Shown piece by piece: positions 1-64,000 of a stretch of 64,000 nt of DNA. The notes beneath the pieces were generated by a model. The model was not told the DNA's origin. It saw only the letters and a program-made list of their open reading frames with translations, and ran no database searches. Source of the DNA: Candidatus Thorarchaeota archaeon (GTDB lineage Archaea > Asgardarchaeota > Thorarchaeia > Thorarchaeales > Thorarchaeaceae); contig JAGSHN010000025.1 in the NCBI GenBank assembly GCA_029855935.1, positions 1-64,000 on the forward strand. Direction: 5' to 3'. Numbering within the stretch: position 1 is the stretch's first letter; each line of letters begins with the position of its first letter. The position numbers and the translations under genes were made by a program.

Positions 1-802
1 AACCAGCGCGATACAGACCGGGCTGAATCGGAATTCCCCGCCAAGAACCGGGGACACGGTCATAGGCCATACGTAGTCTGACAACAAGGCCGGAGTACGG
101 TTTCTGGCGGTTCTCATGTTCAGAGGAGGGAGCGTCATTCGAACGACACGCTTCCACATAGCGAATCTCAGGACCATAGTTCTCACACAGGGACACATCC
201 AGACCGCACGCACGCATCAGGCTGGAGAGATCATCAATGGGGGATGACAGATTGCGAGCTCCCTTGTTGCCGCGCATCATCTCCCGTTGGACCTTGCGAC
301 GAGTACGCCAGAATGCACGGCGGTCATCGTCATCCTCAGGGAGGATCTCCGCAGCTATCACCATCCGTCCGTCGGATCGTAGTACATCTCTGGCGCGGCG
401 GAGTAACACTTCCCTCTCAACAGGTGTCAGCTCGGACAGGAGAAACGTACTCACAATCACATCGAACGTTGTGCCCTCTCTTGCTAGACTCTCAAGGGTC
501 CTAATCACGTCGCCCTCTATCAGTGTGGGGAACTGCCCTTCGTTGGCTGCTCGTCTCCGAGCTGCAGTGATCATCGCACAGCTTGCATCCACGCCCACCA
601 CAGTGGCCCCTCTCTTCGCAGCCTCAATGACCAGAGTTCCCGGACCGCAACCGAGGTCCAGTACTTGCATGCCGGGCCGAACAAGCGAGAGGATTCGCTC
701 TCGAATCTCACTGACCCGTCCGCGGAGCACTTCATCAAATTCACGTTCGTAGGTCTCGGGCCTCTCTTCAAGCATGATCATATACGCCACGGCCACTGTC
801 AC
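1..802 (-). CDS. Class I SAM methyltransferase (CpaM-like) fused to the N-terminus of an HgcA/CdhD-like corrinoid domain; runs off the window edge
   Basis: Not in the ORF track because it is open at the edge. Manual translation from GTG at 802 (overlapping the arsR stop): MTVAVAYMIMLEERPETYEREF...VLDLGCGPGTL...VVGVDAS...FDVIVSTFLLSEL...GIPIQPGLYRAG>. It carries SAM motif I and ends in a PGLYxxG motif typical of the start of CdhD/HgcA-type domains. Confidence 0.75.
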   Translation of the reverse strand, partial: MTVAVAYMIMLEERPETYEREFDEVLRGRVSEIRERILSLVRPGMQVLDLGCGPGTLVIEAAKRGATVVGVDASCAMITAARRRAANEGQFPTLIEGDVIRTLESLAREGTTFDVIVSTFLLSELTPVEREVLLRRARDVLRSDGRMVIAAEILPEDDDDRRAFWRTRRKVQREMMRGNKGARNLSSPIDDLSSLMRACGLDVSLCENYGPEIRYVEACRSNDAPSSEHENRQKPYSGLVVRLRMAYDRVPGSWRGIPIQPGLYRAG

Positions 803-1173
803 TCACCACCAATTACTCCCAGAAGAGAGAGGACACGTTCGCGCATCGTCTCCGACAACGAGTAGTAGACCCATCGCCCCCTACGTTCACTCTTGAGCCA
901 ACCTGCCTGCTTCATAGCTCGAAGATGGTGGGATACAAGTGGCTGACTTGCAGCCGATAGTGCGTGCTGTATCTCACACACGCATGCCGATCTGAGACGA
1001 AGCAGCAGAAAGACGATACCAACCCGGATGGGTGCCGTGAAGATCTCAAAGAGGTCGACATCCTCGCGAAATTTCTTCATCACCTCGATACGCTCCGAGT
1101 CAGTGGCACAACACGGGCGAGTGTTGGGGACGGTGAGACAGCCGCGAAACGCGGCCCTCGTTCTCTTGACCAT
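799..1173 (-). CDS. arsR: ArsR/SmtB family metalloregulator
   Basis: ACVCEI (alpha3 CxC site), SQPLVSHHLRAMKQAG, ERRGRWVYYSL; extra N-terminal CC pair. Confidence 0.9.
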   Translation of the reverse strand: MVKRTRAAFRGCLTVPNTRPCCATDSERIEVMKKFREDVDLFEIFTAPIRVGIVFLLLRLRSACVCEIQHALSAASQPLVSHHLRAMKQAGWLKSERRGRWVYYSLSETMRERVLSLLGVIGGE

Positions 1174-1181
1174 ACGCCTTG

Positions 1182-1213
1182 TATAAACGGGGTTTATATA
1201 AATCTGGTGTATA
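1182..1213. promoter_or_regulatory. Candidate ArsR operator/promoter (tandem inverted repeats)
   Basis: Perfect TATAAAC-GGG-GTTTATA (1182-1198) and overlapping imperfect TATAAAT-CTG-GTGTATA (1197-1213), starting 8 bp upstream of the arsR ATG. Confidence 0.6.
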
Positions 1214-1534
1214 TGTAGCCGCCCGTGGAGCTGTGATCCGTGTTGTCCAGACGGGCGTCGTGGGTTGCCAGACTTGACAGTCTGGATATATCCGTGCGGA
1301 GATATGCGTAGGGCCCTGAAGAGATGTATCGGTGGAGATGCAAATGGACACGCGCTGCCGGAGTCCTGACTGCGAGATGATAGTCCTCCCGGAGATATCG
1401 GAGAGAGGCCCAGACATCGAGGAGATCTCGGCTAGGCGCTACGTGAAACGTGCAGCGACCATCACCGCGGGGGAGCCGTCCTGTCACGGAGAGGCCTCAG
1501 CTGTGTCTCAAACAGCCTAGCGGAGGGACGACCA

Positions 1535-2263
1535 GTGGTGAGAGATCTGTTGTATCTGATCGTCCTCGCAGCCGACGTAATCCTTCTCGCAGGCCTGGCG
1601 GTCAGCATCCTAGTACCGGAGCACCGTGTCTGGCCACCTCCCAAGAGGGAGTCTTGGCAGTACTGGACATCTCGGAACTTCATCACCATAGCCTCTGTCG
1701 GTGTTCCCGTACCGGGCATTCTCGACTGGAACTCGATGTGGATCTCTCACTGGGTCAGAATTCCCATCGCGATTGGTGTGATGATAGTCGCCAGTGCCAT
1801 CATCTACAAGGGCATCAAGACATTGAGCTATCACCAGAGCCTCGGACTAGAGGGCGAGCTTGTTGAGAGCGGGCCCTACCGATACTCAAGGAATCCCCAA
1901 TATGTCGGCCTGATACTGCCCTACGCCGCGAGCATATTGCTCACGAACTCGTACCTTGCTCTCATAGCCGGGGGCCTGCTCATCATTGTCTACGCTGTGA
2001 CCCCCCTCAGTGAGGAGCCGTGGCTGCCCGAGCGATACGGAGAGGCCTATGAGAGATACCGGCAACGTGTTACTCGGTATGTGGGGCGACCAAGAAACAA
2101 TGACAGTGAGCAGTACCACCGTGATGAGTCTGGAGATACTCGCACTGCAACGGATAGGCCTAACAGTGAGCGATGCCCTCCAATATCGTGGTATCATCAA
2201 CCTCGGCCGGCAGCAAAATGTCAATATTGTTGCTATCTGCATAGTTCAAGAAAACACTCGTGA
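1535..2263 (+). CDS. Isoprenylcysteine carboxyl methyltransferase/PEMT family membrane methyltransferase
   Basis: Multiple TM segments; LVESGPYRYSRNPQYVG...EEPWL...YGEAYERYRQRV motifs. The 3' tail runs into the AT-rich island and overlaps the radical SAM gene. Confidence 0.85.
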   Translation: MVRDLLYLIVLAADVILLAGLAVSILVPEHRVWPPPKRESWQYWTSRNFITIASVGVPVPGILDWNSMWISHWVRIPIAIGVMIVASAIIYKGIKTLSYHQSLGLEGELVESGPYRYSRNPQYVGLILPYAASILLTNSYLALIAGGLLIIVYAVTPLSEEPWLPERYGEAYERYRQRVTRYVGRPRNNDSEQYHRDESGDTRTATDRPNSERCPPISWYHQPRPAAKCQYCCYLHSSRKHS

Positions 2264-3617
2264 TAATTGATGATTCTACTCTACTGTACGGGTCGACCAA
2301 GAAATCGTGATCCAGATTTCTCTGAACAGAATTTCTTGTGATTGGACAACCGAACGCCACGAATGGTAGAAAAGCCCTTGAGGACAACTTTGATAGTAGC
2401 TTTGAACCACTTTCAATTATCTCGTCAAGCGAGCTGAGGATACTTCCAAGACAGTATTCTTTGCTGCCAACAGATTCTGGGCATGAATAGATAGCCCCAT
2501 CGATTGAGATATGAAACATAACCACCCCTGCCAAACAACCGAAACTGTTTCTACAGACACTAGATGAGAAACCCGTTCTGCATAGCTGTAGAATGCTATC
2601 AATGGGCTCAATGCCAACTCTGCTATGGTATTGTGTTTTCAGTTCTGCCAAGGTCGAAATCGATTTTGCCCATGATTTCGCTGGCAGAAGTGTTCTAAAC
2701 CTATCTGTGGGGACTACTGGGACAAACGAAAACTTCTGAAGAGAATACTCCGAGACAAAATAATCAACCATTTCAGGTATTGTTTCAACATTAGCGGGAG
2801 TCACGACACATTGAACACTTATCTCTTCAGGTGCATAGAATCTAAGTAGATTATCAATGTTCTCAATTGCTCTTTTCGATGTTTCACCTCTCTGCTCTTG
2901 CTGGATTGCTCCGATACCATCAATACTGAGACCTAGCCGAATATCATGATCATATAGCAGTCTAACAGTCTTTGAGTCCAGCAAGGTCCCATTTGTTTGA
3001 ATTGACATTGTGAAATTGCTAGATCCAACAGCCGTTTCGATCGTCCTAAAGAGGGCAATCACTCGATTCAAACATAGAAGTGGTTCACCTCCATATGCTT
3101 GAATATGTAGTTGTTCATTAGGCCACTTGTTGTGGATCTTGGTTAGAAATTCTCCAATTGAGTCAATGGTACTATACTGTAGAACCCCCCTTTCGAAGCC
3201 CATATCTTGCAAGTGAGTGCGGGAACAGTATCTGCAAGCTAGATTACAATTGGTCGTAATGTCAATAACAATTTGCGAAACTCGCTGAATGGGAAAAAGT
3301 GGAGATCTATCAACCGTTGTGTTTTCCGATAGTCCTTTGCGGGTAAGATAATGAAAACCATAGTTGCTTAATACTACATCATAGTTTTCGTATGACCATT
3401 TTGCGAAAACATTGTCTTCGGGTAGATCAACTACGAGGTCTGAAAGCTTCGAATCCATTTTGAGGACTGAAACTATTGATTCAATATCAGCAGTTGGCAA
3501 GTTCTTCAGGCTTATGATTCTGTCTTTTACTAGATCGTAGATTCTCACACCAGATTTCGAAGAGAAAGTATATCTCAAGTCCGGACGTAGTATTGTCTTC
3601 AAGATATTCCCAACCAA
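2160..3617 (-). CDS. Radical SAM/SPASM-type peptide maturase, HxsB-like
   Basis: CNLACRYC, YGGEPLL, QTNGTLL, LSIDG; C-terminal CRNSFGCLAG...DGAIYSC auxiliary cluster region; ~110-aa N-terminal extension. Confidence 0.8.
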   Translation of the reverse strand: MVGNILKTILRPDLRYTFSSKSGVRIYDLVKDRIISLKNLPTADIESIVSVLKMDSKLSDLVVDLPEDNVFAKWSYENYDVVLSNYGFHYLTRKGLSENTTVDRSPLFPIQRVSQIVIDITTNCNLACRYCSRTHLQDMGFERGVLQYSTIDSIGEFLTKIHNKWPNEQLHIQAYGGEPLLCLNRVIALFRTIETAVGSSNFTMSIQTNGTLLDSKTVRLLYDHDIRLGLSIDGIGAIQQEQRGETSKRAIENIDNLLRFYAPEEISVQCVVTPANVETIPEMVDYFVSEYSLQKFSFVPVVPTDRFRTLLPAKSWAKSISTLAELKTQYHSRVGIEPIDSILQLCRTGFSSSVCRNSFGCLAGVVMFHISIDGAIYSCPESVGSKEYCLGSILSSLDEIIESGSKLLSKLSSRAFLPFVAFGCPITRNSVQRNLDHDFLVDPYSRVESSIITSVFLNYADSNNIDILLPAEVDDTTILEGIAHC

Positions 3618-3618
3618 A

Positions 3619-4596
3619 CTAGGCCTTTATAGCTGAGATCTCAGATGTCCCGAAAACTTGTGCATAGCTGTTCCACATCCTCGGACAAGTATTCTGAACA
3701 ACGCACGAAGCACAAGCATCAGTATGTATGACCGAATCAAATTGGGAAAGAAAATCAACTCCCGTAGGTGTAATCAGAAGAGTATTCCCATCTGTAATCT
3801 CCTGCGCTGCCAGATATTTCCAATAGAAAGGATCGACTAAGCAAAGTGGAATCGTATTTATGGAAACAGGTAGCCCATATGACTCGCATCTGTCAATTGC
3901 TTGTTCAACCTTGGGAAGTGCATCGGTATACTTTATTCCAATCGTGTCCATGTATGAAAGGGCTCTTCCTGAATAGTCCACTCCGTAGAATCCAACAGAA
4001 ACACCGGGACAGCCAAATTCAGAGTGCACAAACTCAACAGAATCAAGTAGACCTTCAACTGTAGGCCTCATTAGTAGAAACTTCAAATGTACATTGAAAC
4101 CTCTTTCTAGCAACAATCTTATTCCCCTGATTCTTGACTGCCAACTGTTTGGCCTCATTGCGATTCCATTATGGACCTGTGAATGATGTGAGTAAAGGGT
4201 CACGAAGAAAACCGGAGATGCCGATGCCATTTTGAAAATCGTTTGAAGACGTTCAACTGTTGAGGAAGTCATAGTCTGGCTCGTCGTTGCAAACGTTATC
4301 GGTCTGAAACCCATTTGGAGAATATTCTGAATCAAGTGGTCAATGTCCGACCACAAGAAGGGCTCGCCACCGCTTATTTCAATTGGGATTTTCTGCGGTT
4401 CAAGTTTCATTTTGGAGACAAAATATGTTAGCCTATCTACAACACGTTCGATACTTGTGGAATCAGAATGATTTGACAATGGACAATTCAAGCACCTATT
4501 GATACAGTGAAAAGTCGGAGCAATATAGACATTCGAAACATCACTGTTTTGAACTGTCCAATTCACATGTGAGGTCCTCCGGAAAGATACTATCAA
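3619..4596 (-). CDS. Radical SAM protein, HxsC-like
   Basis: CINRCLNC, ISGGEPFL, TLYSHHSQVHN, VSINTIPLCLV...YW and C-terminal CASCVVQNTC, a pattern matching HxsC-type maturases. Confidence 0.8.
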   Translation of the reverse strand: MIVSFRRTSHVNWTVQNSDVSNVYIAPTFHCINRCLNCPLSNHSDSTSIERVVDRLTYFVSKMKLEPQKIPIEISGGEPFLWSDIDHLIQNILQMGFRPITFATTSQTMTSSTVERLQTIFKMASASPVFFVTLYSHHSQVHNGIAMRPNSWQSRIRGIRLLLERGFNVHLKFLLMRPTVEGLLDSVEFVHSEFGCPGVSVGFYGVDYSGRALSYMDTIGIKYTDALPKVEQAIDRCESYGLPVSINTIPLCLVDPFYWKYLAAQEITDGNTLLITPTGVDFLSQFDSVIHTDACASCVVQNTCPRMWNSYAQVFGTSEISAIKA

Positions 4597-4605
4597 TTCA
4601 TCTTG

Positions 4606-4746
4606 CTAGTTTGGTCCTCTACTCCAGCGACTCCATCTGTTCCAGCCAGTATGACCAAAAGCCTCTTTTCCAATTCTTGCTAGTTCGGTTATCTCTATTT
4701 CAATATCGGATCCAATTCTCTTGCTATACACCCTTATTTTGGCCAT
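4606..4746 (-). CDS. Putative RiPP precursor peptide (46 aa) with HTG-WNR-WSR-WSR core
   Basis: Manual translation MAKIRVYSKRIGSDIEIEITELARIGKEAFGHTGWNRWSRWSRGPN*. GGGTGG SD-like motif upstream; stop lies 9 bp before the first radical SAM gene. Below the ORF-track length cutoff. Confidence 0.75.
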   Translation of the reverse strand: MAKIRVYSKRIGSDIEIEITELARIGKEAFGHTGWNRWSRWSRGPN

Positions 4747-4791
4747 CCAACCACCCACAAGCAGGTCCTAACCCGCATCATTCTCCTCCGC

Positions 4792-4807
4792 AGATAAAAA
4801 TCTTTTC
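4792..4807 (-). promoter_or_regulatory. Candidate BRE/TATA promoter of the precursor-radical SAM operon
   Basis: Minus-strand GAAAAGA-TTTTTATCT about 50 nt upstream of the precursor ATG. Confidence 0.35.
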
Positions 4808-5044
4808 AGGATTCCCGTTCAGTAGAAGAGCCATACGCTAGATATGCACTTCACTGTCTTGTGGCCTCTCCAATGCGTATATCGAATTTGATTGCGACCA
4901 AACCCAATCAGACAGTTTTCCAGTGTGGCTTTGAATCTGACAAGAACTCAACTCAATCTACTTCTACTCGTATTCTATCCTTCTGGGGAGTTCAAATTGT
5001 CCTGAATCGTCGAACTAGATTGCCAAATCCATGCAGCAACTTAC

Positions 5045-5290
5045 TCATGTTCGGTAATCAGTAATCCAGCCTAGTTCTGCTTGATAACTCGTACAAGCGT
5101 CGTTGGTTGGGCAATTATTGCAACTTGGATTTGAGTCGTTCTTGTAGTACTTCAAACCCATGTACGCAAGTCCATCATCATGAGATTGCCCCATGGTACA
5201 GGGTACGTCCAAGAATACCTCCGCTTGCTCCTTGATCTCAATCTCCACAATTGTGGGTCGAATGGAGGCAGTACAACACGTTGTATGCTT
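5045..5290 (-). pseudogene. Probable remnant of an HhH-GPD/endonuclease III-like Fe-S protein (C-terminal part)
   Basis: DDGLAYMGLKYYKNDSNPSCNNCPTNDAC resembles the FCL motif C-x6/7-C-x2-C-P-x4-C with the first Cys replaced by Tyr. An LPPFDPQ segment lies upstream in a different frame; no ATG start. Confidence 0.45.
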
Positions 5291-5360
5291 ATTACCTCGA
5301 CTATGTCAAATATACTCAATATATTTGTTATAGAAAACAGGAGGGTCGATTCTGATAGAG

Positions 5361-5603
5361 ATGACGACGATTGCAATCAAAGAGAGCACCCGAAGAGAAC
5401 TCATTCGAATCGCAGGAGAGATTCAGAGAAGAACAAGAGAACGCGTTGACTTCGATACGGTCATCCGCTTTCTGATAGAGGCATATGAAAAGGACAAGAT
5501 CAACCTCAATGCGTGGCAACGTTTTCTTGAGCCCATCCCCGGCGCAGACTTTGAGTCCCTGTATCTTGAGTTGATGGCGGAGCGTCGTTCTGATGAGCGG
5601 TGA
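5361..5603 (+). CDS. VapB-like antitoxin (ribbon-helix-helix type)
   Basis: MTTIAIKESTRRELIRI...DFDTVIRFLI; overlaps the downstream PIN gene. Confidence 0.75.
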   Translation: MTTIAIKESTRRELIRIAGEIQRRTRERVDFDTVIRFLIEAYEKDKINLNAWQRFLEPIPGADFESLYLELMAERRSDER

Positions 5604-6021
5604 GAAAAGAAAAGTGACAGTATTGGATGCTGGAGTATTGCTGGCCCTTGCTCTGGGTGAGCCTGCTGCAAAGGGACTGGGAGCGGAGATCGGAAAAGGT
5701 GAGAAGCTCTTTGCGTGTACCGAACTGGGGTTGTGCGAGCTTTTGTATGTCCTCTGTAGAAGAATCGGGTGGAGAAAGGCAAAGAGGAAGTTACATCTGC
5801 TGATCAAATCATCGACAGTACGATTCATTCCTACGAGTGCTCTTTGGTTGGAATCGGCAAGGATCAAGTGCAAGGTGCCAATTGCACTGCCCGATTGTCT
5901 TATCATTGCCGCAGCCAGAGTAACTAGAGGGATTGCACTCTTTGCTCGAAGAGAGAAAGAGATTGCAAATGCAGTAGAGAGAGGGCAGCTCAAAGAGAAC
6001 ATAGCGTTTCTAGATCTCTGA
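5593..6021 (+). CDS. vapC: PIN-domain toxin, VapC-like
   Basis: VLDAGVLLA...LCELLY...IALPDCLIIAAA PIN acidic motifs. Confidence 0.85.
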   Translation: MSGEKRKVTVLDAGVLLALALGEPAAKGLGAEIGKGEKLFACTELGLCELLYVLCRRIGWRKAKRKLHLLIKSSTVRFIPTSALWLESARIKCKVPIALPDCLIIAAARVTRGIALFARREKEIANAVERGQLKENIAFLDL

Positions 6022-6376
6022 GGACACACTGAGTCCCAATCTCAAGACACACGCCCTCTCGATGCCAGCCTCTCCATTGGGGCGTACTGTCTGAGCATCC
6101 TCTCTCGCCATCTCTGAGCCTTCGAACCGAAATATCACGCATGAGGAATACCTGCGGCAATTGCCAAGACTGTGTCCGCGCGCATACGATGAGGGCAACC
6201 ATCGCGCAATCCACAATGGACAGGGGAGAATGTTGGCAATATCCCATACTAATTGAACCTGCAGCGCCTTTGGCCACCGGATATTGACGCCCACAGGAGA
6301 TGAAACTCCCCCAGGGGTCGCCTGCACTTCGTGTGGCACGGGTAAGGCCCTCCCGTGATTTGCAAGGGCTCCTAGG

Positions 6377-8734
6377 CTACGCACCTCGGCGCTTTCTGAG
6401 TACGAGCACCACCACAAGAACCGCTGCCACAGCTCCGATGGCAGTAGGCAACAGAATGCCTCCGCCACCAGTGGGCGAGACGGCAGTCGTGGTGATCTCG
6501 CTGACCGTTGATGTTGTCGTGGTGGTAGTTGACGTTGAGGTGCTGGTGGTTGAAGTGGAGGTGGTGGTCGTGGTCGTAGTATCATTGCCGGGGAGTGGGG
6601 GCAGATCCTCAGGACGAGGGATGTGAGGGAATATGTCGAGAGCGAATGACGGAGAGGGTCTCTCCTGTGAGATGTAGAGGATGCGGGTCCCGTTCGCCAC
6701 AACACTGACGGGGACACGCAGGGTTCCGTTGACTGCGAGGTGACTCCCCAGAGAGCTGTTTGAGTCTAGGCTGTGGACCCAGTACGTCCCATCTGGTAGT
6801 CCGAATCTCGCGATGTCGACGGTGTAGTTGAAGGTCCGAGTCTCGTTATTGAAATTGCAGATGCCAGCGGCAAGAAGGCCATCGTCCACCAGGCCCTGTG
6901 TGACGAGAACGTTCTCCGTATCGTTCGAACTGATGGAGTTGGTGATGTTGAGAAAACGAGCAAACGACCGCACCACTCTGCGGTAGAGAGCCCTCATCTC
7001 GGGCTCGTTATCATAGTCGTAGGTCTCCGCAGTGACATTTGGCTTCGTGCTAAAGTGATTCGGCCCACAGTACAACATCCAGCCACTGCCCGGACGAGAG
7101 CTGTTGTGATAAAGAACAAGTGGTACTCCGTCTGCGGCATGCGCCGGCCCGTAGTCATACAGTGTCGCATTCGCAATGATGTGATGGTCAGCTGTCAGGC
7201 CCTCGGTGCTGAGGCAGTAGGCCTCCGCAAATGACGCATTGTAGGATCGGTCGAGACGGAGGAGATTACCAGGCGAGATGTTGAGGTACATAGCGCCATC
7301 ATAGGTGAGCTCTGTCAGGTTCTTCTCAATGTCATATCGGGCACGGTTGACGTTTGGAGTCTCCTCGTTGCGGATGCCGCCCAGAAAGATGACATTACCA
7401 CCATTGGCAACAAAGTCGTTGATCTTCTCGACCGTCTCGTTGAGATGCCATCTGTCGGTCATCAGAATGATGCTGTACTTCGACAGATTCAGGTCGCTGT
7501 ACGCAAAGCACCTCTGATTGACGAGGTCGTACTCGGTGAAGAGTCGGAGATGATCGACGTGGAGCATAGGCTCCCCCGTCTGGTAGCCATTCCCGACGAC
7601 GAGAACCTCTGGTTGGGAGTTCAGCTGTGGTAGCCACCTGAGTTGGCCCGCAAGGTTGTCGATGTATGTGAACAGCCTCCGTCCCATTAGGTCCGTCCGG
7701 TCGTGACCCCAGCGCCAGTCGTAGCTGTCATTGTTCTGCGGCGCCCAGTCAAAGAAACCAAGGCCGGCGATTCCTGAGACGTAAGACAGCCACGTCTCGC
7801 GTCGGATCTGCTCATAACTCCCAATCTTGTAGTAGAGGCCATCTCCAGCCTCGTTGAGAAAGTCCCAGATGGTCCCCCAGATTGTCATCAGAAAGGGCCT
7901 GTCCGGACATGACGCTCTGTACCTTCGGATGGTCTCGTAGAGGAGCCAGGGATTGTCAAACGCGTAGTAGCAATCGGCCGACAACATATCCGACTTTGCT
8001 TCATATGGTGGGGCAATGTCGTCGACCATTCCCCAGACTGGCGGCATAAAGAGCGACTGGATGACCTTTGCCTGAGGGGCGAGCGACCTCACGTAGTCGT
8101 AGAGGAAATTGTACACCCAGATCGTCTTGTTCGCATACCACTCCGCCGCAGTCCAGCGTTCTGTGGCGTTCATCTGCAGCAGCGGCTTCAGCTCGAAGCC
8201 AGTCTCTGCTCGGTAGGTATCGGCGTATTTTGCAACGTCGGGCGAGAGTTCGCTCTCGATATTGGCATAGCGCGTCCAGGCAGGTTCCTCATCGCCGAGA
8301 AGGATACCCCAGACGAGGGACAGGTTGAGGAGTCTCTCGGGGGGCGATGCGCCGGGCTCTTCGAAGCTTGGCACTGGTCCGATGCCTAGTCCGAAGTCAA
8401 CAGCCTCAATGGTCCAGTTCCTGATGGTCTCGTTGTACACTATGTCGACGGGATTTGTTATCCACTTGGACCACCAGTTCGTTGCCTGAATGATCTTCAC
8501 GCCCGCCTGTGCCATCGCCTCCACGTAGTCAACATCCTCCGGGGCCATCTGACCTGACCGCCCCCATATGGAGAAGTTCCCGAAGAACAGAGACTCACGA
8601 TAGTGCAATCCGCCGTGAATCGTCTCGATTGCAGCCGCCTCTTGCAATGGGGCGCAGGGAATGACTATCACAAGAATGACGAGGCAGCAGGCCACTCTCT
8701 GCCTCATTCGTGCAGGTTCGTGACTGGGACACAT
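6377..8734 (-). CDS. Secreted, membrane-anchored glycoside hydrolase-like protein (clan GH-A/GH42-like architecture)
   Basis: Signal peptide; ILLGDEEP and SADCY motifs; GATase-like middle domain; Thr-rich linker; C-terminal TM plus RKRR. Confidence 0.6.
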   Translation of the reverse strand: MCPSHEPARMRQRVACCLVILVIVIPCAPLQEAAAIETIHGGLHYRESLFFGNFSIWGRSGQMAPEDVDYVEAMAQAGVKIIQATNWWSKWITNPVDIVYNETIRNWTIEAVDFGLGIGPVPSFEEPGASPPERLLNLSLVWGILLGDEEPAWTRYANIESELSPDVAKYADTYRAETGFELKPLLQMNATERWTAAEWYANKTIWVYNFLYDYVRSLAPQAKVIQSLFMPPVWGMVDDIAPPYEAKSDMLSADCYYAFDNPWLLYETIRRYRASCPDRPFLMTIWGTIWDFLNEAGDGLYYKIGSYEQIRRETWLSYVSGIAGLGFFDWAPQNNDSYDWRWGHDRTDLMGRRLFTYIDNLAGQLRWLPQLNSQPEVLVVGNGYQTGEPMLHVDHLRLFTEYDLVNQRCFAYSDLNLSKYSIILMTDRWHLNETVEKINDFVANGGNVIFLGGIRNEETPNVNRARYDIEKNLTELTYDGAMYLNISPGNLLRLDRSYNASFAEAYCLSTEGLTADHHIIANATLYDYGPAHAADGVPLVLYHNSSRPGSGWMLYCGPNHFSTKPNVTAETYDYDNEPEMRALYRRVVRSFARFLNITNSISSNDTENVLVTQGLVDDGLLAAGICNFNNETRTFNYTVDIARFGLPDGTYWVHSLDSNSSLGSHLAVNGTLRVPVSVVANGTRILYISQERPSPSFALDIFPHIPRPEDLPPLPGNDTTTTTTTSTSTTSTSTSTTTTTTSTVSEITTTAVSPTGGGGILLPTAIGAVAAVLVVVLVLRKRRGA

Positions 8735-8799
8735 CCGGTGCAGTCCTCTACGAGATGGGGTGGACAGACTGGTATTCGACCGGATTCTTAAGTATGTTA

Positions 8800-9288
8800 C
8801 TAGCCTTGATCAAGCCGCTCTTGCCTCCTCCAAGATACTCTTTCTATGGCAGCATAAACCAGTCCACCGTGCCTCGCAACTGATACAGTACTGTTCGAAT
8901 CCTCAAGGTCGACGGCGTTTGAACAGGAGGATGACACCGTATCGCTCTGCGGGAACCATCTTCGTGCAGAATCCAAAAGACGCGACATACTCTGGTTACA
9001 ACGAGTGCTCGGAGGTTTCAGGCTGTTGGATATGCCGCTACGAATGTAGACCTGCAGTGGCGGCGAATAGTCAGCACAAATACTCATGGACTCATGGGTG
9101 ACATCAACGACTGGGAAAAAGTCTAGGAGCCCTTGAGGGCCGTACGGATACTTACACGCCTTCAACGCAGGCCGCCCTGAACAGGACACATCTAGCTGGT
9201 CCAGAGTTCGCATCAATGTCGACTTCTGCGCCTGACGGAACACTAGGAAGAGATCAACATCGTTGATAGTCCAAGAATCGTCTGACAA
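8800..9288 (-). CDS. Hypothetical protein
   Basis: ORF overlapping and co-oriented with the TOPRIM gene; no recognisable motif. Confidence 0.35.
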   Translation of the reverse strand: MSDDSWTINDVDLFLVFRQAQKSTLMRTLDQLDVSCSGRPALKACKYPYGPQGLLDFFPVVDVTHESMSICADYSPPLQVYIRSGISNSLKPPSTRCNQSMSRLLDSARRWFPQSDTVSSSCSNAVDLEDSNSTVSVARHGGLVYAAIERVSWRRQERLDQG

Positions 9289-9787
9289 AATATCTTAGGG
9301 ACTCGTTATTGCGACAGCCGAGCTGCAAATCGAATTGATCAAGAAGGGATATCATGAATTCTGTCGGTGTCATGCCAGGCGGGCATACGCGTTCAAACTG
9401 CTCCTTTGTCGCATAGTTCTTGCTATCAATCAATGAGGCACCAACTTCCTTCAGCCAAGATGTGGTGACGCCAGCAAGATACCAGCTCTCAATCTCATAT
9501 TTCACTCCGACAAACCTACGACGATTCAGTTCAAACGGATATTGTCGGTTGATGCTATCGAACCGACCAGAGTAGCAGGGAACCCAGTCCAAGTCACGCA
9601 CAAAGATGTAGTCGCCAGTCCTATCCGCACTACGAAGATGACCGACGACCCTCTTCTTAGTCAATTGAGCGTATTTCACGAAACGAACCGAGTACTTTTG
9701 TTCAAGTAGCGGCTTCAAGAGTCGCTGAAAGAATCTCTGATCATCGACACCCTCTACAAATATCGTCAATCGTTTCTTCGAGATCAC
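9254..9787 (-). CDS. TOPRIM-fold nuclease (DUF4435/DUF4276/OLD-like)
   Basis: IFVEGVDD, FVRDLD, KYEIESWYL; 4-bp overlap with the ATPase. Confidence 0.7.
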   Translation of the reverse strand: MISKKRLTIFVEGVDDQRFFQRLLKPLLEQKYSVRFVKYAQLTKKRVVGHLRSADRTGDYIFVRDLDWVPCYSGRFDSINRQYPFELNRRRFVGVKYEIESWYLAGVTTSWLKEVGASLIDSKNYATKEQFERVCPPGMTPTEFMISLLDQFDLQLGCRNNESLRYFVRRFLDYQRC

Positions 9788-11049
9788 TCCAAGAGCCCCT
9801 GAACGTAGAGATCTTCAACTCCAAGGTCTTCATTGAGGAACATCCGAACATCCTCGCTGTCCGCAGGACGTTCCACCGTAGAGAAGCCCTCCTCGTTCCT
9901 CCGAACGAGTAGGAGATTCTCAAGCGGGGTATATCGGACAAACTCAGGATTATGCGTGGTGACTATAATCTGGTAATGCCTCCGGCTCGTAACATCCTGC
10001 ATAAAACGGACGATATTCCCGATTAGGGCAGGATGGATGTTGCGTTCAGGCTCTTCGAAGAACAGTACTTTCTTTCTCTCGAAGTACAGAGCAACAATCA
10101 TCGCAGTGATGGCCACGGTCCCGTCGGACAACAAGAAGGATGGTAGTGTATGCCCATCAAAGTAACTCTCCTCCATCATTGTCAGGAGTGTGCCGTCGGG
10201 AAGATTCTCAACAGATACGTTGCGAATGAAAGGAAGAACATCCCCAATGAGGAATATGAGCCTCTTTTTCTGTCGCGGGTCACTGACAATCTGCTTCAGC
10301 CTGATTGCGAGATTTCGACCATCAGGCTCAAGTTCAGCCATTCCTGTCGCAGAAGCTGTACGTTTGCAGGTATGAGAGTCTATGTCGAAAGTGGCTGTGC
10401 TTCTGAAAAACTGATCAAACGGGATTAGTAATGGTGAGAACAAGGCTGTGTGCTCAATGATTGAGAACTTCCGCCATCCAAGTTCTTCGGACAGCGGTTC
10501 TCGCAATACAAGTTCTTTCAATCCTTTGCTTTCAAATACTGCTCTAAGCTCTTGGGGCACTTCGGATGAAATGTGGCCACGATCATTGCTTACAACAACA
10601 GTGCCTTTCGCCAGTTCCTCGACAGGGGTATCCTCACTTCCAAACGGCATTTCTGTGAAGAGATCACATTGGATTTCAGCTCGTTCGCTGACGCTATACT
10701 CCTGCTCACTGTCACCAAGTCCCAATCGAAGCTCGTAAGAGAGGGTACTGATTCGAATGCCAATGCCCTTATCGGGGATACTGATTGTTCCCAGATCTCG
10801 AAGTGTGATTCCAATGACTACCTCGCTGTCAGGGTCACATCCGATAGTGCGAAGATACGAGAAGCCGCCCTGAATTGAGATCGCGTTGTCGATGCCGTGA
10901 GTAGCGGCGTCTTTCAAGAACTTGACTACGGTCACTAGGTTTGATTTGCCTGAGGCATTTGCTCCAATTATCACATTGAATTCTCTCAGACTAACCGATA
11001 CGTCCGCGAAGTTCTTGAAATTGACAAGCCGAATACTAGATATATGCAA
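9784..11049 (-). CDS. ABC-type AAA_21/AAA_15 ATPase
   Basis: Walker A GANASGKSN, signature LSDGT, Walker B FFEEPERNIHP, TTHN. Confidence 0.9.
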   Translation of the reverse strand: MHISSIRLVNFKNFADVSVSLREFNVIIGANASGKSNLVTVVKFLKDAATHGIDNAISIQGGFSYLRTIGCDPDSEVVIGITLRDLGTISIPDKGIGIRISTLSYELRLGLGDSEQEYSVSERAEIQCDLFTEMPFGSEDTPVEELAKGTVVVSNDRGHISSEVPQELRAVFESKGLKELVLREPLSEELGWRKFSIIEHTALFSPLLIPFDQFFRSTATFDIDSHTCKRTASATGMAELEPDGRNLAIRLKQIVSDPRQKKRLIFLIGDVLPFIRNVSVENLPDGTLLTMMEESYFDGHTLPSFLLSDGTVAITAMIVALYFERKKVLFFEEPERNIHPALIGNIVRFMQDVTSRRHYQIIVTTHNPEFVRYTPLENLLLVRRNEEGFSTVERPADSEDVRMFLNEDLGVEDLYVQGLLE

Positions 11050-11258
11050 TGAACATTCCCCTGATGAGCAGTAGGAAACTCAGCTCGTGTGCTACGCCCT
11101 TCCACTCGCCTACTTTTTAAAGTTGAGCCTTTGGCCGAGGTTCCAAACCCGGAACGGCGATAGTCACTTCAAGGGGGAAACTCGCCGTTCATAGTCGGGT
11201 CGCCTGCTGCACAAGGCGAATCTACTCTCTCTTGGCAGCCGGATAGTCTCGTGGGGCA

Positions 11259-14200
11259 TCAAGGCTCATCACCGTGAGAGTCAGTGTCATCCTCGCCACC
11301 GGGCTGTTCAGGCTCCGGCTGGCTCTGAGCATCTTCCTCCACTTCGTGCACTTCAATCGCTGGCGGCTCCGGCACCTCGTAGGTCCGAACTTCTGTTCTA
11401 TTGTCAGCTGACCTCCGACGGATCCTTCGTGCTAGTTTGGGAACACCAGTCACAATCTTGGATGACAGATAGGGAATCACGACCAAGAACACTATCGGGA
11501 AGAGTATTATCACAGCAAGCGAGTAGCTCCTGATGAAGTCCAGTGATGACGCAGTCGCTGCACCGACGACTATGAGGAACATCAGAAACTTTGTCCGAAT
11601 TGATGTCCCGGTGCGCTGGACTAGAAGCTCACGCTCCTCCTCAATCACACGCGGCGGAGTGCCAGCAGTCCGCATCGCCTGAATCCTCCCGAGACCCTTC
11701 CGAATCTCACGGTAGAGATTGACCACGACAACAACGATGCTGCTGACGTAGGTGCCAAAGACCGTGAGAAGTATTGCAGGGACGGCGATCTCACCAAGAT
11801 GGAAGACGTTCTCAAGGATGTAGACTTGAAAGAGCTCGATATGCCGGCCGTACTCTATTATCTGGTAGATCATCCCAGGCACGAGAGCGAGGTGCCACAG
11901 TCCCGCAAGGACACGTCTCCGACTCACGCGCTCTGTTATCAGAATCGAGGAGTAGGCGTCCCGGTACAGCCAGATACCGTAGAGAAGCACAGAGATACCA
12001 ATCAGCAGAATGCTCTCCGCTAGCGCAAGGCCGTACGATCCCATCGTGCCGAGATAGATCGAGTGGAGCAGCACCATTCCACCGCCGCCGAGGACAAGCA
12101 GGTACACGCGATCCAGGCGCGTGACGCTCTGCCTGACTGACAGCTCCTCCTTGCCCCTCGCTGAGAGCATCCCTGCGACTCGGAAGTAGATGAACATCCC
12201 GATGAGGCTGATGACCAACGAGAGACCCGTTCCCAGAATGAAGGTCGAGCCCGTTAGGGTGATCTGGGGGACAGGTACGACAACGCTGAGAGGCAGGCTG
12301 TCACTGGCCGGTATGCATGTCGTGCCACCGACGTGTACCTCCAACTGATAGTCACCGTGGCGCGCGTTGATGTTGTCGAAGATTGCCACATAGACGCCGG
12401 GCGTCTCGGACTCCGTGGCGACGACGGTCCTGTTGGCAAAAGTGACAACAATATCAAGCCCAAGAACAGGCGCGCCGTAGGCGTCCTTGACCTCCACCCT
12501 GACGAGCAGGTCACTCCCCTGTTGCGGAGTGAGGGTCGATGTCGTGATTGTGATCTGCGGGCGAGCCAGTATGTTGACTGTCCCATTGACCACCGCCGTG
12601 TCAGCAAGACTGTCAGACACTTCAATCTCGTAGACGTACTGAGACCACGTCCAGCCATCGGTGGTCACAGTCCGGACATAGGTACCATTCCCGAGGCTCT
12701 CAAAGTAGAACAGCGTCTCTCGCACGGTAAGCCCGACCGTGACCGAAGACATCGGGTTTCCGAGTGCATCAGCAACAGACACTCGGAACTCTATTGGTTC
12801 AGTGCCCTGAACGAATGAGCTGTTTGCAGCCGGGGAGATTACCCTCACCCGCAGTGTGCTCCTGACTTCCACGCTGACATTGAACAGATTGACCGTGACA
12901 AACGGGCTATCCGTCTCCACCACGAAATAGTACACTCCTGGGGGACCGGCAAGCGATAACTGAATCGAGAACTGACTAGAGTCGTTGCCGACAGTCCCCT
13001 GATAGCGTACTCCCTGAAAGATGGCATCCCACGAATACCCCGTGATGGGATGCGCGTAGTCATCGCTGAGCAGAGCCGTGAAGGTGATATTGTCTCCGAC
13101 CATCAGCGGCGCCGGATAGTCGAGCGCGAGCACACCAGAACCGACAAGCCTGAAACGGTGTTGCAAGACGATGGACTCAAGGTACGGATGCGTCACACTG
13201 ATACTTGCGGTATACAGGCCCAGTGGGAAGATGGCCGTGCCTATCTCTGCTGCGTACCGACCAGGTTGGACCTCTGCCAGCAGATACGGGCTGCCCAAGA
13301 TGCTGACGACCACCTCTGCGTCATCAATCTGCGTCCCTATGAGATCGGTCAGATTGAGCTCAAAACTGATAGTCGCACCCTGCGTGACATTCGACATGTA
13401 GGCTGGGCTCACCACGGCCACAGAGGGGACTCCCACGATGGCCATCGTCAGGCTCTTGTTGACAGGCACAACATACGAGCCGCTGATGTTGACCCATAGT
13501 TGATAGAGGCCGGGGGGCACGCCGGGGGTCATCAGCCAAGAGAATGTGTGGCTGTTCAACATACTACCTGACACACCCTGTCCAGCAAGGCCGACTGCGT
13601 AGTCGAACGACGACACCGGGTTGCTGTACGCATCGGTCACAACAAACGTGAGATTTAGCTCAGCGTCATTGCGTGCAGGTGTCTCGTATTCAACTGAAAC
13701 GTCCACTATCCCCAAGACGATCAACCGACGCGATGTCTGGTTAGCGTGAAGGTAGGTCTCCGCAACGGAGATGAGAATCTCGTACTCTCCAGGCGCATAG
13801 CCCGCCGTCGAAAATGTCGCTGCATATGTGCCATTGACTATGTGACTAAGCACAAGGCTCACGGGACTGAGCATAGTCACGGTGGCATCAGAAACCGGGG
13901 TGCCGCTCCAGTCGAACACCGTGACAGAGAGGTCGGTCGAATCGCCCTGAGACAGGGTCCAGCCACCACTCGAGTCCATTGTCAGCACAGGGTTGGACAC
14001 CACCTCCACCGTCGATGTCGTGAACTGCGGATGACCGTACGTTGACGAGACGTAGATCAGGAGAACACGTGAGCCGATTGACGTGTTGGCGGTCACGACA
14101 GCACGGTATCCAGCACCGCCTGTGGAGATTGCGGTGTAGTTCACTCCGTTGAACTCCACCTTCACAAGAATGCCATCGGGAGTTGTCCCATACGAGTCGT

Positions 14201-17200
14201 AGACGTATGCTGATACGTTGAAGTGGCTGCCACCCTCCACCGTCAGCGGATGGCTGACTGAGGCTGTCAGATTACCATAGACCGAGATCGTAACCATACC
14301 AAACTCGGTGCCCACTACGTATTCATCCTCCACTATCACCGTGAAGTTGTATCGTCCGATTGGCAGGTTTGCCGAGTCGTCCAAACGGTAGCTTCCGGCA
14401 ACCACCTCGCTCAGGACAAACTCGTAGGAGCCACTTTTGAGTTTCACTGTCGCGCCAGACAGGGCATTGGAGTACTGGTCTGTCAGATTCAACCATCCCG
14501 AGAAACCAGTATCCTGTTCGACAACGGACGGGATGTCCGTCACGACGACAAGCGTGTCGGTCACCACTCTCAGTTGCGTGGTCGCTGAGGCCACACCCGT
14601 TGCGAAGCGGTGGTCCGCTGTCGCGTTGAGAAGATAGTCACCGGGCGGGAAGGTGACAGTCGACAGGAACACCTCGTACGCGGGGTCGCTGAAATTCGCC
14701 TGGTATACCGTATTGTCAATGGTGACATTGACCGCGGCGTCCGAGATCACTATTCCCAACGAGTCTGTCACAGACACGTACACTGTCGCGTTCTGGCCCT
14801 GAGTTGCCGACTCGGGAGCGTGAACGGTCACTGTAAGAGGGCTCCTGACCGTGAGGTTTCCTATGATGTCACCGGAGATGGGGTGATAGTAGTCGGTAGT
14901 GACCTGCAGAGTCATATTCACCAGCCCCATCGGCCAGTTGACTTGAAACTGTGCCGTGTAATGACCCCCTACGGCGTCGTAGACCAGTCCGTAGCTCCTC
15001 TTTGTCTCCTCTCCGCCTAGATTGTAGTGAGCTATCGCAGTCACACTGGCATTTGAAAGCGATTCCCCGTAGATGTTGGTCACTGTCACACTCAGAGATG
15101 CCGTGTCACCCTGCACCAGTTGGGTGGATGAGAAAGAGACGCTGTAGTCGAGCCGATAGTACCAGTCGAGGTCACGGACAACCCCAGCGTACATACGGTA
15201 TGGTTCGAGGACTGGAAATGCTGCTATGTCCTCGCCGCCGCCAGGGTCGACATTCCCGACAGGGACCGGATTGTAGACTGCGCGCGCGAGAACAATGTCG
15301 CGCAAGGTCTGGTCACTGAGCGTGATTGAGTGGAGTGTCTTGTCCTGCTTGGTAAAGACCACGAGCTCAGGGCCGTTGAACCCGTCGAAGTCTGCTATGG
15401 CATATCCTGAGGGAGTGGCATCACCAATGGAGACCGTCCACTCTACATCAAGACTGGGACCAAGACGCATCAGCGAGAGAAGGCCATCTGTGTCAACCAT
15501 GAACAGGTCGTCGAGCCCATCGGGTTCGAGGTCATACAGGTACAGGCTTCGGAAGTGATAGTCATCGAGAGTATATTTGCCGGACGCACTGATGTTCTGT
15601 GTCTGGACATCAAAGAGATAGAGCCGCGTATCAGCAACTGCCCCTCTCCATAGCGTGATTGCATAGAGGAACTGATCGTGGCCCATTGTGGAGTTGTGGT
15701 AGGACGCAATTCGTCCGTAGCTTGCATCAGTATAGCTCGGCTCCAGCGCTATGTTCTCCTCCTTGACCCGAGAGAGATTCGTGGCGTCGTATATCTGGAC
15801 AAGGGTATCGTTCAGGAGTACGGCGATCTGGTATGAACCGTTCTCACCTGTCTGCGACCAGGCTGCGCCGCGTAGGGGAAGACTGAAGACCTGCCCGCCA
15901 GATGTCAGAGGCGTGTTGGTCCAGCCGCCGGACGAACCCCTGCGCACTATGGCGACGGCGCTGTCATCTACGATATGGGTATCATCAAGACCGTCACCAT
16001 CATCATCGAACACGAAGACCTCGGTGAGCGCGCGTATATTGCGAGTGGCGACATCGTAGGTGTAGGACGTGATGTCCTTTCCGTCGATTAGGTAGACACC
16101 AGCCCGCGAGCTGTTTGCCGTGACCAGTTGTAGGTCGACAACATTGTCGAGATTGTTAGAGGAGGCAAGGAGCGCAAACTGCGTATTGTAGTTACTCCCC
16201 AGCGGGAGCTCGACCGCCTGAACGACCGTGCCGTTGGGACGAAACTTGCGTACCATGATCGCGTATCCCCCACCTGAACCAGGTTCAACCGACGCCGTGT
16301 AGAGGACAATCTCGCCCGTCGAAGTGTTGCCCACGGCCATCACATTGCGCGTCCGCATCTCGTACGGGTAGCTCATCTCATATTCCCAAGCGAGGTGCCC
16401 CGTCACCTCAAACTGCAGAGGACTTGATGGCCCTCCGACATAGGCGGGGTTGAGATACGCATCGACAATCTCGATGTAGTACTCATACTGGCCAGCGGAC
16501 AGCCCGACAAGGAATGTGAGATACTTCCTACCAGATGTGGAGGCTTCCAGGCCCTCACTGGCCCATCCTAGGTCGCCGACGGCACGGATATGGAGCACGG
16601 CTCTCTCCACCGAGGAGTCCTCAGTCACGCCGACCTCGATCTTCACATAGTCGTCCACAACTGTCGGATGCAGTGGCCACACTGGGCTCGGTTCGAGTAC
16701 AGGACTTGTGGTGTCGCTCAATCGTACATAGATGTCGCGACCAGCCACGGCCAGCATATCATCGCGTCCGTCCGCATCGATGTCGTAGGCATAGGCCCGT
16801 GTCGAGCCCTCAACCTCTGACGCCACGAAGGCAATCTCACTGCTTGACCCGTGAAGGAAACAGAGCCGGTCCTGACTTGTCAGCGTGACCACATCGTCCC
16901 GATCGTCCCTATCCACGGTACCAATACCGGGCGGAGCGTCCACGTTCACGCCCGTCACACGTGAGTACAACACAGCTCCGTCAGAACCGTCAAGGAAGTA
17001 GACTTGGTCCAGCTCAGATAACGATATGACAAGGTCCGTCTGCCCATCGAGCGTTATGTTGGCAGATGCGAGGAAAGTGGGCTCGACCGATGAGGCAGCA
17101 AAGGCCCGGTCGTAGATGGTGCTCAACGCCGAACCCTCAAGTACCGTGACATTTCCCACGCTCTGAAATATTGCAACATCGTCGACCCCAACACCGTACT

Positions 17201-17960
17201 GAAACGTCGTCATTCCTGTCACAGCGTGGGGTAGCACAGTTGATGCAAGCGCACTCGCCGTGCCTGATATGATAGTTACATCCTTTGAGGCCGCGACGCT
17301 GATCTCGTCCCCGAGGGCAACGTTGTAGTCGCCGACATCAACACACGAGATGGCGGATGCTGACTGATAGGTCCCGAGGACGCCTCCATTGTCACGGTCC
17401 ACAATCACGATCTTCCCGGCCGACTTGTCCACTGCAGCAAGATCCAGACCCCCGTCGGCGTCGAAGTCACCGACAAGTATCTGGTCTATGCTCTGCAGGA
17501 GCACGGGATACCGTACTATGCTGGAGCTGCTCACCTTCAGCTCCACGACAAGCCTTGAGGTCGTATTGTCCATACCCCAGAGGAACTCGGTCTCTCCATC
17601 GGAGTCGAGGTCGGAACCGATGATTGTGTCTACGTAGTGCGTCCCGCTGTCCACATCCACAGTCACAGCACCATCCGAGAGCGGGGTGACGAAATAGAAG
17701 CGGTCCGCTGAGTCATCAACGTATGAGTAGCCCCGCTCGCCACCCACGATACCTGGTGCGATGGACGATACGGTACTCGAGGCCGTATACCTCAGAAGAT
17801 AGTCGGCCGCAGGAGCTGCGCGTTCGGGGATGTGGCTCGGGGATGACGTATTCGAGAATCCGACGGGTTCGCCCGAGGGAGAACTCGATATCAAGAATAG
17901 TAGCGCAAGGGCCGACACCATTAATATGAGCCTGAGACGGCTGTTCCTCAAGACAGACAT
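11259..17960 (-). CDS. Giant cell-surface protein: two FG-GAP-like propeller regions, tandem Ig-like repeats and a multi-pass C-terminal membrane domain
   Basis: Signal peptide; GDFDADGGLDL, DIDADGRDDML, DDDGDGLDD and ADFDGFNGPEL motifs; repeated 'V.D..G.P...A.V.V ... G.Y' Ig units; several TM helices; acidic tail. Confidence 0.8.
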   Translation of the reverse strand: MSVLRNSRLRLILMVSALALLFLISSSPSGEPVGFSNTSSPSHIPERAAPAADYLLRYTASSTVSSIAPGIVGGERGYSYVDDSADRFYFVTPLSDGAVTVDVDSGTHYVDTIIGSDLDSDGETEFLWGMDNTTSRLVVELKVSSSSIVRYPVLLQSIDQILVGDFDADGGLDLAAVDKSAGKIVIVDRDNGGVLGTYQSASAISCVDVGDYNVALGDEISVAASKDVTIISGTASALASTVLPHAVTGMTTFQYGVGVDDVAIFQSVGNVTVLEGSALSTIYDRAFAASSVEPTFLASANITLDGQTDLVISLSELDQVYFLDGSDGAVLYSRVTGVNVDAPPGIGTVDRDDRDDVVTLTSQDRLCFLHGSSSEIAFVASEVEGSTRAYAYDIDADGRDDMLAVAGRDIYVRLSDTTSPVLEPSPVWPLHPTVVDDYVKIEVGVTEDSSVERAVLHIRAVGDLGWASEGLEASTSGRKYLTFLVGLSAGQYEYYIEIVDAYLNPAYVGGPSSPLQFEVTGHLAWEYEMSYPYEMRTRNVMAVGNTSTGEIVLYTASVEPGSGGGYAIMVRKFRPNGTVVQAVELPLGSNYNTQFALLASSNNLDNVVDLQLVTANSSRAGVYLIDGKDITSYTYDVATRNIRALTEVFVFDDDGDGLDDTHIVDDSAVAIVRRGSSGGWTNTPLTSGGQVFSLPLRGAAWSQTGENGSYQIAVLLNDTLVQIYDATNLSRVKEENIALEPSYTDASYGRIASYHNSTMGHDQFLYAITLWRGAVADTRLYLFDVQTQNISASGKYTLDDYHFRSLYLYDLEPDGLDDLFMVDTDGLLSLMRLGPSLDVEWTVSIGDATPSGYAIADFDGFNGPELVVFTKQDKTLHSITLSDQTLRDIVLARAVYNPVPVGNVDPGGGEDIAAFPVLEPYRMYAGVVRDLDWYYRLDYSVSFSSTQLVQGDTASLSVTVTNIYGESLSNASVTAIAHYNLGGEETKRSYGLVYDAVGGHYTAQFQVNWPMGLVNMTLQVTTDYYHPISGDIIGNLTVRSPLTVTVHAPESATQGQNATVYVSVTDSLGIVISDAAVNVTIDNTVYQANFSDPAYEVFLSTVTFPPGDYLLNATADHRFATGVASATTQLRVVTDTLVVVTDIPSVVEQDTGFSGWLNLTDQYSNALSGATVKLKSGSYEFVLSEVVAGSYRLDDSANLPIGRYNFTVIVEDEYVVGTEFGMVTISVYGNLTASVSHPLTVEGGSHFNVSAYVYDSYGTTPDGILVKVEFNGVNYTAISTGGAGYRAVVTANTSIGSRVLLIYVSSTYGHPQFTTSTVEVVSNPVLTMDSSGGWTLSQGDSTDLSVTVFDWSGTPVSDATVTMLSPVSLVLSHIVNGTYAATFSTAGYAPGEYEILISVAETYLHANQTSRRLIVLGIVDVSVEYETPARNDAELNLTFVVTDAYSNPVSSFDYAVGLAGQGVSGSMLNSHTFSWLMTPGVPPGLYQLWVNISGSYVVPVNKSLTMAIVGVPSVAVVSPAYMSNVTQGATISFELNLTDLIGTQIDDAEVVVSILGSPYLLAEVQPGRYAAEIGTAIFPLGLYTASISVTHPYLESIVLQHRFRLVGSGVLALDYPAPLMVGDNITFTALLSDDYAHPITGYSWDAIFQGVRYQGTVGNDSSQFSIQLSLAGPPGVYYFVVETDSPFVTVNLFNVSVEVRSTLRVRVISPAANSSFVQGTEPIEFRVSVADALGNPMSSVTVGLTVRETLFYFESLGNGTYVRTVTTDGWTWSQYVYEIEVSDSLADTAVVNGTVNILARPQITITTSTLTPQQGSDLLVRVEVKDAYGAPVLGLDIVVTFANRTVVATESETPGVYVAIFDNINARHGDYQLEVHVGGTTCIPASDSLPLSVVVPVPQITLTGSTFILGTGLSLVISLIGMFIYFRVAGMLSARGKEELSVRQSVTRLDRVYLLVLGGGGMVLLHSIYLGTMGSYGLALAESILLIGISVLLYGIWLYRDAYSSILITERVSRRRVLAGLWHLALVPGMIYQIIEYGRHIELFQVYILENVFHLGEIAVPAILLTVFGTYVSSIVVVVVNLYREIRKGLGRIQAMRTAGTPPRVIEEERELLVQRTGTSIRTKFLMFLIVVGAATASSLDFIRSYSLAVIILFPIVFLVVIPYLSSKIVTGVPKLARRIRRRSADNRTEVRTYEVPEPPAIEVHEVEEDAQSQPEPEQPGGEDDTDSHGDEP

Positions 17961-18231
17961 TGTCGCTCACCTCGCCAGAGCCGACCGTGACTGGACAGCA
18001 GTGACGCTCAAGTAGTGGCCTGCCAAAGACGCAGCGTGACCTCTACGGAGTCAAGTGTCTTCAGGGAATTATTATGTCTTTGTTGCCCAGCCTGCTCTCG
18101 ATTTTGTGACAGACCGTTCGAGGAGTTTCAGTGCAAATAATTCGACAGGCCACTCCCAAGGTGGCGCAGCGCTCCGTCACCTCAGCTACGCTTATGTGTC
18201 GACGGGTCAGTGGTATTGTCAGTGATAGCCC

Positions 18232-18714
18232 GTGATACGCATAGGCGTTGTCCTCGGACGCGGAGGACACACCGCTCAGACCTTTGCGCTTGTCGACCTG
18301 CTCGGCCGCAACTACCAGTACCTCTACCTGATAGGAGTCCTTGATAGACTCACACCCAAGAAGATCAGAATCCCTGGCACAGTCCTTCCAGTGCTGCCGC
18401 CGAGGCTTCTCCCTCAGGACTCCAAGATAATGTCTGTCGTCAGGACCATAGTTACCCTATTCCTGTCGTTCATCTACTTCCTCCTGCTGAGGCCGAAAGT
18501 GGTGCTGAGCTGCGGAACTGGACTGACCGTCCCGGTCTTCTGTGCCGCGCGCGCACTGGGCGTCAAGACCGTCTTCATTGAGAGCATGTCGAGAGTCACC
18601 GAGCTGTCAATGACAGGAAGGCTGTTGCTCGGCAAGACCGACCTCTTCTTCGTGCAGTGGCCGCAACTCGCCGAGAAGACACCAGGCGCTCTATACGGGG
18701 GTCAGCTGCTATGA
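18232..18714 (+). CDS. alg14: Alg14/PssD-like glycosyltransferase subunit
   Basis: GRGGHTAQ, RPKVVLSCGTG, FIESMSRVTELSMTGR, FFVQWP. Confidence 0.88.
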   Translation: MIRIGVVLGRGGHTAQTFALVDLLGRNYQYLYLIGVLDRLTPKKIRIPGTVLPVLPPRLLPQDSKIMSVVRTIVTLFLSFIYFLLLRPKVVLSCGTGLTVPVFCAARALGVKTVFIESMSRVTELSMTGRLLLGKTDLFFVQWPQLAEKTPGALYGGQLL

Positions 18715-19166
18715 TATTCGTCACCGTCGGCACAGCTCACTTCGACCGGCTTGTCCGTGAGATGGACAGACTGGTGGGAGAGGGCGTCATCAAGGAACCC
18801 GTCGTAGCACAGATCGGGCGGGGAGAGTACGTCCCAAGTCATATGAGGTACTTCAGGTTCATCAGGTCGCTCGAGCCAGCCTACAAGCGCGCCAGGCTTG
18901 TCGTCAGCGCGGGAGGGGCCGGCACTACGATGGAGTGCGTCAAGAGAGCAATCCCGCTAGTGGTTGTCGAGAACAAGTCGTTGATGGAGGGACATCAGGC
19001 GCAGCTCATCGGTGAGATGGAGAGGAGAGGACACCTCGTCTGGTGCAGAGACCTCTCCCAGCTCGCTCGGTGCATAGAGCAGGCTCACCACAGAGAGTTT
19101 GAACCATTCGTCAGTGACCCGCCGAAGATGCATCTCTACATCCGACGACTGGCGGAGAGAGGTTGA
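18711..19166 (+). CDS. alg13: Alg13/PssE-like glycosyltransferase subunit (GT28 C-terminal)
   Basis: MIFVTVGT start at ATG 18711 (ATGA overlap); VSAGGAGT; HQAQL. Confidence 0.88.
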   Translation: MIFVTVGTAHFDRLVREMDRLVGEGVIKEPVVAQIGRGEYVPSHMRYFRFIRSLEPAYKRARLVVSAGGAGTTMECVKRAIPLVVVENKSLMEGHQAQLIGEMERRGHLVWCRDLSQLARCIEQAHHREFEPFVSDPPKMHLYIRRLAERG

Positions 19167-19330
19167 GCTCCTTGTGCGGCAGGACACTGGATAGATGTGG
19201 GATGCGTGCTGGGCCTCGCCATAGGTGACGCCCTCGGTGGGCCTACCGAGTTCTTATCCTGCGAGGCCATCCGGGAGAGATGACCACCCGATGGCGTGAG
19301 CGCAATACCCGAACCGTGGAGGAGGCAGGT
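19163..19330 (+). pseudogene. ADP-ribosylglycohydrolase N-terminal fragment
   Basis: [18 protein letters not shown] (from 19200) is the ARH signature. It is preceded by LDR in another frame and followed by an in-frame TGA at 19281; the rest of the gene is absent. Confidence 0.7.
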
Positions 19331-19643
19331 CGAAGACTCAGATCGTCTTGCCCACCTGGCTGCTGAGCCCCACGAGTACTCGACGGCCATATAGTGTGCT
19401 CATTGGATGCCGGGGTCATTGCATTCCGATAGCAGCTATGCGTTTGGCGCCAAATGCAGGGTCCCGAAACACTACAGAATTCGCGTCTTGCCGTCCTCTG
19501 ATATCTTGGCATGTATGCACGTGATATCCCGACATGTACCTCAATAATCTCTCGATTTGATGTGTTGTTTATAAGGACAAATGTTCCAGTGGAAGTCAAG
19601 GTAAGTTTAACCAACAGGAAAACCAACTCCGAGATGAGGCAAG

Positions 19644-20393
19644 TTGAGCACAAAGACGAAGAAACGCACCACGAGAGCCAAGCTTGTAAGGGTCCCGGGT
19701 CTGGGACTGTCAGTGAAGCTCTTCCGCCAAGAGGGAACGGACAAGTCCGCCACGCAGATCGCGAACCTGCTCCGGGCTCATCTGTACAAGCCAAAGGGCA
19801 AGAAAGATCTGAGTGCCGGTTTTGTCGACGTGAAGGCCAAGGGCAAGCACGTCAATGCGGAATTCGTGGCCGGGTTCCGAGTACGTGTCCTGACGTACAA
19901 TAAGGACGGCGAACTGACACCCGTGCACTATGTCAGCTATGACAGAGCGCAGGTGATCATCAAGACCGACCGTGGCACGATCGAGGTCCGTGGTTCTGAG
20001 CGCATCGCCCGGAAGTTCCGGCGGATGTATGAGGAGATCACTGGTGCCTCGCTGTCCCCGCTGAATCTCAACGGCGGTACGCAGAGACTCTACAGCCAGG
20101 CCAAGAACATCGACAGCGTCCTCCTCACCGGAATCCAGAAGGGCAACCTGAGCCAGCTGGAGTTCCGGGGACACAGTATCCAGACGGAGGCAGAGATAGG
20201 CCTGTACGCGCGCAAGTACAAGGGTGAGATCACAAGATTCCGTGGTACCTTCGCGTATCCGAGTGGCGCCTTCCTCACCACGACCATCAACGCCGAGCAG
20301 GGCTCTCTGATGGTCTACAAGAGTGGCGACGGTATTCTGGAGAAGGACCTCACATGGATCGTCGACCTCATGGAAGAGGCTGCACTGGAGTAG
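19644..20393 (+). CDS. Hypothetical basic alpha/beta protein
   Basis: Clean ORF with host-like codon usage; K/R-rich N-terminus; no motif recognised. Confidence 0.7.
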   Translation: MSTKTKKRTTRAKLVRVPGLGLSVKLFRQEGTDKSATQIANLLRAHLYKPKGKKDLSAGFVDVKAKGKHVNAEFVAGFRVRVLTYNKDGELTPVHYVSYDRAQVIIKTDRGTIEVRGSERIARKFRRMYEEITGASLSPLNLNGGTQRLYSQAKNIDSVLLTGIQKGNLSQLEFRGHSIQTEAEIGLYARKYKGEITRFRGTFAYPSGAFLTTTINAEQGSLMVYKSGDGILEKDLTWIVDLMEEAALE

Positions 20394-20562
20394 AACCAAG
20401 TCCGAGCGAGGCCCGGTGCCTCTCTCGGGCCATCTCTTTCTTTCGAGACGAGTGGAACAGAGACGGGCATCTGTGCTCGCGCTGATGTCGTGCGACTGGT
20501 ATTCCGTCGAAACAGATCTTCGAACTCGAACCACCTGTGCCCCTGTCGAGTGGCAACAGGAT

Positions 20563-20859
20563 CTACATCCAGTCCTCGGGTGCCCTTCTGATACCAATCA
20601 CCGTCCGCGTGTTCTCGATGTACCAGCGAGTCGCCTCCCTGAAGACTGGCCAGAACTCGAAGAAGAGCTGCGGGTTCTCGGTCTCGACCACCAGGTAGCC
20701 ATTCCAGTCGGTCCCCCAGGCGTAGCGATAGTCCCCGACTATCTTCAGCTCGTCTGGCCAGGACTCTGTTCTGAACTGACGCCAGAACTTCTTGGATTTC
20801 TCTGCCTCCTCTTTGGTCATCGGCCGGAACCTGTAGAAGACGACGAAGCCGTACGTCAT
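20563..20859 (-). CDS. Small dimeric alpha-beta barrel-like hypothetical protein
   Basis: Pattern FVVFYRF...KIVGDYRYAWGTDWNGYLVVET. Confidence 0.55.
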   Translation of the reverse strand: MTYGFVVFYRFRPMTKEEAEKSKKFWRQFRTESWPDELKIVGDYRYAWGTDWNGYLVVETENPQLFFEFWPVFREATRWYIENTRTVIGIRRAPEDWM

Positions 20860-20921
20860 AGAGGGCGCACCGTCCGACTTGACGCTGGCGCCGGATTAAA
20901 AAGGTTTGCAGCCCAGCCCGT

Positions 20922-21668
20922 GTGACGAGGATCGACTTGAGTGAAGACGCAGGGATACTGAGACGGGATTTCAGACACAGGGGCACACCATATTCATTCC
21001 GGTGGAACATTGAGCACCACAGGACAATTGGACGCGATACTGGCGACTCAGCGGCCCTCTGGGGTCATTTGCAGGCAGTGCTGAGGGGATCGGTACCTGA
21101 AGAGCCATTCAACAGCCCGTTCTTTAGGAGAGCCTCCTCACTCCGACTCCGGAAGATGACCCCGCACAAGAGAATCGGGCTCTACAGACGATTTCTCAGG
21201 TCAGGGATGATAACCGAGTCGATAGATGATAGCCTCGTCAGGCTTCTCAGACAGTATCAACAGCGGAGGGGGCTCAACACGCACAACACTGACCACAGTA
21301 TCCTTGAGGAGTTCGTGCAGCGCGACCCGCAGACTGTGGCTATGGAGGTCCCGGTCTGGTCAGAGAGCCTCGCGCTCTCGGGACACATTGACCTGGTGAG
21401 GATCATCGACGGGGCAGTGCAAGTCTGCGACTATAAGCCCGGTCCCCTTGAGCAGACAAAGAGGAGGTTCCTGCAGTCGTTGCCCCAGGTGGCAGCCTAC
21501 GGTGAGATGATGGCGCACCACTTGGCATCAACACTGCGCACTGCTCTTGAGGCTCCATTGCTCCCCAAGATTAGATGCGCAATCTTCGACTCCCACACAT
21601 CGTGGCATTTCGGAGCAGAGATGTATATGCATCTCGTTGCGGCATCTCTGATACCGGGACTGGAATGA
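20922..21668 (+). CDS. PD-(D/E)XK nuclease superfamily protein
   Basis: EVPVW...GHIDLV...DYKPG...QVAAY (RecB-like QxxxY). Confidence 0.8.
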   Translation: MTRIDLSEDAGILRRDFRHRGTPYSFRWNIEHHRTIGRDTGDSAALWGHLQAVLRGSVPEEPFNSPFFRRASSLRLRKMTPHKRIGLYRRFLRSGMITESIDDSLVRLLRQYQQRRGLNTHNTDHSILEEFVQRDPQTVAMEVPVWSESLALSGHIDLVRIIDGAVQVCDYKPGPLEQTKRRFLQSLPQVAAYGEMMAHHLASTLRTALEAPLLPKIRCAIFDSHTSWHFGAEMYMHLVAASLIPGLE

Positions 21669-21689
21669 ATGAATACCCTTCACAAGGCG

Positions 21690-22538
21690 TCACATGTCCC
21701 CATTCTGAAGAATGGTCATCTTGACCTCTTCATCGATCGTGACGCCCCTCATCTTTGACCGGCCGTCGTACTTCAGCTGAATGGTCGGCCGCTCCGACTC
21801 GAGGCCCTGACGAATCCTTGAGAAGTAGGCCTCAGTGAGAACACCGAAGCGATTCAGTGCTGGATCCACGGGGACCCATCCGCGATTGTCGAGAAAGACC
21901 TCGCACCACGCATGCGGTTCTGGGGTCGGACCGCCACGGAAGTAGTGACCGACGACACGTCTTGCAGGAATCTTGACGCAACGCATCAACGCGACGAACA
22001 GGTCCGCATGCTCGTCGCAGTCGCCCTCCATCTCCCTGAGCGCTCTTGCGGCGCCTCTCCGCTCATCGAGATGCGTCTTCAACTTGACCCGGTCCCGGAC
22101 AACCTCCATCGCTATTCTCGCATAGCTCTCATCGCTAGACGCCTTCTCGGCAATCATCTGTGAGAGCTCCTGGATCATCGGGTCCTCGGTTTCCCAGTAG
22201 CGTTGCATCTTGGTATATGTGCCTCTTGTGCTACGCTGGATGGGCGACGGGATGTCTACTGTCTCCAACATCCAGTCTCGTGTCGTAGTGTCAATACGTA
22301 GTATCGCGGTGGGAGAGAAGCTCTCACCAGGACTGAGGTCAGGTACTCTGATGACAGCGACCATATTGCGCTCGGCCCGTTCCTGCATCCTGGCGGGTGG
22401 AAAGACATCTATGCTGCCGACGAACTGGTTTGCCATATCGGTGAAGAGAAACCACACCATCTTGCCACTGCGAATCTTGCCTGTGCCGTTGTTTACCACT
22501 GTGGCCTGCATCTCGATCCGCAGTCTCAAGGGGCTCAC
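21690..22538 (-). CDS. Transglutaminase-like domain protein
   Basis: GDCDEHA...HAWCEV...WVPVDP catalytic C-H-D triad. Confidence 0.88.
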   Translation of the reverse strand: MSPLRLRIEMQATVVNNGTGKIRSGKMVWFLFTDMANQFVGSIDVFPPARMQERAERNMVAVIRVPDLSPGESFSPTAILRIDTTTRDWMLETVDIPSPIQRSTRGTYTKMQRYWETEDPMIQELSQMIAEKASSDESYARIAMEVVRDRVKLKTHLDERRGAARALREMEGDCDEHADLFVALMRCVKIPARRVVGHYFRGGPTPEPHAWCEVFLDNRGWVPVDPALNRFGVLTEAYFSRIRQGLESERPTIQLKYDGRSKMRGVTIDEEVKMTILQNGDM

Positions 22539-22734
22539 CTGCGTGCCGAGGGCACCGGTCGGTCATTCATCAGACTGGTTTTATTGATTATGCTTGTGTA
22601 CCTCTCATAGGTCGATTCGGTCTCAATGTCTCATCCGGGTGCCACCCGAAGAGCGGCAAACAATGATTTATGTGAGAGAGCACTCACATTGACTGGACGA
22701 GCTACTGCCTGGCATTCACTGTGGGGTCTATGTC

Positions 22735-24225
22735 GTGACACCTGAGGACAAAGAGAAGGACGACGAAGAGTTCGGCCACGAGGCGGATGTGGTCGACCAG
22801 CTCCTTGAGGAGCTCGGCGTTGACGAGGAGATGAGAAAGGAGCTTGTGGAATCGGGGAGGGCCACGGAGGACATCCTGAAGGTCGAGCCTGCTGAGCAGG
22901 TGAGAAGAAGACTTGAGATAGAGAAGAGTCTGGACCAACTTCGAGGGTCCATCGCAAAGATGGAACACAGGCTCTCGGAGATCAATGAGACCATTGACAA
23001 GGTGGAGCGCGACCTAATTCCTGTCATCATCTCCTTCATGGTGAAGCTGAAGGGCGACCTTGTGACGTTGAAGACGACGTTGGTGGGGCGCTGCAGGAGA
23101 AGAACGAAGACGAATCTTCAGGAGGAGTTCGTGGCGAGAGTTGTCGGCCCAATAGTGGAGGAGGAGTTCTCCAAGGTCGAGAATACTCTCACCACTGGTA
23201 TGTCCACACCTGTGCTCGACAAGATCAGAGAGCTGTCAGACACTGTGAGGAACTCACTGGAGGGGACCGTTGAACAGCTATCGGAGATGAAGGCGACACT
23301 CGACGACTTCACCCAGCGCACAATCACCGAGCTGGAGTTCTTGGCCAAGCAACTCTCTACCAAGCCTGTCGCCGTCGTGCCAGAAGACGTCGAGGACAAG
23401 ATTCGCACCCTTGAGGGAAGAGTCCGGGAACTGAGTAGGGACCTTGAGCTCGCAAGAGAACGGATTCAGAACAGGGAGGAGGAGATCCAGCAGCTCAAAC
23501 AGGAGCTGGAGACAGCAAGATCCGTCATCGACTCTCACGAGAGGACCATAGCATCGCTCCGTCAGACCAGCGGGGCAGATGCGAGCGTGGTCACCGAGCT
23601 GCGGGCGGAGATCAAGAGCCTCGAAGCGGCACGTGATGTCCTCGAAGCGCGGTTGAAGGAGGCGAACGAGGAGATTGAGAGGCAGGTCCAGAAGACACGT
23701 GACGCAATGGCAAAGCTCGCCAAGCGTGATGTGGAGGTCAAAGATCTGCAGACACGCATAGCCCAGCTGGAATCGGAGATACAAGACTACAAGGAGAGAC
23801 TGGCAGAGGTCGACCGGCTGCGTACGGAGCTCAGTGTGCTCAAGAGCGGCGATGTAAACAGAGAACTCGAGCGACTGAAGAGCGAATACTCAAGACTTGA
23901 GGCATCAGAGAATAGACTCAAGCAGCAGAACGAGGAACTGAGGCGTAGAGTTGCCGAACTCGAACAGAGACTGGACTACTATGTGGGCGTGATGCAGCAG
24001 TCGGACAAGACGAAGGCATATCTGATGATAGAAGACACAGGTAGGATGTCTGTCAGAGAGATTGCCAGGTCACTAGGCATATCCCCAGCCCAAGTGACAA
24101 AATGGATTGAGGACTTTGAGAGGCTTGGCGCGGTCAAGGTCTCCGATGACGGCTACGTATCAATGGCGACGGCTCAAGAGGAAGCCGAGGGGGAACCGGC
24201 GTCGGATGAGCCTCCAACCGAGTGA
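22735..24225 (+). CDS. Long coiled-coil protein with C-terminal winged helix
   Basis: Extensive E/K/R/L heptads; C-terminal MSVREIARSLGISPAQVTKWIEDFERLGAV. Confidence 0.75.
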   Translation: MTPEDKEKDDEEFGHEADVVDQLLEELGVDEEMRKELVESGRATEDILKVEPAEQVRRRLEIEKSLDQLRGSIAKMEHRLSEINETIDKVERDLIPVIISFMVKLKGDLVTLKTTLVGRCRRRTKTNLQEEFVARVVGPIVEEEFSKVENTLTTGMSTPVLDKIRELSDTVRNSLEGTVEQLSEMKATLDDFTQRTITELEFLAKQLSTKPVAVVPEDVEDKIRTLEGRVRELSRDLELARERIQNREEEIQQLKQELETARSVIDSHERTIASLRQTSGADASVVTELRAEIKSLEAARDVLEARLKEANEEIERQVQKTRDAMAKLAKRDVEVKDLQTRIAQLESEIQDYKERLAEVDRLRTELSVLKSGDVNRELERLKSEYSRLEASENRLKQQNEELRRRVAELEQRLDYYVGVMQQSDKTKAYLMIEDTGRMSVREIARSLGISPAQVTKWIEDFERLGAVKVSDDGYVSMATAQEEAEGEPASDEPPTE

Positions 24226-24653
24226 CCGCCGACCTGAAGAAGAAATCTTGTGGCGCCCAGCAGACCATCCAGTCGAAGTGCGAGATCATAGGCTGCCTTC
24301 ACTGTGGCAGGAGAGCCACTCTCCTGGAGATAGGAACTCACAGCAGGCCGCAGGACCTCCCGTATGTATTTCGAACGCAGGGCCGACAGCTCGTTGACAC
24401 AGGTCAGGTCGAGGCAACCGCTCTGCAGACGCTGTCTGATGTTCGACAGGACCGAGAGGTACTTACCAAAGAGCGGCGCACCTCCCGCATCAAGCGTCTG
24501 CTGCACAAGCGAGATACACTCCTGAAGAGCGGCGCCGGCATCGGAAACTGCAGTCAGTCGGACCTGAGAGCATTTGTCAAGGAAGGAGGAGGTCTCAGCG
24601 CCCACCATGTCTATGAGATTGGCAAGTCGCTTCAATGCTTCGTCGGACATCAC
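24174..24653 (-). CDS. Hypothetical helical protein
   Basis: ORF with amphipathic helical pattern, convergent with the coiled-coil gene. Confidence 0.5.
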   Translation of the reverse strand: MMSDEALKRLANLIDMVGAETSSFLDKCSQVRLTAVSDAGAALQECISLVQQTLDAGGAPLFGKYLSVLSNIRQRLQSGCLDLTCVNELSALRSKYIREVLRPAVSSYLQESGSPATVKAAYDLALRLDGLLGATRFLLQVGGHSVGGSSDAGSPSASS

Positions 24654-24774
24654 TGGAGACCGATAATGTGTTGCACTCTGCCCTTATAACATTGATTCGA
24701 CCACCAGTGAGCGGATCGCGCCGGGCACGACAATCGCACCAAAACAGGGATAAGATGGGGAGGGAAGAGACACA

Positions 24775-25821
24775 GTGATGAAGGAGGCTGTTCTTTACGA
24801 GAAGCTAGACGGAAGCGTGAGGTGCAATCTCTGTGCTCGGCGCTGTGTGATTAGGGAGGGGCAGTCAGGGTTCTGCCGGGTCAGAGTCAATCGCGACGGG
24901 AGGCTGTACACGCTTGTCTACGGCCTCATCGACGGCATGGCCGCGGACCCGATTGAGAAGAAGCCGTTGTTTCACTTCGCGCCAGGGTCGACAGCGTTCT
25001 CTATCAGTACCTCCTCCTGCAATTTCAGGTGTCAGTTCTGCCTGAACTATCACTCCTCTCAGAGAAAGACACCTGTGGGCCAGCGTTTCACACCTGAGCA
25101 GCTGGTGGCCCTTGCGCAGGAATACGGCTGTGATGGCATCAGCTACACCTATACGGAGCCGACGATATTCATGGAGATAGCCCACGACACGGCCGAGCTT
25201 GCAAGCAGGGCAGGAATGTACAACACCTTTGTGACGAATGGCTATATGACGGAGGAGGCCATAGAGTACATTTCGCCCTATCTCAATGCCGCGACTGTGG
25301 ACTTCAAGGGATCAGCAAATCCCGAGTTTTACAAGAAGTACATGGCAGTACCAGATGTCGACCCGATCTTTGACGCTCTGAGAGAGCTAAAGAGGAGGGG
25401 CGTGTTCATAGAGATAACGAATCTTGTGGTGCCGAAGATAGGTGACTCTGAGGAGGACACGAGACATCTTGTTGAGTGGATAGTGGAGAATCTCGGTGAG
25501 AGGACACCAGTACATCTTACGGCCTTCGCACCTATGTACAAGATGACGCATCTGCCACGGACGTCAGCCGCGACTCTCCAGCGCCACATTCAGGTCGCCA
25601 AGGAGGCCGGACTGATATTCGTCTACTCGGGAAACGTGGCTGGACTGGAATACGAGAACACGTACTGTCCCCAGTGTGGCTTCAAGGCCGTCGAGAGATA
25701 CTCCGTATTCCTGAAGAGCAACAACCTCGCTCCGGATGGCCACTGCCCGAAGTGCGGCGCAGACCTGAACATCGCGGGCGTACAGTGGATGGGAAAGGGA
25801 TCGAGGAGATTCTGGTTCTGA
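24775..25821 (+). CDS. amrS: AmmeMemoRadiSam system radical SAM enzyme
   Basis: CNLCARRC...GFCRVR, DPIEKKPLFHF, CNFRCQFC, YTYTEP, NTYCPQCG. Confidence 0.9.
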   Translation: MMKEAVLYEKLDGSVRCNLCARRCVIREGQSGFCRVRVNRDGRLYTLVYGLIDGMAADPIEKKPLFHFAPGSTAFSISTSSCNFRCQFCLNYHSSQRKTPVGQRFTPEQLVALAQEYGCDGISYTYTEPTIFMEIAHDTAELASRAGMYNTFVTNGYMTEEAIEYISPYLNAATVDFKGSANPEFYKKYMAVPDVDPIFDALRELKRRGVFIEITNLVVPKIGDSEEDTRHLVEWIVENLGERTPVHLTAFAPMYKMTHLPRTSAATLQRHIQVAKEAGLIFVYSGNVAGLEYENTYCPQCGFKAVERYSVFLKSNNLAPDGHCPKCGADLNIAGVQWMGKGSRRFWF

Positions 25822-26747
25822 TGGTCGACGCCGCCCATATCATCGGCTCCGTCTGGAGTCGGTCCGCGACCGGCTACGTCCACGGCGTCCTGTATTGGGA
25901 CTACGAGAACAGAGACGAAGACGACAATCCCATTACACAACTACTAAAGATAGAGAGAGGTGAGACCCTCCACTGGTCGCTACGCGGTCCCCGCGTATGC
26001 GTGGGCTTTCGCGATGGGACTGGCCGCAGGCAACCGTGTCCTGAGAGGACCGTCATCACCAGCGGCTCAGCACAGTGCGGACCGTGTCAGGCCTCCGACC
26101 TCTTTCTCGAATGCTACCGATGCGATGGCACAATCTGCCACGCGACCGCAGAGAGAAGAGATGAGTGCAGGAACACCGACTACGTGGTATACCTTGCAGT
26201 GTTCGGAGATAGCCTTGTCAAGGTGGGCGTATCAACAAGGGCCAGAGTCCAGACGCGGTGGGTCGAGCAGGGTGCTGACTACGCAGGAGTCATTGCCGAG
26301 ATCAGGGATGGAAAGGAGGCACGGAGAATTGAGAGCCGTGTGGCCAGCTCATCCCGTGCCGTGAGTGTGGTCCGCAGTCCGACAAAGGCAAGAATGATGG
26401 CATTGACACCGAATCGCGGCCGGGTCGAGGAGTCCGTGGCACACGTCGTCAGACAGGCAATCGAGGCTGGTCTAGATGTCATCGAGCCTGAGATTGTCAT
26501 TCTTGAGAATCACTATCGTATCGGACAGTTGCCCGCTGAACCAACATCGTGGGTGCCCTCGGGCCGTGAACGCCCCACAGAGGTGGACATTCTGGGCGAG
26601 GTCGTTGGGATGAAGGGAAGCATAGTGGTCACACGAACTGGTGCGACGATCAGATACATCGACCTGAGATGGAGCGCAGGAAGGAGGCTCGTCAAGAATC
26701 CGGAGATGTCTATCGAGGTCCAGTCTGCCATTGAAGAGTTCTTCTAA
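25821..26747 (+). CDS. DUF2797-like Cys-rich protein
   Basis: RVCVG...CP...QCGPC...CYRC; YVVYLA...KVGVS...RWVEQGA; likely start ATG 25821 (TGATG overlap). Confidence 0.7.
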   Translation: MVDAAHIIGSVWSRSATGYVHGVLYWDYENRDEDDNPITQLLKIERGETLHWSLRGPRVCVGFRDGTGRRQPCPERTVITSGSAQCGPCQASDLFLECYRCDGTICHATAERRDECRNTDYVVYLAVFGDSLVKVGVSTRARVQTRWVEQGADYAGVIAEIRDGKEARRIESRVASSSRAVSVVRSPTKARMMALTPNRGRVEESVAHVVRQAIEAGLDVIEPEIVILENHYRIGQLPAEPTSWVPSGRERPTEVDILGEVVGMKGSIVVTRTGATIRYIDLRWSAGRRLVKNPEMSIEVQSAIEEFF

Positions 26748-26817
26748 GGGACGCGGAAAGCGAGCTGAGCTCGCTCCCGAACGTTCATATGTCAGTTTCT
26801 GATGGTGGAACCCGAGG

Positions 26818-27681
26818 ATGAGCGCAGCGAGAATGGACCCAGAGAGGGTGCGATACGTGTCACTGGTCCGAAGAGAAGGAGGAGAACCGATCTTGGGGAT
26901 TCCGTATAGAGAGATGAGCGTCGACCCAGACCTAGTGGCAAGTTTCGTTCTCGCAGTCATTATATTTGAGAATCGTCAGCTCCGGACTTTTGTGAAAGAG
27001 GGGTACCGAGTAATCATAGAGGAGGGCGAGTACATAGTCGGACTGCTCATTGTCGACAAGATTGATGAAGAGAGGCCCTATCGAGCCGCTCTCAGAAGAA
27101 TCATTGACACCTTCGAGGACAGGTACCGCCCACAGCTTCAGAATTGGTCGGGCGACATCCGACCGTTCCGCGAGTTTGCCCTCTTCATATTCTCAGTGTT
27201 TCCGTACCGTGATATGGATCTCAACCTTGTACCGATAGCGCTGGACCGCTCCGAGGCCACCCCGGACCACCGGACGAAGATTCCCTGGGCCGTGGGCGAG
27301 TCGGACAAGAAGATTGAGCTGGTCAAGGAGTTCATAAACGGAAAGAGGACAATTGCAGACATAGTCGAGGCGTCCGGGCTAGATGAGGCAGAAGTGATTG
27401 CCATAGTCTCTATGCTGGAGCAGTACCACTGGATAACTCTCACACGTCCCGTCCTCGATGACAGTCGTCTCGTCAAGCAGATGGAAGTGCCGACGCTACT
27501 GACGGGCGTCTATGGTGATGCCATTCTCAAACTCGTTGATCTGTGTGATGGTACTCGCACACTCGCGGAGATATCACGCGAGCTGGAGGTTGGCATTGAT
27601 GTCGTGAAGACGCTAGCAAGAAACCTCATAAATGCCGGAGTGCTCAGGTTTTCGGATGGGCAGGGGGCGGACCGGGAGTGA
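26818..27681 (+). CDS. Longin-like domain plus two winged-helix domains (NPRL2/3-like), paralog 1
   Basis: N-terminal YVSLVRREGG...DPDLVASFVLAV longin pattern; LVPI...FINGKRTIADIV...; CDGTRTLAEIS. Confidence 0.65.
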   Translation: MSAARMDPERVRYVSLVRREGGEPILGIPYREMSVDPDLVASFVLAVIIFENRQLRTFVKEGYRVIIEEGEYIVGLLIVDKIDEERPYRAALRRIIDTFEDRYRPQLQNWSGDIRPFREFALFIFSVFPYRDMDLNLVPIALDRSEATPDHRTKIPWAVGESDKKIELVKEFINGKRTIADIVEASGLDEAEVIAIVSMLEQYHWITLTRPVLDDSRLVKQMEVPTLLTGVYGDAILKLVDLCDGTRTLAEISRELEVGIDVVKTLARNLINAGVLRFSDGQGADRE

Positions 27682-27813
27682 CCATCACGAGGGCAGAGAT
27701 AGGGCTGTGGCGACTACGGTATCGTGACCCAACGTGGTGTCCGTCACTCGCAGCGCTTGAAGGCATAGAAACGGTGATGCACTATGGGCATGGTGATTCA
27801 GGGGGGACCTAGG

Positions 27814-28641
27814 ATGTCAGTCGACACGAGCAAGGTCCGCTACGTCTCATTGATACGCCTTGAGGGCGGGGAGTCAATCCTGAACATTCCCTACGCCGAG
27901 ATGAGCGTAGATCCAGACCTGATAGCAGGATTCGTCACCGCTGTCATCACATTCGCCAACACCCCTATTCGGACAATTCGCAAGGCGGCGTATGATATCC
28001 TCATTGAAGTTGGTGAGACCGTCCTTGTACTGATTGTTGTCGACCCTGTACCCGATGAAACACCCTACCGCAAGCGTCTGAGGCGTATCTTGGACAGCAT
28101 CGAGAGAGAACACGGCGAGAAGCTGAAGCGCTTCGAGGGAGATGTCCGGAGATATCGCGAGTTCGCGCTGAAGGTCATATGCGAGTTCCCATTTGAAACA
28201 CCGGACCTCAATCTGGTACCTGTGAGGAGAAAGATGGGGATTCAGATACCATTCAGGGTCGGTGAGGTCGACGAGAAAATGGAGATGCTTGAGGCGTTCA
28301 TCAACGGGAAGCGCACCGTGGGGGAGATAATGAACCTCATTGAACTTCCTGACGAGGAGGTCGTTGCCCTGCTGTCCGCACTCCACAGATACAGATGGAT
28401 CGAGTACAAGAGGCGGCTCACTCCTGAGGACATCCTCGTTCGGAGGCAGTGCGAGGACATCGAACTGGACAGGCTCCGCCAGCAGTTCGGCTCCCCGCTG
28501 GACGACGTACTCACGGCCTTTGGCAGCGGGAAGAAGATAGCCGATGTGCTCAATTCACTCTGCTATGACCAGAGCGCAATGTGGTTCCTCATCAACAAAC
28601 TGGTGGAGTCAGGCTGTCTTGGCGTGGCCGAGTCGAAGTGA
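27814..28641 (+). CDS. Longin-like domain plus two winged-helix domains (NPRL2/3-like), paralog 2
   Basis: Clear paralog of 26818-27681 (VRYVSL, IPYxEMSVDPDL, REFAL, DLNLVP, FINGKRT). Confidence 0.65.
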   Translation: MSVDTSKVRYVSLIRLEGGESILNIPYAEMSVDPDLIAGFVTAVITFANTPIRTIRKAAYDILIEVGETVLVLIVVDPVPDETPYRKRLRRILDSIEREHGEKLKRFEGDVRRYREFALKVICEFPFETPDLNLVPVRRKMGIQIPFRVGEVDEKMEMLEAFINGKRTVGEIMNLIELPDEEVVALLSALHRYRWIEYKRRLTPEDILVRRQCEDIELDRLRQQFGSPLDDVLTAFGSGKKIADVLNSLCYDQSAMWFLINKLVESGCLGVAESK

Positions 28642-28672
28642 CAAGACAAGAAGTCCACGCGTATTTGACCAA

Positions 28673-29506
28673 TCAATCTGCCAGCCAGAGGGGGATATCG
28701 ACGCCAGGGACACCTACCACGTCGCTCCTGCATTGACTGCAATGTAGGAACTGCGGAATGTAGTGAGAGGCACTCCGGCGTACCGACAGGAGAGCTGCGC
28801 CCGATGGTGCCATCAGACCTTCGCCGCCCGCAGGCGGAACGAGGGGCATTACGTTCTGAATCTCTGCGCCAGCCTGAGCGACTGTCTGTGCAACCAGTGT
28901 CACCTCTGACTCATTGACATCGGGTATCAGAACCGTATTTACCTTCACGTGGATGCCAGCTCTAGCAGCCGCCCTCAGTCCGTCGAGCTGGCGTCGCACC
29001 ACATCCGCCCCAACCTGTCGTACCTTCCGGCGCCCATCTATGATGGCCCATTCGTAGACTCTGTCCGCATACTCGGGTGTGACCGCGTGAATGGACACGG
29101 TGACGGTCCGAACACCAAGGGCGACGAGGGCACCCACATTCTCCGTCAGCAGAATGCCGTTGGTGCTCAGGCAGAACTCGAGGTCTGGCCGGCTCTCGCG
29201 GACCAGAGAGAAGAGCTCCAGGGTCGCCGGATTATAGAGAGGCTCTCCGGGTCCTGATACGCCTACAATGCGCAGCCGGGGCCGACGCTCGCACTCCTCG
29301 AAGACTCTCTGAACGGCCTCTTGCACAGACATCACGCGCATAGACTTGCCAGGAGAGGGAAGATGGCAGGACACACCAAGAGAGTGATCACAGAAGATGC
29401 ACTTGAGGTTACATCTCGGCGCAACGGGCACGTGGATTCTTTCCCATAGATCGGAACGCGACGAGCTCCAGCAGGGATGGTGCAGGAAGGGGTATCCGGC
29501 TGACAA
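28673..29506 (-). CDS. Stand-alone NifB-like radical SAM protein (no NifX domain)
   Basis: HPCW, RIHVPVAPRCNLKCIFC, GPGEPL, CLSTNG, KVNTVLIP, HCSQCRSD. Confidence 0.85.
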   Translation of the reverse strand: MSAGYPFLHHPCWSSSRSDLWERIHVPVAPRCNLKCIFCDHSLGVSCHLPSPGKSMRVMSVQEAVQRVFEECERRPRLRIVGVSGPGEPLYNPATLELFSLVRESRPDLEFCLSTNGILLTENVGALVALGVRTVTVSIHAVTPEYADRVYEWAIIDGRRKVRQVGADVVRRQLDGLRAAARAGIHVKVNTVLIPDVNESEVTLVAQTVAQAGAEIQNVMPLVPPAGGEGLMAPSGAALLSVRRSASHYIPQFLHCSQCRSDVVGVPGVDIPLWLAD

Positions 29507-29521
29507 GGCTCCATACGCGTC

Positions 29522-29914
29522 CTATGTCAGCTCTTGCATCAGGCGGCTGGCCTCTCGTGCTGCGCGCTTTGCGTCATTGAATACAAGGCCCAGCTTGGCA
29601 TTCTCTGGGGCCGTAACAGTCAGCAGAAACGAGTCGAGAAGGGAGATGATCAGTGTTGTGCCCATCGTGCCCTGGATTATGACGGAGCTCAGCCTACCCT
29701 GACGCAGTTCCTTCACGGTCTGCTCCCCAGCCGAGTAGGCTCCAGCTGCCAGTGCTGCAACAGAGGCCTCTTCGACATTGGTGTGAAAGTGGCTCACAAG
29801 TGGAAGTCCCTCAACTGAGAATATGGCGGCACCCAATATGGGGGACGAGTTGGAGAGATTCTTGAGTAGCTCCTTGAGGAGCTGAATGACATCCACGGCA
29901 CTCTGACTATGCAT
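29522..29914 (-). CDS. Roadblock/LC7 (MglB/LAMTOR-like) protein
   Basis: GAAIFSVEGLPLVS...VAALAA...LSSVIIQGTMG...KLGLVF; likely start ATG 29914. Confidence 0.9.
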   Translation of the reverse strand: MHSQSAVDVIQLLKELLKNLSNSSPILGAAIFSVEGLPLVSHFHTNVEEASVAALAAGAYSAGEQTVKELRQGRLSSVIIQGTMGTTLIISLLDSFLLTVTAPENAKLGLVFNDAKRAAREASRLMQELT

Positions 29915-30022
29915 CGAGTATTCCTCCAGCGTGCCGGCGGGCACACCACGTGCTGTCTCGGGCTCTAGGTGAGGAGTTACGACATAAAACACTGATAAAG
30001 ATTGGGCTGACTGGTACAGAGG

Positions 30023-31027
30023 TCATTCTATCAGCCGAACTGAGGTCACGCTGTCAGAGTACAGCAGGTCAGGAGGGATCTTCATCACCCGTAGTGCATT
30101 GTCCGCCTCCTGGTTCAGTCCCTGTTCGCGGAGCAGCGCGATAAACTCGAATCCCGTAGTGATGGCCAGGCCCTTCAGCGGTCGCCCACTACGGCACGAC
30201 TCGATGAGGTCGTCGGGAGATATCATCCTACATCTCAAACGCTCATCACGGTGCTTTGTGAGATGAGTGATTCCCTTCCTGGCAATGCCCCGATTCTCCC
30301 TCTGCTCGGTTGTATAGGCCTTGCGTTTCGAGATTATGGTGAGGCGCTCGATGCCATTCTTCACAATCTCTTCGGAACGCAGTGTCTTGCCGTACAGCTC
30401 GTGGACACTCTTCACCGTCGTTGTGACAAGCCACGCGGTGCCAAACTCCGCCTGGTACCGCATACCCTTCAACAGCTCCGATTCGCTAAGTAGCGTCATC
30501 GACCTGTAGCCCTTGTACTCCACTGATATCAGCCAGTCAGGGTCTTTGTGGGTCACAATGAGGTCTGGTGTGAGGCCGCGCCCCGTCTTGGGAACACTCA
30601 TCTCTACGTCCGGGAAGAGTCGCAGGATGAGCGCTGTGAAGGCCTCGTGGAACATATTGTGCCGAAGATTCCTTGCCTCTTGCGGGTGCCTAAGACCAGC
30701 CTCGCGGTAGAGTACCGGCATCTCAATTCGCTGACCGGTCCTTCTTCTCACCTCATCCTTTGTGGTGATACGGCCACGCGCCTGATTCTGTTGAACCAGT
30801 CTTATTGCGGCCTCCTCACCCAGCAGGTCCAGAATGACGCGCCCCAAGGGGAGGGACTTGTCCACCTCTCCCTCTGCCCTTCTTCGGCGGGCCTCCTCTG
30901 TCGCCCATTCGATGACCGCCTGCGCGTCATCTCCCAAGAGTCCCACTATTGACCTGAGTCTGTCCTGCAGGTTGTGGCCGTCTACGTACTTTCTCAATGC
31001 CGAAGGGTACTTGATTCTCGGTGACAA
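30023..31027 (-). CDS. Restriction-endonuclease-fold (PD-(D/E)XK) hypothetical protein
   Basis: TPDLIV...SVEYKGY...KGMRY. Confidence 0.6.
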   Translation of the reverse strand: MSPRIKYPSALRKYVDGHNLQDRLRSIVGLLGDDAQAVIEWATEEARRRRAEGEVDKSLPLGRVILDLLGEEAAIRLVQQNQARGRITTKDEVRRRTGQRIEMPVLYREAGLRHPQEARNLRHNMFHEAFTALILRLFPDVEMSVPKTGRGLTPDLIVTHKDPDWLISVEYKGYRSMTLLSESELLKGMRYQAEFGTAWLVTTTVKSVHELYGKTLRSEEIVKNGIERLTIISKRKAYTTEQRENRGIARKGITHLTKHRDERLRCRMISPDDLIESCRSGRPLKGLAITTGFEFIALLREQGLNQEADNALRVMKIPPDLLYSDSVTSVRLIE

Positions 31028-31061
31028 CGACCATCATCCCAATTCTTCAGGGAATGAGGGT

Positions 31062-31733
31062 CTAGAAGATGTCCTTTATGAGTCTGACCTCTTGAGTTTC
31101 CTCGTCGTATGACACAAGCCCCGCGTTGCGCAGGTCGTGAATCGCCTTTATCACGGCAGTCGCCATTATGCCGGTGCTTGACTCAATGTTCTTTCTCGTG
31201 ATGGCAGTTCCCGTGTTGTGCAGCATGTACAGTACGCGAGCGTGGGGCTTTCCACCGAACACGGTCTCTATCAGCGTGATGTATATCGCAAGCAGATCAC
31301 TGACATCAACCTTCTCCTGAAGCTTCTCCTTCTCAGCTGCGGTCTCGCGATAGAGTTCCGACACGCGATTCAACTGTGCTGTGATCTCGTCCATCTCTTT
31401 CTTTAGTGCGTCTCGCTCCTCTGTGAGACGACGTATCACTTCCTGGCTGCCGCTCTCAGCATCAGCGAGCTTCTTCTTCAGCTCCTCGACCTCACCCTCG
31501 AGAGACTTGACCCGTTCATTGAGCTGCTCGGCCTCGGTCTCTCTATTCTGCAGGTCCTCCTGCAGCTTCTTCAACTTCTCCTCGGCCGCCCAAGCGCGCT
31601 CCTCCGCCTCCCGACGGGCGTTCCTGGCCTCCTCGGCCTCCTTCTCCACAGCATCAAGCTGCTCAAGCGTGTGCGTGATCTTCTCTCTTAGATCGTCAAG
31701 GGTACTCAGTATGGCCTCTCTCTCCGCAGACAT
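31062..31733 (-). CDS. Coiled-coil protein with C-terminal winged helix
   Basis: Heptad-rich N-terminus; ITRKNIESSTGI...IHDLRNAGLVSYD. Confidence 0.75.
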   Translation of the reverse strand: MSAEREAILSTLDDLREKITHTLEQLDAVEKEAEEARNARREAEERAWAAEEKLKKLQEDLQNRETEAEQLNERVKSLEGEVEELKKKLADAESGSQEVIRRLTEERDALKKEMDEITAQLNRVSELYRETAAEKEKLQEKVDVSDLLAIYITLIETVFGGKPHARVLYMLHNTGTAITRKNIESSTGIMATAVIKAIHDLRNAGLVSYDEETQEVRLIKDIF

Positions 31734-31773
31734 GAGGATGTACCTCCATTACTGATAGCCGATGTTGCCCATA

Positions 31774-32922
31774 CTATAAGAGTTTCACGTCGCACCGGCG
31801 TGCCTTCTCGCGGATGTACTCGACGTACTTGTCCCGGAGTTCACGGATGGGGAGGCCAAAGGCCTTGAACGCCTCAAGCTCTCCCTTGCGCCTCTTCTTC
31901 AACAGTCTGTCGTTCTCACAACGTAGCTGTGCGTTCTGCGCAATCGCCGGGATCCTGCGATTCTGTTCTGCACAGCGGATGTCAGACTTCGTCATCGGCT
32001 CAAGTGAGTGCTCAATCTCCACAAGCAGGCCATCGTCAGACCAGAAGTCGTCCGTGGTGAGACCAAGGAGATGAGCCTCGGGCGTCGCCAGCCCCTCGAT
32101 ATTGGCCAGCTCTATCGAGTTGGACTTTATCGTGGAGAAGATCCTCAGCGACCACGGCGACATGTCCACAAGGACGAGAATGGGAATCCCTTCATCAGCC
32201 AGCCGTCGCACCCACGCCCTCATGTTTCGACCGGGCTGCCCGAACAGAGCACCGATGCCAATCCTGAGCTGCTCGGCCACGCCCAGCTCGATGAGGTTTC
32301 TCGCCATCGCCTCCTTCTCCACAAGGACTGCAGCGTCTATGTTGGCCTCGTGAATCACCACATCGAAGGGACGTGACGATATGAACCAGCCGTACTCTCC
32401 AACCTCGGCACAGTTCAGCCGTTTTCCAGAGAGGTCTGTGAGAGTGACATCGCCGTAGAAGGTGCCCTTTGGGGAGCTCACGACGCCGAACTCCTCTCTC
32501 GGAACGGACTGGCCGCCGATGCGCAGTATACGTTCGCACAGGTTCACCAGCCGGTTAGTCTCGTTCTGATCGTGGATGCTCAAGACACGTTGCACACTGC
32601 GCACCTTGTGCATGTAGTAGAAGTCCCTCAGGCTCATCGAGAGGCCCTGTTCGAGATGCTCTCTGAACCGTGTGAGACCATAGACTAGAAGTGCAATGGT
32701 CCGCGCGCTGTCCACTCGGCAGCCGTCGATGAAGGAAGGCACCTCGTCCACAGGGCGATAGCCGTGCTCCTCGCTGTAGACGACGTTCTTCTTTGAAGAG
32801 CCGTAATAGCCAATCTCTGGAAAGGCCCCGTCACTGATTGTGTCAGCGAGTGTCACCAGCACACTGTCGATCAGGTCGACGACACGCTGGCGCATTGCTG
32901 TCGGTTCTGTCCTTGATGACAC
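31774..32922 (-). CDS. top6A: DNA topoisomerase VI subunit A (Spo11 family), divergent
   Basis: SLRDFYY (catalytic Tyr), LVEKEA, GQP, KGELEA; start likely GTG 32922 or ATG 32895. Confidence 0.85.
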   Translation of the reverse strand: MSSRTEPTAMRQRVVDLIDSVLVTLADTISDGAFPEIGYYGSSKKNVVYSEEHGYRPVDEVPSFIDGCRVDSARTIALLVYGLTRFREHLEQGLSMSLRDFYYMHKVRSVQRVLSIHDQNETNRLVNLCERILRIGGQSVPREEFGVVSSPKGTFYGDVTLTDLSGKRLNCAEVGEYGWFISSRPFDVVIHEANIDAAVLVEKEAMARNLIELGVAEQLRIGIGALFGQPGRNMRAWVRRLADEGIPILVLVDMSPWSLRIFSTIKSNSIELANIEGLATPEAHLLGLTTDDFWSDDGLLVEIEHSLEPMTKSDIRCAEQNRRIPAIAQNAQLRCENDRLLKKRRKGELEAFKAFGLPIRELRDKYVEYIREKARRCDVKLL

Positions 32923-32926
32923 GCCA

Positions 32927-34492
32927 TCAGCCTCCTTCCCCTCTTGAGGCAAAGAGCGAGTCCGCGTGTACTGGCCGGCCGAGCACATCCGAGAGAGTGC
33001 TAGCGATGAACTCGTAGTACTGACGCAGACGGTTCTGGCGCCTACGCCGTCTGTGCGCGCGATGGGCTCTGCGGACCGACTCGCCAATCCTCCGGAGACA
33101 CCACTTCAGACCGAGAGAGATCTCCCTCCGTACAGCGTCGACATCAGCAATATACTCCTTTCCAACGGTCTTGTAGGGCACACGAGTCGAGCAGATGTGG
33201 ACGACGAATGCCAGCGGGTCCTCTGGTCGGAGGCCGTAGTTGCGAAGGTTGAGTTGACGTATCACCCGCGTTGAGACATCAGACCCCTCATCATAGAGCA
33301 GAGGGATTCTGTTTGCGAATCTGTAGAGTCTGATGCCTGGCTGAAGTCCGCCTCCATACGCCACCGCGGTCTCGACTATGAAGGGGTGTCCCTCGTACAC
33401 GCTCGGCGCACGCTGGGTGACGGCACAGTGTTCAGGATTGAAACGTTGAAGGCCTGCTCTCAGGAACTCCACGCCGGCAGGCGACAGCGAGTCCGCAGTG
33501 GGTGCGGTGAACCCCCCGTAGGTGGCAAGAGCACGCATCAGGTTAACGAGCGCTTCATCGTCCAACGCCGCTGGAGAGAGGCTTGGGTCGAGACCAGCGT
33601 GACGCAGGAAGGCAAGGGCCGTCGTCTTTCCCACTCGCTGGAACGACCTTGTCATAAAGGAGAGCAGAGTCTTCGTGCGCGAGGTGGCTATCATCCTCTT
33701 CAGCGTCTCCACGTCAATCCCACGGGGATGAGGAAGGACCTCCCTCGGAGGACGTGGAAGGCCTCTGTAGACGCGGTCGAGGTCCAGCCGTGTTCCATCA
33801 GGACCGGTGAACCTCATCGATGCATATGGCACGATTATCGCCGTCTGGGTGAAGTACTCGAGAATCTTCGACTTGCTACGAAACCAGTCACCCTCGAGCT
33901 CGAAGGAGATCTCAGTCCCGTGCTCGCCCTCATCCTTCGGAAAGGCATCCTCAGCAAGGATGACAGGCTCGTTCCGCTCGATGTCAAGACGTATCACGAC
34001 ACGCACACCGGCGTCCTCTCCCGGCACAGAGCTCGTGACGACAATTGGGCTCTGGGTGGTGACCTGTCCGTACAACAATGCCAGGCTGCCGCCCAATCCG
34101 AACGTGCCACGGCTCTGACGGAGAGTGAACTTGGTCCCTGAGAGCATCTTTCCAATCAGCTGTGGGATAGCGCCTCGGGGAATGCCGGTACCATTGTCGC
34201 GCACAGTGAGCCGGAATACCTGAGGCGCAGACGTGATTGACAGCCTGCTATCGGAGGCGCCGTTCCGAGTCATCTCCAGTTGTACGGTGATGTCTGGCAG
34301 GACGTGGGCCTCATCACAGGCATCGAGGCTGTTCTCGACGAGCTCGCGGATGGAAACGTATAGCGACCTTGCGGGGTTATCAAAGCCTGCGATTGTCCTG
34401 TTTCTGTAGAACCAAGCAGATATCGACAGCTCGACGATCTCAGGTGCTGACCTCACGTACTGGTCTGTGCTGTGTTGTTGCAATGATTCCAT
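32927..34492 (-). CDS. top6B: DNA topoisomerase VI subunit B
   Basis: RELVENSLDA, DNGTGI, QSRGTFGLG, HGT, PHPRG, H2TH domain, RFANRIPLLY. Confidence 0.95.
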   Translation of the reverse strand: MESLQQHSTDQYVRSAPEIVELSISAWFYRNRTIAGFDNPARSLYVSIRELVENSLDACDEAHVLPDITVQLEMTRNGASDSRLSITSAPQVFRLTVRDNGTGIPRGAIPQLIGKMLSGTKFTLRQSRGTFGLGGSLALLYGQVTTQSPIVVTSSVPGEDAGVRVVIRLDIERNEPVILAEDAFPKDEGEHGTEISFELEGDWFRSKSKILEYFTQTAIIVPYASMRFTGPDGTRLDLDRVYRGLPRPPREVLPHPRGIDVETLKRMIATSRTKTLLSFMTRSFQRVGKTTALAFLRHAGLDPSLSPAALDDEALVNLMRALATYGGFTAPTADSLSPAGVEFLRAGLQRFNPEHCAVTQRAPSVYEGHPFIVETAVAYGGGLQPGIRLYRFANRIPLLYDEGSDVSTRVIRQLNLRNYGLRPEDPLAFVVHICSTRVPYKTVGKEYIADVDAVRREISLGLKWCLRRIGESVRRAHRAHRRRRRQNRLRQYYEFIASTLSDVLGRPVHADSLFASRGEGG

Positions 34493-34708
34493 CCGGTCTC
34501 ATCCCCAGCGGCGGATCACGTTGGACAGAGGCTGGCAGCGCTATGAAGGACAGTATTGCCCGGGTAGTACAGGACCTGCTCTTTGACCAAGCGCCTCGCC
34601 ACCCCGGATTAGTGGCGTCGTGCGGTCAAGGTCACGTTCAGGAAGGCAAACGCTTAAGTGAGGCATGCGCCGAGCGCGCAACGGTCAAGGGCCTGAGAGT
34701 GTTAGCAG

Positions 34709-36100
34709 TTGGAGTATGATGTCGCAATAGTTGGTAGCGGTCCGGCAGGTATCCACTGCGCTCTCGAGCTGATAGACAAGCGACCAGACCTCAGGATTGC
34801 GATCATAGAGCGCGGCAAGCCCATAGAATACCGTCACTGCCCCAACTCAACAATTGCGAGAGGATGCAGGAAGTGCAATCCTTGTCACATCCTGGCAGGC
34901 TGGGGTGGTGCCGGCGCCTTTTCTGATGGAAAGCTGACCATCTCTACTCACGTTGGTGGCTGGCTCGATGAGATAATAGGCGAGGAGAAGCTGGCCGAGC
35001 TCATCGACTATGTGGACAAGAGATACCTCGAACACGGCGCCCCGAAGAAGCTCTACGGAGCCAGCCCGGACAAGATAGAGAAGTGGACTCGTAGAGCAGC
35101 TCTAGTGGAACTTCAGCTCATCCCACAGCAGATCAGGCACATGGGCCGAGAGGGCTGCATATCTGTGATGAGCAGCATGTACCAACAGGTCGCCGAAAAC
35201 GCAGAGGTCCTCTTTGATACTGAGGCGAAGGACATCCGTGTCGATGACAATACTGCCATTGGCATTGAGACAGGCAACGGGAGATTCATCAGCGCCCGGT
35301 ACGTTGTTGCTGCGCCGGGCCGTGTGGGAAATGAGTGGCTGGCCCAACAGGCGCGCCGACTCAGTCTGAGCACTGAGAACAACTATGTGGACATCGGCGT
35401 GAGAGTCGAGATACCAGCGCCAGTGATGGAGGACATTGCCAACGATCTCTACGAGCCAAAGCTCGTCTACTACTCGAAACGCTTCGACGACAAGGTCAGG
35501 TTATTCTGCTTCAACCCAGGCGGCGTTGTGACAACGGAGTACTATGATGAGATTCTGACGGTCAACGGGCAGTCGTTCGCCAATATGAAGACGCCAAACA
35601 CAAACTTCGCGCTCCTTGTCTCGACACGCTTCACGGCACCGTTTAAGCACCCAATCGCGTACGGCCAGCACATCGCCCGACTCGCCAATATGCTCGGCGA
35701 CGGAGTACTCGTCCAGCGTCTTGCGGACCTGCGCCGAGGGAAGAGGAGCACAAAGGAGCGGATCAGCAGGTCTACTGTCAAGCCCACGCTGCCCAGTGCA
35801 GAGCCCGGCGACCTTAGCTTTGCCCTGCCATACAGGCATCTCAGCTCGATTCTTGAGATGATTGATGCGCTCGACAAGCTATGCCCAGGCGTTGCATCCG
35901 ACAACGCCCTGCTCTACGGTGTCGAGGTCAAGTTCTACTCGGCACGAGTCAGGGTGAATGAGAATCTCGAAACGGAGATTCACAACCTCTATGCGGCTGG
36001 CGACGGGGCGGGTATAACACGGGGGCTGATGCAGGCCTCCGTCTCAGGCGTTATTGCTGCACGGGATATCCTACGCAAGGAGGGCAGCACCGACCAGTAG
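34709..36100 (+). CDS. FAD/NAD(P)-dependent oxidoreductase (COG2509-type)
   Basis: IVGSGPAG, CxxCxPC-GWGGAGAFSDGKL, GDGAGITRGL. Confidence 0.88.
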   Translation: MEYDVAIVGSGPAGIHCALELIDKRPDLRIAIIERGKPIEYRHCPNSTIARGCRKCNPCHILAGWGGAGAFSDGKLTISTHVGGWLDEIIGEEKLAELIDYVDKRYLEHGAPKKLYGASPDKIEKWTRRAALVELQLIPQQIRHMGREGCISVMSSMYQQVAENAEVLFDTEAKDIRVDDNTAIGIETGNGRFISARYVVAAPGRVGNEWLAQQARRLSLSTENNYVDIGVRVEIPAPVMEDIANDLYEPKLVYYSKRFDDKVRLFCFNPGGVVTTEYYDEILTVNGQSFANMKTPNTNFALLVSTRFTAPFKHPIAYGQHIARLANMLGDGVLVQRLADLRRGKRSTKERISRSTVKPTLPSAEPGDLSFALPYRHLSSILEMIDALDKLCPGVASDNALLYGVEVKFYSARVRVNENLETEIHNLYAAGDGAGITRGLMQASVSGVIAARDILRKEGSTDQ

Positions 36101-36183
36101 ACCCCCTGAGAGGGGTGTAACGAATAGCGTTATATTCAATTGGCGCACCCTCTGTCCTCTGAGCCCGGCGACGGTGAGTAGAT

Positions 36184-37083
36184 ATGGCAAGATGTTCGCT
36201 CTGCGGTAAAGAGGACCTGTGTTTCACCTGCCCCTATTGCAATGGCGTGTTCTGCGCCGAACACAGGCTGCCGGAGAGTCACGGCTGCGCTGGGATTCAG
36301 ATGGTCCAAGCACAGGCGAGGAAGAAGGCAGCTCAGGCGGTCGCGCCTCCTCCATCACCTCCGCAGCAGAGGAGATTCTTTGTGGTCCGGCCCCAGGCTG
36401 TGCGACCCGTGGCCGTACGGAGAGGAACTGGTCGGTTCTCGCAGACAGAGTTGAAACATCTTCTGATCTCAAGCGTGCTCGTCGTCTTGGTGGCAATCTC
36501 AATGATTGGCGGCCCACCTATGGGAATCGTGCGTGGCGCACAGCTCATCATCCTGTACGCAGTGCAGGGCTATGGCTGGTACCCTGCCATACTGATACTC
36601 GGTTTTCTGATCTCATTTCTCATTCACGAGTTCGCTCACAAGTTCACGGCTCAGCACTACGGACTCTGGTCGGAGTTCAGGATGATGGCTCAGGGCTATT
36701 ACCTCTCGTTGATTGCCATTCTTTTCTCCGTTCCCATCTTTGGCACTGGTGCCGTCTTCTCGGCCGGGAGCCCTACTCCCGAACAGGACGGGAAGATCAA
36801 TCTGGCGGGACCTGCATCGAATGCAGCAATTGCCATCTTCTGTACCATAGGGGCGGTCGTCTCGGCTGCACTTGGTGGTGGACTCAGTCCCGTTGCCGAC
36901 TTCGCCTTCTCCTATCTGATCCAACTCAATGCATTCTTGGGTCTGTTCAACATGATACCGTTCCAACCCCTTGACGGGGCGACCGTGATCAACTGGGACA
37001 AGAGAATCTGGCTGGCAATGGTCATTGTGCTTCTCGCGCTGTTGATAGTTGGCTACGTGGGGATATCGCTACTTGCCGCCTGA
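36184..37083 (+). CDS. AN1-type zinc finger fused to an M50 site-2 membrane metalloprotease
   Basis: CSLC...FTCPYCNGVFCAEHRLPESHGC; HEFAH; LAGPASN; FNMIPFQPLDG. Confidence 0.88.
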   Translation: MARCSLCGKEDLCFTCPYCNGVFCAEHRLPESHGCAGIQMVQAQARKKAAQAVAPPPSPPQQRRFFVVRPQAVRPVAVRRGTGRFSQTELKHLLISSVLVVLVAISMIGGPPMGIVRGAQLIILYAVQGYGWYPAILILGFLISFLIHEFAHKFTAQHYGLWSEFRMMAQGYYLSLIAILFSVPIFGTGAVFSAGSPTPEQDGKINLAGPASNAAIAIFCTIGAVVSAALGGGLSPVADFAFSYLIQLNAFLGLFNMIPFQPLDGATVINWDKRIWLAMVIVLLALLIVGYVGISLLAA

Positions 37084-37243
37084 ACCCTCAGGAGTGCCAG
37101 CATAGCGGTAGACTGCCTGTGGCGCCGAGGGCCCGCTGATTCAGGGCCCAGCACCTGAGATGTACCACCTGCTCGACGGGGGGCGGCCGTATGGTATGTC
37201 AGTTCGCGGGATGCCCGAGTCGGCGTGCGCCGTTTCGCAATGC

Positions 37244-37295
37244 TTATATACCAAATGGTCCCTAGCACTAGTGAACATCTAGTCCCTAGTGCAGG
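37244..37295 (+). promoter_or_regulatory. hsp20-cdc48 promoter: TATA box plus inverted repeat over the predicted start site
   Basis: TTATATA at 37244-37250; GCACTAG-N14-CTAGTGC at 37265-37292. Confidence 0.5.
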
Positions 37296-37309
37296 ATTAG
37301 ACAAGCACA

Positions 37310-37355
37310 GAAGCCCCTCGGTGACTCAGGGCGGTGCCACACCGCCCGGGGCTTC
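37310..37355 (+). promoter_or_regulatory. GC-rich stem-loop in the hsp20 5' leader
   Basis: Outer stem GAAGCCCC/GGGGCTTC and inner stem GGGCGGTG-CCA-CACCGCCC; ends 5 nt before SD GGAGGT. Confidence 0.55.
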
Positions 37356-37375
37356 ACTATGGAGGTATGTTCTGA

Positions 37376-37816
37376 ATGATAGAAGATGAGTTTGACAAGA
37401 TAGTACGCCAGATGTTCGAACACTTCTTCGGCACCACGATGCCGAAAGGCACCGAGGGGAGAGCAGTGTTCGAGTATAGAGCAATGGCCGTGCCACAGCC
37501 GACACCAAGAATGGACGAGAGGGACTCTGCTCAGCCAGAGGCCGAGAGGATAGACCTCGACGACCGTGTCGTGATTGTGGTCGACGGCGTTGAGGATGCG
37601 CATAGACCGGAGATAAGGGTCAAAGGTGGCAAGGTGACGCTGGACTTTGGGGGACAGGATATGGTATTCGACATACCCTTCAGCGTCGATGTTGATCAGT
37701 CCTATGCCACAGTCAGGAATGGTGTCCTGGAGCTCAATGTCGTGAAGTCTGAGGAACGGGGACAGGACGATTCTCACTCAGACACGGAAGAGGAAGGAAC
37801 AATAGGATACAGGTGA
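37376..37816 (+). CDS. hsp20: Hsp20/alpha-crystallin small heat-shock protein
   Basis: DIPFSVDVDQSYATVRNGVLELNV; strong SD; directly upstream of cdc48. Confidence 0.8.
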   Translation: MIEDEFDKIVRQMFEHFFGTTMPKGTEGRAVFEYRAMAVPQPTPRMDERDSAQPEAERIDLDDRVVIVVDGVEDAHRPEIRVKGGKVTLDFGGQDMVFDIPFSVDVDQSYATVRNGVLELNVVKSEERGQDDSHSDTEEEGTIGYR

Positions 37817-37838
37817 GTAGTTGGAAGGTGGTGAGAGA

Positions 37839-40025
37839 ATGAGCGAGCGAAAGGTGAGGCTCAAGGTCGCGGCGGCGATGCCGCGTGATCAGGGCAGATT
37901 TGTTGTGAGACTCAACGGAGAAGTCAGAAAAAAGCTGGGAATCAGTTCGGGAGACTACGTGCTACTCAAAGGCGCAAAGGAGACCGTAGCCGTCTGCTGG
38001 CCAGCCCTCCCTGAGGACGAGGTTCTCGAGATAGTGAGAATGGACGGTCTCATCCGTCAGAACGCAGGTGTCAAGCTCGGCGAGATGGTGGAGATCAGCC
38101 CAATCAATGTTCCGGAGGGCACCAGGGTTGTCCTCGCACCCAGCCAGCCAGTGAGGTTCCAGCGCGGCTTCGAGGAGTACGTCAAGCATCAGATAATGAA
38201 CAAGCCTGTCACGAGGGGGGACATCATAATGATTGCCTCTATCGGGCAGGGTCTGCAGTTCACGGTGACCGCAGCAGCACCAAGCAAGCATGTCAGGATT
38301 GGTCCTAAGACGACTGTCGAGGTGCTGACCAAACCAGCAAGGCCCGAGGAGGTTGCCGTCCCGCAGGTGACCTACGAGGACATTGGTGGCCTCGGGAAAG
38401 AGCTGCAGAAGATTCGCGAGATGATCGAGCTTCCCATGAAGAGCCCCGAGCTGTTCAAGAGGCTGGGGATAACTCCTCCAAAGGGAGTGCTGCTGTACGG
38501 CCCGCCAGGCACAGGCAAGACTCTGATAGCCAAGGCTGTTGCCAACGAGTCAGGTGCGACGTTCAAGGCGATCAATGGCCCAGAGATAATGTCCAAGTTC
38601 TACGGGGAGTCCGAGCAGAAGCTCCGCGAGGTGTTCGAGGAGGCTGAGAAGAACGCGCCAAGTATCATCTTCATTGATGAGCTCGACAGCATAGCGCCAA
38701 AGCGGGCTGAGGTAACTGGCGAGGTCGAGCGCAGAGTGGTTGCGCAGCTTCTGTCACTGATGGATGGACTTGCTGCTCGTGGCCAGGTCATCGTCATCGG
38801 CGCGACGAATCGACCTGACGATGTCGATGAGGCACTGAGACGTCCCGGTAGGTTCGACAGAGAGATCGAGATTCCAGTGCCCGACAAGAAAGGTCGCTTG
38901 GAGATCCTGCAGATTCACACAAGGTCTATGCCCCTGGAGGAGGGGCTGGATCTTGAGAAGCTGGCGGCACGGACACACGGCTTCGTCGGTGCAGACCTGG
39001 CCGCACTTGCGCGAGAGGCAGCAATGCAGGCCCTCAGGCGCGCACTGCCATATGTGGACCCTGAGACAGGCGACATCCCACCCGATGTGCTGAGCAATCT
39101 CTACGTCACAGAAGAGGACTTCGAGAAGGCACTTGCGGAGGTATCTCCGTCAGCGCTGCGCGAGGTCTTGGTTGAGAAGCCGAATGTCCACTGGGACGAT
39201 GTCGGTGGTCTGAAGAAGGTCAAGGAGCAGCTACGTGAGGCCGTCGAGGCGCCCCTGAAGTATCCCCACGTCTTCGAGCAGATGGGCATACGTCCGCCCA
39301 AGGGAGTCCTGCTCTTCGGTCCGCCTGGTACGGGCAAGACCCTCCTTGCAAAGGCGGTGGCAACGGAGAGCGAGGCGAACTTCATCTCAATCAGAGGACC
39401 CGAGATATTCAACAAGTACGTCGGTGAGTCTGAGAAAGCCATCCGGGAGATATTCAAGAAGGCGCGTCAGACAGCCCCGTGCGTACTGTTCTTCGACGAG
39501 ATAGACGCCATAATGAGCGCCCGTGGCCTCCGCGACGAGACCGGTGTCACACAGCGCATCGTGAACCAGTTTCTTGCGGAGCTGGACGGGATGCAGGCTC
39601 TGCGTAACGTACTCGTCATAGGTGCCACCAATAGGGCAGACATTCTTGACCCGGCAGTGCTACGGCCCGGCAGGTTCGACACGATAGTCTTCGTGCCTCC
39701 TCCCGACAGAGATGCAAGGGTGGAGATCCTCAAGGTTCACACGAGGAACATGCCCCTGGCCGATGATGTCGACCTCGCTGCGATCGCCGACAAGACAGAG
39801 GGCTTCTCCGGGGCGGACCTTGAGAACCTGTGCCGTGAGGCAGCAATGGCTGCCGTCAGGACCGACTGGAAGGTCAAGCCCGTACGGATGGAGCACTTTG
39901 AGATGGCCCTGAAGGAGGTGCGACCCAGCATCTCGCCAGAGGACATGAAGAGGTTTGAGGCGATGGCAGAGGTTGTCCTGAAACGGGACACGGGCCGGAA
40001 GGCAGAGCCCGCTGCGTACGTATGA
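37839..40025 (+). CDS. cdc48: CDC48/VCP family AAA+ ATPase
   Basis: N-domain plus two AAA modules (GPPGTGKT twice, FIDELD/FFDEID, RPGRFD); C-terminal AYV HbYX-type motif. Confidence 0.97.
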
Positions 40026-40189
40026 ACGGACGGGTCTCAGCCTGAAGACTAGGAGGAAATGCCAGCGGCGAGAACGGCCGTTGGCCCCTCCCCATCTTCC
40101 TCTCTTTTTCCCACGCATTCCCTCTCCGGGTGAGATGAAATATCCCTATAAGGGAGAGTTCTAGTCGCTACAGTGCACGGTACTAGGGA

Positions 40190-42871
40190 GTGACACTGGC
40201 TATGAGTCTCCGATGGGTCGTCAACCTCTGTCCGTTCCTCCACTTCGAGAACTCCGGTGTGAAGGACTACGAACACAATGTGAGCATTGCCTCTTGGAAC
40301 CTGAAGAGTTTTCTCGACTTTCTAGACGCGGACGAGTCGCACAGATTCTGCGTGGGTCAGGTCACACTTCTTGAGGGGTTCAAGAGGCTATTCCCCAACT
40401 ACTGGGACAAACTACACGAGGCCGTCCTCAAGGGACGTGTGGAGATTGTCGGCGGAGCCTACGTGATGCCAGACTTTGTCATCCCTGATGGAGAGTCCAT
40501 CGTGAGGCAGTTCCAGTACGGGCTGAGATTCATCCGCGAGGAGCTCGGGGTCGATGTCCGCACAGGTTGGGCAATAGACTCATCCGGCCAGTGCTCGCAG
40601 CTCCCTCAGATTCTCAGGCAGTGCGGTATTGATACCTTGTTTTTCTGGAGAGGCATGCCCCATGATGCGCCAACAGAATTCGTCTGGAAGGGCCTCGACA
40701 AGAGCAGAGTGAACGCTGTCTGGCTCGCAGCAGGATACGACCTCGCAGCGTGGCTCTCCGAGAACATCCGAGAGGCCTTCTCGACCTTGCTTGACATCAT
40801 CGAGAGGCTCGGTCCGCGTGCAGCCTCTCATAATCTGTTCGTCCCCGTCGGGGGAGCCCTCGTGCCACCGCCGCCTCATCTTGTGGATATTGTTCGAGAG
40901 TGGAACCGCGCATTCGCAGATATGCGAGCCGTCGTGGTAACGCCACGGGAGTTCGCAGACAAGGTACGCTCAGTTCAGTCCAAGCTATCAACGATTGCGG
41001 GGCCACTGATCAGCGGCCGGTTTGCCCCGGTCCGACTGGGCGGACTGAGCTCGCGAGTCCGGCTGAAGATTCTCAATCGCAGGCTTGAAACTCTGCTCTA
41101 CCTTGTCGAGCTGTATCTAGCCCTCAGCCAAGACAGGTCAAGAGCCACCGAGCTTGACAGCCTCTGGAAGATCCTTCTGTTCAATCAGGACCACAACATC
41201 ATCAGAGGTGTCATTGCGGACGGCCCTTATCAGCAGGCCCTGCGACGCTACGAACAAGCCATCAGTCAGGCGGAAGAGATCCTGGCAGACGCTGTCCCAA
41301 GGGCTGTCTCCGGACTGGTGGAGGGCGACGAGGGACTTTCAATAGTCGTCACCAACCCGGTGGGGTGGTCAAGAGATGGCATCGTCCGGGTGGAGATTGA
41401 CAAGTCTGCGATGGAATGTGACATCTTTCAGATAGTGGACTCCAGGGGCGTGTCGGTACCATATCAGATAGCCAACAGCAGAGATGACGGTACAGTGGAG
41501 GTCATCTTTGTCGCGTCTGGAGTGCCGAGTCTAGGTCACGAGGTCTTCACTGTCGCCCCCTGTGAGGAGGGACCCGAGTTCGAGACGTCAATCAAGACTG
41601 GTCCTAACTGGGTCGAGAACGACCGTTATGTGATAGAGTTTGACACATTCAGTGGGGCAGTGACACGCATTCTTGACAAGTGCAATCAGTTCGAGGTGCT
41701 GAGGGGACCCGGCAACTACATCCTCCTTGAGAACGACGTTGGTGATCTCTATCGCTACGACCGGAGCGACCTCGCACCGAGTCATCACGACCTGACCAGT
41801 CTCCGGACATCAGGCAATATCGAGATTGTCGAGAGCGGTCCTGTGAGAGCGGTCGTCAAGGTGACAGGTAAGGTCGGCCAGTGCACGAGAACCCAACTGG
41901 TCACAGTGTATCACGGTATCGACAGGATAGATTTCGAGACCACGATAGACTTCGATGGGCAGGACCAGAGAGTCTCGGTGGAGTTCCCGCTGACGGTGTT
42001 CACAGACAGGGTCACAGTGGGTGCACCCTTTGCCGCTGAGTCGAGAAACACCGGGGGCAACGACAGTGACTGGAGCGAGCCTAATGGTGGTGTGTTCCCA
42101 GCGCTGGACTGGGTGGATTGCACTGGCCCAGAGTATGGTGTGACCCTCATCGTGTTTGGACTTCACGAGTTCTCTTTCAGAGATGGTGTTCTGAAGATGA
42201 CTCTATTTCGCAGCGTGGACCATCTATCTCGTGGTCTTGATGACGAGGTCGTGGAGACAGACCTGAGCAGGGAGAGAGGGAGTCACAGGTTCACCTATTC
42301 ACTGCGACCACACGCCGGCGACTGGCGCGAGAGTCAGACGTGGCGGGCGGCAACGGAACACAGGCTCCCTCTAATTGCAGTTCTCAGGACAGGTCATTTG
42401 CGCTCAGGCGGTGAGCCGCTCTCTATGCTGACAATCTCTGGGGTGGATCTCGTTGTCTCCAGCATCCGTCCCGGCAACCGAGACGATGAGATTCTCCTAC
42501 GACTGTACGAGCCCGCAGGCGAAGATGGCGTGACAAGGCTGACGTTTGCAAGACCAGTCGATAGTGCGGTGTTGGTCGACTTCAGGGACCACGACATAGG
42601 TGAGCTACCTGTGGACGATTCGACTGTAACTGTGCCTGTCGATGGGTACTCCATCATAACGCTGAGAGTCAAATTGAAGAGCGCCCCACCCGCGACAATG
42701 AGGAGAGGCGAAATGACCTTCGAGGCAGGAACTGAAACGCACGCCGAGGAAACTGCCGCGAAGGAAACAGCTGGGGATGAGCGGACAGCAGAAGAAACCG
42801 AAGTGGCAAAAGAAACTGGGTCGTCCGAGGAAGATACTGGGCCAACACCAGAGCACACTGGGACGGGTTAG
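40190..42871 (+). CDS. GH38 alpha-mannosidase-like protein
   Basis: GRVEIVGGAYVMPD...DGESIVRQF, GWAIDSSG, EFVWKGLD, NPVGWSR, LRLYE; acidic low-complexity tail. Confidence 0.85.
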   Translation: MTLAMSLRWVVNLCPFLHFENSGVKDYEHNVSIASWNLKSFLDFLDADESHRFCVGQVTLLEGFKRLFPNYWDKLHEAVLKGRVEIVGGAYVMPDFVIPDGESIVRQFQYGLRFIREELGVDVRTGWAIDSSGQCSQLPQILRQCGIDTLFFWRGMPHDAPTEFVWKGLDKSRVNAVWLAAGYDLAAWLSENIREAFSTLLDIIERLGPRAASHNLFVPVGGALVPPPPHLVDIVREWNRAFADMRAVVVTPREFADKVRSVQSKLSTIAGPLISGRFAPVRLGGLSSRVRLKILNRRLETLLYLVELYLALSQDRSRATELDSLWKILLFNQDHNIIRGVIADGPYQQALRRYEQAISQAEEILADAVPRAVSGLVEGDEGLSIVVTNPVGWSRDGIVRVEIDKSAMECDIFQIVDSRGVSVPYQIANSRDDGTVEVIFVASGVPSLGHEVFTVAPCEEGPEFETSIKTGPNWVENDRYVIEFDTFSGAVTRILDKCNQFEVLRGPGNYILLENDVGDLYRYDRSDLAPSHHDLTSLRTSGNIEIVESGPVRAVVKVTGKVGQCTRTQLVTVYHGIDRIDFETTIDFDGQDQRVSVEFPLTVFTDRVTVGAPFAAESRNTGGNDSDWSEPNGGVFPALDWVDCTGPEYGVTLIVFGLHEFSFRDGVLKMTLFRSVDHLSRGLDDEVVETDLSRERGSHRFTYSLRPHAGDWRESQTWRAATEHRLPLIAVLRTGHLRSGGEPLSMLTISGVDLVVSSIRPGNRDDEILLRLYEPAGEDGVTRLTFARPVDSAVLVDFRDHDIGELPVDDSTVTVPVDGYSIITLRVKLKSAPPATMRRGEMTFEAGTETHAEETAAKETAGDERTAEETEVAKETGSSEEDTGPTPEHTGTG

Positions 42872-43343
42872 TCTCAGCTGTCACGGTTCCCGGTGGGCAT
42901 ATGTCACAACTCCGGCCTATCCAGAAATGGGAACATTGATGGTACTTGACTACGGACCCCCGACCTTAGACGGAAGGATTCGTTGGACCCAGCTCTCCAA
43001 CGCGTGGCAGGTTCCTGAGAACGGGCAGGGCTACGTTGGCGTGACCCGCCAGTTCGAGATCATCAGTGGAAGACTTCCTGGAGATACCCAGGTACTGCTC
43101 TCACCGGTCCGGCTGTCGCGGATGGTATTGTGACCATAGCGGTGCTTGTGACCACGACACGAAAAACCATGCCAAGGTGACGAGGCAGCTCTGGGCAGTG
43201 ACCTTATTGAGCACGGCCACACGGGCGGCACTTGACCCAAGATGCGAATGCCACGAAATGCGACTGGTGGGGGATGCTCCGGAGTTGTCCCAGATACGCT
43301 TTTGAGGTGATGTTGTCGACAGATATCTCCCAGCAAAGGGCAC

Positions 43344-44258
43344 TTGGAGGACCAAAACGTGAGTGACTTCTATCCTATCTCGCCCCTCATCGGGATCACC
43401 AACACGAGTTATGCTGCCCAGGCCGGAGTGATGGATGACAAGTGGGCCGTGAGGGTCGTCAGAGGCAAGAAAGTCATTGCAGAGAAGACCATCAACTCAC
43501 TTGACCTTGAGAGTGTGGTGGGAGTGATCTACGGCCACGCGCGGATAGAGGGTCTGAGCAGACATTCTGTGGCAATGACGGCAGGCAGGCTGATGCAGTA
43601 CGCACGAAGATACCAGCAGTCCGGGGTCTGTCCCAACTTCGAGGTCCCTGACCTTGTGCATCTTGATGGGACCACACATAGTGCGCCACATGACGAGACT
43701 CCGCAGACCGTGACTGCCCCTGGGGCAGGCAGCACACCGAATTCGGCGGCGGTCGACGAGAGCAGAACCGCACAGCAGGAGATCTCACTTGAGAAGCTGG
43801 GCACTGTTCCCGAGCTCTCGACGCCGGGCCTGAAGGATCTGTGGAGGTCGTGCGTAGAGGCACGCGCGCACGCGATTCTGGCTATGGCTCTATACGGCGC
43901 CTCGCTCCCTGAGGGCCACACTGCCGCGCTATTCGACATGGCCGTCGAGAATATCGTATGGGACTGGAGCAGGAGCGGTGACGCGGCCGAGATGATACGA
44001 CGATTCGCATCGTTCATTCAGAGCTGCTCAGGAGAGAGCCAGATTCCCGTCACGAAGGGGGCACGGACTATCGAAACAGGCACGTGCGAACTTCTTCGCA
44101 TGGCACGGGAGCTCGACCCAGAGGCGCAGCGCATACCAGCCGGCTATCCCTGCAAGTTCCACGAAGCACTGGCTCGACGCGTCAGCGAGATAACTGGCGT
44201 CAAGATACTCGTCAACGCATCATCAACAGGATGCAAAGTGACGTTTATGGTGGAGTAA
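43344..44258 (+). CDS. Hypothetical two-domain protein (C-terminal Cys-containing, V4R-like pattern)
   Basis: Two globular regions joined by an A/P/T linker; GTCELL...YPCKFH...TGCKV. Confidence 0.6.
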   Translation: MEDQNVSDFYPISPLIGITNTSYAAQAGVMDDKWAVRVVRGKKVIAEKTINSLDLESVVGVIYGHARIEGLSRHSVAMTAGRLMQYARRYQQSGVCPNFEVPDLVHLDGTTHSAPHDETPQTVTAPGAGSTPNSAAVDESRTAQQEISLEKLGTVPELSTPGLKDLWRSCVEARAHAILAMALYGASLPEGHTAALFDMAVENIVWDWSRSGDAAEMIRRFASFIQSCSGESQIPVTKGARTIETGTCELLRMARELDPEAQRIPAGYPCKFHEALARRVSEITGVKILVNASSTGCKVTFMVE

Positions 44259-44355
44259 CAGGAGGACGTCGCCGACAATCTTAAATCAATCGGACAGGTT
44301 CAATCACAGAACAGACAGGTCTCAAAGAGACCGCCACAAATGGGAGATTGACCAT

Positions 44356-44631
44356 ATGGCGTACCTCACGTGGAGAGAACACGTTCGCTCAGGGCCGGTG
44401 TGCCTTGGGATTCTTCTTGTCATAGCGGGCGCAGTGATTGCGATTCTGCCCAGAATGGAGACATATCTTCTGGGACCACAGTCCGTACTCTACGGCGCAA
44501 TCATAGCCGTCATCGGGCTGATAATTCTAGTCTCAGGGTTCTTCTTCACCAAGAAGAAGCGTGACTCTGTCCTCGGGCCGGTTGACACCAAGCAGGAGGA
44601 CGTACCTCCGCCGCCACCGCCTCCGGACTGA
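44356..44631 (+). CDS. Small two-TM protein with C-terminal polyproline
   Basis: Two hydrophobic helices, KKKR stop-transfer, terminal VPPPPPPPD. Confidence 0.75.
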   Translation: MAYLTWREHVRSGPVCLGILLVIAGAVIAILPRMETYLLGPQSVLYGAIIAVIGLIILVSGFFFTKKKRDSVLGPVDTKQEDVPPPPPPPD

Positions 44632-44677
44632 GAGCACGGCTGTAGCAGTAGCCGCGACACAACAATGACAATGAGAG

Positions 44678-44728
44678 AGGACCTGGGGCGAGCACGCTTG
44701 CCCCGAGGGTTCTCCCACTTCTCTTTTT
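44678..44728 (+). terminator. Hairpin plus T-tract, terminator-like
   Basis: GAGGACC-T-GGGGCGAGC-AC-GCTTGCCCC-GAG-GGTTCTC followed by CCACTTCTCTTTTT. Confidence 0.45.
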
Positions 44729-44918
44729 GGCTGCACGATCAGCTGTTCTCGTGATAGTTAGGAATCCGGGCCCCATCACGGGTCAGTCCCCAGACTGGTA
44801 TGTCCAAAAGACTCCCACAGGCAGCTGGCGTGCTCAGCCGTCCGAAACACGGGCAAATCTAATATGCGACGAAGACGTGCAGATAGAACACCGAAACGAT
44901 TCAGGATGGTATCACGGT

Positions 44919-45209
44919 ATGACTGTTCTTGAATATCGCGACAGCAAGTTTCACGAGTGCAAGGGCGAACCAACGACCCCGATCACTCTGAAGGTCGACG
45001 AGTCGCAGAAGAAACTCATTCTCACCGTACCGAACGGTGTGAGTATGATTGAGCGTCGTGCAGCAGAGAGGAACGCCCGTGCCATCCAAAAGACGGGCTT
45101 CCAGACGGAGAGGCGGGGAAGCATTGGCAGGGGCTACGAGCTGGTGATTGAGGGTCACGGTGGGTCGCTGCCGGACAGGCTGACCCGTTCGCCGAGAGAG
45201 GTCTACTAG
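44919..45209 (+). CDS. Small protein, possible divergent single gelsolin-like domain
   Basis: Start ATG 44919; VDESQKKLIL...RRAAERNARAI aligns ungapped with the gelsolin domain of 48894-49865. Confidence 0.55.
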   Translation: MTVLEYRDSKFHECKGEPTTPITLKVDESQKKLILTVPNGVSMIERRAAERNARAIQKTGFQTERRGSIGRGYELVIEGHGGSLPDRLTRSPREVY

Positions 45210-45286
45210 GCAGTTCATCCTGACGAGCGATAGCCGTTCAGGCCCGTCGTGAGAGTACCCGCAGGCTCAATGGAGTGTGATGGGAA

Positions 45287-47071
45287 GTGGCAGATGAAGG
45301 TGTGAGGCGACTCATTGAGGAGGCGACGAAGGAGTCACTCAATCAGTCGTTTATCGAGGCTGGAAGAAAGTACATAGCTGCAGCTGAGCAGCTGGAACAG
45401 CAGGGCAACCACGAGGAGGCAGAGCGCACGTATCGAAAGGCGGCCGAGGCCTACGAACAGGCCGCGAACAAGTATCGCAGCTCCAAGTCATACAAGAACG
45501 CCGCGCTGAACATGTGTCTCGCCGGTGACATCTATGCAGATCTGGCTGACTCTGACAGGGCAATCCGGGCATATGCCACCGCTGCCGAGGATCTGCTTGC
45601 GGCCTCTGGCGAATACCTGATGTGGGGCGAGGAGTCCGAAACCCGGAAGGGGACCGCTCTTGCAGTCACAGCGAGCATGATCTATCTGATGATTGGAATG
45701 GACGACAAGGCCTTCCAGAGCGCGAGAGTCTTTGCCTCCCAGAACGCGTCGAAGCTTAGATTCCCCGCGACCATTAGACTGAGCCAGATCCCCCAGATGC
45801 TCGAGGGCGCAATTCACAGCGTAGACATCCAGTCATTCAGCTCTGCGGAGAACGCGATAGTCACAGAACTGAAGGCGGCACTGAACAATGCGAATGCACA
45901 GGACTTCATCAAGTACGTTGACAAGGGACTGGAGATGGCGCGCGAGATACTGCGCGGCCAGCTGAAGATGCCAAAGATACGCGCCTCGCTCGACCTGCCC
46001 GTCGATGTGACATTCAAAGAGGAGTTCCCGCTCCGTGCAGTGATTCAGAACGTTGGTGATGGTGACGCACACAGGCTGAAGGCCGAGTGGGTGCTCGACG
46101 AGGGCCTTGTCTTGGTGAGAGGAGATCGGACGCAGAGCGTCGAGAAGCTCCCACCCGACCGGGAGATTGTGATGGAGATTGGGGTCAAGTGCGCAGACCC
46201 CAACCTTGAGGGAGTGCGAGAGTACCAGGTGCTTCTCCGCGGAACGTACGCTGACATGCTCAGCACAGAGTACACTCTGCAGGCGGGACCCGCATCACTC
46301 GTCGTCCGGGACTTCAAGGTGACAGAGAAGCTGCAACACGATGCAGACGTGACTGAGGGACGCATCAGCCTGTTGAGGTCGACCGTGGAGGCGGGTGACC
46401 TCGAGACCGAACCGCTGCTGAGAATAGTCGACAGTCTTGTAGAGTCGCTCAAGAGTGCAAGGGTACAGATACAGCAGGGTGAGCTCGATGAGGCGAAGGC
46501 CAAGATAGCGTTGATCAACAAGATGGTGGATACCGTCGACTCGACTGTCGGCGACGATGCTCTCGTTCAGCGGCTCAAGGTGGAACGCGAGAGGGCCAAG
46601 AGAGAGTTCGCCTCGCAGACAGTGAACACTCTCGAACAGGGCGTCACGAATGCGCTTGAGCGCACTCTCGGAAGGATACAGGCGGAGACTACAGCAGCAC
46701 TGAATCGCTGGGACCAGAGAGCCAGTGGCATCAAGGACGCGGCTGAGGCACTGCACGGTCTCCGGACTGCTCTCTCCGACATAGTGGCCGAGCTGGACCA
46801 GCTCTATCAGCAGCTTCCGACTGCGTCATCAACAGACGACCCGCAGGAGGCGGCGCGAAGAACAAAGGCAAGGAACGTGATCGAGCAGATTCGCAGCAGG
46901 GTCGCAGAGGTGCGTTCGAAGATAGAGACCATAGCGTCCTCGAGTACCTTCCAGCCCGGAACACGGCCGGATGTGCCCGAGGAGGTAAGATTGGCAAAGG
47001 ACCTTGTGGAGGAGCTCAGGCGCGACCTGGTGACGCTATTTCAGGGGAAGAAGAGCGAACTCACCAGATGA
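45287..47071 (+). CDS. alpha-SNAP/TPR-like N-domain plus Ig/CARDB-like domain plus helical coiled-coil
   Basis: AAEAYEQAANKYRSSKSYKNAALNMCLAGDIY; FPLRAVIQNVGDGDA; C-terminal amphipathic helices. Confidence 0.6.
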   Translation: MADEGVRRLIEEATKESLNQSFIEAGRKYIAAAEQLEQQGNHEEAERTYRKAAEAYEQAANKYRSSKSYKNAALNMCLAGDIYADLADSDRAIRAYATAAEDLLAASGEYLMWGEESETRKGTALAVTASMIYLMIGMDDKAFQSARVFASQNASKLRFPATIRLSQIPQMLEGAIHSVDIQSFSSAENAIVTELKAALNNANAQDFIKYVDKGLEMAREILRGQLKMPKIRASLDLPVDVTFKEEFPLRAVIQNVGDGDAHRLKAEWVLDEGLVLVRGDRTQSVEKLPPDREIVMEIGVKCADPNLEGVREYQVLLRGTYADMLSTEYTLQAGPASLVVRDFKVTEKLQHDADVTEGRISLLRSTVEAGDLETEPLLRIVDSLVESLKSARVQIQQGELDEAKAKIALINKMVDTVDSTVGDDALVQRLKVERERAKREFASQTVNTLEQGVTNALERTLGRIQAETTAALNRWDQRASGIKDAAEALHGLRTALSDIVAELDQLYQQLPTASSTDDPQEAARRTKARNVIEQIRSRVAEVRSKIETIASSSTFQPGTRPDVPEEVRLAKDLVEELRRDLVTLFQGKKSELTR

Positions 47072-47078
47072 GGGAGTC

Positions 47079-48284
47079 TCACGTCCTCTTCTTCTCCATG
47101 AACTCCTCCAGCCTGTCCATCGCCTCGGATATTGTTTCAGGCGGTGGGAGGAAGACGCTTCTAAAGTGCGAGGCCCCATAGACCGGACAGAATCCGGAGC
47201 CAGGGACAAACACGACACCCGTGCTGTTCAGCACATCGAGGACGAACTCTGTGTCGTCCTTCCATCGTCCTTGCAGGTCAATCTTTGGCATGATGTAGAA
47301 TGCAGCCTGCGGAAGTCTAGTGGATATCGAGTCAATCTCATTCAGGCGCCGATAGATTAGGTCCCTTCTCTCCCGGAGCCTTCGCATCATCTCCTTCAGG
47401 TGGGAGCCTCTGCTCTTCAATGCTGCCGCGGCAGCGTACTGCGCTGGAGCATTCACGCATATCCTGACACGTGCCTGTCGAATCATGGCATCATGTATAG
47501 GATTGAGCTCACCGTCCTGGTCGTGGAAATAGATGTAGCCCACACGCCAGCCTGGGGCGAGATAGACCTTTGATATCCCGTTGAAACCAATGACAGGAAC
47601 ATCCTTGGCGACACGGGCTGTAGGCGTCTGAGGCCTGTCGAATGTAAGCTGGTCGTAGATCTCGTCCGTTATGAGAGGCAGGTCGAACTCACCAGCGATG
47701 TTGACTATCTCTCGAATCGTCTTCTCCTCATAGACGGCACCAGTTGGATTGTTGGGGTTAATCACAAGCAGGGCGACGGTCTTGTCAGTTATCTTGCTGC
47801 GCAGGTCGTCGGTGTCCGGGCTCCAGTCCTCCTCCTCGATTGTGCGGTAGGTGATCGGCTTGCCGCCAAAGAATGAAACAAAGGAGAGATATGGAGGGTA
47901 GGCAGGCCCCGGAAGAAGGAACTCGGCTCCGTCCCGAACTAGTGCTCCGGCGAGGAATTGGATGGCCTCTGAAACTCCCGCAGTGACGATTATCCTCTCA
48001 GCATCGATGTCTATCCCATTGACACGACGCTCCTTTTCGATAGCAGCCTCCTTCAGCTCAGGAATGCCGTCCGACGGAGAATAGAAGCTGGCACCTTGTC
48101 TCGCTGCCTCACACAGAGCATCCACCATCAGATCTGGTGTCTTCCAGTCGTACTTCAACGGATCACCGATGTTGAGGTAGAGTGGACGTGTCCCTGTTCT
48201 CTTCTCGTACTGCCGCGCAGCTACAACGATGTCCCGGATAGCGTATCTGAGATTCTTTGCACGTTCGGTTATTGCCGCCTTCAT
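47079..48284 (-). CDS. PLP-dependent aminotransferase class I/II (AlaA-like alanine aminotransferase)
   Basis: YAIRD, LNIGDP, INPNNPTGAVY, DEIYD, NGISKVYLAPGWRVG. Confidence 0.92.
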   Translation of the reverse strand: MKAAITERAKNLRYAIRDIVVAARQYEKRTGTRPLYLNIGDPLKYDWKTPDLMVDALCEAARQGASFYSPSDGIPELKEAAIEKERRVNGIDIDAERIIVTAGVSEAIQFLAGALVRDGAEFLLPGPAYPPYLSFVSFFGGKPITYRTIEEEDWSPDTDDLRSKITDKTVALLVINPNNPTGAVYEEKTIREIVNIAGEFDLPLITDEIYDQLTFDRPQTPTARVAKDVPVIGFNGISKVYLAPGWRVGYIYFHDQDGELNPIHDAMIRQARVRICVNAPAQYAAAAALKSRGSHLKEMMRRLRERRDLIYRRLNEIDSISTRLPQAAFYIMPKIDLQGRWKDDTEFVLDVLNSTGVVFVPGSGFCPVYGASHFRSVFLPPPETISEAMDRLEEFMEKKRT

Positions 48285-48399
48285 TGCTCGGGTACCCGGT
48301 CGGCCACCCGGCACACGCAGTATATCTTATTATCGGAATGCGAGACCGACCTACTGAGGAGGTTGCAGTTGGCCCTGATATACCGACCAGCGGGCAAGA

Positions 48400-48789
48400 C
48401 TATCCCGTCAACAGCTTGCCTATCTCACGGGCATATCTTCTCATCTGGGTGACTGCCAGGCCCATCGATGTGATGTCCTTGGCCGACCCCATAAGCAGGA
48501 AATCGCCTGCGTGCGACAGGACCACAAAACCATTCTTGCCGCGGACAACGACTTCGTAGAGATCGTCGAGTCCCAACTTCTGAGCGGCCATCTCGCCCTG
48601 CACAAGCAGTGCGGCGCTGACGGCAGCCATCAGGTCGGGATCTGCGTCCGAGTCCTCAGTTGCAAAATACGAGAGCTTGACGCCCTGCTTGCTCACGACA
48701 GCGATAGCGTCAAGGTCTGCGATGTCTGTCAGTCCCATCAGAAGCTCTATGAGTTCTTTCTCCTTGGCCGGGTCTAGCTGTATTGACAT
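48400..48789 (-). CDS. Roadblock/LC7 protein
   Basis: AIAVVSKQG...DLMAAVSAALL...EVVVRGKNGFVVL...MGL. Confidence 0.9.
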   Translation of the reverse strand: MSIQLDPAKEKELIELLMGLTDIADLDAIAVVSKQGVKLSYFATEDSDADPDLMAAVSAALLVQGEMAAQKLGLDDLYEVVVRGKNGFVVLSHAGDFLLMGSAKDITSMGLAVTQMRRYAREIGKLLTG

Positions 48790-48893
48790 AGTCCCTTCCT
48801 CTAATGTCCTCTGTTCAGAGCATCACCGCTAAAATAGATTGTTCATCCGTAGTACCGGATGCTGCACTCTTGGAATCGCAGTCACGCGCACAT

Positions 48894-49865
48894 CTATTTG
48901 GCGACCAGCTTCTTGCGCCGGGCCTTGGACTTGGGCTTTGAACCCTCCTCCATCTCTGACTTGAAGAAGCTGATGAGATCGCTGAGACGCTCCTTCATCT
49001 CGGCCTTGATTGGAGTCAGAATTGCGTCCGGAGTGCCTTTGAGGAGCTCTATGCCGAGGACCTTCCCATCCTTCACTATCACCCGGGGAACGAATCCCTC
49101 CGCCATGAAGGTGCCCTCGGGCGGGTCCTTCACCAGCTCCAGTTTGCGCTCTATCTTCTCCTGCCCAAAGATCGAGGTCCTCCGTTCTGTGACCGTGTAG
49201 AGCTGGTTGTAGACTATCAATAGCTCTCGCCTGTAGCCCTCCGGTGGCTCTGTCTGCTCCAGCTCCCGGATCATCTCTTCAATCTCTGCGGGGGTGGCCA
49301 TGCCTGGAGCGGCAGCACGGGCCGAAGCGGCTGGTGCCGCCCTGCGTGGGGGCGGAGCCCTGGCCGCAGAGGTCGTGGGAGCAGGCGCGGGTGCGGCCTT
49401 ACTCGGGGCCGTTGCTGCAGCACTCTTTGGCGGAGGCGGCGGAGGCTTTGCCGCGGACTCGGGCGGAGCCTTTGCCTTCGGCGGAGGCGGCGGACGGGAT
49501 GCGGGTGCTGCCTCAGACTTGCCTGCGCTAGCCTTGGCGGCAGGAGGCTCCGGGGGCTTCTCGCCGGGCTTCAGGACCCTTGTCGCAGCCGTAGTGCCAT
49601 CCAAGGCAGAGAAGAACGTCGGCGGCTCTTCGCCCTCGTCTATGGGTCTGACCTTGAAATGGAAGCCATATTCCGATCTCAGGTTGGTAGCGACTCTTGC
49701 GCCGACAAACCTCTTTCTGATTCCAGCCTGACTGCCCTTCCACAAATAGATGCTCTTGGTCTCATCATCCACCACGCACAGCACCCTGGTGGAGTCGAGA
49801 TCGTCTTTTGAGAGTTCAATCTCCTGAAGAGTTCCGTCCTCGGAGACCTCGTAACCTACGACCAT
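48894..49865 (-). CDS. Asgard gelsolin-domain protein (1DGelX-like) with Pro/Ala-rich linker
   Basis: LDSTRVLCVVDDETKSIYLWKG...IDEGEEPPTF gelsolin signature; two PPPPP tracts; C-terminal domain with basic tail. Confidence 0.85.
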   Translation of the reverse strand: MVVGYEVSEDGTLQEIELSKDDLDSTRVLCVVDDETKSIYLWKGSQAGIRKRFVGARVATNLRSEYGFHFKVRPIDEGEEPPTFFSALDGTTAATRVLKPGEKPPEPPAAKASAGKSEAAPASRPPPPPKAKAPPESAAKPPPPPPKSAAATAPSKAAPAPAPTTSAARAPPPRRAAPAASARAAAPGMATPAEIEEMIRELEQTEPPEGYRRELLIVYNQLYTVTERRTSIFGQEKIERKLELVKDPPEGTFMAEGFVPRVIVKDGKVLGIELLKGTPDAILTPIKAEMKERLSDLISFFKSEMEEGSKPKSKARRKKLVAK

Positions 49866-50169
49866 ATCTATCCACGACCGCCTGTGGACCCCGGATGAAC
49901 TCCGAGGTTAGTACCTAGCAGGTGTTCCACACATATGTCTGTCGTTCAGACTTCAAAAACAACCCTCACCTGAATCCTTTATTACTGTTTGTCCAACGAA
50001 CCACCTGCCCCAGTTCAGACCCAATCTTCGTTGAGGCCACAGTAAGGATATCAGACTCGTTTCTCTCCCTGTCGCATCGTGGGGGTGGAAGTGGAAGATG
50101 AGTCGAAACACCATACACACTATCCTTATCAGCCACGAGAGGAACAAGAAGTGTTGCGAGTGATTTGGG

Positions 50170-51342
50170 ATGAACGAGGATGAAAATCCCCTGTCATTCT
50201 ACGTGAAGCAGTTATCCGAGACGCGACAGCTGTCCATCAGCGAGATAGTTGCGGGCATAGTGGTCTCATTTCTGCTGATGGGGGCGTCCACATTTGGGCT
50301 GCTTTTCTACGTTGCATCTCTGACACCAATCAGCTTTGCAATGGACCAGATCATCAGATACACTCTGTACCTTGTTGTGGGCCTTGCGGCGGCCACTGTC
50401 ATTGGAATTGTCATCTGCTACGTGATGTACAAGAGGCCCCGGACCATCACACCGCTGCTCAAAGTCCACTCGTACCTGAAGAGGGGTACGGGGGAATATT
50501 TTGTCTGCCCAGAGTTAGTCGACCAGTCATGGGACACGGTGATCAAAAGATCGCTCTATGGGTCAATCCTCGTAGTCGGCATTGCCCTCACAATCCTGAG
50601 CTTCGACCTGATGGGGACTGCGACCGAGGGTGACATCCTGCTCTTCGGTACATACGTGATGATAGCGAGTATTGTCGTACTACCTATCACGGTGATGCAG
50701 CTCTATTTCGCCCCGTGGGTGATAAAGGACTCCGGATTGTTCCATCTCGACGTACGCGACAGATCGCTGAGCAATGTTGGCGACGATCTTGAAGACCTGC
50801 TCGAGTTCGTTGCCGGGATTGACATAGTACTTGTATGGATTGAACTGACGATAAACACCGAGCTCTGGGTGGCGCCGTTCGTCATTCTGGTCATGATAGG
50901 GCCGCTGTTCTCCATTATGCTAAACTTCACACTCGTCTTCATGGCCGTCAAGAACCGGGCCGTTCTTGCAATGATCCAGCTGCTCATCGAGAGATATGGC
51001 GTGCCTGACATGGTCAAGTCACCGTCGTACATACGCGGGCGTGTTCTGAGCCTCGTGGAGAGTCGGATGCTGGCGGAGAGGGCGGTTGAGGCCGCGCAGG
51101 CAGCGGCCGCTTCGCTCACACCGACTGGCGAGGCACAAACACCCGTTGAATCGCTGATAGAACAGTACGAGGATGCCCGACGCGAGGTCGCAGAGAGCGG
51201 AGAGCGAGCAATAAGGGATGCACGGGAGAGCCTTGCAGAGAGTGCTGAGGCAAACGAGGAGCAGACCGTCAGAGTACTGAAGAGTAGCACCACACAGGAA
51301 GACGGGGAATCCAGTCCGGACGCTGAAGAGAAGGACCCTTGA
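50170..51342 (+). CDS. Multi-pass membrane protein with acidic C-terminal tail
   Basis: About six hydrophobic segments. Confidence 0.7.
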   Translation: MNEDENPLSFYVKQLSETRQLSISEIVAGIVVSFLLMGASTFGLLFYVASLTPISFAMDQIIRYTLYLVVGLAAATVIGIVICYVMYKRPRTITPLLKVHSYLKRGTGEYFVCPELVDQSWDTVIKRSLYGSILVVGIALTILSFDLMGTATEGDILLFGTYVMIASIVVLPITVMQLYFAPWVIKDSGLFHLDVRDRSLSNVGDDLEDLLEFVAGIDIVLVWIELTINTELWVAPFVILVMIGPLFSIMLNFTLVFMAVKNRAVLAMIQLLIERYGVPDMVKSPSYIRGRVLSLVESRMLAERAVEAAQAAAASLTPTGEAQTPVESLIEQYEDARREVAESGERAIRDARESLAESAEANEEQTVRVLKSSTTQEDGESSPDAEEKDP

Positions 51343-51378
51343 CCCAAGCGACACGGCGGACCGACTTGCCGATTTGAC

Positions 51379-52467
51379 TCAGCAAGTGCTTGTGTGCGGG
51401 CGCGAGGGCGGGATGACCACAGCATCTGAGGGCGCAAACCCGAACCAGACAGGATTGTCCCCTGACGAGCGTAGCGATCGTGCCAGCGAGGAGTCCCTCA
51501 CAATCGCCACCACCTGCTGGGCATCAAGCTGAAGCGTCACTCTGTATGAGCCTAGCTGGGGAACAACACTGCGAACACGTGCCTGAAGCATCTCGCCATC
51601 CTGTTTCTCCAGTGACACTACCACATCTTCGGGCTTGACAGAGAACGCCACGACCTCACCCTCCTCGGCCTCGCCCGCCACTGAGAAGACCGCACTGCCG
51701 ACACTCACCCTGATCGTGCCGTCGGAGGAGCCGACAACCGTCCCCCTGAAGACGTTGCCGCCTCCCAGAAAACGGGCAACAAACTCGTCCGCTGGATGCT
51801 CATAGATGTCCTCAGGGTCGCCGACCTGTACTATGATTCCGTCCCGAAGAATGGCGATCCGGTCCGAGATGGCAAAGGCCTCCTCCTGACTGTGCGTAAC
51901 ATAGATGGTTGTGACATTCAGTCTCCGCTGGATTCGCCGTATCTCCACCTGAAGGCGTTCCCTCAGCTCGGGATCGAGTGCTGAGAGAGGTTCGTCAAGA
52001 AGAAGTAGCTTCGGGTCACGGGCAAGCGCCCTCGCGAGTGCCACACGCTGTGCCTCGCCGCCGCTTATCTGGTCCACCCTTCGTCTGAGAAGGCGCTTTA
52101 TCCGCAGCATCGACGCCAGCTCCTCAACTCGCGCCACTACGTCCTTGTGTTGCCAGCCAGCCATATCCAGTGAGAAGGAGATGTTTTGAAAGACGGTCAT
52201 ATGGGGGAACAGAGCGGTGGACTGAAAGACCATCCCAATGTTACGCTCTCTGGGCGGAATGCTCAGGACTGACTGGCCGTCGAAGAGCAGGTCCCCCGAG
52301 TCTGGGGTGATGAAGCCCGCGATCATCCTGAGGGTCGTCGTCTTGCCTGCGCCCGACGGTCCAAGCAGAGTCACAAACTCACCATCCGCGATAGAAAGGT
52401 CGATGGGACCGATACTCGTCCCGTCTGCAAATACGCGCCTGAGCGCCAGAATGTCGACCCTGACCAT
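51379..52467 (-). CDS. thiQ: ABC transporter ATP-binding protein (thiamine, ThiQ-like)
   Basis: GPSGAGKTT, ISGGEAQR, LLLDEP, TOBE domain; in operon with thiP/thiB. Confidence 0.85.
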   Translation of the reverse strand: MVRVDILALRRVFADGTSIGPIDLSIADGEFVTLLGPSGAGKTTTLRMIAGFITPDSGDLLFDGQSVLSIPPRERNIGMVFQSTALFPHMTVFQNISFSLDMAGWQHKDVVARVEELASMLRIKRLLRRRVDQISGGEAQRVALARALARDPKLLLLDEPLSALDPELRERLQVEIRRIQRRLNVTTIYVTHSQEEAFAISDRIAILRDGIIVQVGDPEDIYEHPADEFVARFLGGGNVFRGTVVGSSDGTIRVSVGSAVFSVAGEAEEGEVVAFSVKPEDVVVSLEKQDGEMLQARVRSVVPQLGSYRVTLQLDAQQVVAIVRDSSLARSLRSSGDNPVWFGFAPSDAVVIPPSRPHTSTC

Positions 52468-54140
52468 CAGATGGTGCCTCCAGCGGACTCGCCCGACACC
52501 CTCTCCATCACGAGGAAGGCGACGAGGCAGACGACCACCAGCACGAGTGCTGCGGCCCCCGCCTCAAGAAACTTTCTCACCGACAGGTATTGATAGATTG
52601 CCACTGCAAGCGTGTAGTTCTGTGGCAGCGCGATGAAGAGCGTCGCGGACATCTCCCCAATCGCCATCGCGAATGCAAAGACACCGCCGACCAAGATTCC
52701 CGGGGCGAGCAGCGGCAGCTCCACGAAGAAGAGCCTTTGAAGGCGAGTGGCACCCAAGATGTCAGCCTGTTCGAGAAGCTCAGGATCGATGTTGCGGCGG
52801 GCAACCTCTATGGCACGGGCACTGAAGGGAAGGCCAATGATCGTCTGTGCAATGACGATGAGAGGCCACGGGGTGATACTGAGGCGCAGCGGAACGGCAA
52901 TGGCTCGCATCAGCCCGTAGGCGATTGTGATTGACGACACACCGAGCGGTAGCAGTGTCATCGCTGTTGCGACGCCGCGCACTCCTGCTCGCTCTGAGAG
53001 CTGGGCATACGCCAGTGGGAGCCCAAGGACCAGAGCAGAGAGAGTCGCTAGGCCAGCGTAGACTACCGAGTTGATCAGCGCCGTGAGGCCCCCGCCCACT
53101 CCAGTGCGCAGCAGATTGGCGAAGCCTTCTGTACTGAACTCCCGCGTCACCGGATCATAGATGGCGCCGAGCACTATCGATGCGATTGGGCCGACCATCA
53201 GAATCAGCAGCAGGATAGCGTATACAGTGACGAGCAAGCGAGCCGACCGCGGGAGCTCCCGGAAAGATACTGTCTTGATTCTTGCCGACCGCCCTCCGTT
53301 CGCCACACCGCCGCTGAGGTACACATATGCGACAGCCAAGACCAGTGTGACGCCAAGCTGTAGCAGGGCCAGTGCACTTGCCTGTCCGTAGTCGAAGTAT
53401 CTGAATGCCGACCAGATCTGGACCTCGATAGTGGAATAGCGCCCCTGGCCGAGGGCCAATACTATCGGGAATGACATAAAACAGAACAGAAACGTGAGGA
53501 CTGCAGAGGCACCAAGCGCCGACCTGATGTGTGGTAGGATGACATAGCGCCACTTCTGCAGCGTAGTGGCCCCGAGAAGTTCAGCCATCTCCTCGACCTC
53601 TGGAGGCAGGGTCTCAAGCGACGAGGAGACCATCAGCGTGACAAGCGGGATATTGTAGAATACGTGAGCGAGGATGATGCCGGTCAGCCCGGTGGAGAGA
53701 TCAAAGACGGAGATGGCGGAACCGCTCATCGCCATCGCCACTGTGTCGATGACACCGTAGGGGCCAAACATACGGAGGAAACCAACAACAACCACAATTG
53801 GCGGCAACACAAAGGGGACAATCATGGCAGCGCGGACTACTCCCTTCCCTGAGAACTCCAGTCTGGCGAGAAGTGCGGCTGCAGGTAGACTCACAGCCAC
53901 AGTGATCACGGTGCTCAAAAGGGCCTGTTGGAGAGTGAAGGCAACAATCCTTTGTGTGACTGGCGAGAGTACCGTTTCTGCGAAGGTGGACCCGGGCCCG
54001 TACAAGAGGCCAGCAATCAGCACGTAGGTGACGGGATACACGACAAAGATCAGGAGGAGGAGTATCGGTGAGGCGATTACAACTGCCGAGAGGACGCTAC
54101 GTCGCCTCACCTCCACTCCGACCTCCGTCAGCATGCTCAA
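52467..54140 (-). CDS. thiP: Thiamine ABC transporter permease
   Basis: Duplicated permease with two EAA-like loops; PFVLP, AHVFYN. Confidence 0.85.
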   Translation of the reverse strand: MSMLTEVGVEVRRRSVLSAVVIASPILLLLIFVVYPVTYVLIAGLLYGPGSTFAETVLSPVTQRIVAFTLQQALLSTVITVAVSLPAAALLARLEFSGKGVVRAAMIVPFVLPPIVVVVGFLRMFGPYGVIDTVAMAMSGSAISVFDLSTGLTGIILAHVFYNIPLVTLMVSSSLETLPPEVEEMAELLGATTLQKWRYVILPHIRSALGASAVLTFLFCFMSFPIVLALGQGRYSTIEVQIWSAFRYFDYGQASALALLQLGVTLVLAVAYVYLSGGVANGGRSARIKTVSFRELPRSARLLVTVYAILLLILMVGPIASIVLGAIYDPVTREFSTEGFANLLRTGVGGGLTALINSVVYAGLATLSALVLGLPLAYAQLSERAGVRGVATAMTLLPLGVSSITIAYGLMRAIAVPLRLSITPWPLIVIAQTIIGLPFSARAIEVARRNIDPELLEQADILGATRLQRLFFVELPLLAPGILVGGVFAFAMAIGEMSATLFIALPQNYTLAVAIYQYLSVRKFLEAGAAALVLVVVCLVAFLVMERVSGESAGGTI

Positions 54141-55261
54141 CCAGTCATTATGGCATCGTATTGGTCCAACCAGTCAGTGAGGTTGGCCTGTATCAGTGAC
54201 CTGTCAAGCAGTGTGTTCAGGGGCGCCACGTCGTCGGGATGTACGGCATACTGGTAGGCGTCGGGCAGAGTTGTGGAGGACGCCGCAGGGAACATCCACT
54301 GATTGAGGGCGATATGACTCTGCACCGCATCCGTGAGACAATAGTCGATGAAGGCCTTGGCGATGTCAGGATGCGGTCCGTTCTTGACAAGTCCAATGCC
54401 CTCTACCTGTAGCCACGCATAGTCAGCGTCATTGTAGTGGAACAGGGCAATGGCTGTGTGTGGAGCGGTTCCCGAGTAGTAGGCCGAATATGCCGGGTCC
54501 GTTCCATAGCTGACCATTATGTTCCGTGTCGGATCCTCGCTCCACTTCGACCACGCCTCCGACCACCCCTCCTGGACATCGATCTTATCACGCACCTGGT
54601 ACCACCAGTCGCGCCAGTCCTGACTCAGGATGGAATGATAGACAGCAACCTCGCTGAGGAAGAAGGCCAGTCCGGGGCTGCTCAGGCGAGGATTCTCAAT
54701 GACGAGCGAGGACGCGAGCGCGGGCTGGGCGAGATCGGCAAACGTGAGGTTGCCCAGCTCGGGGTTTGTGGTCTCGTTGATGAGGTTCCGTTCGTAGATG
54801 AGTGCCACTACTCCATAGTCAAACGGTGTCAGATAGTGGTCGGGGTCGAGAATGTTCACGAGCTCGGATGACACTAGGTCAAGGTTGGATGGAGTATAGG
54901 GAGTGAGTACCTGCCTCGCCTGCTCCTGCAGAATCAGTATGTTGTCAATTCCAATCACAACGTCAGCAATCGGATTCTCAGCCTCTGCGACCAACCGCGA
55001 GACAATCCCGCTCGCGTCGGTATTGAGGCGCACAATCTCTATGTCAACGCCATACTGCTGTTCGAAGGGGCCAAAGACCACATCATCGATGGTGTCAGGG
55101 TTGTCACCCCACATGAGCAGGCTGTCATAGGTGTAGACATAGATCTTGGGCTTCGGAGTCGCAAAGAAGGCAAAGGCTGCGACGACTATCGCAACGACGA
55201 CGACCAGTGCGAGTACAATCTTCCGTGGGTCTCTGCGACGGGGGTACTCGTCCATCATCAA
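54137..55261 (-). CDS. thiB: Thiamine ABC transporter substrate-binding protein
   Basis: VYTYDS, ADVVIGIDN, SSPGLAF, WSEAW, SYGTDPAY, QVEG, QWMFP. Confidence 0.9.
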   Translation of the reverse strand: MMMDEYPRRRDPRKIVLALVVVVAIVVAAFAFFATPKPKIYVYTYDSLLMWGDNPDTIDDVVFGPFEQQYGVDIEIVRLNTDASGIVSRLVAEAENPIADVVIGIDNILILQEQARQVLTPYTPSNLDLVSSELVNILDPDHYLTPFDYGVVALIYERNLINETTNPELGNLTFADLAQPALASSLVIENPRLSSPGLAFFLSEVAVYHSILSQDWRDWWYQVRDKIDVQEGWSEAWSKWSEDPTRNIMVSYGTDPAYSAYYSGTAPHTAIALFHYNDADYAWLQVEGIGLVKNGPHPDIAKAFIDYCLTDAVQSHIALNQWMFPAASSTTLPDAYQYAVHPDDVAPLNTLLDRSLIQANLTDWLDQYDAIMTG

Positions 55262-55268
55262 TCACCTT

Positions 55269-55301
55269 ATATCTTAGTTATACAACCGAGTTATCGATAA
55301 C
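55269..55301. promoter_or_regulatory. Candidate ThiR operator
   Basis: Tandem 13-bp near-palindromes ATATC-TTA-GTTAT and ACAAC-CGA-GTTAT, plus perfect GTTATCGATAAC, between divergent thiB and thiR. Confidence 0.6.
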
Positions 55302-55337
55302 AAGGCAGATAAATACATTACTGTACGTGGGACAACG

Positions 55338-56270
55338 ATGAGACCACCCTGTGAGATAGTCCAGAAGGAGTACCTGCCGGCAGTCAGGTCGATGCTCGCC
55401 ATCGCGCTTCACGAGCGAGGGATGTCTCAGAGCCGGGTTGCAGAGCAACTAGAGATCACGCAGGCGGCGGTCAGTAAGTACTTCAGTAGCCCGATCTTGC
55501 CAATGATTGGAAGAGATGCAATAGAGCACTTGGTGGATGACCTCGTCGACAGCATAGTGAGGGGCGAGGCCACAAGTGATCAGATGGTCCAGGCCTTGTG
55601 CTCGACCTGCATGATGCTGCGTGTAGGAGGTGACATCTGCCGCAGACACCGCGAGGTCGTCAACTCGCTTGAGAGAACAGAATGCACAATCTGCACACAT
55701 CTGCTCGGTGGTGAGGGACCCCTGAGGGGTCGTACTCAGGTCCTTATGGAGATGGAGAAGGCTGTACAGACGATAGAGCAGTGCAGAGAATTCGTGAGAC
55801 TGCTCCCCGAGGTGAGAGCAAGCCTCGTCGCGTGTTCTGAGAACGCTACCACGCCGGATGAGGTCGCCGGCGTACCGGGGCGAATAACCGACGTGGGAGG
55901 ACTTCCACGCGCGCCGGCTAGACCCGCGTTTGGGGCGTCACGGCACACAGCGGAGATACTGTTGAGGGTGAAAGAGAACCTCCCACAGGTACGTGCGTGT
56001 ATGTGCGTAGCAGCCGATGACGAGATCATCAATCTCGTGAAACGAGCGGGCTACAGAACATCTCTGCTCGACAGGCCAACCGGAGATGCTGATGAGATTG
56101 GCCGGGCCGCTGGCGACGTTCTGAGAGGGACACGAGCCAAGAAACTGGCTGTGCAGGTCCCTGGTGGGATGGGGATCGAGCCTGTTCTCTACCTCTTTGG
56201 AGAGTCACCCCAGACACTCGCTACGGACTGCGTGAGAATCGCCAAGTTGCTGGCCGAAGACCAACAATGA
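55338..56270 (+). CDS. thiR: ThiR-type regulator (HTH plus ThiN-like domain)
   Basis: MRPPCE...MSQSRVAEQLEITQAAVSKY; LLPEVR, GVPGRI, FGASRH, GIEPVLY. Confidence 0.85.
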   Translation: MRPPCEIVQKEYLPAVRSMLAIALHERGMSQSRVAEQLEITQAAVSKYFSSPILPMIGRDAIEHLVDDLVDSIVRGEATSDQMVQALCSTCMMLRVGGDICRRHREVVNSLERTECTICTHLLGGEGPLRGRTQVLMEMEKAVQTIEQCREFVRLLPEVRASLVACSENATTPDEVAGVPGRITDVGGLPRAPARPAFGASRHTAEILLRVKENLPQVRACMCVAADDEIINLVKRAGYRTSLLDRPTGDADEIGRAAGDVLRGTRAKKLAVQVPGGMGIEPVLYLFGESPQTLATDCVRIAKLLAEDQQ

Positions 56271-56743
56271 GGGGCTCCCTCTCGGCGTTATGTGCAGGAA
56301 TGACTCTCGCACGAAGGGCGTGTATCGCACAGCTTTGATTATCAATCTGCGAAGCCACTGTTTCTTTGAGGACATGAGGCGAAACAGGTCGCACCGGTAC
56401 AATTCTGTAGCGTCGTTCTCAACAACTGCTCCAGCTCAGGCGCTGGACACCTCGCATATCCACTGCGAAAAGCAGTCCAGAGTTCGCACAGTAGGCTTCA
56501 ATTTCGTGCAGTGAGAACAATGACGGCATGGACATCTCAGAGCTTGGGGTCTGAACGCTTCTCATGCAATGCCGGTTACTCTCGATGGAGCATCATCCAC
56601 ATTTGGATTAGCTAGTAGCGGAGAACATACGCGAGATGCTCCAGATGCTTGAGTCTGCGTGGGATAAACAGGATATTTAATAAGATGCGTGTGGAGGAAA
56701 GGGCAGAGGTGAAGACATACCAAGCGCCCGGAGGAGTCGCTCT

Positions 56744-57139
56744 ATGCCGGAGGAGCAAAAGAAGGAAATCATCTTTGAATACGTGACCGGACCCGACTAC
56801 AGGGAGTTCTACGTGAACGGGGCGCGAGGGGGCATCCAAAGCGCATATCACTTGAGGATGGAATTCTACGTAGAGAAGCTGCGCATGCCCTTTACCAAGG
56901 AGAAACTTGAGGTGCTTCCTGACGGCACACAAAGGCGTGTTCCGCTTGATGGGGAGGACAAGAAAGTTGTCGAACGTGAGTTCAAAGTTGGGATTATGAT
57001 GCCCTTCTACGCGGTAAAAGAACTGTTCCGCTGGCTCAGTCAGCGCCTCCCGGAGATAGAGGCGATCGAGAAGGAAGCACTAGCCAACCCTCCGGCTTCC
57101 ACGAATCCGCCAGAAGAGGCAAAGAGGGATGATGAGTGA
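56744..57139 (+). CDS. Hypothetical protein
   Basis: SD GGAGGAG; YVNGARGG...EFYVE...VEREFKVGI. Confidence 0.65.
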   Translation: MPEEQKKEIIFEYVTGPDYREFYVNGARGGIQSAYHLRMEFYVEKLRMPFTKEKLEVLPDGTQRRVPLDGEDKKVVEREFKVGIMMPFYAVKELFRWLSQRLPEIEAIEKEALANPPASTNPPEEAKRDDE

Positions 57140-57576
57140 TGCTTCAAGACCCCGAGAGCATACTGACTAGGTATCCCGAAACATCCACCGACGAGTCGGT
57201 ACCATTTATTTACGAACTTGAAACGACTGGCGATCAAGTCATACTACTCGTCCGGGCTTCAGAGGCTTCGACGACGTCAATTCCCGCAGGACTGACGACC
57301 TTCGATGTTTCGGTGCTCCGTGAAGTTGCTCGGCTCAGACGTGAAGTGGAAACGATCAAGGGCCTGATTATTCATGAGCTTGATGAGATGCCGAAAGAGG
57401 AGCTAAAGGAGGTCATTCTCAAGCATGTGCAAGAGCATGGGGCGTTTTGGCCTGACGAGCTGGCCGATGAACTGAATCTAGACCCGTTCGACGTAATAGA
57501 TGCCTGCGAGGAGCTTGTGAACGAGGGGCGGTTGAAACCGCTGAACCCGGAGGAGGTGCCACGCGCGGATGAGTAA
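57136..57576 (+). CDS. Hypothetical protein with C-terminal winged helix (antitoxin/regulator-like)
   Basis: GTGA overlap with the upstream gene; WPDELADELNLDPFDVIDACEELVNEGRL. Confidence 0.6.
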   Translation: MMLQDPESILTRYPETSTDESVPFIYELETTGDQVILLVRASEASTTSIPAGLTTFDVSVLREVARLRREVETIKGLIIHELDEMPKEELKEVILKHVQEHGAFWPDELADELNLDPFDVIDACEELVNEGRLKPLNPEEVPRADE

Positions 57577-58138
57577 GCCGGGCGATGTGATTACGGCTAA
57601 AGAAGCCATCGTAAAGTATCGCGAATCCTCGCCACCACAGATACCGAAGTCTGCGCCTACGCCCGCATACGAGTGGGTGATATTCAAGCACAACGTCAGA
57701 ATCAGGACTGTTAGGCCTTACGGCGAAACGGATTGATGACGAATGTACCACACGAGGGACTACGGTCCTTACGAGGCAGTCAAGAGCCAGTATCGTAAGA
57801 AACGCCGTGTGCGTCTCATTGGCAAGCGAGGGACTCACCCATATCTTGAGGCTAGGTTGATTGACGCGTTGATCATTGTAGAGCGTGTTCGTCCCTACGA
57901 TAAGACCTGACGGGAAGGCCCGAAGTAGGGAGAACATAGAATCACACTTGCGAGAATAGCAACGTGAGAGAACAGTGTTCACCTCGGGCCCTCTGCGTCG
58001 TAGAAGGGACTATTCGTTCGGTCTGCATATCAGTACAACACTTCGCAACGGAGCGTGTGTGCTTGGCTTATCGAGGTTCTGTCCTGCCGTTTTCCCGGGG
58101 GAAGTCTTTTTACCGACCCATCAGGATGATGTGTAAGA

Positions 58139-58639
58139 ATGCCTGATGAACCAGCGTCTGATGATTCAGAGTTGAAATGCAAGGAACTACTACGTCTAGT
58201 GGACCTTTACATAGATAGAATCAAGAGCGAGTATCAAGAGAGAGCGCAAGCTAGGCTCTCAGGAATGGCCGTCTTGTACGGACTCTTTTTCGTTCTTGCA
58301 AATGCATTGGTAGGACTGCTGAAACTAATCATTGATACTGGCCTGCAATTTGTGTGGGAGTTCTACCTCTTGCTGTTCATGTTCTCCCTGAGTCACTCAA
58401 TAGTCGGAGGTCTAATAGTCTTCGAGTCGTTCATAGCAGGATACTCCAGAGCATTTAGGTTGGGCATGGTAATAGTGTTGATTTCAGTTCCGCAGCTCTT
58501 TCTCTATGTCTTCGGATTGCTGCTCGGGATTGATAGACCCCTAGCTACGGCGAGTCTCTTCCTAAACTCCGCTATGAGTGTGCTCGTTGCACGTCGCTGG
58601 GGCGCACCGAGAGATTTCGTCAGTGATTCGTACCCGTGA
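58139..58639 (+). CDS. Hypothetical membrane protein (about 4 TM)
   Basis: Four hydrophobic segments. Confidence 0.55.
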   Translation: MPDEPASDDSELKCKELLRLVDLYIDRIKSEYQERAQARLSGMAVLYGLFFVLANALVGLLKLIIDTGLQFVWEFYLLLFMFSLSHSIVGGLIVFESFIAGYSRAFRLGMVIVLISVPQLFLYVFGLLLGIDRPLATASLFLNSAMSVLVARRWGAPRDFVSDSYP

Positions 58640-58961
58640 CTTGGACACATCACCATACCATCCAACCCCCTGCCCTATCCGCCCCAACCACCATCCATAC
58701 AATCCACCCGTCCCCTCCAGCCATTCTTCTCCCGTCCAGATGTCCGAACTTGTTTGCCTGCTCTGCCCCCTCCGGACTGGTTCGGGATGGCGCGGAGGGC
58801 GATTCTGACTCAAAGTTTGTGGCCGCCTATTCCTCACTCCGAGGGGAAGATGCATAGAAGTATCAGCGGGGCACAGAATCTCTCCACCGAGGCGATGGTG
58901 GCAGCATTCTCAGAACACCGTGTTACACACCCTTATTTCCAGTTCTCCGGAACTCGAGATT

Positions 58962-59834
58962 ATGACTGCCGTGGTCAGCTGCCCCGCCGAGATTCGTCGT
59001 GGTACCCTCCACGACTGCCGCGACCTGCTGACGGTCTATCAGACGACACGATGGTTCTCCCGCCAATACAGTACTGTCGAAGAGGTGAAGAGCGAACACA
59101 GGGGTCGGCTCTTCAACAGACGAGAGTGGCGTGTAGCTGTTATGGATGACAGGGTGGTCGGTGAGACTGTGTTCCGGAACGAGGAGACATCGTGGGGTGG
59201 CCTCATAGGGATAATAGACAGCATCGACGTGGACATCCGTTATCAGAAGCAACACATTGGCACGGGACTCGTCAGGAACGCAGAGCAAGAGCTCGCCCAG
59301 AGAGGAGCAACAAGAGTAGTGACCTACACGGCCCCAGAGAACTACAACTTCTGGATGAAGCTCGGGTACTTCTCCCGAGGCTCCATTGTGAGGCTGCGGT
59401 GCAGACTCGCAGATGTGAGGACCAGGGGGACTCTCAGCGTCAGAGGGAAACCACTCGCAGAGTTCTATCATACGCCCCGCATCTTGAGGTACTCCAATGT
59501 TGCCACCCCGGGACTTGTGGGAAGACTAGCGTCAGAGATAGTCGATCGGGGGCACCGAGGCCGCGTGCTTCAAGTGGTCAGGGACGAGAAGACCATCGGT
59601 GTGGCTGTGGTGCTGAAGAGAGACCCGGTCCGGGGCGAGATAGCTGTGGATGTCTATCCTGGTAATGAGAATCTGATGCAAGATGCAATCATCCTTGCAC
59701 TACGGGCATCATCGAGATACAGGGTGAGTGAGGTGGAGTGCCTTGTGCCTAGTGACAGGACACACTACTTTGAGGAAACGGGGTCGTGGCGAGTTGAGGA
59801 CCCGCTTCTTGTGCCCGTCACAAGACTCCTATGA
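58962..59834 (+). CDS. GNAT family N-acetyltransferase (tandem GNAT-like)
   Basis: IDVDIRYQKQHIGTGLV...NFWMKLGY; start likely ATG 58962. Confidence 0.82.
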   Translation: MTAVVSCPAEIRRGTLHDCRDLLTVYQTTRWFSRQYSTVEEVKSEHRGRLFNRREWRVAVMDDRVVGETVFRNEETSWGGLIGIIDSIDVDIRYQKQHIGTGLVRNAEQELAQRGATRVVTYTAPENYNFWMKLGYFSRGSIVRLRCRLADVRTRGTLSVRGKPLAEFYHTPRILRYSNVATPGLVGRLASEIVDRGHRGRVLQVVRDEKTIGVAVVLKRDPVRGEIAVDVYPGNENLMQDAIILALRASSRYRVSEVECLVPSDRTHYFEETGSWRVEDPLLVPVTRLL

Positions 59835-61415
59835 CTCCTCCTCGGCTTGTGCCTGAAGCACCATGTGATACAGCCAGTTGGTGAATATCAATGCCACACC
59901 CACAGACCATATGCTGGCAAGATTGAGATGCCAGACAATGAGCTCTGGGGTGTTCACACCGAGAACGAAGAACAGGCCAAGGGTGACGACAAAGAACAGC
60001 CCATCGACAAGAAGCATGCTCCTGACAGGCAGCCCCCTCTTCAGGCGGATGAGAGGAATTGAGAACGCCACAGCGAGTAGGACTATGCCACTCGCCATCT
60101 CCTCAATCTTCAGCGAGGCAAAGCCAAAGTCGCGGCTTGTCTCGGCCGTTAGACCCTCTGGAGTTTCGACCACTACTTTCACTGTGTGCTGCCACTTTGT
60201 GTAGTTGCCAACGTCGATTGTGAAGTTGAACAGACCGGGGGCCGCCGAAACGCCGACAAGTCCCGGCACAGGTTCGTCGTCAACATAGACCGTGACATTG
60301 ACATGGTCCCACGTTGACTCGATACGCACCGTGAACTCGGCAAGGCCGACCACAACATCGCTGCTTGGTCCGACAAAGGAGATCTCGGGGGACCCGTGAT
60401 TGTTGACGATCAGTATGAGTTCCACGGTCCAACTGTGTCCATAGGGGTCGTAGGCAATGAAGGTGAAGTTATGCTCGCCCTCAGAGAGATATGTTGTGTC
60501 CATAGTGAACGTCGAGATGCCACTAGGAACGGTGATATTGGCTACATCGGGGGCGAGGTCGCCGTCCACGTAGACCGTGAGGTTGACAGTATCGTAAGGG
60601 GTGAAGACCTTGATCCTGAACTCCTGCTCTCCTGACACCTCGGAGTACTGGACAGTCTCAAGCAACGCAAATCTCACATAGTCGAGGAAGTTCACCTGAC
60701 GTGATGCGCTTGCCGAGAGACCCTCCTCCGTCCAGACTGTGACATCCACGAGATTCTCTCCGTTCTCGTACCGACTACCGTTGATAGTGTAGTTGTTGAG
60801 GCCGACGGGAACCTTGGTGCCGTTGAACTCCGGCGTGATCTCTCCATTCACTGATACGTTGAGATAGACCTCTGGATAATCAGCCGTGATGTTCAGGGTC
60901 AGGTTATCGAGCCCGGTAAAGAAATCGTCAACGCCAGGGCTCACTATTGTAACGTGTGGAGGACCGTGATTGTTGACTTCGAACACAAGATGGTAGGTCT
61001 CCCGGTCAGGAGGCGTGAAAGTCTGGTTCTCGAAGAGTAGCGTGAAGTTGCGGAGGCCCTCCGAGAGGGTTGTCGTGTTGACTGTGACGTTCTGCACGCC
61101 AGTCCCAATCAGGGTCCTGTTATAGTCCGGGTATATCATACCATCAACGAAGAGCGTGAGGTTGAGAGGACCGTTCGCCGACGTGATGTTCAACGTGACG
61201 TTGACGGTGCCGACCAGCTCAGACTGGTTCGCCGGGCTCAGCAGGGCTATGGTTATGTTTGGAGAGTCGTAGCCCGCTGGATTGAATGTCGCCGCCTTCG
61301 CAGCGCAATCAGACGTGGCATTGACAGTGGCTCCGGGGGCCGCCGGGGCCACAACAGCCGCACCCACCATCATGACCGTCACGAACAACAGTACCAATAG
61401 ACTCGATTTCCTCAT
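59829..61415 (-). CDS. Secreted Ig-like repeat glycoprotein with 3-TM C-terminal anchor
   Basis: Signal peptide; four ~95-aa repeats (LSEG.xNFT, NNHGxP); very many N-x-S/T sequons. Confidence 0.8.
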   Translation of the reverse strand: MRKSSLLVLLFVTVMMVGAAVVAPAAPGATVNATSDCAAKAATFNPAGYDSPNITIALLSPANQSELVGTVNVTLNITSANGPLNLTLFVDGMIYPDYNRTLIGTGVQNVTVNTTTLSEGLRNFTLLFENQTFTPPDRETYHLVFEVNNHGPPHVTIVSPGVDDFFTGLDNLTLNITADYPEVYLNVSVNGEITPEFNGTKVPVGLNNYTINGSRYENGENLVDVTVWTEEGLSASASRQVNFLDYVRFALLETVQYSEVSGEQEFRIKVFTPYDTVNLTVYVDGDLAPDVANITVPSGISTFTMDTTYLSEGEHNFTFIAYDPYGHSWTVELILIVNNHGSPEISFVGPSSDVVVGLAEFTVRIESTWDHVNVTVYVDDEPVPGLVGVSAAPGLFNFTIDVGNYTKWQHTVKVVVETPEGLTAETSRDFGFASLKIEEMASGIVLLAVAFSIPLIRLKRGLPVRSMLLVDGLFFVVTLGLFFVLGVNTPELIVWHLNLASIWSVGVALIFTNWLYHMVLQAQAEEES

Positions 61416-61594
61416 TGTCACGCCTTCCTGACACCCAGGAGTCTGTTAGTCGGGCGACTGAGCCGTCAACCAGAACCCCATTTTTAAAGCTAGCGCAAGT
61501 CGTGACGCTGTACTATCGGTCGAGTGGCTACGAGAATGTGTTCACACCACAACTGTTTTTGAAGCGACGTGCAGAACTGTGCACGGTCACAAAC

Positions 61595-62131
61595 GTGAGA
61601 AAGTGGGAATTCACCAGCACTGACGGTAGATCCATCACTGTGAGGGAGGCGTTCCCCGAGGACGCCCAGAACATGCATACGGGTTTCTCGGATGTCGTCA
61701 GAGAGGGCAAGTGGCTCCCCACGTATCGTCCCAACGGAACGATATCTGACTGGGTGTCGTGGATCCATCGGGCGAAACGCAGCCGAGAGATACTGCTTGT
61801 TGGCGAGGTCGATATGAGGTACGCTGGTCATCTCAGCATCCAGCCTGAGGAGTGGGATGCATCTCGTCACGTTGGTCGGCTGGGCGTCATAGTGGTACAG
61901 CCGCTCAGAGGGATTGGCGTGGGGAGAGCACTGCTGCAGGTCGCAGAGATGGTGGCCGCGGAGAAGGGCTATGAGAAGATAGTCCTCTCGACCTTCAGCA
62001 ACAATTGTATTGCCAGACACCTCTATGAGAGTGTAGGATATCGAATGGTCGGAGTCAGAGAAAAACACTTTGTGATGGGCGGAAACTATATCGATGAGAT
62101 TCTCTATGAGAAGCTGCTTGAGCCTTTCTAG
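61595..62131 (+). CDS. GNAT family N-acetyltransferase
   Basis: RHVGRLGV...RGIGVGRALL...NNCIARHLYESVGY; start uncertain (GTG 61595 chosen). Confidence 0.85.
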   Translation: MRKWEFTSTDGRSITVREAFPEDAQNMHTGFSDVVREGKWLPTYRPNGTISDWVSWIHRAKRSREILLVGEVDMRYAGHLSIQPEEWDASRHVGRLGVIVVQPLRGIGVGRALLQVAEMVAAEKGYEKIVLSTFSNNCIARHLYESVGYRMVGVREKHFVMGGNYIDEILYEKLLEPF

Positions 62132-62161
62132 GTCCTAACGAGAGACGATGGCTGTGATTCA

Positions 62162-62671
62162 ATGTGGCAACGTATGGTTGAGGTTCTCGGTGACTCTCCG
62201 CAGAGACTGATGGTCGGGCAGGGCATCGTCCGACACGGACTCAGAGTGGCTGGCCCAGGCGACATCAGATGTGGTGAGATTAGAATTCCTCTGAAGTCCG
62301 TGGGGAGAGCGCTGGGCGTGGACCGACGAACGGTCCGAGCCACCACTGAGGCGATATGTGCAGATGAGGACCTCTTCAGGTTCTTCTCCAGACTCAGTCC
62401 GGCTGGACCCTCGCTGGAGAGGGTGAGTGACGTCTTCGGATACGGAGTTGTCATAATCTATGTCGAGAGCCCAGAGAATCCCGGCATTCTGTCCCAGGTC
62501 GCTTCTGTGATCGCAGACCATGGGGTGGCCATCAGACAGGTTATCGCCGAGGACGTGGCCATCTATCCCGAGCCGTGCCTGCGAGTCATAACGCAAGAAA
62601 CACTCCCGGGCTCCCTAATCAATGTCCTCGCGTCCATTGAGGGAGTCAGCAGGGTCGTCATTGAGAAGTAG
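62162..62671 (+). CDS. HTH/ACT-domain regulator of amino acid metabolism (COG2150-like)
   Basis: GRALGVDRRTV; PGILSQVASVIADHGVAIRQ. Confidence 0.85.
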   Translation: MWQRMVEVLGDSPQRLMVGQGIVRHGLRVAGPGDIRCGEIRIPLKSVGRALGVDRRTVRATTEAICADEDLFRFFSRLSPAGPSLERVSDVFGYGVVIIYVESPENPGILSQVASVIADHGVAIRQVIAEDVAIYPEPCLRVITQETLPGSLINVLASIEGVSRVVIEK

Positions 62672-62757
62672 TATCGGCGCCCACGGCCTCCTCCTGTAAG
62701 TGAGGGGGCTTCGTGAAAGGATGGACACAATGCCTCGTCCTGAAGAACACTAGAGCC

Positions 62758-63588
62758 CTACACTACCTTCTTGAGATATGCGTACAGAGCGCCCCAGCCT
62801 AGGACAGCGACCAGTGGCACCGTGAAGAACACCAATGCGCGAGCCAGAGCCACAAATAGCAACACAGGAGTGCCATTCCGGCGCTCATTCCACAGGATGA
62901 TTGTGTCGAGGACGACTGCAGGAATCGAAAACAGGAACGGATTCGTAGCAAGCGTGAACTGAGCCGCTGACTGGAAGAATTCGACGGGAGGGTACGGACT
63001 GGCACCGAAGACGAGTGCCATCAATGCGAGCAACAACGCGCGCAGAATGACGATCAGTAACACAATTAGGTATCCAATCGCTGCAAGCCAGGCGATACTG
63101 CTGCGGTTGCCCCTTCTGTAGGCATTAAACCCTCGGAAGATCTGCAAGAAACCATATACGTACAGAAACACAGAGAAAACAGTGGCAAGCACGGCAGTAG
63201 CCGTTGGGTAATGGACGTATACACCAAAGAGCCACGCGAGTGAGGCACCCACCGCGATGACGAACGATCCGGAAGAGATCCTCCCCACAACATAGGGATC
63301 CAGCCCTGCCGAAGGACGTGCCCACTCCTCACGTCGAGGCGGAGCGATGACTGGCTGCACGGCCGGGGCATAGGAACGTTGCGACGACAATGTCGCGGGC
63401 TCGACCATCGGAGACTCCGGTTGTGACACCGCTTGAGGTTCGCTCACCGATATCCCAAATCCCCTCGCACAGTCTATGCAGTAGGCGACTCCGGATACCG
63501 TATGCGTGCACTCCTCACATAGGGGTCTTCCGCAAAAGGCGCAAGTGTTGACGGCTTCTCTGTCCGGATGGTAGAAACATGGGTCCAC
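62758..63588 (-). CDS. B-box zinc finger membrane protein
   Basis: CFYHPDREAVNTCAFCGRPLCEEC...YCIDC followed by about five TM segments. Confidence 0.8.
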   Translation of the reverse strand: MDPCFYHPDREAVNTCAFCGRPLCEECTHTVSGVAYCIDCARGFGISVSEPQAVSQPESPMVEPATLSSQRSYAPAVQPVIAPPRREEWARPSAGLDPYVVGRISSGSFVIAVGASLAWLFGVYVHYPTATAVLATVFSVFLYVYGFLQIFRGFNAYRRGNRSSIAWLAAIGYLIVLLIVILRALLLALMALVFGASPYPPVEFFQSAAQFTLATNPFLFSIPAVVLDTIILWNERRNGTPVLLFVALARALVFFTVPLVAVLGWGALYAYLKKVV

Positions 63589-64000
63589 TCGATACTTCCT
63601 CCGTGTGCCGAGTCATCAGAGTTATCTACTACGCAACGTCCAGCCTAGAGACGCCACACATCTGCTGAAATAGCTTACTGGTCTAGACTAGCCAACACTG
63701 TGCCCCCCCCGGCGTCTGGCCATATCGTTTCCGCAGTATGTCTTGAAACATCACTATGCCAGTCCGAGGACACTAGGATGGGGCACGGGAACTAGCTGCC
63801 TCTGCTGGAATACGAACGCCCAGAGCGTAAGCGCTCTGCAGCAGCCACCTGCGTTCGAAACTATGCCCCCTCCGCGACACTAAAAAGAGAGCTCTCGGGG
63901 CCTGATGTCATTCCGGGGGTTGATAGATATGGCAGTGAACACAACCGGGAATGGCGGTCCGCACGACATCAACCCCTCTCAGATTCAAGCGTCAGATATG

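Follow-up and report, generated by a model that had tools for sequence, protein, structure and literature searches.

A probable precursor peptide with two radical SAM enzymes in an acquired archaeal cassette distantly related to the HXS anti-phage system

Near one end of a 64,000-nucleotide stretch of a Candidatus Thorarchaeota genome (contig JAGSHN010000025.1; hereafter the window), two radical SAM genes follow a 46-codon open reading frame. The locus raises the question of whether this short frame encodes the substrate of the two enzymes and, if so, what they would do to it. An earlier note on this DNA had proposed an Hxs-like system with a Trp-x-Arg repeat in place of His-x-Ser. Our analysis indicates that the three genes very probably form a genuine precursor–maturase cassette, and we consider it likely that this acquired cassette, comprising the precursor and an HxsC-like and an HxsB-like radical SAM enzyme, makes and post-translationally modifies a ribosomal peptide. 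The features of the locus are as follows.

2100–5350, no strand assigned: low-GC acquired island carrying the cassette (GC 0.40–0.44 vs 0.56 in the flanks)
2160–3617, minus strand: HxsB-like/SPASM-type peptide-maturase radical SAM enzyme, 485 aa (TTG start at 3617; NCBIfam matches all below cut-off)
3619–4596, minus strand: HxsC-like radical SAM enzyme, 325 aa (TTG start at 4596; best NCBIfam match HxsC, TIGR03977; Pfam Radical_SAM)
4606–4746, minus strand: precursor peptide gene, 46 aa, read as an ORF (ATG 4746–4744, TAG 4608–4606)
4654–4746, minus strand: leader, about residues 1–31, within the precursor gene
4609–4653, minus strand: core, residues 32–46, within the precursor gene
4618–4644, minus strand: core repeat WNR-WSR-WSR (W35–R43), read from the sequence, presumed modification site
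4751–4756, minus strand: SD-like GGGTGG, 4 nt 5' of the precursor ATG, read from the sequence (putative function)
4794–4806, minus strand: possible archaeal BRE/TATA element (AAAAGA-TTTTTAT), picked by eye, 48–60 nt 5' of the ATG

The ORF reading bears out the anatomy that had been described for the small gene. H32, W35, W38 and W41 stand in register at its C-terminus (HTG-WNR-WSR-WSR-GPN), the SD-like GGGTGG lies ahead of it at 4756–4751, and the order on the one strand is precursor, 9 nt, the 325-aa gene, 1 nt, and the 485-aa gene, so that the two enzymes nearly abut as stated. The gene had also been called unannotated; the ORF is real, but its exact 46-aa product had already been called as a gene (P0272) and sits in a public protein collection as a singleton cluster.

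A frame this short could have opened by chance, with the two enzymes acting on another substrate. The closest enzyme pair elsewhere (L026, 36–37% identity) speaks for this, having upstream only a tRNA-Arg and 137 nt without an ORF, on a contig that ends inside the B gene, so that a precursor could still lie further downstream. Against it, the 2.97-Mb genome, read in all six frames, has a single (W.[RK])x3, the one in the precursor core, and 25 instances of the looser (W..)x3. An HMM of five foreign leaders, three of which had been noticed for their resemblance to the precursor ORF, ranked that ORF first of 84,141 six-frame genome segments (E 0.012, next 6.9). A two-leader HMM, weaker than the five-leader one and free of that bias, its leaders having been picked by their Trp cores and not by leader likeness, again placed the ORF first genome-wide (E 0.36, next 34).

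The leader also connects the ORF to a family of peptides elsewhere. The motif K-h-x-V-Y/F-S-K-K-h-x-x-x-I-E-h is common to the precursor and 12 other small unnamed proteins, and in the alignment of these 13 sequences (A7) Ser8 is invariant and Lys10 nearly so. We define here a VYSKK-leader/HxsC-like family, whose leader pattern (K-h-x-V-Y/F-S-x-K-h...I-E-h, with the invariant Ser) the precursor carries. Searching 5.8 billion proteins with a leader profile turned up no more than 10, all of them small and unnamed, and those members that were looked up all adjoin HxsC-like genes; three further HxsC-like relatives, picked by rank alone, each have a leader-type ORF adjacent. An HxsC-like gene adjoins the other leader-family members in 11 of 11 examined loci (L027, L029, L030, L034, L035, L094–L096 and L103–L105), and the HxsC-like enzymes beside family members, that of the window included, carry PLCxxDPxYW and CxxCx5C. 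Homologous enzyme pairs lacking any similar small ORF had been named in advance as an argument against a precursor; relatives instead carry leader-homologous ORFs with period-3 Trp cores.

The cores divide according to the enzymes that accompany them. Period-3 Trp cores occur at six of the six loci with the larger HxsB-like enzyme (the window, L029, L094, L027, L095 and L105), and DYG- or GMSN-type cores accompany HxsC-like enzymes only (L030, L035, L096, L103 and L104), the link between B enzyme and Trp core being drawn from some dozen loci, of which many lie on short contigs. Since loci with the larger SPASM-type enzyme are all loci whose core is a period-3 Trp repeat, co-occurrence points to that enzyme as the one working on Trp residues; by the same kind of evidence, docking of the leader would fall to the HxsC-like enzyme, the partner that all family members have in common. 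This split, with Trp ladders only beside a SPASM-type partner and DYG-type cores beside an HxsC-like enzyme alone, predicts which enzyme does what. Within the family the window precursor has the shortest Trp-type core, with three Trp residues vs six to nine in its relatives. The residue following Trp-x varies (N, D, Q, A, R), and it is the Trp spacing that is conserved, not the Trp-x-Arg unit. The cores of relatives are acidic or neutral; positive charge is therefore not a family trait.

In a model of the leader–enzyme complex, the leader docks on the conserved DPFYW strand of the HxsC-like enzyme with a score of 0.73, the best of three controls reaching 0.01; of 80 solved complexes 58 attained the score mark, as did 2 of 110 mismatched pairs, a calibration that holds only roughly because own alignments and riding ligands were used. 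Contact agreement among the runs was at least 46% and partner pLDDT at least 52, with the best contacts formed by Ser8 and Lys10 with residues 255–257, and the model confidently places the leader alone, not the core. Leader residues 4–11, including the invariant Ser8, would add onto the DPFYW strand beside the second Cys site of the enzyme, and we regard the HxsC-like enzyme as a fairly probable leader binder. With the foreign leader profiles, the sole (W.[RK])x3 of the genome, the 11 other loci and a complex model that passes its controls all standing against it, a chance frame is close to refuted, and we give it hardly any probability; what is supported, as judged from sequence, is a real peptide of precursor type that is tied to both radical SAM genes.

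Both enzymes retain a CX3CX2C motif, at C31/C35/C38 in the HxsC-like enzyme and at C124/C128/C131 in the HxsB-like enzyme, alongside GGEP. Gene callers open the HxsC-like gene at a GTG 30 nt further in, yielding a 315-aa product (P0001). A second four-Cys site (C252, C295, C298 and C304) occupies conserved columns of the HxsC-like family. Scoring against the HxsB, HxsC and SPASM models, as the earlier note had suggested, upheld the assignment of the smaller enzyme, whose best NCBIfam match is HxsC (TIGR03977, 93.1 bits, cut-off 267.9), but not that of the larger, for which a PapB-type model came first (107.5 bits, below cut-off), HxsB (TIGR03978) was the 12th match (60.6 bits, cut-off 370) and Pfam SPASM matched weakly (E 0.06). 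Only C355, C361, C379 and C424 align in its SPASM region, short of a full seven-Cys SPASM; the CxxCx5Cx3C half is missing there and in L029 and L094 (alignment A5), leaving a truncated, twitch-like auxiliary-cluster domain. As the truncation is common to L029 and L094 at 23–25% identity, it represents an old, maintained state. The HxsB-like family profile matches anSME 4k36 and CteB 5wgg, and the structure model of the enzyme has a core pLDDT of 80–97, with N- and C-termini below 50.

The nearest characterized system is HXS, Haft's His-Xaa-Ser paired radical SAM system in which the genes run HxsD-HxsB-HxsC-HxsA, which protects against phage and has a basic, DNA-binding repeat effector (Li et al., Nat Commun 2026, PMC13128918). 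Like HXS, the cassette pairs two different radical SAM enzymes, one of the HxsC lineage (~300 aa, with a C-terminal CxxCx5C) and one SPASM-type enzyme of ~460–480 aa, and has beside them a substrate with a three-residue repeat as its target region, the repeat opening with an aromatic or heteroaromatic residue. Unlike in HXS, the order is substrate, C-like, B-like; the substrate is 46 aa long and has neither a signal peptide nor a peptidoglycan-binding domain; the repeat is Trp-x-Arg vs His-x-Ser; and the B enzyme is missing half of SPASM. The leader appears, in the model, to dock directly on the HxsC-like enzyme, whereas in HXS HxsC binds HxsD, and the host here is archaeal, whereas 99.7% of HXS systems are found in Pseudomonadota. 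HxsA (TIGR03979, His-Xaa-Ser repeats) had no match in the 97.3%-complete genome. HxsD (TIGR03976) had none in the genome either, in a weak search in which control genomes also matched nothing, and the island contains no such small ORF. A true HXS system was rejected on the HxsC and HxsB scores (93 vs 268 and 61 vs 370 bits), the lack of HxsA and the differing gene order. As a true Hxs system, then, the earlier proposal is not supported: both scores lie far below cut-off, HxsA was not found, nor HxsD in that weak search, and the order is A-C-B. The cassette is a compact member of a family of peptide-maturation systems to which HXS is a distant relative.

Radical SAM cyclophane chemistry is established from triceptides, darobactin and WprB. 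By analogy, the larger enzyme would abstract a side-chain hydrogen two residues past each Trp (Arg37, Arg40 and Arg43) and join that carbon to the indole. The outcome would be a cationic peptide, rich in Trp and Arg, with up to three small rings that each cost 2 Da (−2 Da per ring), the local substrate offering one H-x-G and three W-x-R units. We put forward Trp-to-Arg three-residue rings as a tentative assignment, drawn from this analogy. As in triceptide systems (XyeB/YhhB, GrrM/OscB, FxsB, AmcB and PauB), the core presents aromatic-x-x motifs, often repeated, here W35-N-R, W38-S-R and W41-S-R, and the maturase is a SPASM-family enzyme with an N-terminal extension; the cassette differs in its incomplete SPASM, its obligatory-looking second radical SAM enzyme and its other leader family. 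Placement of the 485-aa enzyme in a named cyclophane family was rejected on the scores for YhhB (74.2 vs 445), AmcB (60.4 vs 425), FxsB (56.2 vs 370) and DynA (61.3 vs 450).

WprB, described in 2025, is a radical SAM enzyme that forms Trp-C5 to Arg-Cγ cross-links on WPR motifs, and some archaeal sequences fall within its published enzyme cluster, as does a group of precursors labeled 'single WxR/K' (PMC11851443). Compared by description, WprB shares with the cassette three W-x-R motifs in the precursor and a radical SAM enzyme with a single-cluster (twitch-type) C-terminal domain. The cassette differs in a middle residue that is Asn or Ser, not Pro, in contiguous motifs where those of WprA lie 18 residues apart, and in a second, HxsC-like radical SAM enzyme where Wpr has the small WprC helper. 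The model for the related WgkB falls outside the 25 best NCBIfam matches of the 485-aa enzyme; of the two enzymes, only the HxsC-like one of 325 aa gave a match to it, a weak one at 26 bits. The statement that no description of such a combination was known stands for the pairing with an HxsC-like partner, to which novelty is limited because Trp–Arg links on W-x-R by a radical SAM enzyme had already been published (WprB, PMC11851443).

The cassette may also be real and its chemistry different, for instance Trp–Trp links that follow the period-3 ladder, a +8 Da change of the HXS type, epimerization or another modification; we entertain this as possible, with some reserve. The conserved Trp spacing beside a variable third position is in keeping with it, as is the mass shift that HxsB and HxsC bring about on SHRSS, which is an unexplained +8 Da and not the −2 Da of a link (PMC13128918). 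Further matches of the HxsC-like profile, at the N-terminal radical SAM core, are YydG, an epimerase, and SkfB, which forms thioethers. A single enzyme is enough for known cyclophanes, and the cassette has two. Pulling towards Trp-to-residue+2 rings, the products so far obtained from aromatic-x-x motifs with SPASM/twitch radical SAM enzymes carry ring-to-sp3-carbon links (PMC11851443, with references 16–20 therein), and all third-position residues in the family offer a side-chain C–H for abstraction.

Horizontal acquisition of the cassette is supported by the GC island and by comparison with related genomes: homology with the congener G004 stops at about 2094–2110, the syntenic site in G004 is empty of the cassette, and no relative of the cassette enzyme was found in 400 genomes of the phylum. 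The host is archaeal and derives from a hydrothermal-vent metagenome. As a singleton in its phylum, the cassette could be an inactive relic of transfer, with genes that are intact and unexpressed or no longer functional in the host. The shortest Trp-type core, the truncated auxiliary-cluster domain and the ~600 nt of low-GC, apparently gene-free DNA upstream of the precursor (4747–5360) would fit such a relic, but three open frames with all catalytic motifs intact, a truncation kept in L029 and L094, and the preserved 9-nt and 1-nt spacing make it quite improbable.

In the manner of an HXS-like antiviral module, the mature Trp/Arg-rich peptide of the cassette may stay with the cell, in the envelope or the cytoplasm, as a binder of incoming nucleic acid or membranes, and not be a secreted natural product. 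The anti-phage role and DNA-binding effector of HXS (PMC13128918) favor such a role, and by ORF reading the island encodes no protease and no exporter. The neighborhood is rich in conflict genes, with a PIN/antitoxin pair at 5361–6021 and an AAA_21/AAA_15 ATPase at 9784–11049. Among the relatives, L029 has a DUF1156 DNA methylase on one side and a PIN/MazE pair on the other, a nucleotidyltransferase-like ORF comes after L030, and L094 belongs to a block of short genes, mostly unknown, that includes one with a weak match to the virus-named Pfam domain PF22415 (PSV_ORF131-like). We nevertheless consider an antiviral role somewhat unlikely: no HxsA, HxsD (in the weak search above) or peptidoglycan-binding domain was found, the 46-aa peptide has no signal sequence, relatives' cores lack the positive charge, and PADLOC returned only generic viperin-level radical SAM matches. 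Toxin–antitoxin neighbors are, moreover, common on any mobile DNA, and the VapC beside the cassette has relatives (50–58%) in same-family genomes without the cassette.

We speculate, while thinking it unlikely, that the VYSKK-leader/HxsC-like family is a new RiPP-like class in which an HxsC-type enzyme recognizes the leader without an RRE or HxsD helper and a SPASM-derived enzyme zips a period-3 Trp ladder into rings, fused or serial. In its archaeal Trp-x-Arg form the product would then be a rigid cationic mini-peptide for defense against viruses or competitors, and the system would be the counterpart of HXS in an archaeon, with chemistry that is new. Should the product be a constrained Trp/Arg peptide, it would be of interest as an archaeal membrane- or nucleic-acid-binding scaffold. 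More immediately, the 46-codon ORF becomes a testable substrate for two uncharacterized radical SAM enzymes, and both the leader motif and the matching DPFYW enzyme strand are now defined and can be mutated. To our knowledge, only HXS has been studied among the HxsC-type enzymes, which number thousands in metagenomes; with three genes and a 15-residue core, the cassette offers about the simplest way into their chemistry. Relatives of the HxsC-like enzyme described here fall into 2,156 representative clusters (representative library, E ≤ 0.001).

A compact cassette on the minus strand of the window very probably constitutes a real peptide-maturation unit, with a small precursor ORF followed closely by two radical SAM (rSAM) genes:

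4606-4746, minus strand: 46-aa precursor ORF, with ATG at 4746 and TAG at 4608-4606 (from reading the sequence)
4 nt upstream of the precursor ATG, minus strand: GGGTGG (from reading the sequence)
48-60 nt upstream of the precursor ATG, minus strand: AAAAGA-TTTTTAT element, which, read by eye, reads like a candidate archaeal BRE/TATA pair
3619-4596, minus strand: 325-aa HxsC-like rSAM enzyme (Pfam Radical SAM), with a TTG start nine nt after the precursor stop
2160-3617, minus strand: 485-aa SPASM-type rSAM enzyme, with a TTG start one nt after the stop of the 325-aa frame

The precursor ORF, the GGGTGG and the arrangement of the rSAM genes were confirmed as an earlier, sequence-only note had given them. 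That note had also described the ORF as unannotated; the ORF itself stands, and its uncalled status does not, the exact 46-aa product being a called gene, in a singleton cluster, of a public protein collection. The precursor C-terminus reads ...GHTG-WNR-WSR-WSR-GPN, which places residues H32, W35, W38 and W41 at three-residue spacing.

The small precursor ORF is real. When the 2.97-Mb genome was cut in six frames into all stop-to-stop segments that reach 20 aa (84,141 segments), an HMM of five foreign leaders ranked it first (E 0.012; runner-up 6.9). Because three of these five leaders had been spotted by their resemblance to the window's ORF, the HMM was rebuilt with only two, which were chosen for their Trp cores and had those cores stripped off; the window's ORF again came first (E 0.36; runner-up 34). 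The six-frame genome holds 25 matches to the pattern (W..)x3, whereas the sole occurrence of (W.[RK])x3 is in the precursor ORF. A chance frame is effectively excluded, and the core idea of the earlier note, a small precursor peptide tied to an rSAM pair, is upheld by this genome-wide ranking and by the leader family described below. No RNA datasets carrying the cassette DNA are listed.

The leader family came from a survey of the loci of relatives of either cassette enzyme (L-numbers). At L029, which holds the second-closest HxsC-like gene (31% identity), the directly preceding ORF ends in eight consecutive W-x-x triplets, and period-3 Trp cores of the same kind occur at L027, L028 and L033. 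At the N-terminus, the peptides of L029 and L027 are similar to the window peptide (…VYSKK…I-x-I-E-V…), and L030, L034 and L035 have the same leader next to HxsC-like genes, on small ORFs whose cores differ greatly. In a collection of 5.8 billion proteins, a six-peptide leader profile gave only ten matches, all small, unnamed and Pfam-less; each of the three new members that we looked up adjoins an HxsC-like gene. As a less biased sample, three more HxsC-like relatives were picked by rank alone, and a leader-type ORF lies immediately downstream in 3/3. An alignment of 13 leaders has an invariant Ser8 and an almost invariant Lys10. The cores fall into two types, which differ in the enzymes beside the precursor:

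Period-3 Trp repeat (the window, L029, L094, L027, L095, L105): HxsC-like and larger SPASM-type enzymes
…G(M/I)SN(A/D)DYG(S) or similar (L030, L035, L096, L103, L104): HxsC-like enzyme only, in one or two copies

In this small sample, with several short contigs, Trp cores thus go with both enzymes and DYG-type cores with the HxsC-like enzyme only. On the simplest interpretation, the HxsC-like enzyme would read the leader at every locus, and the SPASM-type enzyme would handle the Trp ladder. The DYG-type peptides (L030:1187-1333, L035:170-304, L096:1273-1431, L103:2678-2806 and L104:1007-1195) share a conserved C-terminus, …G(M/I)SN(A/D/E)DYG(S), and have no SPASM-type partner; they may form a product class of their own, whose C-terminal Tyr-Gly recalls cofactor-type precursors.

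For the 325-aa enzyme, gene callers place the start 10 codons further in. HxsC is its best NCBIfam match, scoring 93 bits where the cut-off is 268. At E<=0.001, an exhaustive HMMER search returned 2,156 representative relatives; most have ~300 aa, and just one of them, the protein cluster P0123 (36%), exceeds 31% identity. A word-index search recovered only the enzyme itself and one weak match, and the ESM Atlas look-alikes are only unnamed rSAM clusters. PADLOC produced only viperin-model matches, generic to the rSAM core, which do not point to a known defence system. Across a 73-member alignment of the family, the SAM-cluster cysteines C31, C35 and C38 and a GGEP motif are conserved, as is a second set of cysteines, comprising C252 within a PLCxxDPxYW block and C295-x2-C298-x5-C304. 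This second set fits a putative second iron-sulfur cluster; no solved structure covering the C-terminal part of the enzyme was found.

We modelled the complex of the 325-aa enzyme (73-row alignment) and the peptide (6 rows) with two 4Fe-4S clusters and SAM. The complex scored 0.73, with 0.01 for the best of 3 controls; this mark was reached by 58/80 solved complexes and 2/110 mismatched pairs, a calibration that is approximate here because of the custom alignments and riding ligands. Contact agreement across runs was at least 46%, with partner pLDDT of at least 52. Leader residues 4-11, 15, 17, 19 and 22 contact enzyme residues 255-259 (DPFYW), 299-303, 231 and 323-325; outside the catalytic motifs these make up the best conserved block of the family, beside the second Cys site. 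The core was not confidently placed. The model supports direct binding of the leader by the HxsC-like enzyme.

The family profile of the 485-aa protein, which matches anSME 4k36 and CteB 5wgg (E about 1e-53), identifies it as a SPASM-type peptide maturase. Among NCBIfam models the PapB-type scores best, at 107 bits, with HxsB at just 61 bits; for more distant relatives, HxsB is the best match, over the full length. In the enzyme and its closest relatives, the SPASM motif is missing its CxxCx5Cx3C half, and the enzyme therefore probably holds one auxiliary cluster, in a twitch-like arrangement. In the AlphaFold model, only the rSAM core is confident, with residues 1-110 and 414-485 below pLDDT 50.

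Known SPASM and twitch rSAM enzymes that act on aromatic-x-x motifs (triceptides, darobactin) abstract a hydrogen from the side chain of the third residue and join the carbon to the ring. By analogy with this chemistry, our best single guess, a tentative one, is that the product would carry up to three Trp-Arg rings. What the leader family conserves is the spacing of the Trp residues and not the third residue, and in the His-Xaa-Ser anti-phage system (HXS) the change made by HxsB and HxsC is an unexplained gain of 8 Da (PMC13128918); outcomes other than Trp-Arg rings are therefore possible.

In its working the cassette may be likened to HXS, and its enzymes come from the same lineages. It is not an Hxs system proper: the HxsC and HxsB scores are below cut-off, HxsA has no match in the 97.3%-complete genome, no HxsD was detected, by a search that matched nothing in the control genomes either, and the gene order differs (PMC13128918). 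The triceptide and WprB systems are alike in core motif but differ in enzyme family and helper protein. Nor is the Trp-Arg chemistry unprecedented, since W-x-R cross-links made by rSAM enzymes are already published (WprB, PMC11851443). In the full-text literature, we found no paper pairing Trp-repeat substrates with HxsC-like enzymes and none on the VYSKK-type leader. Trp-repeat modules with HxsC-like enzymes are apparently an unpublished kind.

Several relatives' loci showed other arrangements. A second Trp-repeat family consists of peptides of ~100 aa that contain five to six units of the form (G)WSNS-x-x-SW(K/R)N (L022:234-554, L023:2374-2733, L025:2517-2825), whose ORF precedes a 390-420-aa HxsC-like gene and then a distant HxsB-like gene (450-460 aa); these loci always carry AMP-binding, carrier-protein and GNAT genes too, which suggests peptide acylation. 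Locus L028 (236-7259) looks like a hybrid of His and Trp types: it has HxsD (PF27806) and HxsB-like genes in two copies each and a fused double HxsC (606 aa), and its 96-aa peptide starts like a signal peptide and carries a WxxW ladder that ends in CHSDWGHSES. The HxsC-like family has another setting at L031, L032:1173-3453 and L042:3114-5379, where its genes lie between ~300-aa (…HIGLTFS…LCxYFSP…) and ~155-165-aa proteins; no leader-type small ORF was noticed among the listed frames there. L094:1-16243 holds a C-B-A-C' cassette (A, substrate; B, HxsB-like; C, HxsC-like) of the VYSKK-leader family amid many short unknown genes, one weakly matching a virus-named Pfam domain (PF22415, PSV_ORF131-like), together with a PLD-type nuclease (PLDc_2) gene, and may be a viral or integrated element. 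L026:48-126 is a tRNA-Arg(TCG), and the enzyme pair closest to the window's, at 36-37% identity, begins 137 nt past it; tRNA genes are typical integration sites.

The cassette is horizontally acquired. Its GC content is 0.40-0.44, and that of the flanks 0.56. The HxsC-like gene was not found in 400 same-phylum genomes at E<=1e-18, nor in 60 closer relatives, which hold only ~25%-identical rSAM genes of another kind (~480-500 aa). A contig pattern scan with the single enzyme gave no relative, and a second, with the alignment as query, only distant bacterial and DPANN-type rSAM genes. The only DNA dataset carrying the DNA is a hydrothermal-vent metagenome, which may be the source sample. Cdc48 look-alikes place the host among the archaea and no more closely; Pfam probes for profilin and Vps28 had no match in it, nor in the controls, and the Asgard host of the earlier note is here a putative one. 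Features beside or near the cassette are:

1535-2263, plus strand: PEMT/ICMT-family methyltransferase gene, 48 codons longer than its 194-aa counterpart in the congener genome G004
5045-5248, minus strand: Cys-rich 67-aa ORF (…CNNCPTNDAC…), in the part of the low-GC island upstream of the precursor, 600 nt that are gene-free apart from it; no Pfam match
5361-6021, plus strand: VapBC-like pair, an antitoxin-like 80-aa ORF overlapping a PIN-domain (VapC) gene
9254-11049, minus strand: AAA_21/AAA_15 (OLD/PARIS-like) ATPase of 421 aa (9784-11049), coupled to a 177-aa ORF without a Pfam match

Homology of G004 to the window ends at about 2094-2110; in G004 a convergent surface-protein gene comes directly after the island-abutting PEMT-family gene. 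Because the extra tail of the window's copy, which is of low complexity, falls within the island, where it overlaps the 485-aa gene at its end, the insertion appears to have replaced the stop codon. Integration signatures were not seen: no tRNA lies within 15 kb, and the flanks show no convincing direct repeats. The 67-aa ORF was considered as a decayed third rSAM gene or a second precursor and rejected, since it scores ~0 bits with either the HxsC-like or the HxsB-like profile and has no tblastn or tblastx relatives among the loci; its likeness to a CxxCx5C motif is also worth about 0 bits.

The VapC pair is probably a separate mobile unit, since VapC has 50-58% relatives in same-family genomes without the rSAM cassette. 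VapC and the PIN gene beside L029 share a generic 29% identity, and having toxin-antitoxin neighbours in common does not speak for one mobile element. The ATPase and its 177-aa partner are likely a defence pair, ~4 kb from the island, and L029 has a DUF1156 methylase on one side and a PIN/MazE pair on the other; a putative conflict-related role of the cassette fits these neighbours.
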